Source of the DNA: Escherichia coli
GTDB lineage: Bacteria; Pseudomonadota; Gammaproteobacteria; Enterobacterales; Enterobacteriaceae
Strand: one strand, 5' to 3'
NCBI RefSeq assembly: GCF_003790525.1
Contig: NZ_CP033635.1
Length of the DNA: 64,000 bases
The notes under the pieces are model-generated. The model saw only the letters and a program-made list of their open reading frames with translations. It was not told where the DNA came from and made no database searches. Position numbers and translations under genes: made by a program. How positions within the stretch are numbered: the first letter of the stretch is position 1; the number at the start of each line of letters is the position of its first letter. Below, piece by piece: positions 1 through 64,000 of the stretch.

Positions 1-1113
1 CCCCGGAAGCACGCTGGCACTGTAGACGTAGACAAACACACGCTGCGGATTGGGAATGATGTAGTTCAGGCATGAGCCAATTAACAGGATAGCAATAGAT
101 ACTGCCACACCCGCAACCGGTACGCCGTGACGGGAAACTTTCGCCATTGCCGCCGGTAACTGACGGTTTTTCGCCAGTGCGTAGAGCATACGTCCGCAAC
201 TGTACATGCCGCTGTTACAGCCAGAGAGCGCAGCCGTCAGCACCACAAAGTTGATAATACCCGCCGCTGCGGTAATGCCGATTTTGGCGAAAGTCAGTAC
301 GAACGGGCTGCCGTTGCTGCCTATTTCATTCCACGGGAAGATGGTGACGATAACGAAAATCGCGCCTACGTAGAAAATCAGGATTCGCCACAGCACCTTG
401 CCTACGGCACTGCGCAGCGTCACCTGCGGATTCTTCGCTTCACCGGCAGTAATGCCAATCAGCTCCACGCCCTGGTAGGACGCCACCACAATACACAGCG
501 CGGTCAGGAACCCTTTCCAGCCCCCCGCAAAGAAACCGCCATGCTCTGTGAGATTGCTAAAACCAATCGACTGCCCGCCATTGCCAAAGCCAAAGAAAAT
601 CACGCCCAGGCCAATGACAATCATCACGATAATCGTGGTGACTTTGATCATCGCAAACCAGAACTCGATTTCGCCGTACAACCGCACCGCCGCCAGATTC
701 GCCAATGCTACCAGCGCCACCGCGATCAATGCCGGTATCCATTGCGCCATCTCCGGGAACCAGAACTGGACATAAACGCCAATGGCGGTGATTTCTGAGA
801 TCCCCACCGCCATCCACATAAACCAGTAAGACCAGGCGGTGAGATAGCCAAAAAACGGGCTCATATAACGATGCGCATAAACGGCGAACGAACCGGTAAC
901 AGGTTCGAGGAACAACATTTCGCCCATTGAACGCATGATGAAAAAGACGAATAGCCCGGCGATGATATAGGCCAACAATACGGATGGCCCGGCCCATTTC
1001 AGGGTACTGGCGGCCCCCATAAACAGGCCGACGCCAATGGTGCCCCCCAGGGCGATGAGTTCGATATGTCGAGCCTCCAGCCCACGCTGTAGCTCTGGTT
1101 TGTTATCTGCCAT
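1..1113 (-). CDS. yifK: Putative amino-acid permease YifK (APC family), 5' portion; 3' end lies beyond window start
   Basis: Minus-strand frame starting at ATG ~1111-1113 translates [24 protein letters not shown], the recalled YifK N-terminus; frame runs off the window edge so it is absent from the ORF track; synteny next to wecG. Confidence 0.85.
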
Positions 1114-1303
1114 AAATCCTCGTGTTGTGTTTGCATGCTTTCCGGTGTTACCGGTTATCGTTATGGGTACATCGAGTGTTGCGAATGTTTTCGTAATTCA
1201 GGAGAAATGGCAAATAAAGCATTAAAAATTTGAATGCTTTGTGTAATAAAAAAGCAGGAAGGCGACGAAGTGACCACTCCGTCGCTTTACAAAGAGAGGA
1301 AAA

Positions 1304-2044
1304 TCAGAGGTTGCCGGTGTAGTGCCAGCGTAAATAACGCAGCAAACGAAGCTGACGCTTAATGCGGCTCGGCTGCGAAAGCAGGCGGTAGAGCCACTCC
1401 AGCCCCAGCGTTTGCCAGATTTTCGGTGCGCGTTTTACGTGACCGGTGAAAACATCGTAAGTCCCGCCAACGCCCATATACAGCGCATCCGGATGCACCA
1501 GACGGCAGTCGCGCATGAAGATCTCCTGCTTTGGCGATCCCATCGCAACGGTGACGATTTGCGCTCCGCTGGCATGAATGCGTTCAAACAGCGCCTGACG
1601 CTGCTCGGGTTTAAAATAACCATCCTGACTGCCAACGATATTCACATTCCACTGGTTGCGCAGTTTAGCTTCAGTTTGCGCCAGCACTTCAGGTTTACCG
1701 CCCACAAGAAATACCGGCGTCCCTTCTTTGCCTGCGCGCGCCATCAGCTCTTCCCAGAGATCGGCCCCGGCAACGCGGGAAACCTGCGCCTGCGGGTACT
1801 TTTTACGTACTGAACGTACAACGCTGATGCCATCCGCATATTTAAATTCGGCAGCGTTAATTAACTCCCTGACCTCAGCATTATCTTCAATGGTCAGCAT
1901 TTTTTCAGCATTAATGGCAACCAGCGTTCCCTGCTTAAGCTGCCCGTCAGCGAACAGATAATCGAGGGCGTGCTGCATATCACGCCAACCGATCAACTGT
2001 AAGCCACGCAGCGTATAGGTCGGTGCCGTGGTGTTGTTATTCAT
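1304..2044 (-). CDS. wecG: UDP-N-acetyl-D-mannosaminuronic acid transferase (ECA biosynthesis)
   Basis: 246 aa ORF; last gene of the ECA cluster by position; length and sequence match recalled WecG/RffM. Confidence 0.9.
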
Positions 2045-2046
2045 TG

Positions 2047-3399
2047 TTATCCTTCAACCTGCGTCCGGAGCGATGATTTTGTTCGTTTATGAATGAGTCC
2101 GGCGCTTTCAAAAAGCCAGTACAACAGTTTTGCGATCATCAGACATGCGCCGAAGACCACGATAAAAAAGACCACGCGTGAGACAAACGAATCCAGCCCT
2201 TCACGCGCCAGCACGATCATATTGAAGATCGCCCCGAAGCAGAAACTGTGCAATATCGCAGCCTTATAGCGATTAGTCTCGCGGTTGCCCAGCTCATACA
2301 GCCAGTCGAACCATTTGATGATCAGTCCAACAACAATCGCCCCGAGCGGGATGAACAACGCGCCGCCCATCACCACCAGTGAGCCTATAAGCGTAGGCGA
2401 GATCGCCAGTCCGGAGTGGTTATTCAGCACTTCCCAGGTAAAGTAGTTGGCGGAGTTCAGTACCATACTCGGGCGACCCGGCCACAGCCAGGAAGGGATA
2501 AAGACATAGAAATCGCGGACAATGGGAGCCAGGCCCTGGAAGTCGATGTTGTCGTAGTTCTGCAGCAGCAATGCCAGATTCTCCCACGGCGAAAAGGTAT
2601 CGCGGGTGAGATAGAGAAACGTATAGAACGCTTCATCACCGCTCACATTCATTCCATAGCGTTTTAGCGCCAGCCAGAACATGCCCACAATCCCCAGCAC
2701 GCCCGCCGCCGCCAGCATCCACAACGAAATCCAGCCGCGAATAATGCCAATAAACAGGAAGATAGCGAATGCGATGATGATATTGGCGCGAGTGCCGCCG
2801 ACAATCATATAAGTCAGCAAGCCAAAAGCGACCGTGCTGACGAGGAAAAACAGCCACGCTTTGCTGTCCTGGCGCAGAAAGTAGACCACCAGCATCGCCG
2901 GGATGAAAAAGTAAAAGAAGCGTTTTAATGCCACGCCGGAGACTTCGCTGGAAAAGATCTGACTGTAAGAATTAAGCCGGAACAGCAAAAAGCCGTTGTG
3001 CATGAAGAAGATGCCGACGCTCACCAGCGCGATGCCCATCAGGATCACCCACGTGAGATTGGTCTCCACGCGGTTCATGGTAAACAGCGGACGGCGCGGT
3101 GCATCAGCAACGCGTTTGCGTAGACGGGTTTTGTAGGTGACATAGTAAACCGCGTAGAAGCAGCCTGCAGAAAGCAACGCCTGCAACAAGATTTCTGGCG
3201 GCGCGACACCAACATCAAAGCGAAATACCAGCACGCTGGTCAGCGGAAAGCCGAAGAAAAAGGTGAGCAAAAACAGCAATGAAAAGAAGACATTGAAGTT
3301 AAAGCGCACACGGCGAAACTCAAACCAGGTCAGCGTGGCAATAAACAGCGTGCAGAGCAGCCAGACAACAAAAAGGCCACTGAATTGCAGCAGACTCAT
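2047..3399 (-). CDS. wzyE: ECA polysaccharide polymerase, polytopic membrane protein
   Basis: 450 aa highly hydrophobic ORF; position in wec cluster. Confidence 0.9.
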
Positions 3400-4475
3400 G
3401 CGACCTCCCCGGTGGCAATCGCCAACGCCCGCTGCCAGCCTTGTAGATAGTTAGGGCTAAAGAAGGCAATGGTGTTTTTATCCACCGACGCCAGCTGGCG
3501 CTGCGCTTCACGCACAATATCCTCGTTGAGATCGTCGGTAGTAAACAGCACCGGCAAATGTTGTTCCGTCATATCCTGCCAGAACGGATTTTCCCGGTTA
3601 AGCACACAAGGAATGCCCGCCTGAATCAGTAAGCACAGCGTACCAATGCCCTGCTGGCGGGCAAAAATAAAGTAACCAAGATCGCACTGACGAAGTAGCG
3701 TCAGATAGGCGTCAAATTCCAGTTTTTCGCTCAGAACTTGCAGATTTTCTTCGCTGAATAACTCCAGCCCCGCCTGACGAACTTCCTCGATGTACGCTTC
3801 GTTATTAGGCGGATATCCCATCGGCACCACCACTTTTACCGTATCGCCAAATTGCTGATGAACGGCGCGCAAGGCAGCAATATGCTCATTGCTGCGGTCG
3901 CCGGAGTTGCCCACCAGAATGGTCATTTTTCCTTCACGTTGCCGATCGTTCGCCATCGTATTGAGAGAAGGATCCATCCGCGTCGGGAAGTACAGCAGTT
4001 CGCCCCGCACCTTTGGGTGCGTTTTGGCAAAAAAGCTCAAATCACCGCGGGTGGCAAATACACAGCCGACTCGCTTTTGCGCCAGGCGACGTAGTGGGTA
4101 AAAAAGCTTATATCTCAAGCCACTGGAAAGCTCGTACAGGTCTGCCCCCCAGATATGCCAGTAAAACTGGCTGGGCTTAATACCACCACTCAGCAGAGCC
4201 AGCCACAGTGTGGGATTGAACTGACCGTGGAAAAAAAAACGCTGCTGACGGTTAGCTTTTGCTTTCGCGATGACCGCTTCCGCCAGCGATTTTTTCCCAG
4301 GGAAAAATTGCACAGAAAGCGTCGGACAGCTATCACTTAAACCGTCGTCCTTGCCAACAACCATAAACTCGCGCGCGTGCTCGCTCGTCGCGGCCAGCGC
4401 GTCATTGAAAAACCGCAAAACGGTTCGGTTATGGTGAGGGATATCCGATCCCAGTACGTGAATCAGTACAGTCAT
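3396..4475 (-). CDS. wecF: TDP-Fuc4NAc:lipid II Fuc4NAc transferase
   Basis: 359 aa ORF; 4-nt overlaps with both neighbours; cluster position. Confidence 0.9.
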
Positions 4476-5722
4476 GCCCGCCTACGCCAGAGTAAAAACA
4501 CGCCACAACAAAGAGAAAAATAGACGATATAGGTTGCCATATAGGCCTGCGCCGCGCCCAGTGCACCATGCGCAGGGATTAGCCAGTGGGAAAATACCAT
4601 CAATAAAGTGAACTGGCTGACTTCCGCCAGAATATAAAACCGCAGTGACGCTTTGGCGATCACCAGATAACCAAAGACATAAGCGCCCACTTTTAACACA
4701 TCACCTACCAACTGCCAGGCAAAGAGATCGCGCATAGCGGTAAATTTATTCGACAACAGCAGCCAGATAGCAAAATCACGCAGCAACCAGACGGAAAAAC
4801 TCGCCGCCGCCACTGCCGGTAAGACGAATTTCAGCGATTTAACCACTTCCCGGGTGATATCGCGCTTTTCCGTTAGCCGCGACAACGTGGGCAGCAAATA
4901 TACGCTGAACGATGCCGTAATAAATTGCAGGTAGGCATCGGAAATACTGCTCACCCCTTGCCAGATCCCCACTTCATCCCAGCTATACTGCGCCGCCAGC
5001 AGTTTACGCATCATGATGTAAGCAACAGGCAAGGTTACCGACGTAATCAACGCCATGAGCGTAAATTTGCTCAACTGCCCTGCCAGGCCGTTATCCCAGC
5101 TGGGTTTCAGATAGCTTAACGGGATTGCACCACGCTTAATTAGCATGATGACGGCAGGAATCACCACCAGCGCGGGAATCAACGCCAGCCCCAGCAACGC
5201 CCCTTCATAACCGCCCAAACGGTAACTGACGTAGTACGCAAGAACGCCAATCAGGCTGCCGACAATCAGGGATAACGCATTACCTGCGGCATCGCGAAAG
5301 CCTTTCATCAACGCCAGTAACAGGTTGCCCCAGGCGATCCCCATTTGCACCAACGCCACTAAACGCACCAGCCCCTGATAGTCGGTATTACCGAACAATC
5401 CCTGGCTGATTGGCGCAGCTGCCAGCACAAAAACCAGCGCCATTAGCATAGAGAAGCCAAGTACCATCGCTGATGAAGTGCCGACCACGCGGCGCAATTG
5501 TTGGGGATTATCATGGTACTGGGCAACGTATTTGGTTACGCCGTTAAAGATGCCTGCCCCGGCAAGCACGCCGAGCACGGTAATCAACTGGCGGAAATTT
5601 GCCGCCAGCCCAAGCCCCGCCGGACCAAATGACACTGCCAGCAACTTACCGACCAGTAACCCGGCACCAATCTTGACCAGTGTACTGGCCGCCGTCCACA
5701 AGGACGCTTTTGCCAACGACAT
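4472..5722 (-). CDS. wzxE: ECA lipid III flippase (Wzx family)
   Basis: 416 aa multi-TM ORF; cluster position. Confidence 0.9.
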
Positions 5723-5723
5723 A

Positions 5724-6854
5724 TCAGGAGAAGTAGTTCAACAAGGTCGCAATTACCGTACGCTGATTGACGGGCGACAGGTTGTAGAACAACGGCAGGC
5801 GCAGCAGGCGCTCGCTCTCTTTGGTGGTGTAGCGATCTTCACCGTGGAACTCACCAAAGCGCTCCCCCGCAGGGCAACCGTGCAGCGGAATGTAATGGAA
5901 CACCGCCATGATTTCCGCTTCTTTCAGAAAGTTAATCAACGCGCTCCGGTCATCAATATCCCGCAGTTTAATGTAGAACATATGCGCGTTCTGCACGCAG
6001 CCATCGGGAATCGACGGCAGCTCGATACGCCCGGCTTTCGCCAGAGGCGCTAACGCATCGTAGTAGTTTTGCCACAGCGCCAGACGCTGCTGATTGATAC
6101 GTTCAGCGGCTTCCAGTTGCGCCCAAAGGTACGCTGCTTGCAGATCGGACATCAAATAGCTGGAGCCAATATCGCGCCAGGTATATTTATCGACCTGACC
6201 ACGGAAGAACTGGCTGCGGTTTGTGCCTTTTTCACGGATGATCTCGGCTCGTTCGATCAACGCTTTATCGTTAATCAGCGTCGCGCCGCCTTCACCGCCC
6301 GCCGTGTAGTTTTTGGTTTCATGGAAGCTAAAGCAGCCAATATGACCAATGGTTCCCAGTGCACGCCCTTTGTAAGTGGACATCACGCCCTGAGCGGCAT
6401 CTTCCACCACAAATAGATTATGCTTCTTCGCCAACGCCATAATAGTGTCCATTTCGCAGGCCACACCCGCGTAATGAACCGGCACGATAACGCGCGTTTT
6501 GTCGGTGATCGCCGCTTCAATCAGCGTTTCGTCGATGTTCATGGTGTCCGGGCGAACATCCACAAAAACGATTTTTGCGCCACGCAGCACAAAGGCATTG
6601 GCGGTGGAGACAAAGGTGTAGCTCGGCATGATCACTTCATCGCCAGGCTGGATATCGAGCAGCAGCGCCGCCATCTCCAGCGAAGCGGTGCAGGATGGCG
6701 TCAGTAACACTTTGGCGCTGCCAAAACGTTGCTCCAGCCACTGCTGGCAGCGACGGGTAAAACCACCATCGCCGCACAGTTTGCCGCTACCCATTGCCGA
6801 CTGCATATAGTCGAGTTCGGTTCCCACCACCGGCGGTGCGTTAAATGGAATCAT
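5724..6854 (-). CDS. wecE: dTDP-4-amino-4,6-dideoxygalactose transaminase (DegT/aminotransferase fold)
   Basis: 376 aa ORF; cluster position and recalled WecE/RffA sequence. Confidence 0.9.
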   Translation of the reverse strand: MIPFNAPPVVGTELDYMQSAMGSGKLCGDGGFTRRCQQWLEQRFGSAKVLLTPSCTASLEMAALLLDIQPGDEVIMPSYTFVSTANAFVLRGAKIVFVDVRPDTMNIDETLIEAAITDKTRVIVPVHYAGVACEMDTIMALAKKHNLFVVEDAAQGVMSTYKGRALGTIGHIGCFSFHETKNYTAGGEGGATLINDKALIERAEIIREKGTNRSQFFRGQVDKYTWRDIGSSYLMSDLQAAYLWAQLEAAERINQQRLALWQNYYDALAPLAKAGRIELPSIPDGCVQNAHMFYIKLRDIDDRSALINFLKEAEIMAVFHYIPLHGCPAGERFGEFHGEDRYTTKESERLLRLPLFYNLSPVNQRTVIATLLNYFS

Positions 6855-6858
6855 GTGA

Positions 6859-7533
6859 TCACCTGTATAACCAGTACGTGGTGCTTTCTACATTCGCACC
6901 ACTTTGTATGTATCGTTTAAGCGCGGCGGTGTTGCCCATCTGGGTCGCCACCCGCAAAGTTGTTTTACCGCGAGCATACGCCCAGTTTAGCGCCGTTTGC
7001 ATTAGCTCAGCACCTGCACCGCGTCCAGCCAGCAGGCCAATTCGCGCATCTGTCGCATTGAGTTCCCGTAAAGAGACATAACCGCGAATATCGCCGGACG
7101 CCGCACGTAAAATCAGACATTGATGATCAAAGGTGCCGCGCACGGCATTTTCAATCCACTGTGCATAAAAGCGACCGCTGGCGTCAGGCGCATACCACGG
7201 CGCACGAAAACGGCTTTGCGCAAATGCGGCGCTGGCTAACTGACGTAATGCGGGAATATCGGTCTCTTGTGCCACTACTGCACCGCTATCACTGACATTG
7301 TTCACGGGTAGTGCCAAATCAACTTCACCTTCTACCAGGGAGAATCCCAGCTGTTGCAGGGCATCCAGTTCACCCGTATTTGATGCCGCAATTTTGGCCT
7401 GCACCCGTGACCACGGCGCTAACGCGTCTGGCGTCAGGAGCGGTGCTTCAGACGTAATGCGCACGATGGCGCTGTTAACACCAAAGAAGGCGTTTTCCCA
7501 GGTTAGTGGCTCAATACTGGCGCGGACGGGCAC
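6859..7533 (-). CDS. wecD: dTDP-fucosamine acetyltransferase (GNAT)
   Basis: 224 aa ORF with GTG start that overlaps the 3' end of rffH by about 23 nt. Confidence 0.85.
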
Positions 7534-8392
7534 GAAGTAACTCCAGCAGATATTGGCCGTAGCCAGTTTTCGCTAATGAACTGGCAGCACGCTTCACACC
7601 CTCGTCATCGAGCCAGCCGTTACGCCAGGCAATCTCTTCCAGGCAGGCAATCTTAAAGCCCTGGCGTTTTTCCACCGTCTGTACAAAGGTGCTGGCTTCA
7701 ATCAGGCTGTCGTGAGTGCCAGTGTCCAGCCAGGCAAATCCGCGCCCAAGCAGTTCAACGGTCAGGTTGCCCGCCTCGAGGTACATCTGGTTGATGGAGG
7801 TAATCTCCAGCTCACCCCGCTCCGACGGCTTCACCTGCTTTGCGTACTCCACGACTTTACTGTCGTAGAAATAAAGCCCGGTCACCGCCCAGTTTGATTT
7901 CGGCTGTTTTGGTTTTTCTTCCAGCGAGATAGCGCGGAAATTGTCGTCAAACTCCACGACGCCAAAGCGTTCCGGGTCCATCACCTGATAGCCAAATACC
8001 GTCGCCCCTTCCGTGCGCGCCGCAACATGACGCAGCTTCGGACTGAAGCCCTGTCCGAAGAAAATGTTATCGCCCAGCACCAGACAAGAAGGTTCACCGT
8101 TGAGGAAAGTTTCACCGATGATAAAGGCCTGCGCCAGACCGTCCGGGCTGGGCTGTTCGGCATATTCCAGCTGGATACCGAACTCACTACCATCGCCCAG
8201 CAGGCGCTGGAAATAACCTTTATCTTCCGGCGTAGTGATGATGAGAATTTCGCGGATACCGGCCAACATCAGCACCGACAGCGGATAGTAAATCATTGGC
8301 TTATCGTAAATCGGCAACAGTTGCTTCGATACGCCGCGCGTAATCGGATGCAATCGGGTGCCGGAACCGCCCGCCAGGATAATACCTTTCAT
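7511..8392 (-). CDS. rffH: Glucose-1-phosphate thymidylyltransferase 2
   Basis: 293 aa ORF; N-terminal [14 protein letters not shown] nucleotidyltransferase motif. Confidence 0.93.
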
Positions 8393-8410
8393 GTTTGCCT
8401 CCGCTGAAAA

Positions 8411-9478
8411 TTAGCCTTTCAGACCTAAACGCTCGCCCTGATAGCTGCCGTCCTGCACCTGCTTCCACCAGCTTTCATTAGCCAGATACCACTGCACCGT
8501 TTTACGCATTCCACTTTCAAAGGTTTCCTGCGGCAGCCAGCCAAGTTCACGGGCAATTTTCGAAGCATCAATGGCATAACGCAGATCATGCCCCGGACGG
8601 TCAGCGACAAAGGTGATCAGGTCACGATAGTGCGCCACGCCGTGCGGCTTGTTCGGAGCCAGTTCTTCCAGCAGCTCGCAAATGGTTTCCACAACATCGA
8701 GATTCTTACGCTCGTTGTGACCACCAATATTATAGGTTTCACCGACTTTCCCGGTGGTCGCCACGCAATACAGCGCGCGGGCGTGATCTTCAACATACAG
8801 CCAGTCACGGATTTGCTGCCCGTTGCCATATACCGGCAGCGGTTTACCCGCCAGCGCGTTGAGGATCATCAGCGGGATCAGTTTTTCCGGAAAGTGGTAA
8901 GGGCCGTAGTTATTCGAGCAGTTGGTGATAAGCGTCGGCAGACCATAGGTCCGCAGCCAGGCGCGTACCAGATGGTCACTGCTGGCTTTTGAAGCGGAAT
9001 AAGGGCTGCTCGGCGCATACGGCGTGGTTTCGGTGAAGAAATCATCCGTCGAGTGCAGGTCACCATATACTTCGTCGGTGGAGATATGATGAAAACGGAA
9101 CGCTGATTTTTTATCTTCCGTCAGCGCATTCCAGTAAGTCCGCGCCGCTTCAAGCAATGTATAAGTCCCGACAATGTTGGTTTCAATAAACGCTGCCGGG
9201 CCGTCAATAGAACGGTCAACATGGCTTTCGGCTGCCAGATGCATGACACAGTCTGGCTGATGCTCAGTGAATACGCGCGCCAGTTCTGCCCGATCGCAGA
9301 TATCAACTTTCTCAAAGGCAAAGCGCTCGCTTTGCGCGACCGGTGCCAGCGACATCAGATTTCCGGCGTAGGTCAGCTTATCGACCACTACCACCGCGTC
9401 GCTCGTTTCGTTGATGATATAACGCACCAGCGCCGAGCCAATAAACCCGGCACCACCTGTTATCAGAATCTTTCTCAT
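8411..9478 (-). CDS. rffG: dTDP-glucose 4,6-dehydratase 2
   Basis: Track ORF trimmed to the [15 protein letters not shown] start (Rossmann GxxGxxG); 355 aa; start codon shares 1 nt with the wecC stop. Confidence 0.93.
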
Positions 9479-10740
9479 CAGCGCCAAACTCCTTTGGCAT
9501 CGACGACATACTGCTGATGGACATTGTCGCCATTGATAACTTTGAACTGACTATGATCGACCAGCATCACCAGCACGTCTGCCGTTGCCAGCGCCTCGTC
9601 AAGCTGCGCCAGAGTACAAAGCCCGGTCAGTTTTTTCGGCAACTGGTGGATGTTAGGCTCAACAACCAGCGTTTCGCCGCTATGCCACTGGGCGAGCAGT
9701 TCAGCGATTTCCATCGCCGGGCTTTCGCGCAGGTCATCAATATTCGGTTTAAACGCCAGACCAAAGCAGGCGATTTTCAGTTCACTGGCGCGTTTATCGG
9801 TAGCAGCAAGGCAGTCGGCAACCGCCGCTTTCACCTGATCGATAACCCAGAACGGTTTGTGATCGTTCACTTCGCGCGCGGTACGGATAAGCCGCGCCTG
9901 CTGCGGGTTCTGTGCCACGATAAACCACGGATCAACAGCAATGCAGTGACCGCCCACGCCAGGACCAGGCTGAAGAATATTAACGCGAGGGTGACGATTC
10001 GCCAGGCGAATCAGTTCCCAGACGTTAATTCCCTGATCGGCACAAATCAGCGACAGTTCGTTAGCAAAAGCGATATTCACATCGCGGAAGCTGTTTTCGG
10101 TGAGCTTACACATTTCCGCCGTCCGCGAGTTAGTGACGACACACTCACCTTCGAGGAAAATTTTGTACAGTTCGCTGGCGCGGGCCGAACAAACCGGCGT
10201 CATACCACCAATCACGCGATCGTTTTTAATCAGCTCGACCATAACCTGGCCCGGTAACACGCGTTCCGGACAGTAAGCAATGTTGACGTCCGCCAACTCG
10301 CCCACCTGCTGTGGGAAAGTGAGATCTGGACGCATCTCTGCTAACCATTCTGCCATCTTCTCGGTTGACCCCACCGGCGAGGTGGATTCAAGGATCACCA
10401 GCGCGCCTTTTTTCAGCACTGGCGCAATGGAGCGAGCAGCCGATTCAACGTAGGTCATATCTGGCTCATGATCGCCTTTAAACGGCGTGGGTACAGCAAT
10501 CAGCCAGGCATCCGCTTCAACTGGCGTCGTGCTCGCTCGTAAAAAACCGCCTTCTACGGCAGTTTTTACTACGCTCGCCAAATCAGGTTCGACGATATGG
10601 ATTTCGCCACGATTGATGGTATCAACCGCGTGTTGGTTGATATCGACACCAATCACCTGTTTTTGCCTTGAGGCAAACGCAGCTGCTGTAGGCAGCCCGA
10701 TGTAACCCAGTCCGATAACAGAAATGGTCGCAAAACTCAT
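9478..10740 (-). CDS. wecC: UDP-N-acetyl-D-mannosamine dehydrogenase
   Basis: 420 aa ORF; N-terminal [11 protein letters not shown]-binding motif. Confidence 0.93.
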
Positions 10741-11867
10741 AGTGATATCCGATTATTTTTTAACGCTTCCAGAATGCGAGAGCATGCCTGACCATCACCA
10801 TACGGGTTATGGGCGCGGCTCATAGCTTGATATTCGTTTTCGTCTTTTAAAAGACGCGTCACTTCCTCGACAATTCGCTGCTTATCCGTGCCGACCAGAC
10901 GCACCGTCCCCGCTGTCACCGCTTCCGGACGCTCAGTGGTATCGCGCATCACCAGCACCGGTTTCCCCAGCGAAGGCGCTTCTTCCTGAATGCCGCCTGA
11001 GTCGGTCAAAATCAGCCAGGCGTGGTTCATCAGCCAGACAAACGGTAAATACTCCTGGGGATCGATCAGAATGACATTTTTCACATGCCCCAGAATGCGA
11101 TTGACCGGCTCTCTGACGTTCGGGTTGAGATGCACCGGATAGACAATCTGGATGTCCTGGTGCGTGGTGGCGATGTCTGCCAGCGCCTGGCAGATTTCTT
11201 CAAAGCCACGACCGAAGCTCTCACGCCTGTGACCGGTCACCAGAATCATCTTTTTATCGGGGTCGATAAACGGGTAATTTGCCGCCAGTTCTGAACGCAG
11301 CGTGTCGCTGCTCATCACCTGGTCACGCACCCATAACAGTGCATCGATGACAGTATTACCGGTAATGAAGATTCGGCTGTCAGCAACGTTTTCACGCAGC
11401 AAGTTTTGCCGGGAAGTTTCGGTTGGAGAGAAGTGATACATCGCCAGATGCCCGGTCAATGTACGGTTAGCCTCTTCCGGCCACGGCGAATAGAGATCGC
11501 CCGTGCGCAGACCTGCCTCAACGTGACCAACTGGAATACGCTGATAAAACGCCGCCAGGCTGGTTGCCAGCGTCGTCGTAGTATCGCCGTGAACCAGCAC
11601 GACATCTGGTTTGAACTCGGCAAGAATTGGTTTTAGCCCTTCCAGAATCCGACAGGTTATCTCTGTCAGGCCCTGTCCTGGCTGCATTATGTTGAGATCG
11701 TAGTCAGGTACAATGGAAAAGAGTTTCAGCACCTGATCGAGCATCTCCCGATGCTGCGCAGTGACGCAAACTTTAGCCTCAAAAAAAGGATCTTTTGCCA
11801 ACGCATGCACCAACGGAGCCATCTTGATGGCTTCCGGGCGCGTACCAAATACAGTCAGTACTTTCAC
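10737..11867 (-). CDS. wecB: UDP-N-acetylglucosamine 2-epimerase
   Basis: Track ORF trimmed to the GTG codon giving (M)[18 protein letters not shown], 376 aa. Confidence 0.9.
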
Positions 11868-11922
11868 ATCGATTCTCTTCGAATAAGCGGCGAGCGCCTT
11901 TGCGCTCACCACAGCAGTGTTG

Positions 11923-12969
11923 CTATTTCGAGCAACGGCGGGTTAATGCGACACCAGCCCCGATCAGTCCCCCGACAATGCCCCACATAATCATCAGGAA
12001 GGCACGACGTGGGCTATCGCGTTTTACCGGTTCTTCCGGCGTACGCAAATAGCGATAGGTCTGAAAACGCGGATCCAGGGTTGGACCAACATTCAGGGTG
12101 TTTAACATGGCCCGATTCTGATCATAGTCGAGATCAAAGGCCGGACCGACGGCCTGTAAATTTTCCAGTCGAGCCTGGAGCATTGGACGCCCAAGCAGGA
12201 ACATTTCTGAATCAGGTAGTTCCTCGGCAGGCACATCTGTCGCACTGCGCGAAATATTATGCTGCTCAGCAATTTTCAGCGCCTGTTCAATACTGTTCAT
12301 CCGGCGATCGTAGATAGCTTTCGCCACCTCTTCCTGACGCTTCACCTGAGCTTTCATCTGGATGGTGCGTGCCGCCCATGCGCCTTTCAGCTCATCATTC
12401 AGATGGCTGGCTGCACGCTGGCTGGCAAAAGCAACATACTGACGTAACAGGTTATTAGCGTCAGGCGCAGTTTCGGCAATCAGCTTCACGCTGTCATTGA
12501 CCGCGCGGGTGAAGTCACCGGGAATAAACACGATGTTGTTGATCATTTCATCCAGCAACGCCGCATCGGCTTTGCTATTGCCCACCATCCGCTGTTTGTA
12601 ATAGTCGGTTTGCAGCCAGAACTCTCTGCGGGTATCCCACGAGGCCAGTTGCATAACAAACTCTTTATAGGCTTCGTCCATGACCGATGGTTGGTCGGCA
12701 GAAGCCATGTTTGAACGGACATCGAGGTTACGCAAAAATTGCTGCTGCGAGTAATATCCCCCCAGCATATTCACCGTTGGACGATCGGTAATCGCCGTTG
12801 CGCTCCACTCCTGTCGAGCAAAAAAAGTATACGCCAGCGCGATTAACGCAAACGCCAGCCCCATGCCAATAATCCACAGCTTCCCAGCCCACAAGGTACG
12901 AAACAACCCACGAATATCCAGTTCATTTTCAGCGTCTTCGGCCGGTTTCCCAGGCATTGGTTGTGTCAT
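11923..12969 (-). CDS. wzzE: ECA polysaccharide chain-length modulator (Wzz family)
   Basis: 348-349 aa ORF with N- and C-terminal TM segments; cluster position. Confidence 0.9.
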
Positions 12970-12980
12970 CACATCCTCAT

Positions 12981-14084
12981 TTATTTGGTTAAATTGGGGC
13001 TGCCACCACGATTTCTACGCAGTCTGCGTTTTACGCGCTTAATAAAGCGAGCAACTTTCCAGGCACGCTTGATGCAATATCCATAGAGGAAGAATGCTAG
13101 CAAAAAGAGCACCAGCATGACCCACTCCGGGACAAAATGAGAATATTCTGCCAGCACGCCAATGGAAGCGAGCAGTGCTGCGGCAAGGGTAATCAGCACA
13201 AACGCCTGGCGGGAAGTAAACCCGGCACGCATGATCAAATGGTGAATATGCTGACGGTCAGGAGAGAATGGGCTCATGCCTTTACGCAGGCGACGGTACA
13301 TAATCGCCACCATATCCATTAGTGGAATGGCGATTATCCATAATGCAGTAACCGGGCTTATTGGGTGCGTTTTTCCCTGAGTCGTTTCGAGCAGGATCCA
13401 GATAACGGTAAAACCAATCAGCGTACTGCCCGCATCCCCCATAAAGACTTTGTAGCGGCGACCCAGGATACCAAGGTTAAGCATGATGTATGGCAGGATA
13501 GCGGCGATCATCGCAAAGCACCAGATTGCGAGACTGGTTTGCCCGTCGAACCACAAAATCATACCGATTGCTGCAAACGAGACGCAGGACAACCCGCCCA
13601 GCAAGCCATCAATGCCATCAACCATGTTGAACGCATTAATGGCCGCCCAGACGGCAAATAGCGTCAGGAAGTAACCAAACGGTCCGAGCACCATCTCCCA
13701 GGAGCCAAAGATATAACCCAGGCTACTGAGATAAAGTTTGCCGAACACCATCATAACAATGCCAACAGCGGCCTGTATGGTGGCACGGATTTTTACGCTG
13801 ATATCAAAACGGTCATCCAGCGCGCCAATGAAAACAAGCACACCAGCACAAGCGAGATAGAGAGATGCATGCGGAATATAGTAATCGACAATTCCGAACG
13901 TGAAGCAAATCCCTGCGTAAACCGAAATCCCCCCAACGAGAGGTATCAATCCCTGGTGACGTTTGCGGAAGTTTGGTTTATCCACTAAACCGACTTTTTT
14001 TGCCACCTTACGGGCAAAAAACAGAAACAGTGTCGTGAATAAAAAAATACTGATGAGATCAGTACTCACTGTCAGTAAATTCAC
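12981..14084 (-). CDS. wecA: UDP-GlcNAc:undecaprenyl-phosphate GlcNAc-1-phosphate transferase
   Basis: 367 aa polytopic membrane ORF; first gene of the cluster, immediately downstream of rho. Confidence 0.92.
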   Translation of the reverse strand: MNLLTVSTDLISIFLFTTLFLFFARKVAKKVGLVDKPNFRKRHQGLIPLVGGISVYAGICFTFGIVDYYIPHASLYLACAGVLVFIGALDDRFDISVKIRATIQAAVGIVMMVFGKLYLSSLGYIFGSWEMVLGPFGYFLTLFAVWAAINAFNMVDGIDGLLGGLSCVSFAAIGMILWFDGQTSLAIWCFAMIAAILPYIMLNLGILGRRYKVFMGDAGSTLIGFTVIWILLETTQGKTHPISPVTALWIIAIPLMDMVAIMYRRLRKGMSPFSPDRQHIHHLIMRAGFTSRQAFVLITLAAALLASIGVLAEYSHFVPEWVMLVLFLLAFFLYGYCIKRAWKVARFIKRVKRRLRRNRGGSPNLTK

Positions 14085-14277
14085 AATGCATGCTCTCAGA
14101 GAAAATTATTAGCAGAAGTATAACCACGAAGACCTTTATTCAGAAGGGAAAGTCCGTTCCGAACCCACCAGCCCTGTGCAAAAATTAACCATTTGATATG
14201 CAAATTGCATAACACACCAGCAAATTCCAGGAATTTTCCTAGCATCGCCAGCGCGGCATTAAGATTACAGATATAAA

Positions 14278-14310
14278 AGCAAAACGCCACGTAAACACGT
14301 GGCGTTTTTG
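14278..14310 (-). terminator. rho intrinsic terminator: perfect 12-bp inverted repeat (AAAACGCCACGT / ACGTGGCGTTTT) flanked by A and T runs
   Basis: Palindrome read directly from the sequence just downstream of the rho stop codon. Confidence 0.6.
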
Positions 14311-14323
14311 GCATAAAACAAAT

Positions 14324-15583
14324 TTATGAGCGTTTCATCATTTCGAAGAAATCGTCATTGGTCTTGGTCATTGCCAGTTTATTAATGAGGAATTCCATTG
14401 CATCGATTTCGCCCATCGGGTGAATGATTTTGCGCAGGATCCACATTTTCTGCAGTTCTTCCTGAGTCGTGAGCAGCTCTTCTTTACGGGTACCGGAACG
14501 GTTGTAGTCGATAGCCGGGAAGACGCGTTTTTCAGCGATCTTACGAGAGAGGTGCAGTTCCATGTTGCCTGTACCTTTAAACTCTTCGTAGATAACTTCG
14601 TCCATCTTGGAACCGGTATCGATAAGCGCGGTAGCGATGATGGTCAGGCTGCCGCCCTCTTCCACGTTACGCGCCGCACCAAAGAAGCGTTTCGGACGAT
14701 GCAGAGCATTGGCATCCACACCACCGGTCAACACTTTACCTGACGCCGGAACAACGGTGTTGTAAGCGCGCGCCAGACGAGTGATGGAGTCGAGCAGAAT
14801 GATAACGTCTTTCTTGTGCTCAACCAGGCGTTTGGCCTTCTCGATCACCATTTCCGCAACCTGAACGTGGCGAGATGCGGGTTCGTCAAAGGTAGAAGCA
14901 ACAACTTCACCTTTAACCAGACGCTGCATCTCGGTGACTTCTTCCGGACGTTCGTCGATCAGCAGAACCATCAGTACGCAATCCGGGTGGTTGTAAGCAA
15001 TGCTCTGAGCAATGTTCTGCAGCAGCATGGTTTTACCGGCTTTCGGCGGTGCCACAATCAGACCACGCTGACCACGACCGATAGGTGATGCCAGATCCAG
15101 TACGCGAGCGGTTAAATCTTCCGTAGAACCGTTACCACGTTCCATACGCAGACGAGAGTTTGCGTGCAGCGGGGTTAAGTTCTCAAAGAGGATTTTGTTG
15201 CGGGCGTTTTCAGGTTTGTCGAAGTTAACTTCGTTAACTTTCAGCAGCGCAAAATAGCGTTCACCTTCTTTCGGCGGGCGAATCTTACCAGAGATGGTAT
15301 CACCAGTGCGGAGGTTGAAACGGCGGATTTGGCTAGGGGAAACGTAGATGTCATCAGGACCGGCGAGGTAGGAGCTGTCTGCGGAACGGAGGAAACCAAA
15401 TCCATCCTGCAATATCTCCAGTACGCCATCACCAAAGATATCTTCGCCACTCTTTGCGTGCTGCTTCAGGATGGCAAAAATAATGTCCTGCTTACGCATA
15501 CGAGCCAGGTTTTCCAGCCCCATATTTTCGCCGAGAGTGATCAGCTCAGAAACCGGCGTATTCTTTAATTCGGTAAGATTCAT
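14324..15583 (-). CDS. rho: Transcription termination factor Rho
   Basis: Track ORF (443 aa) trimmed to the conserved [15 protein letters not shown] start (419 aa); Walker A GKT and RNA-binding motifs present. Confidence 0.97.
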
Positions 15584-15667
15584 AGTGGTGTGAGTTCTTA
15601 AACTTGGGGTAAATCTCGAACTTAATGTTGTGAATGGTATGGCAGGATCATCCATGCCTGTTTACGG

Positions 15668-15769
15668 TCATCGACTCATGTCTTTTCGCTGTCTGGTCAC
15701 AGGAGAGTACGCAGAACTGAAACGACAAGACGGATTGAGTGACGAGCCAGAAATCTGTTCACTTCGCAT
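15668..15769 (-). CDS. rhoL: rho operon leader peptide
   Basis: 33-codon minus-strand ORF MRSEQISGSSLNPSCRFSSAYSPVTRQRKDMSR immediately upstream of rho. Confidence 0.7.
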   Translation of the reverse strand: MRSEQISGSSLNPSCRFSSAYSPVTRQRKDMSR

Positions 15770-15909
15770 TTAAGATAAAACGGGAAGCGTTGGAAATTAC
15801 AAGATTCAAACTTAATAAGGTATGTTTAATACGAAGTCAACACTAAGTTAGCATGACTCACGCCGGGCGTCCAGTTTTTAGCGACGGGGCACCCGAACAT
15901 GAAATTCCC

Positions 15910-16239
15910 TTACGCCAGGTTAGCGTCGAGGAACTCTTTCAACTGACCTTTAGACAGTGCGCCCACTTTGGTTGCCGCCACTTCACCGTTTTTGAACAGC
16001 AGCAGAGTCGGGATACCACGGATGCCATATTTCGGCGCAGTGCCAGGGTTTTGATCGATGTTCAGTTTTGCAACGGTCAGTTTGCCCTGATATTCGTCAG
16101 CGATTTCATCCAGAATCGGGGCGATCATTTTGCACGGACCGCACCACTCTGCCCAGAAATCAACGAGGATCGCCCCGTCCGCTTTGAGTACATCCGTGTC
16201 AAAACTGTCGTCAGTCAGGTGAATAATTTTATCGCTCAT
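15910..16239 (-). CDS. trxA: Thioredoxin 1
   Basis: Track ORF trimmed to [18 protein letters not shown]; WCGPC active site; 109 aa. Confidence 0.97.
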
Positions 16240-16369
16240 ATATAACTCCACAGGAATAAGCCTGGCGTGTTGGTTTCGTTGTTGGTGTAACATTAACCAA
16301 CTAAAGGTTGACTTTATTTCACCGGATACGCTTTCGTAAAGCAATAGTAAGCTGATATTCTACCACACT

Positions 16370-17635
16370 ATGAGCAAAACACATTTAACAGAACAGAAGT
16401 TTTCCGACTTCGCCCTGCATCCGAAGGTTGTAGAAGCCCTTGAAAAAAAAGGGTTTCATAACTGTACGCCCATTCAGGCACTGGCCCTTCCGCTGACGCT
16501 GGCGGGTCGTGACGTAGCCGGGCAGGCGCAAACCGGTACCGGGAAAACGATGGCGTTTCTTACGTCAACGTTTCATTATCTTCTCTCTCATCCTGCGATA
16601 GCCGATCGCAAGGTGAATCAACCGCGTGCCTTAATTATGGCACCGACGCGTGAACTTGCCGTGCAGATCCACGCCGACGCGGAGCCACTTGCGCAAGCTA
16701 CCGGCCTGAAGCTGGGTCTGGCTTACGGTGGTGATGGCTACGACAAACAGCTGAAAGTGCTGGAAAGCGGCGTTGACATTCTGATTGGCACCACGGGGCG
16801 TTTAATTGACTACGCCAAGCAGAACCACATTAACCTCGGTGCCATTCAGGTAGTGGTACTGGACGAAGCCGATCGTATGTACGATCTGGGCTTTATTAAA
16901 GATATCCGCTGGCTGTTCCGCCGTATGCCGCCTGCAAACCAGCGCCTCAACATGCTGTTCTCCGCCACGCTTTCGTACCGGGTACGTGAACTAGCGTTCG
17001 AGCAGATGAACAATGCCGAATATATTGAAGTGGAACCGGAACAGAAAACGGGCCACCGTATTAAAGAAGAGCTTTTCTACCCTTCTAACGAAGAAAAAAT
17101 GCGTTTGCTGCAAACGCTGATCGAAGAAGAGTGGCCAGACAGAGCGATTATTTTCGCCAACACCAAACACCGTTGTGAAGAGATCTGGGGCCACCTGGCG
17201 GCAGATGGTCATCGTGTCGGTTTGTTGACAGGCGATGTCGCGCAGAAAAAACGTCTGCGTATTCTTGATGAATTTACCCGTGGGGATCTGGATATTCTGG
17301 TTGCCACCGACGTTGCCGCGCGTGGTTTGCATATTCCGGCAGTGACGCACGTCTTTAACTACGATTTACCCGATGACTGTGAAGATTACGTTCACCGTAT
17401 TGGTCGTACAGGTCGCGCAGGCGCAAGCGGTCACTCTATCAGCCTGGCCTGTGAAGAGTATGCATTGAATTTGCCTGCTATTGAGACCTATATTGGTCAC
17501 TCAATTCCGGTAAGTAAATACAATCCGGACGCATTGATGACCGATCTGCCAAAACCGCTGCGCCTCACGCGCCCGCGCACAGGCAATGGTCCGCGTCGTA
17601 CTGGCGCTCCGCGTAATCGTCGTCGTTCAGGTTAA
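16370..17635 (+). CDS. rhlB: ATP-dependent RNA helicase RhlB (DEAD-box)
   Basis: 421 aa ORF with DEAD-box helicase motifs ([20 protein letters not shown]) and Arg-rich C-terminal tail. Confidence 0.96.
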
Positions 17636-17770
17636 ATAAAAAATGTCATACTCCAAATCATTCAAGCTGTATCAAGATGGCAAGAGAATGAATCCCGATG
17701 AGTTTACTGTAGTAAGTGATTCAGGTGAAAGAATGCAGCCAACACAGAGACAGATTGAAGGATGAAGAGT

Positions 17771-19255
17771 ATGGGTTCCACCTCGTCGCTGTATGCAGCC
17801 ATTGATCTCGGTTCGAATAGTTTTCATATGCTGGTTGTGCGCGAGGTGGCTGGAAGCATCCAGACGCTGACGCGAATTAAACGCAAAGTGCGTCTGGCTG
17901 CTGGCCTGAATAGCGAAAATGCCCTGTCTAATGAAGCAATGGAGCGCGGTTGGCAATGTCTGCGCCTGTTTGCTGAACGTCTGCAAGATATCCCTCCCTC
18001 GCAAATTCGCGTTGTCGCTACGGCGACATTACGACTAGCCGTCAATGCGGGTGATTTTATCGCCAAAGCACAGGAAATCCTCGGTTGTCCGGTACAGGTG
18101 ATCAGCGGTGAAGAGGAAGCACGTCTGATTTATCAGGGCGTTGCTCACACAACTGGCGGTGCCGATCAGCGCCTGGTGGTGGATATAGGCGGTGCCAGTA
18201 CGGAACTGGTAACCGGCACGGGTGCACAAACCACCTCGTTGTTCAGCCTGTCGATGGGCTGCGTCACCTGGCTGGAACGCTATTTTGCCGATCGTAATCT
18301 GGGGCAGGAAAATTTTGATGCTGCAGAAAAAGCGGCACGCGAAGTGTTACGTCCGGTTGCCGATGAATTACGGTATCACGGCTGGAAAGTGTGCGTTGGC
18401 GCTTCCGGCACCGTGCAGGCGTTACAGGAAATCATGATGGCACAGGGGATGGATGAACGCATTACCCTGGAAAAGTTGCAGCAACTGAAACAACGCGCCA
18501 TTCATTGCGGTCGGCTGGAAGAGCTAGAGATTGACGGGCTGACGCTGGAACGTGCGTTAGTGTTCCCGAGTGGTCTGGCGATCCTGATAGCCATTTTTAC
18601 CGAACTGAATATTCAGTGTATGACCCTGGCGGGCGGTGCGCTGCGTGAAGGCCTGGTCTACGGTATGTTACATCTTACCGTCGAGCAGGATATTCGCAGC
18701 CGTACGCTGCGTAATATTCAGCGCCGCTTTATGATCGATATTGATCAGGCACAGCGCGTAGCCAAAGTTGCGGCTAACTTCTTCGATCAGGTGGAAAATG
18801 AATGGCATCTTGAAGCAATAAGCCGCGATTTGCTCATCAGCGCCTGCCAGCTTCATGAAATCGGCCTGAGCGTTGACTTCAAACAAGCGCCGCAACACGC
18901 TGCTTATCTGGTACGTAATCTGGATCTTCCCGGTTTTACCCCCGCACAGAAAAAACTGCTGGCGACGCTACTGCTCAACCAGACTAATCCGGTCGATCTC
19001 TCATCGCTGCATCAGCAAAATGCCGTACCACCGCGCGTCGCAGAACAACTCTGCCGTTTACTCCGCCTGGCTATCATTTTTGCCAGCCGTCGCCGTGACG
19101 ATCTCGTGCCAGAGATGACATTACAGGCTAACCATGAACTGTTGACCTTGACGCTTCCGCAAGGTTGGCTAACCCAACATCCGCTGGGTAAAGAGATTAT
19201 TGATCAGGAAAGCCAGTGGCAGAGCTATGTCCACTGGCCGCTGGAAGTGCATTAA
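17771..19255 (+). CDS. gppA: Guanosine pentaphosphate phosphohydrolase / exopolyphosphatase
   Basis: Track ORF trimmed to [21 protein letters not shown] (494 aa); Ppx/GppA fold. Confidence 0.95.
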
Positions 19256-19261
19256 TGAGTA

Positions 19262-19298
19262 AGTGCCGGATGCGATGCTGACACATCTTTTCCGGCCT
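19262..19298. repeat. REP-like palindromic element (GCCGGATGCG...CCGGC) between convergent gppA and rep
   Basis: GCCGGATGCG signature and inverted repeat read from sequence; degenerate relative to canonical REP. Confidence 0.35.
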
Positions 19299-19301
19299 TG
19301 A

Positions 19302-21323
19302 TTATTTCCCTCGTTTTGCCGCCATCATCGCTTTCAGATTCGCCAGATGGCTTTGCCCTTTCTGCATCCGTTCTTCGGCGCTGACCACTTTGCGCTCCTG
19401 TTCCCAAATCAGATCATCCTGCGGCAGCTCCAGCAAAAAGCGGCTCGGCTCCGGGCGCACCAGTTCGCCGTACTGACGGCGTTCTTTACACAGCGTAAAG
19501 GTCAATTCCTTCTGGGCGCGGGTAATGCCGACATAGGCCAGCCGCCGCTCCTCATCGATATTATCTTCATCGATGCTGCTCTGGTGCGGCAAAAACCCTT
19601 CTTCCATACCGACCATGTAGACATAAGGAAACTCCAGCCCTTTCGACGCGTGGAGAGTCATCAGTTGCACCTGATCCAGCTCTTCTTCACTCTCACCACG
19701 CTCCATCATGTCGCGCAAAGTAAAGCGCGTCACCACCTGGGTTAACGTCATCGGCTCATCCAGTTCACTGCCTTCGAGCATCTCCGTCATCCAGCTAAAC
19801 AGTTGGTTGACGTTCTTCATGCGCATTTCGGCGGCTTTCGGGCTGGGCGATGTTTCGTACAGCCAGGATTCATAATCCATGCCGTGAATCAGATCACGCA
19901 CCGCGGCAATCGGCTCTCGCTCCGCCAGGCGCTGGATTTCTGCCAACCAGTGAGTGAAGCGGGTCAATGCTTCATAACCACGTCCGCTAAGCGTCTGACT
20001 CAGGCCCATATCAAAGCTGGCGGTAAACATGCTTTTATTGCGCGTCATCGCCCACTCACCCAGCTTTTTCAGCGTAGCCGGGCCAATCTCTCGCTTCGGC
20101 GTGTTAACGATACGCAGGAATGCGCTGTCATCGTCCGGGTTAGTCAGCACGCGCAGATAAGCCAGCAAATCCTTGATTTCAGGGCGAGAGAAAAACGACG
20201 TACCACCAGAAATTTTGTACGGGATGCGGTTTTGCATCAGGAATTTTTCAAACACCCGCGACTGATGGTTGCCGCGATAAAGAATGGCGTAATCTTTGTA
20301 CTGCGTTTTATTGACGAAGTGATGCGCGATCAGCTCGCCGGTGACTCTCTCGGCTTCATGTTCTTCGTTATTCGCGCTTAAAACTTTTAGCTCCGCGCCA
20401 TAGCCCAGTTCGGAGAACAGACGCTTTTCAAAGACGTGCGGGTTATTGGCGATCAGGATGTTCGCCGCTTTCAGAATACGTCCGGAAGAGCGGTAGTTCT
20501 GCTCAAGCTTAATCACCTTCAGTGCCGGGAAATCCTGACTCAACAGCACCAGGTTTTGCGGACGTGCACCGCGCCAGGAGTAGATCGACTGATCGTCATC
20601 GCCAACTACGGTAAAGCGCGCGCGGCTGCCCACCAGCAGTTTCACCAGTTCATACTGGCTGGTGTTGGTGTCCTGATACTCATCCACCAGCAGGTAGCGA
20701 ATTTTGTTCTGCCAGCGCTCGCGGACTTCTTCATTGCGTTGCAGCAGTAACGTCGGCAATAAAATCAGATCATCGAAGTCGAGAACGTTACAGGCTTTCA
20801 GGTGTGCATCATACAGCCCATAACAATGGGCAAAAATACGGTCCCGCTCGCCAATCGCACTGGCTGCCGCCTGGGACGGTGTTTTGAGATCGTTCTTCCA
20901 GTTAGAGATGGTCGAAATCAGCTGTTGCAGGAGGACTTTGTCATCTTCAATCAGCCCCTCGGTCAGCTCTTTAAGCAACGCCAGCTGATCGGTGTCATCA
21001 AACAGCGAAAAGTTCGCTTTCATCCCCAACGCCGCATACTCACGCTTGATGATATCCAGCCCCAGCGTGTGGAAGGTGGAAATCATCAGCCCGCGCGCCT
21101 CTTTGCGCCCCAGCGTCTGCCCGACACGCTCTTTCATCTCGCGCGCCGCCTTATTGGTAAAGGTCACCGCCGCGATATGTCGCGCCTGATAACCGCAACC
21201 GCGGATCAGATGGGCGATTTTATTGGTGATGACACGAGTTTTACCGGAACCCGCGCCTGCCAGCACCAGGCAGGGGCCGGTAACGAATTCGACAGCTTGT
21301 TGTTGGCCGGGGTTTAGACGCAT
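19302..21323 (-). CDS. rep: ATP-dependent DNA helicase Rep (superfamily 1)
   Basis: Track ORF trimmed to [13 protein letters not shown] (673 aa); Walker A AGAGSGKT. Confidence 0.96.
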
Positions 21324-21540
21324 AGGTATATTGCTCAATCTTCGAACGGGGGGGAGGATTGTAGCAGAATCGCATTTGAATGTGACCGAGTGAAAACCGC
21401 TAACCGGATGGCTGCGGATGTTTAAATCAGAGAGGGAAGGCCGAAACCGGAGTTCATCATGAATCCATTAGACTTAGAAAATATCGGGTCGTAACGTTGT
21501 GTTATTACTTTTTCAGAGTTTACTAAGGAGAGGTTTACTC

Positions 21541-21990
21541 GTGGCGATTAATTTCAGCCCCAAGGTTGGTGAAATACTGGAATGCAACTTTGGTAACTAT
21601 CCTGTTAGCCAGAATGGACAGTTCAGCACGACGTATTACGATGGCCGCATTCCACCTGAGATGATAAAAAATAGGTTGGTTGTCGTGCTCAACGGAAAAA
21701 TTAATGGCAACGCATGTATCGTCGTTCCATTATCAACCACTCGCGACCATGACAAGTTAAATCGTGGAATGCATGTTGAAATAGCCAGTAATGTTATCAA
21801 TGACCTGCAATTCTTTGATCAGCAGATACGTTGGGCTAAAGCCGACCTGGTACAACAAGTCAGTCGAAATCGATTAAACAGAGCAAGGACTTATCGGGGG
21901 TATCTTAATCAATGTTTGCCACATGAGTTGGTTGCAGACATACAGAGGGCAGTCATCAAGTCAATCAATGCCATATCGCTCATAAATTGA
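21541..21990 (+). CDS. yifN: PemK/MazF-fold toxin-like protein (yifN-like), apparently intact and without an adjacent antitoxin gene
   Basis: GTG start 10 nt after an AAGGAG Shine-Dalgarno; N-terminal VGEILECNFG and later RLVVVL...CIVVPLST resemble the PemK/MazF fold; the track ORF begins at an alternative upstream GTG (21499). Confidence 0.6.
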   Translation: MAINFSPKVGEILECNFGNYPVSQNGQFSTTYYDGRIPPEMIKNRLVVVLNGKINGNACIVVPLSTTRDHDKLNRGMHVEIASNVINDLQFFDQQIRWAKADLVQQVSRNRLNRARTYRGYLNQCLPHELVADIQRAVIKSINAISLIN

Positions 21991-22066
21991 CAATAAAATC
22001 ACCATCCCCGATAATGACTCTGTAGCCCATAGAGGCCCTAAGTTTTCTCCCCTTGAGGGACCTGCG

Positions 22067-22090
22067 AAGCCCGGATTTTCCGGGCTTTTG
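22067..22090 (+). terminator. Intrinsic terminator-like hairpin (AAGCCCGG-loop-CCGGGCTT followed by TTTT) after the yifN-like ORF
   Basis: 8-bp GC-rich stem and T-tract read from sequence. Confidence 0.55.
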
Positions 22091-22118
22091 CCATATATGT
22101 CCCCCCCTCCCTGACTGA

Positions 22119-22424
<306 letters not shown>

Positions 22425-22428
22425 CAGC

Positions 22429-22453
22429 AAGGCCTTCTCCGGGAGAAGGCCTT
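22429..22453. terminator. Stem-loop between convergent ppiC and ilvC (AAGGCCTTCTCC / GGAGAAGGCCTT), probable bidirectional terminator
   Basis: Near-perfect inverted repeat read from sequence; no strong T-tract on either side. Confidence 0.45.
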
Positions 22454-22469
22454 GAACTCTGAATCGCAC

Positions 22470-23945
22470 TTAACCTGCAACAGCAATACGTTTCATATCC
22501 GTCATATAGCCGCGCAGTTTCTTACCTACCTGCTCAATCGCATGGCTGCGAATCGCTTCGTTCACATCACGCAACTGCGCGTTATCTACCGCACCTTCCG
22601 GAATAGCTTTACCCAAGTCGCCCGGTTGCAGCTCTGCCATAAACGGTTTCAGCAGCGGCACACAAGCGTAAGAGAACAGATAGTTACCGTACTCGGCGGT
22701 ATCAGAGATAACCACGTTCATTTCGTACAGACGCTTACGAGCGATAGTGTTGGCAATCAGCGGCAGTTCGTGCAGTGATTCATAGTAAGCAGACTCTTCG
22801 ATGATGCCGGAATCAACCATGGTTTCAAACGCCAACTCAACGCCTGCTTTTACCATCGCGATCATCAGTACGCCTTTATCGAAGTACTCCTGCTCGCCGA
22901 TTTTGCCTTCATACTGCGGCGCGGTTTCGAACGCGGTTTTGCCGGTCTCTTCACGCCAGGTCAGCAGTTTCTTATCGTCGTTGGCCCAGTCTGCCATCAT
23001 GCCGGAAGAGAATTCGCCGGAGATGATGTCATCCATGTGTTTCTGGAACAGCGGCGCCATGATCTCTTTCAGCTGTTCAGACAGCGCGTAAGCACGCAGT
23101 TTCGCCGGGTTAGAGAGACGGTCCATCATCAGCGTGATGCCGCCCTGTTTCAGCGCTTCGGTGATGGTTTCCCAGCCGAACTGAATCAGTTTTTCTGCGT
23201 ATGCCGGATCGGTGCCTTCTTCCACCAGTTTGTCGAAGCACAGCAGAGAGCCAGCCTGCAACATACCGCACAGGATGGTTTGCTCGCCCATCAGGTCAGA
23301 TTTCACTTCCGCAACGAAAGAGGATTCCAGCACGCCCGCACGATGACCACCGGTTGCCGCCGCCCACGCTTTAGCGATCGCCATGCCTTCGCCTTTCGGA
23401 TCGTTTTCCGGGTGAACGGCAATCAGCGTCGGTACGCCGAATCCACGTTTGTACTCTTCACGCACTTCGGTGCCAGGGCATTTCGGCGCAACCATTACTA
23501 CGGTGATGTCTTTACGGATCTGCTCGCCTACTTCCACGATGTTGAAACCATGCGAGTAACCCAGCGCCGCGCCGTCCTTCATCAGTGGCTGTACGGTGCG
23601 CACTACATCAGAGTGCTGCTTGTCCGGCGTCAGGTTAACCACCAGATCCGCCTGTGGGATCAGTTCTTCGTAAGTACCCACTTTAAAACCATTTTCGGTT
23701 GCTTTACGCCAGGATGCGCGCTTTTCGGCAATCGCTTCTTTACGCAGAGCGTAGGAGATATCGAGACCAGAATCACGCATGTTCAGGCCCTGGTTCAGAC
23801 CCTGTGCGCCACAGCCGACGATGACTACTTTTTTACCCTGAAGGTAGCTCGCGCCATCGGCGAATTCATCGCGCCCCATAAAGCGACATTTGCCCAGCTG
23901 TGCCAGCTGCTGGCGCAGATTCAGTGTATTGAAGTAGTTAGCCAT
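22470..23945 (-). CDS. ilvC: Ketol-acid reductoisomerase
   Basis: Track ORF (565 aa) trimmed to [19 protein letters not shown] (491 aa). Confidence 0.96.
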
Positions 23946-24094
23946 GGTGATTCCTCGTGATGTTGTGCTTCTTATTGTTCGGTTCGCGTTTGCGAGATTG
24001 AATTCACTATATGACAGGAAATTTATTGCGGAAATTGATATATTCACAACGTCACATTGCAATTTTTGCAACGTCAACATTGAGGGCTGCGCCA
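23946..24094. promoter_or_regulatory. ilvY-ilvC divergent promoter/operator region
   Basis: Intergenic position between divergently transcribed LysR regulator and its target; established for this locus; individual operator sites not resolved. Confidence 0.6.
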
Positions 24095-24985
24095 TTGGAT
24101 TTACGCGATCTGAAAACCTTCCTGCATCTGGCGGAAAGCCGCCATTTTGGGCGCAGCGCGCGGGCAATGCACGTTAGCCCGTCTACGCTTTCGCGACAAA
24201 TACAGCGCCTGGAAGAAGATCTCGGTCAGCCGCTGTTTGTGCGTGATAACCGCACGGTAACGCTGACGGAAGCGGGCGAAGAACTGCGCGTTTTCGCCCA
24301 GCAAACGCTGTTGCAATATCAGCAATTGCGCCACACCATCGACCAGCAAGGGCCGTCGCTCTCTGGTGAATTACATATCTTCTGCTCGGTGACCGCTGCC
24401 TACAGCCATCTTCCACCGATTCTCGACCGCTTCCGCGCGGAACATCCGTCAGTGGAGATCAAACTCACTACCGGTGATGCAGCCGATGCGATGGAAAAGG
24501 TGGTCACTGGCGAAGCGGATCTGGCGATTGCCGGGAAACCGGAAACCTTGCCGGGCGCAGTGGCGTTTTCGATGCTGGAGAATCTGGCGGTGGTGCTGAT
24601 TGCTCCCGCGCTGCCCTGCCCGGTGCGTAATCAGGTCTCTGTCGAAAAGCCCGACTGGTCTACAGTGCCGTTTATCATGGCCGATCAGGGACCGGTACGC
24701 CGCCGCATTGAACTGTGGTTTCGGCGTAACAAAATCAGCAACCCAATGATTTACGCCACGGTTGGCGGGCATGAAGCGATGGTATCGATGGTGGCGCTCG
24801 GCTGTGGCGTGGCGCTGTTGCCGGAAGTGGTGCTGGATAACAGCCCGGAACCGGTGCGTAACCGCGTGATGATTTTAGAGCGCAGTGATGAAAAAACGCC
24901 GTTTGAGCTGGGCGTGTGCGTACAAAAAAAGCGGCTTCATGAGCCGCTGATTGAGGCGTTCTGGAAGATTTTGCCGAACCACTAA
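24095..24985 (+). CDS. ilvY: LysR-type transcriptional activator of ilvC
   Basis: Conserved N-terminus (M)[21 protein letters not shown] begins at a TTG codon; an in-frame ATG lies 28 codons upstream (24011) inside the promoter region, so start assignment is uncertain. Confidence 0.88.
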
Positions 24986-40523: not shown

Positions 40524-41216
40524 ATGCCTTTAAGCGCACAACAGTTAGCTGCACAGAAAAACCTTTCGTATGTTCTGGCTGAGAAGCTGGCGCAACGCAT
40601 CTTAAAAGGTGAATATGAACCCGGCACCATTTTGCCTGGTGAGATTGAGCTGGGCGAGCAATTTGGAGTGAGTCGTACAGCGGTACGCGAAGCGGTCAAA
40701 ACGTTAACGGCAAAAGGGATGGTTTTACCGCGACCGCGAATTGGTACCCGGGTCATGCCACAATCAAACTGGAATTTTCTTGATCAGGAATTGCTTACCT
40801 GGTGGATGACAGAAGAGAACTTTCATCAGGTCATCGATCACTTTCTGGTTATGCGTATCTGTCTGGAGCCGCAAGCTTGCCTACTGGCTGCAACGGTTGG
40901 CACCGCGGAACAGAAGGCGCATCTCAATACGTTAATGGCCGAAATGGTGGCATTAAAAGAGAACTTTCGCCGTGAACGCTGGATTGAGGTCGATATGGCC
41001 TGGCATGAGCATATCTATGAAATGAGCGCCAATCCGTTTTTGACCTCATTCGCCTCGCTATTCCATTCGGTTTATCACACTTACTTCACGTCAATAACCA
41101 GCGACACAGTGATAAAGCTGGATCTGCACCAGGCGATTGTCGATGCGATTATCCAAAGCGATGGCGACGCGGCATTTAAAGCTTGTCAGGCGCTGCTACG
41201 CTCACCAGATAAGTGA
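40524..41216 (+). CDS. yieP: GntR/FadR-family transcriptional regulator
   Basis: 230 aa ORF with N-terminal winged-helix signature (FGVSRTAVREAVKTL). Confidence 0.9.
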   Translation: MPLSAQQLAAQKNLSYVLAEKLAQRILKGEYEPGTILPGEIELGEQFGVSRTAVREAVKTLTAKGMVLPRPRIGTRVMPQSNWNFLDQELLTWWMTEENFHQVIDHFLVMRICLEPQACLLAATVGTAEQKAHLNTLMAEMVALKENFRRERWIEVDMAWHEHIYEMSANPFLTSFASLFHSVYHTYFTSITSDTVIKLDLHQAIVDAIIQSDGDAAFKACQALLRSPDK

Positions 41217-41238
41217 TAACCCGATAACAGGACATTGA

Positions 41239-42666
41239 ATGAGCGATAAAAAGAAGCGCAGTATGGCGGGTTTGCCGTGGATCGCGGCGATGGCCTTCTT
41301 CATGCAGGCACTTGATGCCACTATTCTGAATACCGCCTTACCCGCAATCGCTCATAGCCTTAATCGTTCTCCTCTCGCGATGCAATCAGCCATCATCAGT
41401 TATACGCTGACGGTGGCGATGCTTATTCCGGTAAGCGGATGGCTAGCCGATCGCTTCGGTACGCGTCGCATATTTACCCTTGCCGTGAGTCTGTTCACGT
41501 TGGGTTCTCTGGCCTGCGCACTTTCTAACTCGCTACCACAGCTGGTTGTCTTCCGGGTTATTCAAGGGATAGGCGGCGCAATGATGATGCCTGTTGCTCG
41601 GCTGGCCTTACTGCGCGCTTATCCTCGTAATGAGCTTCTTCCTGTATTGAATTTTGTCGCCATGCCGGGTCTGGTGGGGCCAATTTTAGGCCCCGTTCTT
41701 GGCGGCGTGCTGGTCACCTGGGCAACCTGGCACTGGATATTTTTAATCAATATCCCCATAGGTATTGCGGGCCTTCTTTACGCGCGCAAACATATGCCCA
41801 ATTTCACCACCGCACGACGCAGATTCGATATCACTGGCTTTTTGCTGTTTGGCCTTAGCCTTGTTCTCTTCTCAAGCGGAATAGAGCTATTCGGGGAAAA
41901 GATTGTCGCCAGTTGGATTGCCTTGACGGTAATTGTCACCAGCATCGGGTTACTGCTTCTCTATATTCTCCATGCACGACGCACGCCAAACCCATTAATT
42001 TCATTAGATTTATTTAAAACCCGCACTTTCTCGATCGGTATCGTAGGCAATATTGCAACCCGTCTGGGGACCGGTTGTGTACCGTTCCTTATGCCATTGA
42101 TGTTACAGGTAGGATTTGGTTATCAGGCGTTTATTGCCGGCTGTATGATGGCACCGACAGCGTTAGGTTCCATTATTGCAAAATCGATGGTTACCCAAGT
42201 CTTACGTCGTCTGGGCTATCGCCATACGTTAGTGGGGATCACGGTGATTATTGGGCTAATGATCGCTCAGTTCTCTTTGCAATCACCGGCAATGGCGATA
42301 TGGATGCTGATCTTGCCGTTGTTTATATTAGGGATGGCTATGTCGACGCAATTTACCGCGATGAATACCATCACACTTGCCGATCTGACCGATGACAACG
42401 CCAGCAGCGGTAACAGTGTTCTGGCGGTCACGCAGCAACTGTCTATCAGTTTAGGCGTTGCTGTAAGTGCGGCCGTCCTTCGCGTTTATGAAGGGATGGA
42501 AGGCACAACGACTGTCGAACAATTCCACTATACGTTTATCACGATGGGCATTATTACTGTTGCTTCAGCAGCAATGTTCATGCTTCTGAAAACAACCGAT
42601 GGTAATAATTTGATCAAAAGACAGCGTAAATCTAAGCCGAACCGCGTTCCATCAGAATCGGAGTAA
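41239..42666 (+). CDS. hsrA: MFS transporter (12+ TM, drug:H+ antiporter-like)
   Basis: 475 aa hydrophobic ORF; synteny between yieP and rbsR. Confidence 0.9.
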
Positions 42667-43624
42667 GTTGTAATCGTTGTTGCTGAAGGGTCGGTTGGGT
42701 TATCCGATGGATGAGTACATCAATCGCCAGCTCCCCCAGTTCATCTTTCGGTTGATGGATAGTGGTTAATGGTGGCGTCATAAAGCTTGCCAGTTCGATA
42801 TCGTCATAGCCAATCACCGCGATATCCTGCGGAACCTGTAACTCTGCCTGATATAGCGCCTGGTAAACGCCAACAGCCATAGCGTCATTTCCGGTAAAGA
42901 CGGCCTGAGGACGCAGCGGATGTGATAACAGTTGGCGCATAGCGTCAAACCCGCCGTTAAATTCAAAATCACCAGTGACTTCATAGCCATCAGGAATGTT
43001 GAGACCCGCACGTTTCATCGCCGCCCGATAACCTTCCAACCTCAGGCGCGCCGGAGTTTTATCCAGCGGGCCGGTAATACAGGCGATACGGGTATGACCT
43101 TTATCGATCAGATATTGCGTTGCTAAGTCTCCGCCCAGCAACGAGTTATCCTGAATAAGATCGCTGTCGCCATCGAACGGTGCCCAGTCCATCATCACGG
43201 TAGGCACTGTCGGATAACGTTGCATGATTTCACGCGAAGGCTGATGCGTTTCGGTGCACAGTAACAGCAAGCCATCAACGCGTTTTTGCATCAGCGTTTC
43301 CAGATTGCGATTCATCCGTTGTTCATCGCCTTCGGTATTGCAAAGGACGAGACTATAACCGCGTTCGAAGCAGCTGCGTTCAACGCCACGCACCAGTTCT
43401 GAATAGAAAGGATTGGTACTGGCAGTGATCAACATGCCAATGGTATGTGTTTGATTGAGTTTGAGGCTACGCGCCAGAGCTGATGGCGCGTAATTGAGTT
43501 CTTTAATCGCCGCTTCAACTTTGGCGGTAATCGCTTCACTGACGAAGCGATCTTTATTGATAACGTGAGAAACTGTTGAGGTAGAAACGCCCGCCAGGCG
43601 GGCAACATCTTTCATTGTAGCCAA
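42632..43624 (-). CDS. rbsR: Ribose operon repressor (LacI family)
   Basis: 330 aa [32 protein letters not shown] (LacI helix-turn-helix); 3' end overlaps the hsrA 3' end by 35 nt. Confidence 0.95.
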
Positions 43625-43627
43625 GCG

Positions 43628-44557
43628 TCACCTCTGCCTGTCTAAAAATGCGTCGATCTCTTCACGCCACGGTACGGAAGGTTGTGCGCCTTTACGTGTT
43701 ACGGCAATCGCAGCGGCAGCATGGGCAAACCGAATCGCCTCTGGCAATGGTTTTTCTTCCAGCAACGCCGTGATTAACGCGCCGTTAAAGGTATCTCCGG
43801 CAGCAATGGTATCGACAGCCTGCACCCGGAATCCAGGAACGCGCTGACCTTCACCATTCACGCTAGCCCATACACCACGACTTCCTAAAGTAATCAGTAC
43901 AGTACGGATACCTTTTTCATGCAGTACCTGCGCCGCCTTCGCTGCATCTTCATCATTTTCAACACGAATACCGGTGAGCTTTTCTGCTTCCGTTTCGTTT
44001 GGCGTAATAATGTCCACCAGTGCCAGCAGTTCGTCAGGAAGTTCGCGAGCCGGAGCCGGGTTAAGCGCAACGATAGTCTTATTTTGATGGGCGATTTTCG
44101 CCGCTGCCATCACACTTTCGAGTGGTGATTCCAGCTGCATTAATAATGCTGACGCGTTGGCAATACGCTCACGTTGCGCTTCCACCAGTGCCGGGGAAAG
44201 GGCAGCATTAGCGCCGGCATGAATACCGATGACATTCTCACCTTCGCCATTAACAAAAATCAGCGCCACACCTGTTGATTCGCCTTTGATCACGCTGACC
44301 GGAGAAATATCGATGTTATCAGTGGCGAGCTGCTGGCGAACGCTCTCACCAATGCTGTCATCGCCAGTGCAGGCAATAAACGCGATATTCGCACCGCTAC
44401 GCCCAGCAGCCACAGCCTGATTAGCGCCTTTGCCGCCAAATGCAACCTGATAGTGGTTACCGGTTACGGTTTCGCCTGGGGTAGGAAAAGATTGAAGATT
44501 AAGAATGTGGTCAGCATTAATGCTGCCAAGAACAACGAGGCTGCCTGCGTTTTGCAT
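43628..44557 (-). CDS. rbsK: Ribokinase
   Basis: Track ORF trimmed to MQNAGSLVVLGSINADHILNL (309 aa). Confidence 0.95.
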   Translation of the reverse strand: MQNAGSLVVLGSINADHILNLQSFPTPGETVTGNHYQVAFGGKGANQAVAAGRSGANIAFIACTGDDSIGESVRQQLATDNIDISPVSVIKGESTGVALIFVNGEGENVIGIHAGANAALSPALVEAQRERIANASALLMQLESPLESVMAAAKIAHQNKTIVALNPAPARELPDELLALVDIITPNETEAEKLTGIRVENDEDAAKAAQVLHEKGIRTVLITLGSRGVWASVNGEGQRVPGFRVQAVDTIAAGDTFNGALITALLEEKPLPEAIRFAHAAAAIAVTRKGAQPSVPWREEIDAFLDRQR

Positions 44558-44682
44558 ATTCGGGATGTCCATAAAATGCGCCACCGTGTTAGGGTGGCGC
44601 GTGCCCTGCTTTTCTTTATATTACACGTTCATCTGTCGATGCCGTATTTATGTCACCATCAGGTCATACAACCTGATTAAAA

Positions 44683-45573
44683 CTACTGCTTAACAACCAG
44701 TTTCAGATCAACCGGATACTTAGCCTGAACTTTCTCACCTTTCAGTACTTTATCGGCGGTTTCGACGCCTTTCGCGCCAATCTGATCGGGTAGCTGAGCG
44801 ATAGTCGCTGCTAGTTTGCCATCATTCACCGCTTTTTCGCCATCCGGTGTACCGTCAAATCCGACGACCATCACATCCGATTTACCGGCAGTTTGCAGTG
44901 CGCGCAGCGCGCCCAGCGCCATTTCATCATTCTGCGCGAATACAGCCTGAACATCCGGATGTGCGGTCAACAGGTTCTGCATTACGTTCAAACCTTTAGT
45001 GCGATCAAAATCTGCTGGCTGGCTGGCAAGAACATTAAACTTGTGAGCAGCAACAGCCTGCTGGAAGCCTTCGCCACGTTCACGGGCTGCGGATGTACCG
45101 GCAATGCCTTGCAGCTCGATAACTTTGGCACCTTCACCCGCTTTCTTCGCGATGTAATCACCGGCGATTTTGCCGCCCAGTACGTTATCAGAAGCAATGT
45201 GGCTCACCACTTCACCTTTCGTTGCCTGGCGGTCAAGAGTGATAACCGGGATGTTCGCCTGGTTAGCCATCTTCACAGCATTACCCACTGCGTCGGAGTC
45301 GGTCGGGTTAATCAGCAGAATTTTGGTGCCGCGAACGGTTAAGTCCTGCACGTTCGCCAGCTCTTTCGCCGGGTTATTCTGGGAGTCCAGCACCACCAGG
45401 TTATAGCCAAGTTTATCCGCCTCTTTCTGCGCGCCATCTTTCAGCGATACAAAGAACGGGTTGTTAAGCGTGGAGACCACCAGCGCGATGGTGTCTTTTG
45501 CCATCGCATTCGCACTGACGGTGGCGCTTAGCGCAACAGCGGAAACCAGGGTAGCCAGTTTTTTCATGTTCAT
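44683..45573 (-). CDS. rbsB: Ribose ABC transporter periplasmic binding protein
   Basis: Track ORF trimmed to [25 protein letters not shown] (signal peptide), 296 aa. Confidence 0.95.
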
Positions 45574-45597
45574 ATTCAAGATGTCCTGTAGTCGTTA

Positions 45598-46563
45598 TTA
45601 CTGCTTTTTGTTGTCTACCAGCACCGCCAGCAAAATCACCACCGCTTTGACGATCATCTGGTAATAGGAGGAAACACCTAACAAATTCAATCCATTATTA
45701 AGGAAGCCAAGAATTAATGCGCCGATCAACGTCCCAACAATGCGACCTTTTCCGCCCGCCAGACTCGTACCGCCCAGAACCACCGCAGCAATGGCATCCA
45801 GCTCATAGCCAGTCCCCGCCGTAGGTTGTGCGGAGGAGAGACGCGCCACTTCAATGATCCCGGCCAGCGATGCCAGCAGACCACAAAGAGAATAGACGAT
45901 GATTTTGATTTTATTGACGTTGATACCAGAAAGGCGCGTTGCCGCTTCGTTGCCGCCCAGCGCGTAGATGTAACGCCCCAGACGCGTGTGATGCAGCATG
46001 TACCAGGCCGCGAGGAAGACAATTCCCATGATCCAGACTGGCGTCGGTACACCCAGCGGACGACCAATACCAAACCAGCCAAACAGATCGGCGTTCTCAG
46101 TAAAGCCAGTATTCACTGGGCTACCGTTGGTATAAACCATGGTCACGCCGCGCAGTAAAAGCATCATAACCAGCGTAGCGATAAAGGCCTGGACGCGACC
46201 TTTCGCTACAATCACCCCGGTTACCGCACCAATTGCGGCACCTAACGCGAGAGCGGCAGCGACAGCCACCAGCGCATTGACTTCAATGCCAACGATAGAT
46301 GCAGCAACTGCGCCGGTCAGCGCCAATAGAGAACCTACCGACAAGTCGATGCCCGACGTCAGGATCACCAGCGTCATCCCGACTGCCATAATGGCGTTCA
46401 CCGAGGTTTGCTGGAGAATATTGAATAAGTTATTGATGGTGAAAAAGTTCGGGCTTAACGTCGAGACAATCGCGATCAGCACCAGCAGAGCGATAAGCGA
46501 TTTCTGCTCCATCAGCCACGCTTTCGTGAAATAACGGCGACCAGAGACAGTCTGGGTTGTCAT
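45598..46563 (-). CDS. rbsC: Ribose ABC transporter permease
   Basis: 321 aa polytopic membrane ORF. Confidence 0.95.
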   Translation of the reverse strand: MTTQTVSGRRYFTKAWLMEQKSLIALLVLIAIVSTLSPNFFTINNLFNILQQTSVNAIMAVGMTLVILTSGIDLSVGSLLALTGAVAASIVGIEVNALVAVAAALALGAAIGAVTGVIVAKGRVQAFIATLVMMLLLRGVTMVYTNGSPVNTGFTENADLFGWFGIGRPLGVPTPVWIMGIVFLAAWYMLHHTRLGRYIYALGGNEAATRLSGINVNKIKIIVYSLCGLLASLAGIIEVARLSSAQPTAGTGYELDAIAAVVLGGTSLAGGKGRIVGTLIGALILGFLNNGLNLLGVSSYYQMIVKAVVILLAVLVDNKKQ

Positions 46564-46567
46564 TTTT

Positions 46568-48073
46568 TTACTCCTGATTCACGCGATTAAGCTTGCCCAC
46601 AGCGGCAGCCATTAACACTTCCTGGGTGGCCTGCTCACGAGTAAATTCCCCGCTGAGATGCCCTTCATGCATGACGATGATGCGATCGCTCATGCCTAAT
46701 ACTTCTGGCATCTCCGATGACACCAGAATGATGCTCAAGCCATCGGCTTTGAACTGGTTAATCAGTTGATAGATCTCTTTTTTCGCGCCGACATCTACGC
46801 CACGGGTAGGCTCATCGAGGATCAACACTTTGGGGCGTGTCATCAGACCACGGGCAATCGCCACTTTTTGCTGATTGCCACCGGAGAGCAGACCAATTGC
46901 CTGTTCCATCGACGGCGTTTTCACATTAAACAGACGAATGAAATCACTTACTGCCTGCTGTTCATCGGCATGCTTCAAACTGCCGCCAGCGCGGCTGAAG
47001 TAGCGCAGCGCTGTCAGCGACATGTTCTCTTTTACTGACATGCCCAGCACTAAACCGTCACGTTTACGGTCTTCGGAGATATACACAATGCCGTTTGCCA
47101 GGCCATCCTGCGGTGAACGGGTAACGACTTCATGCCCATCCAGGGTGACGTAACCGCTGGTGCGCGGCAGTGCGCCGTAGAGCACTTTCATCAGTTCGGT
47201 ACGACCTGCGCCCATCAAACCAGAGACGCCAAGAATTTCGCCTTTGCGTAAAGTAAAAGAGACATCGTTAACGCCAGGTCCGCAGAGATTATCGACTTTC
47301 AGGCGGATATCTCCCGGCGCTTTGTCCAGGTGCGGATATTGATCTTCCAGCTTGCGACCCACCATCATCTCAATCAGCGAATCTTCGGTCAGTGATGCTA
47401 CTTCACGCTCAGCAATAAATTGCCCATCACGAAAAACGGTAACGTCATCGCAAATCTCGAAGATTTCTTTCATGCGGTGGGAGATATAGACAATACCGCG
47501 GCCTTGCGATTTCAGCTCGCGGATGACGCGGAACAAGGATTCGGTTTCGGTATCGGTCAGCGCATCGGTCGGTTCATCCATAATGATGACTTTCGACTCA
47601 AAGCTCAGCACTTTGGCAATTTCAACCATTTGCTGGTCACCGATGGAAAGATCGCCCACCAGCTTGTCGCTTTTAAAGCGCAGGTTAAGTTTAGCCAGCA
47701 ATTTATCCGCTTCGGCATACATGGTTTTCCAGTCAATTTTGCCAAAGCGATTAACAAACTCACGACCGAGGAAAATGTTTTCGGCAATGGTTAACTGCGG
47801 GATCAGGTTCAGTTCCTGGTGGATAATCCCAATCCCGGCTTCCTGGGAAGATTTCGGCCCGGTAAATGTCGTTTCTTTCCCCAGCCATAAAAGCGTGCCG
47901 GCATCGCGAGTATAGATACCAGTAAGCACTTTCATCATGGTGGATTTACCCGCGCCGTTTTCGCCCACCAGCGCCATCACGCGGCCCGGATAGACATTTA
48001 ACGCTGCGCCCGAGAGGGCTTTTACGCCCGGGAAGGCTTTATCGATGCCTTTAAGCTGAAGTAATGCTTCCAT
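46568..48073 (-). CDS. rbsA: Ribose ABC transporter ATP-binding protein (tandem ABC domains)
   Basis: 501 aa ORF with two Walker A motifs (GENGAGKST and GLMGAGRT). Confidence 0.95.
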
Positions 48074-48080
48074 GACGGCC

Positions 48081-48500
48081 TCAGAACGTCACGCCAGCAC
48101 AGAGAATGATATTCGCATACGGAGAACATTCTCCGCTGCGAATTACCGCCTGACTTTCTGCGGTTTGTTGTTTGAATTGTTCATGCGTGGTGTAACGAAT
48201 TTCAATGGTATTTCCCTGGTGTTTTTGCAGCTGCTCAAGGTGAGTGAGCAACGTTTCGTGGAGTTGCGGATTATGTTGTTTGATCTCTTCCGCGATAATG
48301 GCAGCTTCGACCTGCATTTCATTTGTGACGACGCCCAGCACCTGCATAAAAGAAGGTACCCCCTGGGTTAATGCCATATCGATACGCGTTGTACTTTTGG
48401 GGATGGGTAAACCAGCATCACACACCACCAGCGTATCGGTATGTCCCAGACGGGAGATCACCGATGAAATATCAGAATTAAGAACGGTGCCTTTTTTCAT
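48081..48500 (-). CDS. rbsD: D-ribose pyranase
   Basis: Track ORF trimmed to [20 protein letters not shown] (139 aa), with a GGAG Shine-Dalgarno 7 nt upstream. Confidence 0.93.
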
Positions 48501-48511
48501 TTTTTTCTCCA

Positions 48512-48531
48512 TCAGCGAAACGTTTCGCTGA
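48512..48531. promoter_or_regulatory. RbsR operator-like palindrome TCAGCGAAACGTTTCGCTGA in the rbsD leader
   Basis: Perfect 20-bp palindrome read from sequence just upstream of the rbsD start; consistent with a LacI-family operator. Confidence 0.75.
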
Positions 48532-48666
48532 CCCGCAGTTTAATCCTGACTGAGTTGGGAAAACCATCGTGACGTTACGGAAATGTGATCAACCTCGAAA
48601 CGTTTTACATGGTGATTAACCATGAAAACAAAAACGCCCCCTTATGGAGAAAGGAGGCGTCTGGCG

Positions 48667-50535
48667 TTAGATTTCGACCTGAGTACCCAGTTCGATAACC
48701 CTGTTTGGCGGGATTTCAAATTGATCCGGCGCACGCAGCGCATTACGTTGCAGCAGCAAGTACAGCTTGCCGCGCAGACGCAAATACCACGGGCGTTTGC
48801 CGAGGATCAACGACTCATGCGACATAAAGAAGGAGGTTTCCATCATCCGGCAACTTAATCCTTCCAGACCGCAGCGGTGGAAAACTTCTTCCACGTTTGG
48901 CGTTTCTCGCCAACCATAACTTGCCACCACGCGCCAGAAAGTGGGCGACAGTTGTTCAATCTGTACCCGACGGACGTTATGGACATATGGCGCGTCTTCG
49001 GTGCGCAGAGTTAACAGAATCACCCGCTCATGCAATACCTTGTTATGTTTCAGGTTATGCATCAGCGCAAAGGGAATGACGTTGATTGCACGCGACATAT
49101 ACACCGCGGTCCCAGGCACGCGAACGGGCGGTGATTTCTCCAGCGAAGCAATCATTGCTTCCAGAGAGTTACCATGTTCATGCATCCGCCGCAGCAAGCG
49201 GAAACGCTCGCTCTTCCAGGTGGTCATCACGATAAACATCACCGTACCGAGGCTTAATGGCAACCAGCCGCCGGAGAGCAGTTTATCGAGGTTAGCGGTG
49301 AACAAGGGAATATCGACACAAAGGAAAGCAATCAGGATCAGCGCAACAAAATACTTATTCCAGTGCCAGTTCTGACGTGCCACGGTAGTCGAGAGAATAG
49401 ACGTCAGCACCATGGTTCCGGTCACCGCAATCCCGTACGCCGCCGCCAGGTTGCTGGAGTGCTCAAAGCTGACAATCACAATCACGACCGCGACATAGAG
49501 CATCCAGTTCACAAAGGGAATATAGATTTGCCCTGACTCCATTTCGGAGGTGTGAATAATGCGCATCGGCGACAAATATCCCAGACGTACCGCCTGACGC
49601 GTCAATGAGAAGACGCCAGAGATAACCGCCTGCGAGGCAATTACCGTCGCCAGTGCGGCGATGATCAGCAGCGGGATCAGCGCCCAGTCCGGTGCCAACA
49701 GGAAGAACGGGTTCTTAATCGCTTCCGGATTCTTTAACAACAGCGCTCCCTGGCCGAAGTAATTAAGGGTTAAGGAAGGCAATACGACGGTGAACCACGC
49801 CAGACGAATAGGGAACTTACCAAAGTGCCCCATATCAGCATACAGCGCCTCGACCCCCGTAATCGACAGCACCACTGCCCCTAATGCAATAAAAGAAACC
49901 GTTTTGTATTCAAGGAAGAAATGCACCGCCCACATCGGATTCAGTGCATGCAGCACTTCCGGGTTAGCAATAATGCTACGTAACCCCAGCCCTGCCAGAA
50001 TCAAAAACCAGGTCAGCATGATCGGTGCAAACAGCTTACCGACCATAGCCGTGCCATGTTTTTGAATCATAAATAATAAAGTGAGAACGATAATTGAGAG
50101 GGGAACTATCCAGGTATCCAGCTGCGGGGCGACGATTTCCAGACCTTCAATGGCTGACATCACCGAAATAGCGGGTGTTATGACGACTTCACCATAGAAA
50201 AAGCTGCCGCCGATTAGCCCCATAATCACCAGCATTGATGTGGTTCGCGCCGACGTATTACGCCCGGCAAGCGACATCAACGTCAGGATCCCCCCTTCAC
50301 CGGCGTTATCTGCCCGCATCACGAAGGTGAGATATTTAATGGAAACCACAAAGATTAGCAGCCAGAAGATCAGCGATAAAAAGCCAAACACGGCATCGCG
50401 TTCAACGCCAAAACCAAACTGGCCGGACAAACATTCACGAAGTGTATATAACGGGCTGGTACCAATATCGCCGTAGACAACTCCAATCGCCGCGAGGGTA
50501 ATCGCGGGCAATGATTGCTTATTATCAGTGCTCAT
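48667..50535 (-). CDS. kup: Low-affinity K+ uptake transporter Kup (TrkD)
   Basis: 622 aa [33 protein letters not shown]. Confidence 0.95.
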
Positions 50536-50757
50536 AGACTAGTCTTTCGTTGAAATATGAAATGTGTGCTTAGTCCCTTGGCCCACAAAAAAGCGCACAG
50601 TATGCACGATTAACGGCAAAATCGTACTCCTAAATGCGGCCACATTAACCTGGCTCAAAGAAAAATACCCCCCCTTTGAGACTATTTTAGCCACCAGCAA
50701 GAAACGTCTATACTCGCAATTTACGCAGAACTTTTGACGAAAGGACGCCACTTCATT

Positions 50758-52254
50758 ATGGCTCACCCTCATTTATTAGCGGAAAGAATTTCCCGCCTGA
50801 GCAGTTCGTTGGAAAAGGGGCTTTATGAACGTAGCCACGCCATCCGCTTGTGTTTATTAGCGGCATTAAGTGGTGAAAGTGTGTTCCTCCTTGGCCCGCC
50901 AGGTATTGCCAAAAGTTTGATCGCCCGGCGCTTAAAATTCGCCTTTCAGAATGCCCGCGCGTTTGAATATCTGATGACTCGCTTCTCCACGCCGGAAGAG
51001 GTTTTTGGTCCCCTTTCTATTCAGGCGCTAAAAGATGAAGGGCGCTATGAACGTTTAACCAGCGGTTACCTGCCGGAAGCAGAAATCGTCTTTCTGGATG
51101 AGATCTGGAAAGCGGGTCCGGCAATTCTTAATACCCTGCTCACCGCCATTAACGAGCGCCAGTTCCGCAACGGTGCACACATAGAAAAAATCCCGATGCG
51201 CCTGCTGGTGGCGGCCTCCAACGAGCTGCCGGAAGCAGACAGCAGTCTGGAAGCGTTATATGACCGCATGCTGATTCGTCTGTGGTTAGATAAAGTGCAG
51301 GATAAAGCGAATTTCCGCTCCATGCTGACCAGTCAACAGGATGAAAACGACAATCCGGTTCCTACCTCCTTGCAGGTCACAGATGAAGAATATGAACGCT
51401 GGCAGAAAGAGATTGGTGAAATTACGCTGCCCGATCATGTATTTGAGCTGATTTTTATGCTGCGCCAGCAACTGGATAAATTACCGGATGCGCCTTATGT
51501 CTCGGATCGTCGCTGGAAAAAAGCGATTCGATTATTGCAGGCCAGCGCCTTTTTTAGCGGTCGCAGTGCTGTTGCCCCGGTTGATCTCATTTTGCTGAAA
51601 GATTGCCTGTGGTATGACGCGCAAAGCCTGAATTTGATACAACAACAAATCGATGTATTGATGACCGGTCATGCCTGGCAACAGCAAGGGATGTTGACCC
51701 GCCTGGGCGCGATTGTGCAACGTCACCTGCAACTACAGCAGCAACAAAGCGATAAAACAGCCTTAACGGTAATTCGTCTGGGCGGCATTTTCAGCCGTCG
51801 TCAGCAGTATCAACTCCCTGTTAACGTTACTGCTTCCACTCTGACTCTGCTGCTGCAAAAACCGTTAAAACTGCATGATATGGAAGTGGTTCATATCACC
51901 TTTGAGCGTAGCGCGCTGGAACAGTGGCTGAGCAAAGGTGGTGAAATTCGCGGCAAACTAAACGGTATCGGCTTTGCCCAGAAACTGAATCTGGAAGTTG
52001 ATAGCACCCAACATCTTGTTGTACGCGATGTAAGTTTACAAGGCAGTACGCTGGCACTTCCCGGTTCATCGGCTGAAGGTCTGCCAGGTGAAATAAAACA
52101 ACAACTGGAAGAGCTTGAAAGCGACTGGCGCAAGCAACACGCTTTATTCAGCGAACAGCAAAAATGTCTGTTTATCCCTGGCGACTGGTTAGGTCGCATT
52201 GAAGCCAGCCTACAGGATGTCGGTGCACAGATTCGCCAGGCGCAACAATGCTAA
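50758..52254 (+). CDS. ravA: MoxR-family AAA+ ATPase RavA
   Basis: Track ORF trimmed to [30 protein letters not shown] (498 aa); Walker A GPPGIAKS. Confidence 0.95.
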
Positions 52255-53699
52255 CGCTGGATACGCTTAATGTGATGCTGGCCGTCAGCGAAGAGGGATT
52301 GATCGAAGAGATGATCATCGCGCTGCTGGCCTCACCGCAGCTGGCGGTCTTCTTTGAAAAATTCCCACGACTGAAGGCGGCTATCACTGATGATGTTCCC
52401 CGCTGGCGTGAGGCGCTGCGCAGTCGGCTGAAAGATGCCCGAGTCCCGCCGGAACTCACCGAAGAGGTGATGTGCTATCAGCAAAGCCAGCTCCTCTCCA
52501 CGCCGCAGTTTATTGTGCAGCTACCACAGATCCTGGACTTACTGCATCGTCTGAATTCCCCATGGGCAGAACAAGCCCGACAGTTGGTTGATGCTAACAG
52601 CACGATCACTTCAGCGTTACACACGCTTTTTCTCCAGCGTTGGCGTTTAAGTCTGATCGTGCAAGCAACGACGTTAAATCAACAGCTATTAGAAGAAGAA
52701 CGCGAACAACTGTTGAGTGAAGTTCAGGAACGCATGACGCAGAGCGGACAACTTGAACCGATTCTCGCAGATAACAATACCGCAGCTGGTCGTCTGTGGG
52801 ATATGAGCGCCGGTCAGCTTAAACGTGGCGACTATCAGTTGATTGTGAAATACGGTGAATTTCTGAACGAACAGCCGGAACTGAAACGCCTGGCAGAACA
52901 GTTGGGGCGTTCCCGGGAAGCCAAATCAATACCGCGCAACGATGCGCAGATGGAAACCTTCCGCACCCTGGTGCGCGAACCGGCGACGGTTCCTGAGCAG
53001 GTTGATGGTCTGCAACAAAGCGATGATATTTTACGTCTCCTGCCGCCAGAACTGGCGACACTAGGGATAACAGAACTGGAGTATGAGTTTTACCGTCGGC
53101 TGGTGGAAAAACAGTTGCTCACCTATCGCCTGCACGGTGAGTCGTGGCGTGAAAAAGTGATCGAACGCCCGGTGGTGCATAAAGATTACGACGAACAGCC
53201 GCGCGGACCGTTTATTGTCTGTGTGGATACTTCCGGCTCAATGGGCGGCTTTAATGAACAGTGTGCGAAAGCGTTCTGCCTGGCCTTGATGCGCATTGCT
53301 CTCGCTGAAAACCGGCGCTGCTATATTATGCTATTTTCCACCGAGATCGTCCGTTATGAGCTTTCAGGCCCACAAGGCATCGAACAGGCAATCCGTTTTT
53401 TAAGCCAGCGTTTTCGTGGTGGTACTGATCTTGCCAGTTGTTTTCGCGCCATTATGGAACGATTGCAAAGCCGGGAATGGTTTGACGCCGATGCGGTGGT
53501 GATTTCTGATTTTATCGCCCAGCGGTTGCCTGACGACGTGACGAGTAAAGTGAAAGAGTTGCAGCGGGTACATCAGCATCGCTTTCATGCCGTGGCGATG
53601 TCGGCACATGGCAAACCCGGCATCATGCGCATTTTCGATCATATCTGGCGCTTTGATACCGGGATGCGAAGCCGCCTGCTCAGACGCTGGCGACGATAA
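52248..53699 (+). CDS. viaA: von Willebrand factor A-domain protein ViaA
   Basis: 483 aa ORF overlapping the ravA 3' end by 7 nt; C-terminal VWA domain (DTSGSM). Confidence 0.93.
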
Positions 53700-53703
53700 A
53701 CGA

Positions 53704-54696
53704 TTACAGCAGAGAAGGGACGCTCTCACGAACTGCCGCTGACCATACTCCACACTGAACCTGGCCGATATGCGGCAGTTGCAGCAGCAGCATGGTCAAA
53801 CGAGACTGGCCGATACCACCGCCGATGGTCTGCGGCATTTCACCGCGCAGCAGCGCCTGATGCCACTCCAGTTGCAGGCGATCTTCGTCACCGGTCAGCG
53901 CCAGCTGATGCTTCAGCGTGTCGGCATCAACGCGGATCCCCATGGAAGAAAGCTCAAACGCATCTTCCAGTACCGGGTTCCACACCAGAATATCGCCGTT
54001 CAGCCCCGCATAGCCCAGCTCTGACGGGGTGCTCCAGTCATCATAATCCGGTGCGCGCACGTCGTGACGATGGCCATCACTCAACTTGCCGCCAATCCCG
54101 ACGAGAAATACCGCGCCAAGATCTTTCGCAATCGCCCGCTCACGCCCTTTGGCATCAAGATTCGGATAACGAGACAGTAACTCCTGGCTGTGTACGAAGT
54201 GGATCTGATCCGGCAGGAACGGTGCCAGGCCAAACTCTTCGCTAACCGCAGCTTCGGTTGCTTTAATTCCCGCCCAGATCGCCTCTACCGTGCTTTTCAG
54301 AGTCGAGAATTGACGCTCGCCGTCGGCCATTACGCGTTCCCAGTCCCACTGGTCAACATAGACCGAGTGCAACGGAGAAAGACGGTCTTCATCGGGGCGA
54401 AGGGCTTTCATGTGCGTGTAAAGCCCTTCGCCCGCACTGAAGTCGTGTTGCCCTAATGTCTGACGTTTCCACTTCGCCAGTGAATGAACCACTTCGAACT
54501 GGGCATCAGGCAGAGCTTTCACTTTTACCTGCACCGCTTTTTCACAGCCCGACAAGTTATCCTGCGTGCCATCCCCCACACGGCTAAGAATCGGCGCCTG
54601 GACTTCAATCAGCCCTAAGCGTTCTTCCAGTTGACGGGAAAAGTGAGATTTCACGAAGCTAATTTGACGTTGTTTGGCAATGTAAGCGGTTTTCAT
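53704..54696 (-). CDS. asnA: Aspartate-ammonia ligase (asparagine synthetase A)
   Basis: 330 aa [41 protein letters not shown]. Confidence 0.96.
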
Positions 54697-54847
54697 TTTT
54701 TATACTCCTGCGTCCTGTTGATTAAGATTAAGCAACAAAAATTGGCCCTCATGCAATATTCATTCAATAAAAAGCCATAGTGACTTTTGATTCATTAAAA
54801 AATAAGGCTAAAATAGAGTGAATCATTAATTCTCATAAGAAAAACCT

Positions 54848-55306
54848 ATGGAAAATTATCTGATCGACAATCTGGACCGCGGCATCCTGGAAGCATTAAT
54901 GGAAAATGCACGCACTGCTTACGCCGAACTGGCGAAACAATTTGGTGTAAGCCCGGGGACGATTCACGTTCGTGTAGAGAAAATGAAGCAGGCGGGAATC
55001 ATTACAGGGGCGCGTATTGACGTCAGCCCGAAACAGCTCGGTTATGACGTAGGCTGCTTTATCGGCATTATATTGAAGAGTGCCAAAGACTATCCTTCCG
55101 CGCTGGCAAAGCTGGAAAGCCTTGATGAAGTCACCGAGGCCTACTACACCACCGGCCACTACAGCATCTTTATCAAAGTGATGTGCCGTTCGATCGACGC
55201 CCTCCAGCATGTACTTATCAACAAGATCCAAACAATTGATGAAATTCAGTCCACCGAGACACTGATCGTCCTGCAAAACCCGATCATGCGTACCATCAAG
55301 CCATGA
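54848..55306 (+). CDS. asnC: Lrp/AsnC-family transcriptional regulator AsnC
   Basis: 152 aa ORF MENYLIDNLDRGILEALMENARTAYAELAKQFGVS; divergent from asnA. Confidence 0.96.
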   Translation: MENYLIDNLDRGILEALMENARTAYAELAKQFGVSPGTIHVRVEKMKQAGIITGARIDVSPKQLGYDVGCFIGIILKSAKDYPSALAKLESLDEVTEAYYTTGHYSIFIKVMCRSIDALQHVLINKIQTIDEIQSTETLIVLQNPIMRTIKP

Positions 55307-55395
55307 TCGGCTTTTTTAATCCCATACTTTTCCACAGGTAGATCCCAGCGCGTTCACAGCGTACAATACGCCACTCTTAATAAAGGTGGCGGTTT

Positions 55396-55839
55396 ATGGC
55401 AGATATCACTCTTATCAGCGGCAGCACCCTCGGCGGTGCCGAATATGTAGCAGAACACCTGGCTGAAAAGCTGGAAGAGGCGGGTTTTACCACCGAAACG
55501 CTGCACGGTCCGCTGTTGGAAGAATTATCTGCCTCGGGGATCTGGCTGGTTATCAGTTCCACCCACGGTGCCGGAGATATTCCGGACAACCTTTCTCCTT
55601 TCTATGAAGCATTACAGGAACAAAAGCCCGATCTTTCTGCGGTACGCTTTGGCGCAATCGGTATTGGCAGTCGTGAATACGACACCTTTTGTGGGGCTAT
55701 CGATAAACTCGAGGCAGAACTCAAAAATTCCGGTGCAAAACAGACAGGCGAAACACTGAAGATCAACATCCTTGATCACGACATTCCTGAAGATCCGGCA
55801 GAAGAATGGCTGGGATCGTGGATTAATTTACTCAAATAA
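55396..55839 (+). CDS. mioC: Flavodoxin-like FMN-binding protein MioC
   Basis: 147 aa ORF MADITLISGSTLGGAEYVAEHLAEKLEEAGF; immediately adjacent to oriC. Confidence 0.96.
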   Translation: MADITLISGSTLGGAEYVAEHLAEKLEEAGFTTETLHGPLLEELSASGIWLVISSTHGAGDIPDNLSPFYEALQEQKPDLSAVRFGAIGIGSREYDTFCGAIDKLEAELKNSGAKQTGETLKINILDHDIPEDPAEEWLGSWINLLK

Positions 55840-55845
55840 GTATAC

Positions 55846-56127
55846 AGATCGTGCGATCCACTGTGGATAACTCTGTCAGGAAGCTTGGATCAACCGGTAG
55901 TTATCCAAAGAACAACGGTTGTTCAGTTTTTGAGTTGTGTATAACCCCTCATTCTGATCCCAGCTTATACGGTCCAGGATCACCGATCATTCACAGTTAA
56001 TGATCCTTTCCAGGTTGTTGATCTTAAAAGCCGGATCCTTGTTATCCACAGGGCAGTGCGATCCTAATAAGAGATCACAATAGAACAGATCTCTAAATAA
56101 ATAGATCTTCTTTTTAATACCCAGGAT
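55846..56127. other. oriC: Chromosomal replication origin oriC
   Basis: DnaA boxes TGTGGATAA (55862-55870), TTATCCAAA (55901-55909), TGTGTATAA (55937-55945), TTATCCACA (56042-56050); three GATC-initiated 13-mers of the unwinding element at about 56064-56107 followed by an AT-rich tract; 14 GATC sites in about 280 bp; flanked by mioC and mnmG. Confidence 0.95.
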
Positions 56128-56217
56128 CCCAGGTCTTTCTCAAGCCGACAAAGTTGAGTAGAATCCACGGCCCGGGCTTCAATCCATTTTCATACCGCGT
56201 TATGCGAGGCAATCACC

Positions 56218-58107
56218 ATGTTTTATCCGGATCCTTTTGACGTCATCATCATTGGCGGGGGTCATGCAGGCACCGAGGCCGCGATGGCCGCGGCGCGTAT
56301 GGGTCAACAGACTCTGCTTTTGACACACAATATCGACACTCTGGGGCAGATGAGCTGCAACCCGGCGATCGGCGGTATTGGGAAGGGACATCTGGTAAAA
56401 GAAGTGGATGCACTCGGCGGTCTGATGGCGAAAGCGATCGATCTGGCGGGTATCCAGTTTAGGATACTAAACGCAAGTAAGGGACCGGCAGTTCGCGCTA
56501 CCCGAGCTCAGGCGGATCGTGTGCTCTACCGGCAGGCGGTACGTACGGCGCTGGAGAACCAACCGAACCTGATGATCTTCCAGCAGGCAGTTGAAGATCT
56601 TATTGTCGAAAACGATCGCGTGGTCGGAGCCGTTACCCAAATGGGACTGAAGTTCCGTGCCAAAGCTGTCGTGCTCACCGTTGGGACGTTCCTCGACGGT
56701 AAAATTCATATCGGTCTGGATAACTACAGCGGTGGCCGTGCTGGTGATCCGCCGTCCATTCCGCTTTCTCGCCGTTTGCGTGAACTGCCGCTGCGCGTTG
56801 GTCGTCTGAAAACCGGGACACCACCGCGTATTGATGCTCGAACCATCGACTTTAGCGTACTGGCGCAACAGCATGGCGATAACCCAATGCCGGTATTCTC
56901 GTTTATGGGCAATGCGTCCCAGCATCCCCAGCAGGTGCCGTGTTATATCACTCATACCAACGAGAAAACCCATGATGTGATCCGCAGTAACCTCGATCGT
57001 AGCCCAATGTACGCAGGGGTGATCGAAGGTGTCGGCCCACGCTACTGCCCGTCGATCGAAGACAAAGTCATGCGCTTCGCCGACAGAAATCAGCATCAGA
57101 TCTTCCTTGAACCGGAAGGGCTGACCTCTAACGAAATTTATCCGAACGGTATCTCCACCAGCCTGCCGTTCGATGTGCAGATGCAAATCGTCCGCTCCAT
57201 GCAGGGGATGGAAAACGCGAAGATCGTGCGTCCGGGTTATGCCATTGAGTATGACTTCTTCGATCCACGCGACCTGAAACCGACGCTGGAGAGCAAGTTT
57301 ATCCAGGGGCTGTTCTTTGCTGGTCAGATTAACGGCACTACCGGTTACGAAGAAGCCGCTGCGCAAGGTTTGCTGGCTGGTCTTAACGCTGCCCGTCTGT
57401 CTGCAGACAAAGAAGGTTGGGCTCCGGCGCGTTCTCAGGCGTATCTCGGCGTACTGGTTGATGACCTGTGCACTTTAGGAACCAAAGAACCGTATCGTAT
57501 GTTTACCTCGCGCGCAGAATATCGTCTGATGCTGCGCGAAGATAATGCGGATCTGCGTTTGACTGAAATCGGTCGTGAACTGGGCCTGGTGGATGACGAA
57601 CGTTGGGCGCGCTTTAACGAGAAACTTGAGAATATCGAGCGTGAGCGTCAGCGTCTGAAATCGACCTGGGTAACCCCGTCGGCGGAAGCTGCAGCCGAAG
57701 TGAATGCTCACCTGACTGCGCCACTTTCCCGTGAAGCCAGTGGTGAAGATCTGCTGCGTCGTCCGGAAATGACTTATGAAAAATTAACCACGCTGACGCC
57801 GTTTGCCCCTGCGTTGACAGACGAACAGGCGGCGGAACAGGTTGAGATTCAGGTTAAATACGAAGGTTATATCGCGCGCCAGCAAGATGAGATCGAAAAG
57901 CAGCTGCGTAACGAGAACACCCTGCTACCAGCGACGCTGGATTACCGCCAGGTATCCGGTCTTTCTAACGAAGTGATCGCCAAACTTAACGATCACAAAC
58001 CGGCCTCTATCGGTCAGGCTTCGCGTATTTCTGGCGTCACGCCTGCGGCCATCTCCATTCTGCTGGTGTGGCTGAAAAAACAGGGTATGCTGCGTCGTAG
58101 CGCATAA
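56218..58107 (+). CDS. mnmG: tRNA uridine 5-carboxymethylaminomethyl modification enzyme MnmG (GidA)
   Basis: 629 aa [32 protein letters not shown] (FAD-binding GxGxxG). Confidence 0.96.
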
Positions 58108-58170
58108 CGCATTAAAAATGCCTGGTAAGCACCCGCTTACCAGGCAACGCATCAAGAACAGGTAATCACC

Positions 58171-58794
58171 GTGCTCAACAAACTCTCCTTACTGCTGAAA
58201 GACGCAGGTATTTCGCTTACCGATCACCAGAAAAACCAGCTTATTGCCTACGTGAATATGCTGCATAAATGGAATAAAGCGTACAACCTGACTTCGGTTC
58301 GCGATCCTAATGAGATGCTGGTACGCCATATTCTCGATAGCATTGTGGTAGCTCCGTATCTGCAAGGTGAACGGTTTATCGATGTCGGCACCGGACCAGG
58401 ACTGCCTGGCATTCCACTCTCTATCGTGCGTCCTGAAGCCCACTTCACGTTGTTGGATAGCCTTGGTAAACGCGTGCGTTTCCTTCGTCAGGTGCAACAT
58501 GAGCTTAAACTGGAGAATATTGAGCCAGTACAGAGCAGGGTAGAAGAGTTTCCTTCTGAGCCGCCATTTGATGGCGTAATTAGCCGCGCTTTTGCCTCTC
58601 TGAACGATATGGTGAGCTGGTGCCACCATCTTCCTGGTGAGCAAGGTCGTTTCTACGCGCTGAAAGGCCAAATGCCGGAAGATGAAATCGCTTTGTTGCC
58701 CGAAGAATATCAGGTCGAATCAGTGGTTAAACTTCACGTTCCGGCCCTGGATGGCGAACGTCATCTGGTGATGATTAAAGCAAATAAAATTTAA
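58171..58794 (+). CDS. rsmG: 16S rRNA m7G527 methyltransferase RsmG (GidB)
   Basis: 207 aa ORF with SAM-binding motif [13 protein letters not shown]. Confidence 0.95.
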
Positions 58795-58881
58795 TTTTTA
58801 TCAAAAAAATCATAAAAAATTGACCGGTTAGACTGTTAACAACAACCCGGTTTTCTACTGATATAACTGGTTACATTTAAC

Positions 58882-58927
58882 GCCACGTTCACTCTTTTGC
58901 ATCAACAAAGTAACGTGGCTTTTTTTG
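58882..58927 (+). terminator. Candidate intrinsic terminator after rsmG (GCCACGTT ... AACGTGGC followed by T7)
   Basis: Inverted repeat with a long loop and T-run read from sequence. Confidence 0.45.
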
Positions 58928-59291
58928 GTAAGCAGAAAATAAGTCATAAGTGAAAATATCAGTCTGCTAAAAATCGGCGCTAAGAATCATCATTGGCTGT
59001 TAAAACATTATTAAAAATGTCAATGGGTGGTTTTTGTTGTGTAAATGTCATTTATTAAAACAGTATCTGTTTTTAGACTGAAATATCATAAACTTGCAAA
59101 GGCATCATTTGCCAAGTAAATAAATATGCTGTGCGCGAACATGCTCAATATGTGATCTGAAGCACGCTTTATCACCAGTGTTTACGCGTTATTTACAGTT
59201 TTTCATGATCGAACAGGGTTTGCAGAAAAGTCGCAATTGTATGCACTGGAAAAATATTTAAACATTTATTCACCTTTTGGCTACTTATTGT

Positions 59292-59319
59292 TTGAAATCA
59301 CGGGGGCGCACCGTATAAT
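59292..59319 (+). promoter_or_regulatory. atp operon promoter (-35 TTGAAA, -10 TATAAT)
   Basis: TTGAAATCACGGGGGCGCACCGTATAAT with 16-bp spacer, about 90 nt upstream of atpI. Confidence 0.8.
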
Positions 59320-59410
59320 TTGACCGCTTTTTGATGCTTGACTCTAAGCCTTAAAGAAAGTTTTATACGACACGCGGCATACCTCGAAGGGAGCAGGAGT
59401 GAAAAACGTG

Positions 59411-60615
<1,205 letters not shown>

Positions 60616-60643
60616 TTTACCAACACTACTACGTTTTAACTGA

Positions 60644-60918
<275 letters not shown>

Positions 60919-60962
60919 TAAAGAGCAATATCAGAACGTTAACTAAATAGAGGCATTGTGCT

Positions 60963-61433
60963 GTGAATCTTAACGCAACAATCCTCGGCCAGGCCATCGC
61001 GTTTGTCCTGTTCGTTCTGTTCTGCATGAAGTACGTATGGCCGCCATTAATGGCAGCCATCGAAAAACGTCAAAAAGAAATTGCTGACGGCCTTGCTTCC
61101 GCAGAACGAGCACATAAGGACCTTGACCTTGCAAAGGCCAGCGCGACCGACCAGCTGAAAAAAGCGAAAGCGGAAGCCCAGGTAATCATCGAGCAGGCGA
61201 ACAAACGCCGCTCGCAGATTCTGGACGAAGCTAAAGCTGAAGCAGAGCAGGAACGTACTAAAATCGTGGCCCAGGCGCAGGCGGAAATTGAAGCCGAGCG
61301 TAAACGTGCCCGTGAAGAGCTGCGTAAGCAAGTTGCTATCCTGGCTGTTGCTGGCGCCGAGAAGATCATCGAACGTTCCGTGGATGAAGCTGCTAACAGC
61401 GACATCGTGGATAAACTTGTCGCTGAACTGTAA
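60963..61433 (+). CDS. atpF: F0F1 ATP synthase subunit b
   Basis: 156 aa ORF (GTG start) with N-terminal TM helix and a long charged coiled coil. Confidence 0.96.
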
Positions 61434-61447
61434 GGAGGGAGGGGCTG

Positions 61448-61981
61448 ATGTCTGAATTTATTACGGTAGCTCGCCCCTACGCCAAAGCAGCTTTTGACTT
61501 TGCCGTCGAACACCAAAGTGTAGAACGCTGGCAGGACATGCTGGCGTTTGCCGCCGAGGTAACCAAAAACGAACAAATGGCAGAGCTTCTCTCTGGCGCG
61601 CTTGCGCCAGAAACGCTCGCCGAGTCGTTTATCGCAGTTTGTGGTGAGCAACTGGACGAAAACGGTCAGAACCTGATTCGGGTAATGGCTGAAAATGGTC
61701 GTCTTAACGCGCTCCCGGATGTTCTGGAGCAGTTTATTCACCTGCGTGCCGTGAGTGAGGCTACCGCTGAGGTAGACGTCATTTCCGCTGCCGCGTTGAG
61801 TGAACAACAGCTCGCGAAAATTTCTGCTGCGATGGAAAAACGTCTGTCACGCAAAGTTAAGCTGAATTGCAAAATCGATAAGTCTGTAATGGCAGGCGTT
61901 ATCATCCGAGCGGGTGATATGGTCATTGATGGCAGCGTACGCGGTCGTCTTGAGCGCCTTGCAGACGTCTTGCAGTCTTAA
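61448..61981 (+). CDS. atpH: F0F1 ATP synthase subunit delta
   Basis: 177 aa [35 protein letters not shown]. Confidence 0.96.
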
Positions 61982-61993
61982 GGGGACTGGAGC

Positions 61994-63535
61994 ATGCAAC
62001 TGAATTCCACCGAAATCAGCGAACTGATCAAGCAGCGCATTGCTCAGTTCAATGTTGTGAGTGAAGCTCACAACGAAGGTACTATTGTTTCTGTAAGTGA
62101 CGGTGTTATCCGCATTCACGGCCTGGCCGATTGTATGCAGGGTGAAATGATCTCCCTGCCGGGTAACCGTTACGCTATCGCACTGAACCTCGAGCGCGAC
62201 TCTGTAGGTGCGGTTGTTATGGGTCCGTACGCTGACCTTGCCGAAGGCATGAAAGTTAAGTGTACTGGCCGTATCCTGGAAGTTCCGGTTGGCCGTGGCC
62301 TGCTGGGCCGTGTGGTTAACACTCTGGGTGCACCAATCGATGGTAAAGGTCCGCTGGATCACGACGGCTTCTCTGCTGTAGAAGCAATCGCTCCGGGCGT
62401 TATCGAACGTCAGTCCGTAGATCAGCCGGTACAGACCGGTTATAAAGCCGTTGACTCCATGATCCCAATCGGTCGTGGTCAGCGTGAATTGATCATCGGT
62501 GACCGTCAGACCGGTAAAACCGCACTGGCTATCGATGCCATCATCAACCAGCGCGATTCCGGTATCAAATGTATCTATGTCGCTATCGGCCAGAAAGCGT
62601 CCACCATTTCTAACGTGGTACGTAAACTGGAAGAGCACGGCGCACTGGCTAACACCATCGTTGTGGTAGCAACCGCGTCTGAATCCGCTGCACTGCAATA
62701 CCTGGCACCGTACGCTGGTTGCGCAATGGGCGAATACTTCCGTGACCGCGGTGAAGATGCGCTGATCATTTACGATGACCTGTCTAAACAGGCTGTTGCT
62801 TACCGTCAGATCTCCCTGCTGCTCCGTCGTCCGCCAGGACGTGAAGCATTCCCTGGCGACGTATTCTACCTCCACTCTCGTCTGCTGGAGCGTGCTGCGC
62901 GTGTTAACGCCGAATACGTTGAAGCCTTCACCAAAGGTGAAGTGAAAGGGAAAACCGGTTCTCTGACTGCGCTGCCGATTATCGAAACTCAGGCGGGTGA
63001 CGTTTCTGCGTTCGTTCCGACCAACGTAATCTCCATTACCGATGGTCAGATCTTCCTGGAAACCAACCTGTTCAACGCCGGTATTCGTCCTGCGGTTAAC
63101 CCGGGTATTTCCGTATCCCGTGTTGGTGGTGCAGCACAGACCAAGATCATGAAAAAACTGTCCGGTGGTATCCGTACCGCTCTGGCACAGTATCGTGAAC
63201 TGGCAGCGTTCTCTCAGTTTGCATCCGACCTTGACGATGCAACACGTAAGCAGCTTGACCACGGTCAGAAAGTGACCGAACTGCTGAAACAGAAACAGTA
63301 TGCGCCGATGTCCGTAGCGCAGCAGTCTCTGGTTCTGTTCGCAGCAGAACGTGGTTACCTGGCGGATGTTGAACTGTCGAAAATCGGCAGCTTCGAAGCC
63401 GCTCTGCTGGCTTACGTCGACCGTGATCACGCTCCGTTGATGCAAGAGATCAACCAGACCGGTGGCTACAACGACGAAATCGAAGGCAAGCTGAAAGGCA
63501 TCCTCGATTCCTTCAAAGCAACCCAATCCTGGTAA
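61994..63535 (+). CDS. atpA: F0F1 ATP synthase subunit alpha
   Basis: 513 aa ORF with Walker A GDRQTGKT. Confidence 0.98.
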
Positions 63536-63585
63536 CGTCTGGCGGCTTGCCTTAGGGCAGGCCGCAAGGCATTGAGGAGAAGCTC

Positions 63586-64000
63586 ATGGCCGGCGCAAAA
63601 GAGATACGTAGTAAGATCGCAAGCGTCCAGAACACGCAAAAGATCACTAAAGCGATGGAGATGGTCGCCGCTTCCAAAATGCGTAAATCGCAGGATCGCA
63701 TGGCGGCCAGCCGTCCTTATGCAGAAACCATGCGCAAAGTGATTGGTCACCTTGCACACGGTAATCTGGAATATAAGCACCCTTACCTGGAAGACCGCGA
63801 CGTTAAACGCGTGGGCTACCTGGTGGTGTCGACCGACCGTGGTTTGTGCGGTGGTTTGAACATTAACCTGTTCAAAAAACTGCTGGCGGAAATGAAGACC
63901 TGGACCGACAAAGGCGTTCAATGCGACCTCGCAATGATCGGCTCGAAAGGCGTGTCGTTCTTCAACTCCGTGGGCGGCAATGTTGTTGCCCAGGTCACCG
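63586..64000 (+). CDS. atpG: F0F1 ATP synthase subunit gamma, 5' portion; continues beyond window end
   Basis: Frame starting at ATG ~63586 reads [34 protein letters not shown]; runs off the window edge so it is absent from the ORF track. Confidence 0.9.

Follow-up and report, generated by a model that had tools for sequence, protein, structure and literature searches.

The GTG start codon of wecD lies within a conserved 23-nt overlap with rffH in the ECA cluster of Escherichia coli

We found that wecD (rffC) of the Escherichia coli ECA cluster very probably starts at a GTG codon (7533..7531, minus strand) inside the upstream gene rffH, 23 nt upstream of the end of the rffH stop codon, giving the 224-amino-acid acetyltransferase that has been crystallised. 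Comparison of loci indicates that the shared segment is an old dual-coding one, conserved in the Enterobacterales, and the same comparisons show selection on both the start codon and the Shine-Dalgarno sequence of wecD. The finding is correct but ordinary: the overlap and the junctions of the cluster are already known, being present in RefSeq, and the same distances have been published for K-12, where b3789 (rffH) and b3790 (rffC, i.e. wecD) lie at -23 and the neighbouring junctions are also -1, +18, +4, +1 and -4 (supplement of PMC10666635). The K-12 pair consists of the same genes with the same GTG start, and nothing of substance differs.

The window, that is, the whole stretch of 64,000 nt analysed, comes from E. 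coli strain SMS-3-5, which shares 95-99% identity with most other E. coli over a 3.1-kb region. The ECA (wec) cluster occupies 14084..1304 on the minus strand, as do all features described below, and the gene boundaries read in the window were identical to those of RefSeq NC_010498.1 (E. coli SMS-3-5). Specifically, rffG (8411..9478; ATG start, 355 amino acids) encodes dTDP-glucose 4,6-dehydratase (RefSeq; NF007582, 832 bits), and is separated from rffH by an 18-nt spacer (8393..8410) containing a GGAGG Shine-Dalgarno sequence with an anti-SD energy of -9.5 kcal/mol; the length of this spacer differs between species. The gene rffH (7511..8392; annotated rfbA in RefSeq) encodes a 293-amino-acid glucose-1-phosphate thymidylyltransferase, which scored 534 bits against TIGR01207 (cut-off 361) and is identical to PDB 1MC3 over residues 1-293; its homology to RmlA proteins stops at residue 287, so that the overlap falls in a non-homologous tail. 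The gene wecD (6859..7533; GTG start, TGA stop) encodes dTDP-4-amino-4,6-dideoxy-D-galactose (fucosamine) acetyltransferase (RefSeq; NF008212; PDB 2FS5/2FT0). Its stop codon (6861..6859) is followed by a 4-nt spacer and the ATG of wecE (6854..6852), the whole arrangement spanning 6852..6861; wecE directly followed wecD in all loci analysed (80 species loci, the window and further loci), and the +4 spacing was kept in 78 of 88.

The 23 nt shared by the two genes (7511..7533) encode both the RffH C-terminus, R-A-R-P-R-Q-Y-stop, and the WecD N-terminus, M-P-V-R-A-S-I-(E), with the wecD GTG (7531..7533) composed of bases 2-3 of rffH Arg287 (CGT) and base 1 of Ala288 (GCC). A start-type codon occupied this position in all 48 rffH-containing loci (GTG in 45 and ATG in 3), although these loci, like the other loci and sequences counted in this study, are not phylogenetically independent. 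Both the overlap length and the xTG were kept in 47 of the 48, from Escherichia to Providencia, among them two loci whose WecD was 43-46% identical. Among the 46 unique junction sequences from the 47 loci keeping the overlap, the T of the wecD start codon, an rffH-synonymous third position, was invariant (46/46), whereas the third positions of rffH codons elsewhere between -59 and -2 varied, except for the first G of the Shine-Dalgarno sequence described below and one near-invariant Lys codon at -35. In the Enterobacteriaceae, variation within the overlap was nearly all rffH-synonymous and altered WecD residues 2-6; within E. coli, the 66-nt rffH-wecD junction was at least 99% identical in 5319 genomes.

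A GGAG Shine-Dalgarno sequence (7541..7544) precedes the GTG by 7 nt and falls within the rffH codons for Leu283-Glu284 (CTG GAG). Its anti-SD duplex energy was -5.9 kcal/mol, compared with a background of -2.6 +/- 2.3, making it a moderate site, ranked among the best 9% of the cluster's NTG triplets. The first G of this motif, the rffH-synonymous third position of the Leu codon, was invariant (46/46), and in the unique junction sequences the Glu284 codon was GAG in 38 and never GAA; Klebsiella and Raoultella have a weaker GGAT. From these data, initiation at the wecD GTG would most likely proceed through the conserved GGAG. Ribosomes translating or terminating on rffH would prevent the site from folding and may make a local contribution.

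The earlier note had regarded the wecD start as uncertain and a shorter product from a downstream start as possible, a proposal that is contradicted by comparisons between loci and orthologues, by structure and by natural deletions. In such a model, annotation of the longest ORF would have created the 23-nt overlap artificially, and the real start would lie downstream of rffH, at codon 24 (7464) or codon 44 (7404), giving 201 or 181 amino acids; both codons are in-frame GTGs (7462..7464 and 7402..7404, respectively), that at codon 24 being the first canonical in-frame start after the wecD GTG, and none of the in-frame codons of the window from the end of rffH to the invariant Trp12 is a canonical start. 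In addition, the older TIGR02382 wecD_rffC profile begins at residue 44 (321 bits, cut-off 195), suggesting that shorter gene models were once in use, and the Pfam GNAT domain (PF13302 and PF00583, matching within residues 89-208) would be intact after truncation to codon 24. However, a start-type codon was found at codon 24 in only 42 of 88 loci and at codon 44, which is simply a conserved Val, in 54 of 88, and the anti-SD energies at these two codons (-2.8 and -2.2 kcal/mol) were at background. Moreover, NCBIfam NF008212 matched WecD residues 1-224 to profile positions 1-231 of 232 (356 bits, cut-off 219), and PDB 2FS5/2FT0, the construct of which begins at Pro2, aligned with residues 2-224, the window protein differing from the crystallised one by a single residue. 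WecD comprises a C-terminal GNAT domain and a family-specific N-terminal domain, in which the AlphaFold2 model (pLDDT 96.8) placed strand β1 at residues 4-9 and a helix at residues 11-17. Downstream starts would therefore delete β1 and α1 of a confidently modelled domain together with W12 and F17, both of which were invariant, and F16 nearly so, in 38 orthologues with identities down to 29%. Alignment of the N-termini of these orthologues, the check proposed along with the uncertainty, showed that almost all begin at the same column and supported no downstream start; in most of the distant hits, the alignment begins within the first few residues of the hit. The xTG and GGAG upstream are preserved by selection at rffH-synonymous sites, lineages without rffH retain the same N-terminus, and neither INRI-seq nor Ribo-RET lists an in-frame downstream initiation site. 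We thus consider a downstream start extremely unlikely, and the overlap with its non-ATG start a real, selected boundary, a result that is mostly quality control.

Two other candidate starts were rejected. One was the non-canonical ATT of codon 7 (7515..7513), which is fixed only through the TAT-TGA overlap with rffH and is GTT, CTT, TTA or CTG in lineages lacking rffH. The other was an upstream in-frame start, implied by annotations of 233-234 amino acids in some species; the window ORF has no in-frame start codon upstream of the GTG. For wecD, Table S3 of the published INRI-seq data has only a weak signal (6.6 CPM in 2 replicates), placed at a CTG at -13 that is out of frame and speaking neither for nor against the GTG, and wecD is absent from the supplements of TRAINSPOTTER, the Salmonella riboproteogenomics study and Giess 2017. 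Based on near-identity to the characterised E. coli protein, WecD would carry out the acetyl-CoA-dependent acetylation of dTDP-4-amino-4,6-dideoxygalactose.

Natural deletions of rffG-rffH provide a control for the dual-coding constraint. Both genes are missing from about 35 of the 80 species loci, yet the start of wecD stays at the codon used in the window or at one next to it, where it either overlaps the wecC stop (GTGA/TTGA) or follows a spacer. For example, in 117 E. coli genomes without rffG-rffH (an allele carried, for instance, by ST2747 or Ec-U4-19), wecC is followed by a 40-nt spacer with GAGGGAG and then by ATG-CCC-GTC-CGC; the WecD N-terminus is unchanged and the start codon is at the same position, but is ATG. 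Overall, wecD started with ATG in 3 of 48 loci with rffH as compared with 18 of 38 without (Fisher P = 1e-5, phylogeny ignored). The GTG start appears to be forced by dual coding inside RffH Arg287-Ala288 (CGT GCC), being almost always GTG because an ATG there would replace Arg287. The pair thus offers a clean example of dual coding fixing a GTG start, with natural deletions as control. It is conceivable, although we hold it to be more doubtful than probable, that the overlap is also a built-in governor of expression, combining a weak GTG with a moderate in-gene Shine-Dalgarno sequence and perhaps tying WecD output to ribosome traffic on rffH, from which the rffG-rffH-less lineages, including the 117 E. 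coli genomes, would have escaped through ATG and the strong GAGGGAG. If so, escape could shift WecD levels and the flux of dTDP-Fuc4NAc in ECA synthesis.

The cluster as a whole is packed more tightly than average, because 7 of its 11 junctions fall within -8..+6 nt, against a genome-wide share of 24% for E. coli same-strand pairs (PMC10666635), a difference with a binomial P of 0.006. These seven are wecB/wecC, wzxE/wecF and wecF/wzyE, each a 4-nt overlap of the ATGA type (-4), wecC/rffG (-1), wecE/wzxE (+1), wzyE/wecG (+2) and wecD/wecE (+4), and the others are wecA/wzzE (+11), rffG/rffH (+18), wzzE/wecB (+55) and rffH/wecD (-23, with 7533..7511 common to both genes). The ATGA-type overlaps, the single nucleotide shared by the wecC stop and the rffG start in TGATG (9480..9476), and the 23-nt overlap with its GTG start had all been described in the earlier note, and each is present in the sequence. 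Across loci, the wecC/rffG junction was -4 in 30 and -1 in 21. The "tight translational coupling" that the same note had read from spacing is plausible, and the -4, -1, +1, +2 and +4 junctions agree with published distance rules (PMC10666635, PMC12548453). The genes rffH and wecD are co-directional and overlap on the same strand, no promoter- or terminator-like site was found at their junction, and the cluster has been treated as one wec operon (PMC12212991); the output of WecD may be coupled to translation of RffH.

The junction of rffH and wecD, at -23 nt, is outside the -8..+6 range of efficient reinitiation. Because of this distance, the conserved Shine-Dalgarno sequence of its own and the lack of structure masking the ribosome-binding site, Shine-Dalgarno-directed initiation at wecD is at least as likely as reinitiation. 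In a stricter scheme, of the kind proposed for coat and lysis genes in phage fr, ribosomes would stop at the rffH UGA and go back 23 nt to the GTG, tying WecD strictly to RffH. The fixed overlap length is consistent with such obligatory termination-reinitiation, as are the -4 and -1 junctions in the rest of the cluster, which are typical of reinitiation, and the back-scanning over 34-38 nt reported in phage fr (PMC10666635, PMC12548453). However, dual-coding constraint alone explains the fixed length, the efficiency of reinitiation in native E. coli pairs drops steeply with distance, as measured at positive spacings (PMC10666635), and conservation of the Shine-Dalgarno sequence at a synonymous site suggests that ribosomes are recruited through it. 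Since wecD is also retained and annotated intact without rffH upstream, in the 117 E. coli genomes and in about 35 other species, obligatory reinitiation seems unlikely.

A model in which the ribosome-binding site of wecD is locked in a hairpin opened only by ribosomes translating rffH would fit the general RNA-unfolding model for coupled pairs (PMC12548453), and in its minimum-free-energy fold the E. coli junction has part of the region paired. The junction, however, folded no better than shuffled sequence (z = +0.76), the consensus fold of 47 junctions had an energy of -5.3 kcal/mol as compared with -4.8 +/- 2.4 for column shuffles (z = -0.22), and the segment from -13 to +3 was no more paired than the remainder of the 120 nt. 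There is thus no conserved RNA structure at the junction and none that masks the ribosome-binding site of wecD, making unfolding by rffH ribosomes very unlikely. Programmed +1 frameshifting where rffH ends (UAU UGA G) would yield an RffH-WecD fusion protein; the sole point in its favour is that wecD occupies the +1 frame with respect to rffH, with the frames meeting at the stop codon. The sequence has neither a slippery or prfB-like motif nor, 3 nt upstream of the rffH stop, a stimulatory Shine-Dalgarno sequence, the start codon and Shine-Dalgarno sequence of wecD are themselves under selection, and wecD is kept without rffH in many genomes, leaving frameshifting a negligible prospect beside initiation at the wecD GTG through its own GGAG.

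The rffH/wecD pair resembles the canonical termination-reinitiation pairs with NTGA (-4) or TGATG (-1) junctions (Huber et al. 2019, 2023; PMC12548453), a type to which four other junctions of the wec cluster belong, in that its two genes run in the same direction within one operon and the second starts inside the first. Unlike in those pairs, 23 nt separate its start from its stop, a distance beyond -8..+6, and it constrains seven codons of each protein, whereas in the canonical pairs the constraint falls on residue 2 of the downstream product alone. In phage fr or MS2, the overlap of the coat and lysis genes likewise extends over tens of nucleotides, with the downstream start before the stop of the upstream gene, and sets a precedent for terminated ribosomes gaining access to a start that lies upstream (Adhin and van Duin 1990, as described in PMC10666635 and PMC12548453). 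Initiation at the phage lysis gene depends on termination of coat translation, whereas rffH/wecD has a conserved Shine-Dalgarno sequence and wecD is kept in lineages without rffH.

No match to TGGC-N8-TGCW was found within the window wecD, for comparison with the σ54 site reported inside Salmonella wecD.

The arrangement has a consequence for genetic work on this cluster. Any deletion or insertion in rffH that removes its last 35-40 nt or so, containing both the GGAG (7544..7541) and the GTG (7533..7531), would also abolish wecD. Blocks late in the ECA pathway lead to accumulation of intermediates and envelope stress, and polar effects on wecD could therefore be mistaken for rffH phenotypes.

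Within the minus-strand enterobacterial common antigen (wec/rff) cluster, spanning wecA (14084) to wecG (1304), we read the junction lengths directly from the sequence and recomputed every boundary. Expressed as nucleotides of spacer (positive) or overlap (negative), the junctions were wecA/wzzE, +11; wzzE/wecB, +55; wecB/wecC, -4 (ATGA); wecC/rffG, -1 (TGATG, 9480..9476); rffG/rffH, +18; rffH/wecD, -23 (common segment 7533..7511); wecD/wecE, +4; wecE/wzxE, +1; wzxE/wecF, -4; wecF/wzyE, -4; and wzyE/wecG, +2. All of the overlaps and junctions listed in the earlier note were thus recovered, and the RefSeq boundaries were exactly those recomputed here. In their supplement, Huber et al. 2023 (PMC10666635) tabulate distances of -1, +18, -23, +4, +1 and -4 for K-12 b3787-b4481; since RefSeq and this table carry identical boundaries and distances, the observation is confirmed and was previously recorded. 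Spacings of -8 to +6 nt occur at seven of the 11 junctions, the genome-wide share among same-strand E. coli pairs being 24% (PMC10666635; binomial P = 0.006), and coupling along the cluster is a reasonable inference from the spacings of -4, -1, +1, +2 and +4. Across a 3.1-kb region, the window matches E. coli SMS-3-5 (NC_010498.1) at 100% identity and nearly every other complete E. coli genome at 95-99%.

The wecD gene (7533 to 6859, minus strand; 224 aa) starts at a GTG inside the end of rffH, whose stop lies at 7513..7511, and the sequence, RefSeq and comparative data all bear out this start and its 23-nt overlap. Scanning a single genome from each species yielded 80 Enterobacteriaceae loci, to which Providencia and several distant relatives were added by contig look-ups. 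The exact 23-nt overlap was present in 47 of the 48 loci in which rffH adjoins wecD, with aligned codon 1 being GTG in 45 and ATG in three. The sole exception was the Kluyvera genomosp. 3 locus (L038), with a diverged junction sequence and an rffH-like gene that stops 48 nt before a GTG-initiated wecD; here rffH may have been replaced by a different rmlA allele. Columns were counted over 46 unique junctions, which are not phylogenetically independent and are therefore given without a formal P value. From -59 to -2 relative to the GTG, rffH third positions varied freely (majority fractions 0.39-0.78), the exceptions being -35, within a Lys codon (0.98), and -11, where the G (46/46) is the first of the GGAG Shine-Dalgarno (SD) sequence; the RffH Glu284 codon was GAG in 38 junctions, GAT in seven, GAC in one and GAA in none. 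The T of the GTG, occupying the third position in the RffH Arg287 codon (CGT), was likewise invariant (46/46). Retention of the start codon and SD at RffH-silent sites is what selection for initiation at the GTG would be expected to leave, and the anti-SD energy there was -5.9 kcal/mol (background, -2.6 +/- 2.3).

The orthologue alignment of WecD N-termini also supports the GTG. In 38 orthologues, down to 29% identity, almost all sequences shared a common first column with the loose pattern M-x-[VIL]-[RH]-[AG], W12 and F17 were invariant and F16 nearly so; moreover, in a scan of 1.8 billion representative proteins, the first few residues of distant relatives mostly aligned with those of the query. 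WecD residues 1-224 match positions 1-231 of 232 in NCBIfam NF008212, the crystallised protein (PDB 2FS5/2FT0), a tagged construct, begins at Pro2 of the 224-aa form, and the AlphaFold2 model (mean pLDDT 96.8; 95 over residues 1-10) places strand β1 at residues 4-9 and a helix at 11-17. From the rffH stop to the Trp12 codon, the window offers no canonical start. The in-frame GTGs that follow, at codons 24 (7464) and 44 (7404), would remove conserved N-terminal elements, are start-type codons in only 42 and 54 of 88 loci, respectively (codon 44 being a conserved Val), and have background anti-SD energies (-2.8 and -2.2 kcal/mol). The GTG is thus well supported, and the shorter product from a downstream start that the earlier note had entertained is effectively excluded by the comparative evidence. 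The older TIGR02382 profile begins its match at residue 44, suggesting that shorter gene models were formerly used, which may explain why the boundary looked uncertain. The published initiation data searched gave no direct evidence for wecD from either N-termini or initiation peaks; INRI-seq Table S3 offers weak negative evidence against a shorter product.

Further support came from clusters lacking rffG-rffH. In 35 of the 80 Enterobacteriaceae loci (L005, L011, L016, L018, L031 and others), wecD directly follows wecC, in keeping with RffG/RffH being partly redundant with RmlB/RmlA (PMC12212991), and wecD starts at the same or an adjacent codon. In one type, wecD overlaps the wecC stop by 4 nt (GTGA or TTGA) and a wecC-embedded AAGG(A/C)G is re-used (14 loci, including some beyond the 80); in the other, wecD follows a spacer, which in several genera is an rffH 3'-end remnant (78 nt in several Raoultella, Klebsiella and Enterobacter loci). 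Within E. coli, 117 of 5426 complete genomes carry a cluster that lacks precisely rffG and rffH, with the breakpoint falling exactly at the wecD start codon: the wecC TGA is followed by an identical 40-nt spacer, tactgattaccgtgaatgactgttttgagggagtcacaca, containing GAGGGAG, and then by ATG-CCC-GTC-CGC-GCC-AGT-ATT-GAG, encoding the same MPVRASIE N-terminus. For example, positions 2459-2502 of homologous locus L089 (NZ_CM192135.1) correspond to 7533..9478 of the window. This allele independently establishes the WecD N-terminus and indicates that wecD does not need rffH upstream.

Without rffH, wecD starts were ATG in 18, GTG in 12 and TTG in eight; ATG was therefore used in 18 of 38 such loci versus 3 of 48 with rffH (Fisher P = 1e-5, uncorrected for phylogeny). 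At the overlap, an ATG is possible only if RffH Arg287 is replaced, as in Intestinirhabdus (Asp; GAT G...) and two distant loci (His; CAT G...). The first and second rffH codon positions (wecD third and first) are nearly invariant across the overlap, indicating that the RffH tail R-(A/V)-R-P-R-Q-Y is conserved at sites otherwise free in wecD. Of the rffH third codon positions, equivalent to second positions in wecD, +5, +8, +11 and +17 are variable, with changes to WecD residues 2 (P to L/R), 3 (V to A), 4 (R to H/L) and 6 (S to N), and +14 and +20 (Ala5 and Ile7) are fixed. The overlap constrains both frames, RffH more strongly. Because the alignment of RmlA homologues with RffH ends at residue 287, the overlap encodes a short non-homologous tail rather than the catalytic core. 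The wecD boundary and overlap are already annotated and catalogued; to this we add only the explanation of the GTG by dual coding and, as natural controls, the alleles with rffG-rffH deleted.

Dual coding alone is sufficient to account for the fixed 23-nt length, and the best-supported reading is that wecD would be initiated at the GTG under direction of its own SD within the rffH 3' end. Coupling through RNA unfolding at the junction found no support, as folding of the junction did not surpass that of shuffled sequence (z = +0.76), a consensus fold computed over 47 junctions could not be told apart from column shuffles (z = -0.22) and the wecD ribosome-binding site showed no preferential pairing. 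Termination-reinitiation, with ribosomes moving back over 23 nt, is possible, and phage fr provides a precedent at its coat-lysis overlap, although coupling in native E. coli pairs falls steeply with distance.

GTG starts are annotated for three of the 12 cluster genes, wecA (14084), wecB (11867) and wecD (7533). SD pairing is weak at wecA (-2.7 kcal/mol) and wecB (-2.9 kcal/mol), and wecB has a further in-frame GTG 15 codons upstream (11912); the wecB boundary may be more uncertain than the wecD one. The longest rffG ORF begins at a TTG (9485-9487, minus strand) within wecC, three codons 5' of the annotated ATG; in K-12, INRI-seq Table S3 lists an in-frame alternative initiation site at -9 of rffG (CTG there; 66 CPM, two replicates). 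The cluster's only long spacer, wzzE-wecB (11868-11922, minus strand; 55 nt), holds an 11-bp GC-rich hairpin, GUGGUGAGCGC-AAAG-GCGCUCGCCGC (fold energy z = -4.0 versus shuffles), which lacks a following U-run and may therefore act in mRNA stabilisation or processing instead of termination. A σ54 (RpoN) ChIP site, TGGCGCGGAAATTGCACA, has been reported inside Salmonella wecD (PMC3844500); there was no TGGC-N8-TGCW match inside wecD of the window (6859-7533), the nearest being at 6658-6673 in wecE. Elsewhere in the window, Rfam matches were Rev39_5p_UTR (31319-31608; 160 bits), the TrxA 5'UTR thermometer ahead of trxA (16210-16309) and a complete rRNA operon that includes StyR-44 and three tRNAs (34829-40045).

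Follow-up and report, generated by a model that had tools for sequence, protein, structure and literature searches.

The question raised by this locus is where translation of ilvY begins. The window (the whole stretch of DNA analysed, 64,000 nucleotides) carries the ilvC-ilvY-ilvA region of Escherichia coli, as judged from positions 23700 to 24400 and the open reading frames listed there; ilvY is encoded by the plus strand and ilvA, which ends at 24982, by the minus strand. The gene ilvC, 149 nt from ilvY, is read in the opposite direction and has its ATG start codon at 23943-23945 (minus strand, first base 23945) according to direct reading, the open reading frame list and the RefSeq ilvC coding sequence of a strain identical over 351 bp. 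Direct reading places a TTG at 24095-24097 on the plus strand within GCCATTGGAT, followed by GAT TTA CGC GAT CTG (DLRDL), so that the residues after it read DLRDLKTF. The same frame opens after a TGA at 23999-24001, and the first ATG in it, at 24011-24013, precedes the TTG by 28 codons. A sequence-only reading of this DNA had called the start ambiguous, the regulator being either TTG-initiated or extended by 28 N-terminal residues. Its coordinates were exact, both for the TTG at about 24095 preceding the LysR N-terminus (as confirmed by the sequence and the open reading frame list) and for the ATG at 24011, which lies 28 codons before the TTG and at a distance of 66 nt from where ilvC begins (23945); the ambiguity itself resolves to TTG 24095. 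The identity of the codon, the conservation pattern around it, the Shine-Dalgarno sequence and the upstream stops in orthologues are direct observations, from which we infer actual initiation at this codon. We thus consider it highly probable that ilvY is translated from TTG 24095 to give the standard 296-residue LysR-type IlvY, with a DNA-binding domain that starts at residue 3.

The coding sequence of 296 codons at 24095-24985 (plus strand) is supported by the open reading frame list, RefSeq, and matches to family models. A 351-bp stretch around the ilvY start is 100% identical to that of E. coli 2016C-3878, and the same region was found in 5,425 of 5,426 complete E. coli genomes. In a strain with no difference from the window across the 351 bp compared, the RefSeq ilvY coding sequence starts at the equivalent of 24095 (WP_000365784.1, 296 aa); the homologous position is the RefSeq start in 12 other E. 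coli genomes sampled (MC4100, MG1655 and ten more), where the codon is either TTG or GTG. The NCBIfam equivalog model for IlvY, NF008722, is matched at 511.4 bits (cutoff 246), and positions 1-292 of its 293 match residues 29-323 of the long form that would begin at the upstream ATG, which puts model position 1 at TTG 24095. The LysR-type helix-turn-helix domain occupies residues 3-62 of the 296-residue form (24101-24280, plus strand) and covers all of Pfam PF00126 (HTH_1, positions 1-60 of 60), while the LysR substrate-binding domain (PF03466, LysR_substrate) matches residues 89-293; the 28 extra residues of the long form have no match to the NCBIfam and Pfam family models. The gene is identified as ilvY by the equivalog match above cutoff, the presence of both the helix-turn-helix and the substrate-binding domain, and the divergent ilvC with the operators O1 and O2 between the two genes. 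In K-12, IlvY is responsible for inducer-dependent activation of ilvC and for autorepression (PMC5002191, PMC6483228). We did not find ilvY in the supplements of TRAINSPOTTER (PMC13245402) or INRI-seq (PMC9825163), which cover N-terminomics and in vitro initiation profiling, and a full-text literature search combining ilvY with GTG, TTG or translation initiation found no paper on the ilvY start codon.

Orthologues were compared by scanning one genome per species, which yielded 80 Enterobacteriaceae loci with 91-99% protein identity; two E. coli loci bring the set to 82. Among the 80 species, the codon homologous to 24095 is GTG in 65, ATG in 14 (a group including Kosakonia, Phytobacter and Pluralibacter) and TTG in one, E. 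albertii; over all 82 loci the numbers are 66, 14 and 2, the TTG cases being window-type E. coli and E. albertii. No codon besides these three occurs at the position, synonymous Val and Leu codons included, and the third base is invariant across the 82 loci; this is the behavior of an initiation codon, unlike that of an ordinary Val or Leu sense codon. Across the family, the ilvY start is weak and non-ATG, with GTG predominating, TTG probably prevailing within E. coli, and ATG limited to a minority of the genera. An in-frame stop is present within 10 codons upstream of the start in 54 of the 82 loci, and in 47 of those 54 the stop is TAA, at codon -7 and just past operator O1.

The sequence-only reading had suggested an orthologue alignment as a check on the extension. 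We aligned 81 sequences from -150 to +120 around the ilvY start and scored column conservation by codon position. From 24098 onward, conservation at the three codon positions is 0.99/0.99/0.80, a clear coding periodicity, and coding conservation therefore begins at TTG 24095, contrary to what the extension would require. Over 24011-24094 the values are 0.88/0.84/0.84, with no periodicity. Within this upstream part, 24014-24074 is almost invariant at all three codon positions, which is expected of protein-binding DNA and matches the O1 and O2 operators; 24075-24094 is poorly conserved (0.56-0.67), and its sole conserved part is a GGAG-like core.

The arrangement of promoters and operators can be placed on the window from published K-12 work. 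The footprinting data of Wek & Hatfield (1988), as summarised in PMC5002191, place the centre of O1 (ACgTTGCAAaaaTTGCAAtGT) at +17 relative to the start of ilvY transcription; O2 (aTATatCaatttccGcaATAa) overlaps the -10 and -35 boxes of ilvY as well as the -35 box of ilvC, and the centres of three inverted repeats of 15 bp lie at -65 (IR1), -43 and -34 relative to the ilvC start (PMC5002191). In the window, O1 is found at 24054-24074 (ACATTGCAATTTTTGCAACGT); it matches the published sequence, is highly conserved, and constitutes the autorepression site in the ilvY leader. O2 is found at 24023-24043 (TTATTGCGGAAATTGATATAT) as the reverse complement of the published sequence, and is nearly invariant in the 80 species. 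The inverted-repeat centres fall at 24064, 24042 and 24033, with IR1 at 24057-24071, and this mapping of operators and repeats is internally consistent. With the O1 centre (24064) at +17, the ilvY transcription start would be at approximately 24048 on the plus strand, within a few nt; with the IR1 centre, also 24064, at -65, transcription of ilvC would start near 23999, giving a 5' untranslated leader at 23946-23999 on the minus strand. We infer both starts from a secondary account of experiments on K-12, the sequence of which is identical here. A predicted ilvC -10 hexamer, TATAGT, can be read at 24006-24011 on the minus strand, 7 nt upstream of this start, its first base (24011) being the A of the upstream ATG. 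The ilvY promoter (24036-24051) has an extended -10-like sequence, TGaTATATT, at 24036-24044 on the plus strand, which is likely the ilvY extended -10 element judging from the sequence and from the reported O2 overlap (PMC5002191).

A consensus promoter and terminator scan of 23850-24200 flagged no sigma-70 promoter and no terminator. This result is uninformative rather than contrary since the promoters here are non-consensus, that of ilvC being activator-dependent and that of ilvY reportedly sigma-S-preferring; the promoter positions thus rest on the literature and on reading of the sequence. In vitro, the ilvY promoter is reported to be preferentially transcribed by sigma-S holoenzyme, and to be rpoS-dependent in stationary phase in one medium (PMC3141248). 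The part of the Kim 2012 transcription-start tables that was searched contains no ilvY entry.

If ilvY mRNA begins near 24048, then the ATG at 24011, some 37 nt farther upstream and touching the predicted ilvC -10 hexamer, is promoter DNA and would be missing from the ilvY message. The sequence-only reading had located this ATG inside the shared operator region; it does belong to the shared promoter region, but it lies just outside the O2 repeat.

For ribosome binding, we calculated anti-Shine-Dalgarno duplex energies over the 22 nt before each in-frame candidate. TTG 24095 reaches -6.1 kcal/mol with an 8-nt spacer, by virtue of the Shine-Dalgarno sequence GAGGG at 24082-24086 (plus strand), and the K-12 GTG allele reaches -6.4 kcal/mol. 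The values for the other candidates are -3.0 kcal/mol for ATG 24011, -4.3 kcal/mol for both TTG 24026 and TTG 24035, +0.6 kcal/mol for ATT 24056, and +1.2 kcal/mol for both ATT 24062 and TTG 24080, against a background with a mean of -2.5 and a 5th percentile of -6.4 kcal/mol. TTG 24095 alone has a usable Shine-Dalgarno sequence. The ilvY leader RNA folds no better than shuffled sequences in the three alleles compared (z = +0.7 to +1.8), and the initiation region should therefore be accessible. The same z-scores led us to reject the idea that the five substitutions separating the window from K-12 in this region (described below) are compensatory changes in a hairpin that hides the Shine-Dalgarno sequence. 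We suggest a leader of ~47 nt in which O1 would come first, then GAGGG 8 nt before the TTG, then the near-cognate start, which would be read by initiator tRNA.

The alternative of a start at ATG 24011 (24011-24013, plus strand), which would yield a 324-residue IlvY with a 28-residue N-terminal extension, must be weighed against this evidence. It has the strongest start codon on its side and a frame that is open from 24002; K-12 and every other E. coli allele examined save that of SCPM-O-B-8794 likewise have both this ATG and the open frame, and a rare transcript initiating farther upstream could in principle be translated from there. Yet the codon lies upstream of the mapped ilvY transcription start and beside the predicted ilvC -10, and its duplex energy leaves it without a usable Shine-Dalgarno sequence. 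The extension is also poorly retained, as the stops in 54 of 82 loci interrupt it and the ATG is missing in 67 of 82 (kept in 15); codon periodicity is absent upstream of TTG 24095, and the family models all leave the extension outside. An in-frame ATG upstream of ilvY is, moreover, no commoner than chance expects: when the 149-nt intergenic region was shuffled 5000 times with dinucleotides preserved, 35% of the shuffles had an ATG upstream in frame before any stop, and in 20% the frame was open for at least 31 codons. We thus regard the 28-residue extension as effectively refuted, with next to no likelihood left to it, and suggest that the frame from 24011 to the TTG is open by chance, as a side effect of the conservation of promoter and operator DNA.

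Two other candidates lie closer to the annotated start. Translation partly or wholly from the in-frame TTG at 24080-24082 (plus strand), five codons upstream, would add MRAAP before LDLRDL; this codon is start-capable, lies within the ilvY leader, and is shared by the window allele with some other E. coli alleles. Against its use, it shows no anti-Shine-Dalgarno pairing and overlaps the GAGGG that serves 24095, other alleles have TCG in its place (K-12, O157:H7, O111:H8) or TTA (ST131, Nissle), a stop occurs at codon -7 or nearer in many genera, and it was never the choice of RefSeq in the genomes sampled; we find it very unlikely that it is used. A true start farther downstream, for instance at the internal ATG of codon 24 (Met24), would leave DLRDLKTF untranslated. 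The periodicity is, however, already at 0.99/0.99/0.80 from 24098, the IlvY equivalog model begins at TTG 24095, and Pfam HTH_1 needs residues 3-62, so that a protein starting at Met24 would lack the first helix of the DNA-binding domain; periodicity and domain completeness together refute this candidate, to which we assign almost no probability. Initiation at TTG 24095 is supported by the annotation, the orthologue codons and upstream stops, the periodicity, the model boundaries, the Shine-Dalgarno sequence and the published transcription start.

SCPM-O-B-8794, the GTDB E. coli representative, has no ATG at codon -28, and its ilvC -10 region differs from that of the window (GAATGTCACCACATTACAAC at locus positions 1102-1125 vs GATTGAATTCACTATATGAC at window 23996-24018). 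A stop at codon -54 and an ATG at codon -51, both present in this strain, occur also in Pseudocitrobacter faecalis and Citrobacter sp. MGH106.

The start codon is itself polymorphic within E. coli. A 36-nt probe centred on this codon (24077-24112) was run against complete E. coli genomes. Exact matches, which carry TTG by identity to the probe, were found in 1,656 records; one mismatch was found in 1,835 records, with TTG in 7 of 7 sampled; two to three mismatches in 149 records, with GTG in 2 of 2 sampled; and four to seven mismatches in 1,774 records, which represent the haplotype of K-12, BLR(DE3) and O157:H7, with GTG sequenced in K-12 and O157:H7. In the one-mismatch genomes sampled, the differing base falls within the Shine-Dalgarno sequence or next to it, which results in GAGAG, AAGGG or a C at 24081; TTG genomes of this class include ST131, Nissle 1917, O111:H8 and O157:H16. 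The two representatives with two to three mismatches, 21F61 and KKo009, carry GTG on a window-type background. By sampling within these mismatch classes, we estimate that TTG is present in ~64% and GTG in ~36% of complete E. coli genomes, so that TTG is probably the majority allele and the GTG of K-12 the minority one. The Shine-Dalgarno sequence of ilvY is likewise polymorphic in the species, with GAGGG, GAGAG (O157:H16 Santai) and AAGGG (ST131, Nissle) all observed.

Records at least 99% identical to the window over 23900-24250 number 166 of 5,431. Seven matches to this ilvY region are on records typed as plasmids (~58 kb), e.g. NZ_CP081708.1 and NZ_CP081793.1, one of them only 85% identical; they may be mis-assigned contigs or copies from another genus.

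E. albertii NBRC 107761 carries the exact TTG haplotype of the window, AACGTCAACATTGAGGGCTGCGCCA-TTG (25 nt and the codon, at 1176-1203 of its locus), while E. whittamii and Escherichia sp. MOD1-EC7003 have GTG at the ilvY start. The presence of the TTG haplotype in both species could reflect a shared ancestral polymorphism or interspecies recombination, the latter being considered because the haplotype is shared with E. albertii base for base. We rejected the notion that the ilvY region of the window is E. albertii DNA, as sliding identity is overall no closer to E. albertii than to K-12. One may speculate that the TTG/GTG difference, the linked substitutions and the GAGGG/GAGAG/AAGGG variants set lineage-specific levels of IlvY and were selected or recombined, beyond neutral drift; we consider this doubtful.

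As to the consequences of a TTG start, reporter assays found GUG and UUG to initiate at 10-100% of AUG (bioRxiv 10.1101/063800). It is plausible that the TTG lowers IlvY expression; however, the common alternative allele is GTG and not ATG, and any TTG-specific effect would thus be relative to another weak codon. The combination of a weak start and autorepression is consistent with a regulator of low abundance. That K-12 probably carries the minority GTG allele is relevant for the engineering of circuits based on IlvY and PilvC, and for comparisons of IlvY expression across strains. Our analysis confirms the existing annotation of ilvY, on which a gene caller that prefers the longest ATG-initiated open reading frame would err, and the gene illustrates neatly how promoter and operator DNA, when conserved, can mimic an N-terminal extension.

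The closest known system is ilvY of K-12 itself (b3773, NP_418221.1), the prototypic LysR-type activator of ilvC with divergent overlapping promoters and tandem O1/O2 operators; the window has the same gene at the same position. Both have a divergent ilvC, a convergent ilvA, the same annotated start position and a non-ATG start. The sequence-only reading had also called for a comparison with K-12 at the start codon, which turns out to be GTG there and TTG in the window (CCCTGTGGAT vs GCCATTGGAT), with four more substitutions in the preceding 14 nt. The two sequences are the same at every base from 23930 to 24080, both operators included, and then differ five times in 15 nt, at 24081, 24090, 24091, 24094 and 24095 (K-12 ATCGAGGGCTGTCCCTGTG vs window ATTGAGGGCTGCGCCATTG); all differences within 23930-24130 fall in 24081-24095, from the Shine-Dalgarno sequence to the start codon. 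In the ilvY coding region (24093-24981), the window differs from K-12 by ~5-9% per 150-nt window, which is high for a within-species comparison, while the adjacent 5' part of ilvC differs less, by 0.7-5%.

The proteins also differ slightly in length, 296 aa in the window vs 297 aa in K-12, where a 58-bp REP-like insertion between ilvY and ilvA alters the last codons. The window lacks this segment at 24981-24985 (~2584-2641 of the K-12 locus), which holds a REP-like palindrome, GCCTGATAAGCGAAGCGCTATCAGGC, and SCPM-O-B-8794 lacks it as well; without it, the ilvY and ilvA coding sequences share 4 nt (24982-24985), and their stop codons interlock.

In a wider context, AUG, GUG and UUG serve as start codons in 83, 14 and 3% of E. 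coli genes (bioRxiv 10.1101/063800), and the TTG of ilvY, a non-ATG start that the annotation already has, is nothing out of the ordinary: features of this kind are known, and the gene is well studied. It resembles the other UUG-initiated genes of E. coli (~3%) in its near-cognate codon, its use of initiator tRNA and its normally spaced Shine-Dalgarno sequence; nothing sets it apart from them, the one point of note being that the codon is polymorphic between TTG and GTG within the species, and is ATG in some related genera.

Follow-up and report, generated by a model that had tools for sequence, protein, structure and literature searches.

Convergent gene pairs with overlapping 3′ coding ends in Escherichia coli: hsrA/rbsR and ilvY/ilvA as probable products of stop-codon drift

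In this study, we examined two tail-to-tail gene pairs within a 64,000-nucleotide stretch of Escherichia coli DNA (contig NZ_CP033635.1), referred to here at its full length as the window. The first pair is made up of hsrA (yieO; 41239..42666, plus strand), which encodes a DHA2-type MFS transporter of 475 aa, and rbsR (42632..43624, minus strand), which encodes the LacI-family ribose repressor of 330 aa. Both are present in the open reading frame list and as RefSeq coding sequences; hsrA corresponds to K-12 b3754 (hsrA) and carries the label 'mdtD' in the PGAP annotation. A first-pass annotation of this DNA had reported that the two genes have 35 bp in common at their 3′ ends, and the six-frame open reading frame list and RefSeq agree on this. 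The shared segment (42632..42666, both strands) encodes the last 10 residues of both RbsR and HsrA, and arithmetic on the coordinates places it in phase 123:132, with hsrA position 2 opposite rbsR position 3.

The second pair consists of ilvY (24095..24985, plus strand; RefSeq CDS 4236662..4237552), a LysR-type activator of ilvC with 296 aa and a TTG start, and ilvA (24982..26526, minus strand), the 514-aa threonine deaminase and last gene of ilvGMEDA; again the open reading frame list and RefSeq concur. The 4-bp overlap proposed for this pair at 24982..24985 is likewise real in the window, as seen in the open reading frame list, in RefSeq and in the sequence itself, which reads cac-TAA on the plus strand and TAG on the minus strand. 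These four bases, CTAA, are thus the ilvY stop TAA and the ilvA stop TAG lying on top of each other on opposite strands, and they belong to the four canonical convergent tetramers, of which the others are TTAA, CTAG and TTAG. Pfam domains extend almost to the end of both proteins, with HTH_1 and LysR_substrate reaching residue 293 of IlvY, and PALP and Thr_dehydrat_C reaching residue 512 of IlvA. HsrA and RbsR also contain Pfam domains and, together with the orthologous pairs found in 80 species, this identifies all four as real, conserved genes. The hsrA/rbsR pair is therefore a convergent overlapping gene pair in the full sense: its 3′ bases are shared, both genes are real and a stop codon has been relocated.

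The same CDS ends are annotated in RefSeq for hsrA/rbsR and ilvY/ilvA of E. coli SMS-3-5 (NC_010498.1), and a 701-bp query across the hsrA/rbsR junction was 100% identical to that genome, in reverse orientation. Comparison of the full 64 kb with NC_010498.1 yielded nine differing positions within the rRNA operon (38421-39970), a net 3-bp length difference included, and two further differing positions outside it. The hsrA/rbsR junction was present at 95% identity or more in 5387-5414 of 5426 complete E. coli genomes. In K-12 MG1655, rbsR (3938227..3939219) and hsrA (3939185..3940612) have the same 35-bp overlap, and the junction sequence is identical.

To place this junction in a wider context, we retrieved the hsrA locus from 80 Enterobacteriaceae species and located both stops. 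In all 80, hsrA and rbsR are convergent and abutting, at junctions that vary between a gap of 3 nt and an overlap of 53 bp. The 35-bp overlap of the window is found in 34 species (Escherichia, Citrobacter, Salmonella, several Enterobacter, Leclercia and Intestinirhabdus), and a 4-bp overlap in 26 (Raoultella, Buttiauxella, Pluralibacter, Franconibacter, Yokenella, Trabulsiella and others). Six species, mostly Kosakonia, have 9 bp in common, five (Lelliottia, Huaxiibacter and one Enterobacter MAG) have 53 bp, one (Kosakonia oryzendophytica) has 24 bp, and the remaining eight (Kluyvera, Phytobacter and others) have a gap of 2-3 nt. The part of HsrA that is conserved over the junction sequences ends in …KDGRNLIKERHK, and whatever follows is lineage-specific. 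In the 53-bp class the extension is on the RbsR side and amounts to six codons (…RGSVSAGGDL*).

As the overlap lengths differ by numbers that are not multiples of three, small indels or frameshifts appear to have moved the hsrA frame relative to that of rbsR. Two loci illustrate the scale of such a change: L028, with 4 bp in common (…cacaagaaagc followed by TTAG), and L008, with 35 bp in common (…cacaaaa followed by CTAAACCG…), differ in length by 4 nt just upstream of the rbsR stop. Judged from sequence, this 4-nt difference would suffice for hsrA to miss the stop-on-stop tetramer and to run on to the next in-frame TAA. The tight abutment in all 80 species is compatible with simple inertia but leaves a small chance for functional coupling. 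Selection for coupled 3′ ends, in place of inertia, could underlie this abutment, which would count against the reading preferred below.

We then asked which of the two proteins constrains the shared 35 bp, using codon-position variation computed over 35 sequences with the 35-bp overlap. The mean minor-allele count was highest (5.0) where the wobble base of rbsR faces the second position of hsrA, intermediate (2.5) where rbsR position 2 faces hsrA position 3, and lowest (1.45) where position 1 of rbsR faces position 1 of hsrA. Within this class there were 24 distinct HsrA tails versus 10 distinct RbsR tails, and seven of the last 10 RbsR residues were the same in at least 32 of the 35 sequences. 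RbsR is conserved up to its very end: Pfam Peripla_BP_3 spans residues 170-329 of 330, the alignment with PurR extends to residue 329, and the protein is identical to PDB 9ny7, a structure of 330 residues. The HsrA profiles end earlier, with Pfam MFS_1 covering residues 17-406 and NCBIfam NF007799 covering residues 13-465 of 475, so that the tail lies outside both and follows, in variable form, the core …NLIKERHK. A motif KP..(A/V)PSE.E does recur in the HsrA tails of the 35 sequences, and it mirrors TP(V/I)LMxRGS(A/V) of RbsR. Because substitutions track the codon structure of rbsR and the HsrA profiles stop short of it, we read the final 10 residues of HsrA as a passenger tail, gained through a frameshift or a shifted stop.

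The ilvY/ilvA overlap proved to be variable within the species. In K-12, ilvA (3955331..3956875) and ilvY (3956927..3957820) have no coding bases in common and are separated by 51 bp, a gap that is due to a 58-bp REP-like insertion. Alignment of K-12 to the window gives the inserted sequence as GGGAAAAATGCCTGATAGCGCTTCGCTTATCAGGCCTACCCGCGCGACAACGTCATTT. Going by the REP consensus, we take it to be a REP-type palindrome; it folds as a strong hairpin, and it provides ilvY with a new stop and one extra Lys. The K-12-type insertion was found in 2887 of 5426 complete E. coli genomes (~53%) and the direct junction of the window in 2336. Elsewhere, ilvY and ilvA overlap by 4 bp in Cronobacter, in Cedecea and in a locus labelled Salmonella (L086) and by 7 bp in Shimwellia, and in Erwinia they are 2 nt apart. 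Abutting genes are thus the arrangement in other genera as well as in the window, which suggests that the overlap is the older state and the spacer of K-12 the newer one. Two findings, the variable overlap length of hsrA/rbsR among species and the acceptance of a REP-like spacer at ilvA/ilvY in about half of E. coli genomes, speak against selection acting on the overlap as such.

Neither overlap is exceptional by its length or its frequency. When the 3′ ends of the 51 coding sequences of the window were read in the same phase, the first stop was met after a median of 56 nt, and after 35 nt or more in 67% of cases; the hsrA/rbsR overlap is no longer than expected by chance. Two of the seven convergent junctions in the window overlap, namely rbsR/hsrA (35 bp) and ilvA/ilvY (4 bp), and a third, asnA/viaA, has a gap of 4 nt; the others are spaced by 24 (maoP/yifB), 45 (ilvC/ppiC), 46 (rep/gppA) and 94 nt (tRNA-Trp/hdfR). 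Genome-wide, E. coli has been reported to contain ~58 convergent CDS overlaps, with an origin in stop-codon mutation, 4-bp tetramers as a described class, and 123:132 as the commonest phase among convergent overlaps of at least 5 nt (PMC2174442).

In light of these data, both overlaps are probably ordinary convergent overlaps that arose by stop-codon drift in gene pairs long abutting tail to tail, and have no dedicated regulatory role. The order of states that we infer for hsrA/rbsR begins with an ancestor in which, most likely, the two stops lay on each other in a 4-bp overlap or stood a few nucleotides apart. A short indel immediately upstream would later have changed the reading frame in the lineage of Escherichia, Citrobacter, Salmonella and Enterobacter, taking hsrA out of the frame whose stop lies on that of rbsR, and its translation would then continue for 10 codons through rbsR antisense to the next in-frame TAA. 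The shared 35 bp are constrained by RbsR, whose last residues are part of the conserved LacI/PurR core, and the HsrA tail would be a tolerated passenger. For ilvY/ilvA, the 4 bp are no more than two superposed stop codons (CTAA), a layout that is widespread in Enterobacterales and was apparently lost in K-12-like strains through the REP-like insertion.

With no intergenic space at either junction, termination has to take place inside the partner gene. It had been proposed in the first-pass annotation that no terminator can sit between the genes, and so far as the space between the coding sequences is concerned this stands for both pairs; it does not extend to termination as such, as an intrinsic-terminator-like hairpin for ilvA lies inside ilvY. 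Absence of intergenic space is hence not the same as absence of a terminator, and terminators within the partner CDS have been described for 21 of 58 convergent overlaps in E. coli (PMC2174442). The ilvA hairpin, identified by terminator scan and RNA fold, reads AGCGGCU-CAUGA-AGCCGCU followed by U7 (24948..24923, minus strand, with the stem-loop at 24948..24930). It starts 34 nt after the ilvA stop, within the ilvY codons for KKRLHEPL, and has the make-up of a predicted terminator, a GC-rich stem-loop with a U-run: its stem has 7 bp, five of them GC, its loop 5 nt, and its U-tract seven residues. The hairpin is conserved in K-12, Cronobacter, Shimwellia and Cedecea, and L086 has a different stem (AACGCCU…AGGCGUU) before the same U-run. 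As to the scan overall, it returned 4 candidates versus 2.9 expected from shuffles, which is no enrichment, and the Term-seq 3′ ends for K-12 (PMC7815308 Supplementary file 1) contain no ilvA-associated entry, and hence none at the hairpin. We propose that ilvA would terminate at this hairpin and U-tract embedded in ilvY codons. It cannot serve ilvY, because its U-tract lies in the ilvA direction only and it is upstream of the ilvY stop.

At hsrA/rbsR, a consensus scan and an inverted-repeat search revealed no intrinsic terminator within ~400 nt on the relevant strands, RNA folds on both strands did not surpass those of shuffled sequences (z −0.64 and −0.51), and an Rfam search (E ≤ 1) of both junctions gave nothing for this one. 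In the same search, a match to RF02926 inside ilvY was discarded as chance, its 19.6 bits being below the gathering score of 44.5. A bidirectional intrinsic terminator, that is, a hairpin with A-tract and U-tract beyond both stops, was absent from both junctions.

Termination by Rho, shown by others in K-12, offers a way out for the remaining directions. Bicyclomycin treatment of K-12 has revealed a Rho region at 3938923(−), ~262 nt beyond the end of hsrA, with a Rho score of 2.78 (p = 7.6e-6), and another at 3956067(−), where transcription on the ilvY strand is ~808 nt into ilvA, with a score of 3.70 (p = 2.3e-6) (PMC7815308 Supplementary file 2). Transferred to the plus strand of the window, these lie at ~42928 (42900..42960) in the hsrA direction, antisense to rbsR, and at ~25790 (25760..25820) in the ilvY direction, antisense to ilvA, positions that are coarse because the score is based on 800-nt windows (PMC7815308). 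Transcription in the hsrA and ilvY directions would accordingly be halted by Rho a few hundred nucleotides into the partner, antisense to it. For the opposite direction, the tables of the same study list no Rho region inside hsrA, and their Term-seq data have no plus-strand 3′ end between K-12 3938325 and 3941692 that could mark the end of rbsR; rbsR termination is presumably Rho-dependent as well. Base composition gives little guidance to rut sites here, C/G being only 1.3-1.9 within patches: between 121 and 220 nt beyond the end of hsrA the C/G ratio is 1.35-1.53, with a modest and not distinctive C>G stretch at 120-240 nt, and similar C>G patches follow the rbsR stop.

Coding sequences that overlap without intergenic space imply that full-length mRNAs are complementary over at least the shared bases. 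The proposal that transcripts read into the gene on the opposite strand is borne out in K-12, both by the excludon listing of rbsR-hsrA and by the Rho regions antisense to rbsR and ilvA. Of 58 K-12 transcriptomes, at least 50% show each of the 165 convergent 'excludons' in that listing, among them rbsR-hsrA (ExcludonFinder 2025, PMC12288877), an entry that is near-automatic for overlapping coding sequences once both genes are expressed; ilvA-ilvY is absent from the 165. For ilvA/ilvY, overlapping transcription and termination in K-12 were the subject, to go by its title, of a paper of 1989 (Sameshima, Wek & Hatfield 1989, J Biol Chem 264:1224, cited in PMC4161252). Further, 3′ ends overlap in 276 of 370 convergent E. 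coli operons (75%), with a mean overlap of 286 nt (PMC4161252), and readthrough into the neighbor is the norm for such operons whether their coding sequences overlap or not. The first-pass annotation is therefore confirmed in its observation and in part supported in its interpretation, in that readthrough finds support, the lack of a terminator needs the qualification given above, and a regulatory effect is unsupported.

Other explanations deserve consideration alongside stop-codon drift. Many long convergent overlaps in databases are misannotated 3′ extensions (PMC2478687), and by analogy one of the two coding ends at hsrA/rbsR could be wrong, the overlap being an artefact of annotation or sequencing. 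That reading is extremely improbable here, given that stops are set by the sequence and not by the choice of a start codon, that hsrA has no in-frame stop upstream of 42632, and that the junction, identical in K-12, recurs at 95% identity or more in nearly all 5426 complete genomes. In addition, all 80 species retain the RbsR end, which agrees with the crystallised protein of 330 aa, and 35 bp falls short of the length flagged in the same study, which deemed only convergent overlaps of more than 60 bp suspicious (PMC2478687). It could also be argued that the overlap, or the HsrA C-terminal tail it encodes, is under positive or purifying selection for protein function, for instance regulation of the transporter through its cytoplasmic tail. 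The recurrence of KP..(A/V)PSE.E in 35 sequences and the persistence of the 35-bp state across Escherichia, Citrobacter, Salmonella and several Enterobacter would fit such a role. Yet the motif is explained by the constraint on TP(V/I)LMxRGS(A/V) of RbsR, variation peaks at hsrA second positions, 46 of the 80 species do without this tail, and it lies beyond the MFS and NF007799 profiles, all of which makes a selected tail very unlikely.

A functional excludon is the remaining alternative. Here the lack of an intergenic terminator would couple hsrA and rbsR, so that ribose-induced readthrough from rbsDACBKR lowers yieP-hsrA expression, and perhaps the reverse, with the same logic for ilvGMEDA and ilvY; RNA polymerase coming out of rbsR would collide with polymerase on hsrA, or the antisense RNA would be cut by RNase III. 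Several observations would fit it: the pair belongs to the core 'excludome' of E. coli (PMC12288877), transcription in the hsrA direction enters rbsR by ~262 nt before the Rho stop, the genes abut in 80 of 80 species with no intrinsic terminator near the junction, and head-on polymerase collisions are on record for convergent genes of E. coli (bioRxiv 10.1101/2022.10.23.513370). Against this, the listing follows automatically for any expressed pair with overlapping coding sequences, 75% of convergent operons overlap transcriptionally in any case, the length of the hsrA/rbsR overlap is not conserved, and at ilvA/ilvY a REP-like spacer is tolerated in 53% of E. coli genomes and ilvA has a predicted hairpin terminator of its own. 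Moreover, our literature search found no evidence of reciprocal regulation for either pair, and nothing on regulation that treats hsrA/yieO together with rbsR. We thus regard a functional excludon as unlikely. A bolder version, in which the invariant lack of a spacer at hsrA/rbsR was itself selected and hard-wires a convergent excludon, with ribose-induced rbsDACBKR readthrough down-regulating the yieP-hsrA efflux operon (or the other way round) by polymerase collision or RNase III cleavage of an obligatory duplex, seems less likely again.

Stop-codon drift, the reading we prefer, places both pairs among the convergent overlaps that arise when a stop codon mutates or a 3′ end is extended (Rogozin 2002; Lillo & Krakauer 2007, PMC2174442; Palleja 2008, PMC2478687). 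As in that class, real genes share 3′ coding bases, with ilvY/ilvA representing the 4-bp CTAA type and hsrA/rbsR a short 123:132 overlap; overlap length shifts among orthologous pairs, and the extended tail is outside the conserved domain. The sole local difference is that the change from 4 to 35 bp at hsrA/rbsR needs a frameshifting indel and not a simple point mutation of the stop. Convergent excludons and overlapping 3′ UTRs (PMC12288877; Conway et al. 2014, PMC4161252) are similar in their complementary 3′ ends, and rbsR-hsrA is itself listed among them. However, what defines an excludon is that expression of one gene shuts out that of the other, by interference or by RNase III, whereas the likeness of hsrA/rbsR and ilvY/ilvA is one of transcript overlap alone, and this overlap is forced by CDS geometry and not by long 3′ UTRs. 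Bidirectional intrinsic terminators (Ju et al. 2019; Wang et al. 2022, bioRxiv 10.1101/2022.10.23.513370) likewise involve convergent genes and head-on polymerases, but the hsrA/rbsR junction is without a hairpin flanked by A- and U-tracts, and the ilvA hairpin has its U-tract in the ilvA direction only.

Both overlaps are already known, being part of the standard E. coli annotation and of a class analysed genome-wide since the early 2000s; ilvA/ilvY was studied experimentally in 1989, and rbsR-hsrA is in the excludon catalogue of 2025. As ordinary features of a known class, the overlaps as such matter little. The hsrA/rbsR pair is of use as a clear case of a C-terminal passenger tail that owes its seeming conservation to the gene on the opposite strand. 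The closest comparison for the other pair is ilvA-ilvY of K-12 (Sameshima 1989), which involves the same two genes and the same hairpin with U-tract inside ilvY, but has a 51-bp gap from the 58-bp REP-like insertion where the window, of SMS-3-5 type, has a 4-bp overlap. Our analysis adds that the ilvY/ilvA overlap is a polymorphism within E. coli, created by the REP-like insertion.

Sequence comparison of the ilvA/ilvY junction identified a 58-bp REP-like palindromic insertion, placed precisely at the junction, in 2887 of 5426 E. coli genomes (K-12-type). In the K-12 ilvA/ilvY locus used for comparison (L003) it occupies L003:1877-1934, for which the corresponding window site is 24982-24985. 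Owing to this insertion, the ilvA and ilvY coding sequences lie 51 bp apart in K-12-type genomes, and through it ilvY gains one lysine and a new TGA stop. The window is without the insertion and is of the SMS-3-5 type, represented by 2336 genomes. Approximately 200 E. coli genomes match neither junction allele, among them ECOR29, which gave a partial match only. At its 5′ end, ilvY starts with TTG in the window (24095), as opposed to GTG in K-12. Published K-12 Term-seq data place a strong 3′ end at 3957809(-), just 11 nt into ilvY (PMC7815308), a hint that transcription ends early, or that the RNA is processed, at the 5′ end of this gene.

A further convergent pair in the window, asnA/viaA, is situated at approximately 53700 (4207946/4207951 in the SMS-3-5 record, NC_010498.1), with a gap of just 4 nt; this pair is also found on the published list of E. 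coli excludons (PMC12288877).

The gene at 41239-42666 is labelled “mdtD: multidrug transporter subunit MdtD” by RefSeq/PGAP, a label derived from the subfamily model NF007799 (458.6 bits against a cutoff of 426). Its K-12 counterpart is hsrA (b3754, “putative transporter HsrA”), downstream of yieP, and the true mdtD is located elsewhere, in the mdtABCD operon. The name “mdtD” on 41239-42666 looks like a paralogue label. An Enterobacteriaceae-type hsrA-rbsR locus was also seen in CACSKA010000004.1, from a genome record titled “Chryseobacterium sp. 18061”; its hsrA product shares 86% identity with E. coli HsrA, and the locus is nearly identical to that of “Citrobacter sp. 18056”. This assembly is probably mislabelled or contaminated.

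For rbsR, the search with a 701-bp query spanning its junction with hsrA returned at least one E. coli match (NZ_AP027156.1) whose alignment ends after 277 of the 701 query bases and whose annotated neighbours are mdtD and rbsK, which together suggest a strain that has lost or rearranged rbsR beside hsrA. Within rbsR, a palindromic hairpin, ATCGCTTCACTGACGAAGCGAT, is present at window 43530-43551, approximately 75-95 nt from the 5′ end of the gene. In K-12, Term-seq identified a sense 3′ end internal to rbsR at this hairpin (3938325+), with a Rho termination region close by at 3938387+ (PMC7815308). These signals could reflect premature termination inside rbsR or at the rbsK-rbsR boundary.

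Differences between the window and NC_010498.1 fall nearly all within 38421-39970 (rRNA operon, 16S gene), where nine were found. Near 39449-39455 the two sequences differ in length by a net 3 bp, and paired changes at 39957, 39966 and 39970 fall within a short palindrome that reads GCAGCAAGCTGC in the window and GAAGCAAGCTTC in NC_010498.1. The differences look like heterogeneity of rRNA copies or assembly differences among rrn operons.

Follow-up and report, generated by a model that had tools for sequence, protein, structure and literature searches.

The ten-base-pair palindrome that adjoins the kup start codon of Escherichia coli can be set beside four kinds of described element: the trp operator bound by TrpR (GNACTAGTTAACTAGTNC, two CTAG half-sites 8 bp apart), the met box bound by MetJ (at least two tandem copies of the 8-bp AGACGTCT), translation initiation regions with a weak or absent Shine–Dalgarno (SD) sequence, which offer an unstructured A/U-rich site, and leader helices that sequester a start codon. 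CTAG forms the core of trp operators, and AGAC and GTCT are the arms of met boxes. The kup palindrome has the same 6-bp ACTAGT core as the trp operator, with its rare CTAG, but it differs in carrying one CTAG only, without a second half-site 8 bp off, and the C and T of that CTAG are its least conserved bases. Both arms, AGAC and GTCT, match the met-box halves exactly, but a central TA divides the box, no tandem copy is present and the 16-bp tandem consensus has no match there within three mismatches. The locus is like initiation regions of weak or absent SD in the very short duplex that it forms with the anti-SD, in a leader that is less structured than shuffled sequences, in its A/U-rich flanks and in the conserved synonymous sites of its early codons; it is unlike them in that the conservation of two blocks, AAAGA and AGUCU, goes far beyond the needs of a landing pad that is simply unstructured. 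With start-codon-sequestering leader helices it shares a predicted 6–7 bp pairing of positions -7 to -1 with an upstream box in many Enterobacteriaceae, but the candidate helix is weak, broken in several lineages and without statistically robust covariation.

The window, that is the whole stretch of 64,000 nt of E. coli DNA that was analysed (NZ_CP033635.1), contains kup as a 622-aa ORF on the minus strand (48667–50535) and, divergent from it, ravA, which starts at 50758 on the plus strand. The ravA–kup intergenic region is 222 bp long, the same as in K-12 (3931094–3931315), and a 421-bp query across the site was 100% identical to many E. coli genomes, in which the neighbours are annotated as ravA and kup. 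The first-pass annotation of this DNA had reported a perfect 10-bp palindrome beside the kup ATG, within the range 50533–50550. The palindrome is real and its exact position is 50536–50545; the wider range contains it, but also spans the start codon (50533–50535) and five further bases of the leader. It occurs once in the window and cannot be extended because a T stands on both of its flanks. The SpeI site ACTAGT that had been reported inside it is present and is unique in the window. The features of the locus, all on the minus strand and with positions counted from the kup ATG where negative, are as follows.

50515–50532, minus strand: kup codons 2–7 (AGC ACT GAT AAT AAG CAA), with unusually conserved synonymous sites
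50533–50535, minus strand: kup start codon ATG (CAT on the plus strand), the annotated start of kup, K-12 position 3931316
50536–50545, minus strand: palindrome AGACTAGTCT, at -10 to -1 of the kup mRNA, adjoining the ATG and carrying the sole ACTAGT (SpeI) of the window
50536–50540, minus strand: AGTCT (-5 to -1), the right arm of the palindrome, nearly invariant in Enterobacteriaceae and not conserved beyond the family
50541–50542, minus strand: C at -7 and T at -6, the C and T of CTAG, which drift among C/T/A and T/G respectively (1.0–1.1 bit)
50543–50547, minus strand: purine block AAAGA (-12 to -8), which supplies the left arm of the palindrome with its last three bases, invariant in 78 Enterobacteriaceae
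50570–50576, minus strand: GGACUAA in the leader box CCAAGGGACUAAGCACAC (box 50563–50581), the candidate 5' strand of a pairing with 50536–50542
50587–50604, minus strand: predicted core of the proximal kup promoter, with the -10 element CATACT (50599–50604), the GC-rich discriminator GTGCGC and a T6 run at the start

As a class, palindromes of this length are no commoner than chance. The window holds 57 perfect 10-bp palindromes, a count at or below expectation, which is 62.5 under a uniform model and 73.7 ± 8.7 in dinucleotide-preserving shuffles; about 0.5 of them would be expected no more than 20 nt upstream of some gene start per window, a figure that uses a rough count of some 55 gene starts. 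The one statistically odd property of the kup palindrome is its CTAG core. CTAG depletion is well known in E. coli, and the 64 kb contain 22 CTAG tetramers against 50 expected under a Markov model or 249 under an iid model. Nine of these 22 cluster at 35500–39800, a region that includes the palindrome CCCCTAGGGG at 38349 and that, judged by its map position relative to kup, is presumably an rRNA operon.

Directed 5' RACE mapped kup transcription start sites (TSSs) that precede the ATG by 57, 135 and 213 nt (PMC2760140, Fig. 8A). The start at -57 corresponds to window position ~50592, the first base of the T6 run, 7 nt downstream of CATACT; since the 5' UTR is 57 nt long, the palindrome lies at about +48 to +57 of the transcript. 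The block GCATACTGTGCG, together with a run of four to six T (50587–50610, minus strand), is invariant in ~65 of 73 aligned Enterobacteriaceae leaders, the rest having one or two substitutions, and the same block and T-run occur in Yersinia, Serratia, Ewingella (with three T), Rouxiella, Hafnia, Pantoea and Mixta. Judged by its sequence, the block is consistent with a -10 element followed by a GC-rich discriminator and a start site in the T-run, and the strict conservation of this putative promoter core suggests regulation at initiation, which might take the form of a stringent-type discriminator, reiterative transcription in the T-run or salt sensitivity. By dRNA-seq, solely low-confidence class II forward TSSs were reported, further upstream of kup (PMC4681348). 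Two alternative -10 candidates derived from these class II TSSs, TACGAT and GTTAAT, were set aside in favour of CATACT on the grounds of its order-wide conservation and of the TSS at -57; they may represent minor upstream starts. No kup TSS was present in the Shigella, Salmonella and ROSE TSS tables. An intrinsic terminator or attenuator, proposed by a consensus scan at CGTGCATACTGTGCG followed by T6, was also rejected: the hit coincides in part with the -10 element and with the 5' RACE start site, and we therefore take it to be part of the promoter, outside the P1 transcript.

Elsewhere in the intergenic region, CTATACT (50708–50714, plus strand), which precedes the ravA ATG by ~45 nt and which other genera have conserved as GAGTATAGA, read on the kup strand, looks like a sigma-S-type -10 element for ravA; a class I reverse-strand TSS from dRNA-seq, at U00096.2 3929182–3929185 or about window 50689–50692, does not coincide with it. 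The kup leader of Salmonella, the C. freundii group, Intestinirhabdus and some Raoultella and Klebsiella contains a repeat of ~95–125 bp, depending on the lineage, which lies ~20 nt upstream of the kup ATG between CATAT and ATAAACGAAAG (locus L005, positions 1348–1482, in Salmonella, and loci L006, L008–L010, L016, L017, L019–L021, L024, L025, L052, L059, L070 and L077). The same repeat is dispersed between genes in E. coli, at a median of 5 places per genome, with 76–77% identity and a length of ~127 bp. These features fit an ERIC/IRU element.

The conservation of the palindrome was followed in a scan of one genome per species, in which the closest 80 kup loci listed all belonged to Enterobacteriaceae and one of them ended at a contig edge; per-position entropy was computed on 78 full-length Enterobacteriaceae loci, and symmetry was counted on 47 distinct leaders. 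Among the loci listed, AGACTAGTCT stands directly before the kup ATG in 33 of 80 species, its carriers being Escherichia, Enterobacter, Klebsiella, Raoultella, Leclercia, Lelliottia, Kluyvera and some Citrobacter. The last ten nucleotides read AGATTAGTCT in 19 of the 80 listed loci, AGACGAGTCT in 17, AGAAGAGTCT in three and AGATGAGTCT in two, and the remainder consists of five different single variants and the locus cut off at the contig end. Over the 78 loci, entropy is 0–0.17 bit in AAAGA (-12 to -8) and 0–0.27 bit in AGTCT (-5 to -1); between the two blocks it rises to 1.10 bit at -7 and 1.04 bit at -6, next to an average of 1.16 bit at third codon positions of kup. These two bases thus drift at the synonymous-site, or neutral, rate, while their mirror partners stay put (G at -4, 0 bit; A at -5, 0.27 bit). 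None of the five palindrome pairs is altered on both sides in the 47 distinct leaders, and shuffles score equally high. Position 4 of the palindrome changes from C to U in 17 of these 47 rows with its partner almost fixed, and the central pair 5/6 is broken in 12, nearly always by position 5.

Loci beyond the family were found by means of an approximate Yersinia-like protein, which served as a search probe only, and then through the loci of named Kup proteins. The taxa compared were Yersinia, Serratia, Ewingella, Rouxiella, Hafnia, Pantoea and Mixta, with Cronobacter as an in-family member, and ravA–kup synteny is retained in every one of them. The palindrome was found in none of the seven taxa outside Enterobacteriaceae; its equivalents, none of them palindromic, read AGATAACTCT in Pantoea, AGATGACATT in Mixta and GAAATCAATT in Yersinia. 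The AAAGA block, ~8–13 nt upstream of the ATG, is present in all seven and is the sole element of the initiation region retained there. Since AAAGA persists throughout the order and AGUCU throughout the family, and the dyad does not, symmetry is not what selection preserves. The first-pass annotation had proposed to discount the palindrome if it were not conserved outside close relatives. As it turns out, the exact 10-mer extends over many genera of Enterobacteriaceae, which goes against such a restriction, and is absent beyond the family, which agrees with it; from the alignments, its spread within Enterobacteriaceae is best read as a by-product of a conserved translation initiation region. 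In the same material, several public Kup calls are extended at the N terminus (P0001, 677 aa; P0002, 657 aa; P0143 and P0147, 630–633 aa), and for the Kup of Hafnia alvei (L085, positions 701–724) the called start precedes the conserved MSSEHK start by 8 codons. The extended calls are probably start-site miscalls, made where the sequence shortly before the true ATG holds no in-frame stop.

These patterns bear on the proposal that a dimeric DNA-binding protein, TrpR-like or MetJ-like, uses the palindrome as its operator and would form a roadblock near +50 of the kup transcript. The dyad symmetry is perfect, the arms are conserved family-wide and the elements shared with the trp operator and the met box are those described above, but we consider an operator highly improbable. 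The symmetric half-site conservation expected for a dimeric factor was not observed, as -7 and -6 drift neutrally at 1.0–1.1 bit opposite mirror positions -4 and -5 fixed at 0 and 0.27 bit, with no compensating change. Neither the 18-bp TrpR consensus nor the tandem met-box consensus matches at kup with up to three mismatches: the former is unmatched within three mismatches anywhere in the window, and the sole match of the latter in the window within three mismatches is at 61963. The palindrome contains the single CTAG within 2.5 kb, the nearest other one being at 53061, and it is missing in other Enterobacterales, whose promoter is nevertheless invariant. In addition, Kup/TrkD is described as constitutive (PMC2214971). 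The papers searched yielded no ChIP or footprint data for the site. The protein-binding site that the first-pass annotation had suggested is therefore not supported, given the lack of compensating changes and of any MetJ or TrpR consensus match.

The other functional suggestion made at that stage, a small regulatory hairpin in the initiation region, is refuted by folding. A 10-nt palindrome permits a stem of no more than 3 bp with a 4-nt loop, and the 22-nt RNA around it has a minimum free energy (MFE) of 0 kcal/mol, with all 200 shuffles folding at least equally well; the DNA form reaches -0.1 kcal/mol, not better than shuffles, and there are zero compensatory pairs. The leader from the mapped TSS together with 30 nt of coding sequence (87 nt) folds at -10.5 kcal/mol with z = +1.06, and is thus less structured than its shuffles.

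The absence of a strong SD, by contrast with the hairpin, was borne out. Within the 22 nt that precede the kup ATG, the most stable pairing with the 16S 3' tail is AAG:CUU, with 3 bp and -0.9 kcal/mol, against a median of -5.35 kcal/mol for 40 long ORFs in the window and of -2.9 kcal/mol for random 22-mers; rbsD and ravA reach -6.4 and -5.3 kcal/mol. This places kup in the weakest 12.5% of the 40 ORFs, with a duplex weaker than the random 22-mer median, and no run of at least four contiguous base pairs with the 16S 3' end (core GGAGG) was found 5–10 nt upstream of its start. The AAAGA block is a very weak SD-like element at best. Downstream of the ATG, third-position entropy in kup averages 0.65 bit over codons 2–10 versus 1.16 bit over codons 31–250, and codons 2–7 belong on this pattern to the same constrained initiation region. 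In this stretch (50515–50532, minus strand), GATAATAAGCAATCATT loosely resembles a Fur-box-like A/T repeat.

In our preferred explanation, which we hold to be probable, the palindrome is not a functional unit but an accidental dyad of two separately constrained blocks of the initiation region, at a kup start with almost no SD. The dyad would arise from AGA, the end of AAAGA (-12 to -8), being complementary to UCU, the end of AGUCU (-5 to -1), and the two presumably unconstrained bases between the blocks read CU in E. coli, which would complete the symmetry. The region would then be where ribosomes land on an mRNA that all but lacks a Shine–Dalgarno, A/U-rich and poorly structured from about -25 to +25 and lying 57 nt downstream of the proximal promoter. 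The conservation pattern, the absent folding, the weak SD and the published TSS enter this explanation as observations. Initiation at kup, we infer, relies on the open A/U-rich site instead of SD pairing and is inherently inefficient. TrkD is presented as a constitutive system with a low Vmax (PMC2214971), and kup mRNA has been measured at ~10^2 copies per ng RNA (PMC5434038); inefficient initiation at an open site would fit both the slow, constitutive TrkD/Kup of the former source and the mRNA level of the latter. Chance, which the first-pass annotation had also allowed for, is the reading that the palindrome counts, the conservation and the folding favour.

Two observations stand as counterpoints to the accidental dyad: AAAGA is invariant order-wide yet pairs poorly with the anti-SD, and the exact palindrome survives in many genera despite the general depletion of CTAG in E. 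coli. The constraint on AAAGA and AGUCU goes beyond what our explanation accounts for. As the near-invariance of AGUCU and the conserved codons 2–7 exceed the constraint of an open spacer, a specific RNA or protein partner is conceivable. The segment from -12 to +24 would in that case be the pairing site of a trans-acting sRNA or of an RNA-binding protein that controls kup translation, and the palindrome would merely lie inside it. The constraint does span AGUCU and the synonymous sites of codons 2–7, and the leader box carries an A(N)GGA motif (AGGGA), the kind of motif bound by CsrA. However, no kup chimeras are present among the rows listed in the supplementary tables of E. coli Hfq CLASH and RIL-seq studies; in the RIL-seq paper kup occurs only in two tables, apparently of protein and RNA abundance, with no chimera among the rows listed. 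Rfam gave no match at E ≤ 1 on either strand of window 48000–53000, and no partner was found. We regard control by such a partner as very unlikely.

A different role was considered for the central TAG of the palindrome, as the stop codon of an upstream ORF (uORF) in the kup frame (GUG GGC CAA ... GAC UAG in E. coli, 15 codons), so that ribosomes ending 3 nt before the AUG would re-initiate there, replacing the SD. The E. coli frame is indeed open from the GUG to the UAG at -6 to -4, and kup is without an SD, but the frame is not conserved among genera: Enterobacter and Klebsiella read another one (..FLWAKGLSTH..) because the length of the leader varies by 1–2 nt, and Buttiauxella, Kluyvera and several Citrobacter are without an in-frame start codon. 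The TAG itself is lost in at least 22 species (CGAG, TGAG, AGAG), and the putative GUG has no SD and lies ~7 nt from the mapped 5' end (PMC2760140). Termination–reinitiation was rejected on account of the frame shifts, the missing starts and the lost stop, and we judge it extremely improbable.

The leader box GGGCCAAGGGACUAAGCACAC (50563–50583, minus strand) is conserved across Enterobacteriaceae; it contains the A(N)GGA motif, and its GGACUA can pair with -6 to -1. A long-range helix is accordingly another candidate: the right half of the palindrome, (C/U)UAGUCU (-7 to -1), would pair with GGACUA(A/G) in CCAAGGGACUAAGCACAC, ~30 nt upstream, and partial occlusion of the start codon would keep or regulate Kup translation low, the palindrome still being incidental. 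Both strands are strongly conserved, and 86% of cells are paired versus 20–39% with the partner slid. Pair 33–66 is A-U in 16 rows and G-C in another 16, with a mismatch in the remaining 15, and the change from A to G in the box is confined on the tree to lineages with C at -7; the covariation score was reached by 0 of 500 shuffles, although this apparent covariation rests on few independent events and a shuffle control can be fooled by relatedness. The helix is present in both the MFE and the centroid structure of E. coli, Raoultella (7 bp) and Phytobacter (7 bp) (loci L034 and L065 for those other than E. coli), but it is absent from the fold of locus L018 and is not predicted by RNAalifold, and leader folding energies are no better than those of shuffles (z from -0.58 to +1.13). 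It contains an A.C mismatch in E. coli itself and a C.C mismatch in other Escherichia species, and uncompensated changes disrupt its core or its extension in Trabulsiella, the C. freundii group, Cronobacter and a Pluralibacter-like group (GGGAAAGC, GGGAATC). By our own estimate, the chance that some part of a 40-nt leader offers a 6-bp match, G-U pairs included, is ~10%, and both box and helix are missing in Yersiniaceae and Erwiniaceae. We therefore consider the pairing of the right half with the box unlikely as an account of the site, and it is quite doubtful, from the comparison of leaders, that AGUCU and the box GGGACUA form a family-specific long-range helix gating the SD-less kup start codon.

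On the preferred explanation of an accidental dyad, the kup initiation region is ordinary, if SD-poor, and the palindrome shows that a perfect dyad beside a start codon can arise by chance inside a conserved region. The analysis has, as by-products, provided a description of the kup initiation region, with almost no SD, an invariant AAAGA and a family-specific AGUCU, and has brought out the unusual conservation of the kup promoter and leader. If the long-range helix were true, the 57-nt kup leader would constitute a cis-acting element, so far undescribed, that controls the translation of a potassium transporter and possibly responds to ionic conditions, and it would act together with a promoter that is invariant order-wide and whose transcript starts in a T-run. 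A regulatory role of either the leader helix or the invariant promoter, if borne out, would be relevant to how a K+ transporter regarded as constitutive is held low.

Follow-up and report, generated by a model that had tools for sequence, protein, structure and literature searches.

The origin region and its flanking genes

In the 64-kb stretch of Escherichia coli DNA analyzed here (the window), a gap of 378 bp separates two open reading frames of the same strand, mioC and mnmG (Table 1). E. coli AR_0013 is 100% identical to the window over positions 55840-56217 and has its flanking genes annotated as mioC and mnmG, as they are in K-12, and in K-12 MG1655 a feature "origin_of_replication oriC" is annotated in the same gap, which bears out the placement of oriC between these genes in the initial annotation. 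Transcription of mioC runs towards and through oriC and that of mnmG away from it. To the left of about 56 kb the GC skew is negative and to the right positive, and the cumulative skew reaches its minimum at 54-58 kb. The oriC region was found in 5,424 of 5,426 complete E. coli genomes, in every case on the chromosome.

On the minus strand, 34826-40000 holds an rrnC-type rRNA operon, with tRNA-Trp (34826-34901) and tRNA-Asp (34910-34986) downstream and tRNA-Glu (38343-38418) in the spacer; the GC skew of the window is at its most negative there.

The origin is oriented in the window opposite to the usual drawing of K-12, the "top" strand of K-12 being the minus strand of the window. The classical numbering counts from the first G of the BamHI site GGATCC (position 1) and puts the beginning of the L 13-mer at position 23; the window coordinate is 56130 minus the classical oriC position. 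The limits of minimal oriC we take to be classical positions 23-267.

Table 1. Features of the origin region and its neighborhood, with window coordinates and, where given, classical oriC positions
Feature	Window	Classical	Strand	Sequence, basis or remark
mioC	55396-55839		+	ORF; annotation of the counterpart in AR_0013 and SMS-3-5
mioC-mnmG intergenic region with oriC	55840-56217		-	gap-free K-12 alignment and flanking ORFs
mnmG (gidA)	56218-58107		+	ORF; annotation in AR_0013 and SMS-3-5
Minimal oriC	55863-56107	23-267	-	coordinate mapping
Duplex-unwinding element	56064-56120		-	AT cluster and L, M and R 13-mers
AT cluster	56108-56120			
L 13-mer	56095-56107			
M 13-mer	56079-56091			
R 13-mer	56064-56076			
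DnaA box R1	56042-56050	80-88	+	TTATCCACA; exact match to TTWTNCACA
IHF site	56011-56023		-	GATCAACAACCTG; sequence of PMC4285127, Table 2; same in K-12
DnaA box R5M	55987-55995		+	TCATTCACA; one mismatch to consensus; same in K-12
DnaA box R2	55936-55944	186-194	-	TTATACACA; exact consensus match
Fis site	55910-55924	206-220		GAACAACCGTTGTTC; palindrome GAACAAC-C-GTTGTTC, centre at 55917
Low-affinity DnaA box C3 (candidate)	55907-55915	215-223	-	TTGTTCTTT; putative coordinates
DnaA box R3	55901-55909	221-229	+	TTATCCAAA; one mismatch to consensus
Low-affinity DnaA box I3	55885-55893		-	TTGATCCAA; putative coordinates; same in K-12
Low-affinity DnaA box C1	55874-55882		-	TTCCTGACA; putative coordinates; same in K-12
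DnaA box R4	55862-55870	260-268	-	TTATCCACA; exact consensus match
Polymorphism 271	55859	271		3 bp past R4; not in minimal oriC

Elements of the origin

The minimal origin has been described as the 245 bp from the L 13-mer to R4 (PMC4585315). In the window R1, R2 and R4 are exact TTATNCACA, and the spacing of the DnaA boxes is canonical, with no indel relative to K-12. R3 and R5M have a single mismatch each. All elements described in the initial annotation were recovered at the coordinates given there, including its four consensus-like DnaA 9-mers and the three GATC-initiated 13-mers (L, M and R) and AT-rich tract of the duplex-unwinding element, where the GC content is 0.25 (56060-56119); the sequences GATCTATTTATTT, GATCTGTTCTATT and GATCTCTTATTAG of this element are the same in K-12. 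The claim of 14 GATC sites in about 280 bp against about one expected by chance also held, there being 14 between 55847 and 56128 (282 bp) with about 1.4 expected from the density in the window (317 GATC in the whole 64 kb, or 4.95 per kb). This count is the highest of any 290-bp stretch in the 64 kb, and 11 of the 14 sites are inside minimal oriC.

The IHF site is placed between R1 and R5M, the Fis site between R2 and C3. For the low-affinity boxes I3 and C1 the names were taken from the literature and the positions were derived in this analysis. The exact coordinates of C3 rest on reviews and on our own motif and conservation analysis. Compared with TTWTNCACA the candidate TTGTTCTTT shows four mismatches, and it shares bases with both R3 and the Fis site; four R-box mismatches have been reported for C3 (PMC4585315), as has an overlap with R3 and the Fis site (PMC4585315, PMC8488378).

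The K-12 MG1655 oriC (NC_000913.3 3925744-3925975 and flanks) has the same location, length and spacing, and it shares the 13-mers, the boxes R1-R5M, the low-affinity boxes, the IHF site and all 14 GATC. It differs at position 213, the centre of the Fis site, and at position 271, 3 bp beyond R4.

Two differences from K-12

When the reverse complement of the window was aligned with NC_000913.3 3925634-3926011 (K-12 MG1655), 376 of 378 bases were identical, without gaps and with exactly two mismatches. At position 213 (window 55917) K-12 has A and the window C (t and g, respectively, on the plus strand of the window); at position 271 K-12 has A and the window G (t and c on the plus strand). The initial annotation had quoted two strings, GATCCACTGTGGATAA and AACAACGGTTGTTC, as apparent deviations from the K-12 origin. 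Both are present in the window, and the two differences of the alignment are exactly the suspected ones, so that the K-12 sequence assumed there was right.

Position 271 is directly followed by the GATC at 272-275, which is kept, and no described protein site was found at this position. Minimal oriC thus differs from that of K-12 in one base only, position 213, which falls between R2 and R3 and, with C3 placed at 215-223, would be outside every DnaA box. None of the DnaA boxes, the IHF site and the 13-mers is altered by the two differences.

Allele frequencies within E. coli

Alleles at position 213 were assigned in 5,426 complete E. coli genomes by megablast with 41-mers, in which the required exact 28-base word includes the centre base, and those at position 271 by exact 61-mers. 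In K-12 orientation the window allele C213 was found in 2,237 genomes (41%), the K-12 allele A213 in 1,308 (24%) and G213 in 1,288 (24%), and the 41-mer search revealed T213 in none of the 5,426. About 590 genomes were left without an assigned allele at 213 because a second nearby SNP (e.g. T212) breaks the 28-base word. Sampled genomes, when aligned directly, likewise showed three alleles at this position. At position 271 the exact 61-mer with the K-12 allele A was present in 4,646 genomes and that with the window allele G in at least 539.

The combined haplotype C213 plus G271 occurs exactly in 358 complete genomes, among them SMS-3-5, IAI39 and CE10, which makes of the two differences strain polymorphisms rather than the mistakes about K-12 that the initial annotation had considered as the other possibility. 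It had also named an outcome that would refute it, namely a common E. coli origin allele with all differences outside protein-binding sites. This is largely what was found, since the allele is a common one that leaves the DnaA, IHF and 13-mer elements intact, but position 213 is the centre of the 15-bp Fis site, a base that the Fis consensus does not specify.

Variation of oriC among 59 E. coli genomes was reported to lie mainly in the spacers, and the Fis site of oriC was stated to be completely conserved in these genomes (PMC4585315). In the 15-mer quoted as the Fis site (PMC4285127), the centre base is that of K-12 in only some 24% of the complete genomes. That this base is tri-allelic differs from the statement of complete conservation in PMC4585315, which is a small discrepancy.

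Constraint across species

A scan of species-representative genomes for the R2-R3-R4 box pattern yielded at least 120 loci from Escherichia to Vibrio. (Matches in Dyadobacter and Paenibacillus look like chance.) The other Enterobacterales and Vibrio origins share with the window the spacing R2-27 nt-R3-30 nt-R4 and the motif TTRTWC at 215-220; they differ in their spacer sequences, positions 213 and 271 being among the variable ones. In the 80 Enterobacterales species among the matches listed, position 213 is G in 51, A in 15, C in 13 and T in 1, and position 271 is A in 39, T in 22, C in 15 and G in 4. In the same 80 species among the matches listed, positions 215, 216, 218 and 220 are 96-100% invariant. 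Positions 213 and 271 therefore appear to be free positions adjoining strongly constrained ones, and the near-invariance of TTRTWC (215-220) independently supports the view that C3 is probably a real DnaA box.

Of the outgroups, E. albertii has C213 and C271, and E. whittamii and a divergent species representative labelled 'E. coli' have A213 and A271; from these states G271 looks derived within E. coli.

Two further variants were seen in these comparisons. In E. whittamii, E. albertii and NZ_JAATUR010000025.1 (labelled E. coli) the C1 box TTCCTGACA is replaced at about 252-254 by TTCCTACCA, which indicates that this low-affinity box differs between Escherichia species. In the typical O157:H7 origins (two genomes) G54T destroys the GATC with which the R 13-mer starts. 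The outer positions of the R 13-mer vary in 6 of 59 strains (PMC4585315), and G54T fits such variation; a GATC-destroying change was reported in five strains (PMC4585315), which may or may not be the G54T of O157:H7.

A change between C and G at position 213 within the O157:H7 clone, which would have demonstrated recent recurrent mutation, found no support, since the two typical genomes have G and TR01, which bears C, differs from them in the haplotype of the genes on either side.

The centre base of the Fis site

The Fis site of oriC has been given as GAACAACAGTTGTTC, overlapping DnaA box C3 (PMC4285127, Table 2). The site in the window differs from it at the centre base only and fits the consensus GnnYAnnnnnTRnnC at every specified base, position 213 being one of the unspecified central Ns and at the same time the base exactly midway in the perfect 7+7 bp palindrome GAACAAC-N-GTTGTTC. 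Two closely spaced Fis sites have been described here, one of them overlapping C3 (PMC8488378); the reviews together with our motif and conservation analysis would place the second at about position 202, with an A-tract as its centre.

For binding by Fis the minor groove has to be compressed over the 5 bp at the centre, and sites are selected whose centre is A/T-rich and compressible; G/C pairs in this region lower the affinity, the 2-amino groups of guanine at -2 to +2 reducing the binding of Fis (PMC4784862). The centre reads ACAGT in K-12 and ACCGT in the window, whereby the number of G/C pairs increases from two to three, and we infer that the third pair might slightly weaken the binding of Fis.

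One may then ask whether the allele at 213 is functional, a weaker occupancy by Fis leaving less DnaA-ATP to be required for its displacement and shifting the timing or synchrony of initiation at fast growth relative to K-12. In favor of this, the 15-mer cited for Fis at oriC has the variable base at its very centre, G/C pairs at -2 to +2 make the minor groove wider and the binding of Fis weaker (PMC4784862), the displacement of Fis by DnaA has been proposed as a timing switch at fast growth (PMC8488378, PMC6070618, PMC6727663), and the lack of T among 5,426 genomes in which A, C and G are common could hint at some constraint. However, the Fis consensus does not specify the centre base, G/C pairs are present at -1 and +1 even in the K-12 site, and a site with one G/C pair in the centre retains high-affinity binding (PMC4784862). 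The position varies freely across species and has three alleles at 24-41% in E. coli; moreover, a second Fis site has been reported nearby (PMC8488378, PMC6070618), and the chromosomal origin initiates without the Fis site (Weigel et al. 2001, per PMC4585315). From the unspecified consensus base, the cross-species variation, the three alleles, the second Fis site and the dispensability of the site it can be argued that any effect of position 213 is small, and we consider a functional difference from K-12 at this base unlikely.

A wider form of this idea, in which the centre of the Fis site is a natural tuning knob and C, A and G differ in Fis affinity and hence in the threshold of DnaA-ATP, strikes us as quite improbable. 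If it were true, lineages would differ in the synchrony of initiation at fast growth, and K-12, the basis of all models, would have the minority allele with the most A/T-rich centre.

Ancestry or recurrent mutation

The alleles at position 213 could also have arisen by recurrent mutation rather than have been inherited, if the unpaired centre of the 7+7 bp palindrome were a mutational hot spot. The position is tri-allelic with every allele above 20%, it lies in the loop of a predicted hairpin, and all four combinations of C or G at 213 with A or G at 271 exist although the two sites are only 58 bp apart. The four-gamete test is thus violated, but so it is by other nearby pairs of sites, and sites 76, 98, 384 and 414 likewise show patterns incompatible with a single tree, as ordinary recombination in E. 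coli predicts; with violations this general the test cannot separate recombination from recurrent mutation. The hairpin predicted for the single strand is weak (-3.7 kcal/mol) and no better than that of shuffled sequence. Its energy is the same for the A, C and G alleles, and these do not differ in structure. Inversion of the spacer would also predict a change from A to T, yet T is absent. The hot-spot explanation is not supported, and we regard it as very unlikely.

That the two differences are not biological at all, but mistakes about K-12 in the initial annotation or errors of sequencing or assembly of the window, was raised in that annotation, single-base changes in a lone sequence looking like errors as long as there is no comparison, and is refuted with virtual certainty by the K-12 reference, which has exactly the bases expected there, by the recurrence of the alleles in hundreds of independent complete genomes (C213, G271 and, in the 358 genomes, both) and by the 23 genomes whose surrounding 10 kb are at least 99% identical.

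An SMS-3-5-like lineage

SMS-3-5 and about 20 other genomes match the window over positions 50000-60000 with 100% identity, and only 23 of the 5,426 genomes have an identity of at least 99% over these 10 kb. SMS-3-5 has C213 and G271 as here, and no difference from it was detected over 50000-60000; IAI39 and CE10 also have C213 and G271, the comparison with them covering the 99-bp haplotype query only. The identity to SMS-3-5 over 10 kb indicates that the window belongs to an SMS-3-5-like lineage and contains the normal origin of that lineage.

Two observations concern the DNA next to the origin. At about 54430-55200, in asnC and the 5' end of asnA, some 44 substitutions in about 780 bp are seen in the window but in none of K-12, AR_0013 and three O157:H7-labelled genomes; such a divergent stretch beside a near-identical oriC suggests a segment that may be lineage specific or recombinant. 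In strains 2D, CUVET17-1418, CUVET19-1396, CUVET19-1993 and e1-39 the counterpart of 50000-60000 is identical except that it contains, near oriC, about 1.4 kb of inserted DNA with the annotation IS4-family transposase, the match being in two pieces over 11.4 kb; the insertion is absent from the window.

Working of the origin

The region is almost certainly a functional E. coli oriC of the SMS-3-5 type that works as in K-12, the two differences being ordinary polymorphisms at unconstrained positions, one at the Fis-site centre, which is not contacted, and one in the spacer next to R4, and nothing argues against its identification as oriC. Both alleles are probably neutral in function or nearly so. 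Since the functional elements are all identical to those of K-12, the K-12 model applies, and near-identity to the experimentally defined K-12 origin points to DnaA-dependent initiation at this locus. Sequence identity, motifs, allele frequencies and cross-species variability come from the present analysis, and the mechanism of assembly from the K-12 literature.

According to this mechanism DnaA would stay bound at R1, R2 and R4 (PMC8488378, PMC6070618, PMC6727663, PMC4285127). ATP-DnaA would then fill the low-affinity boxes on the right-hand side from R4 leftwards, displacing Fis between R2 and C3, and upon filling of the left array the 13-mers would open and DnaB would be loaded. After firing, the dense GATC sites would let SeqA sequester the hemimethylated origin.

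Significance

The finding is correct but ordinary, a known element with polymorphisms of a known type and nothing new in kind; that oriC varies naturally in E. coli, mostly in the spacers, was already known (PMC4585315). Its significance is small. It confirms a textbook oriC in the window and shows that the K-12 sequence assumed in the initial annotation was exact. Of minor value is that the 15-mer quoted as the oriC Fis site varies within the species, only about one quarter of the complete genomes having the K-12 form. The three natural alleles at position 213 are also of some minor interest for models of Fis-dependent initiation timing that are based on K-12 only.
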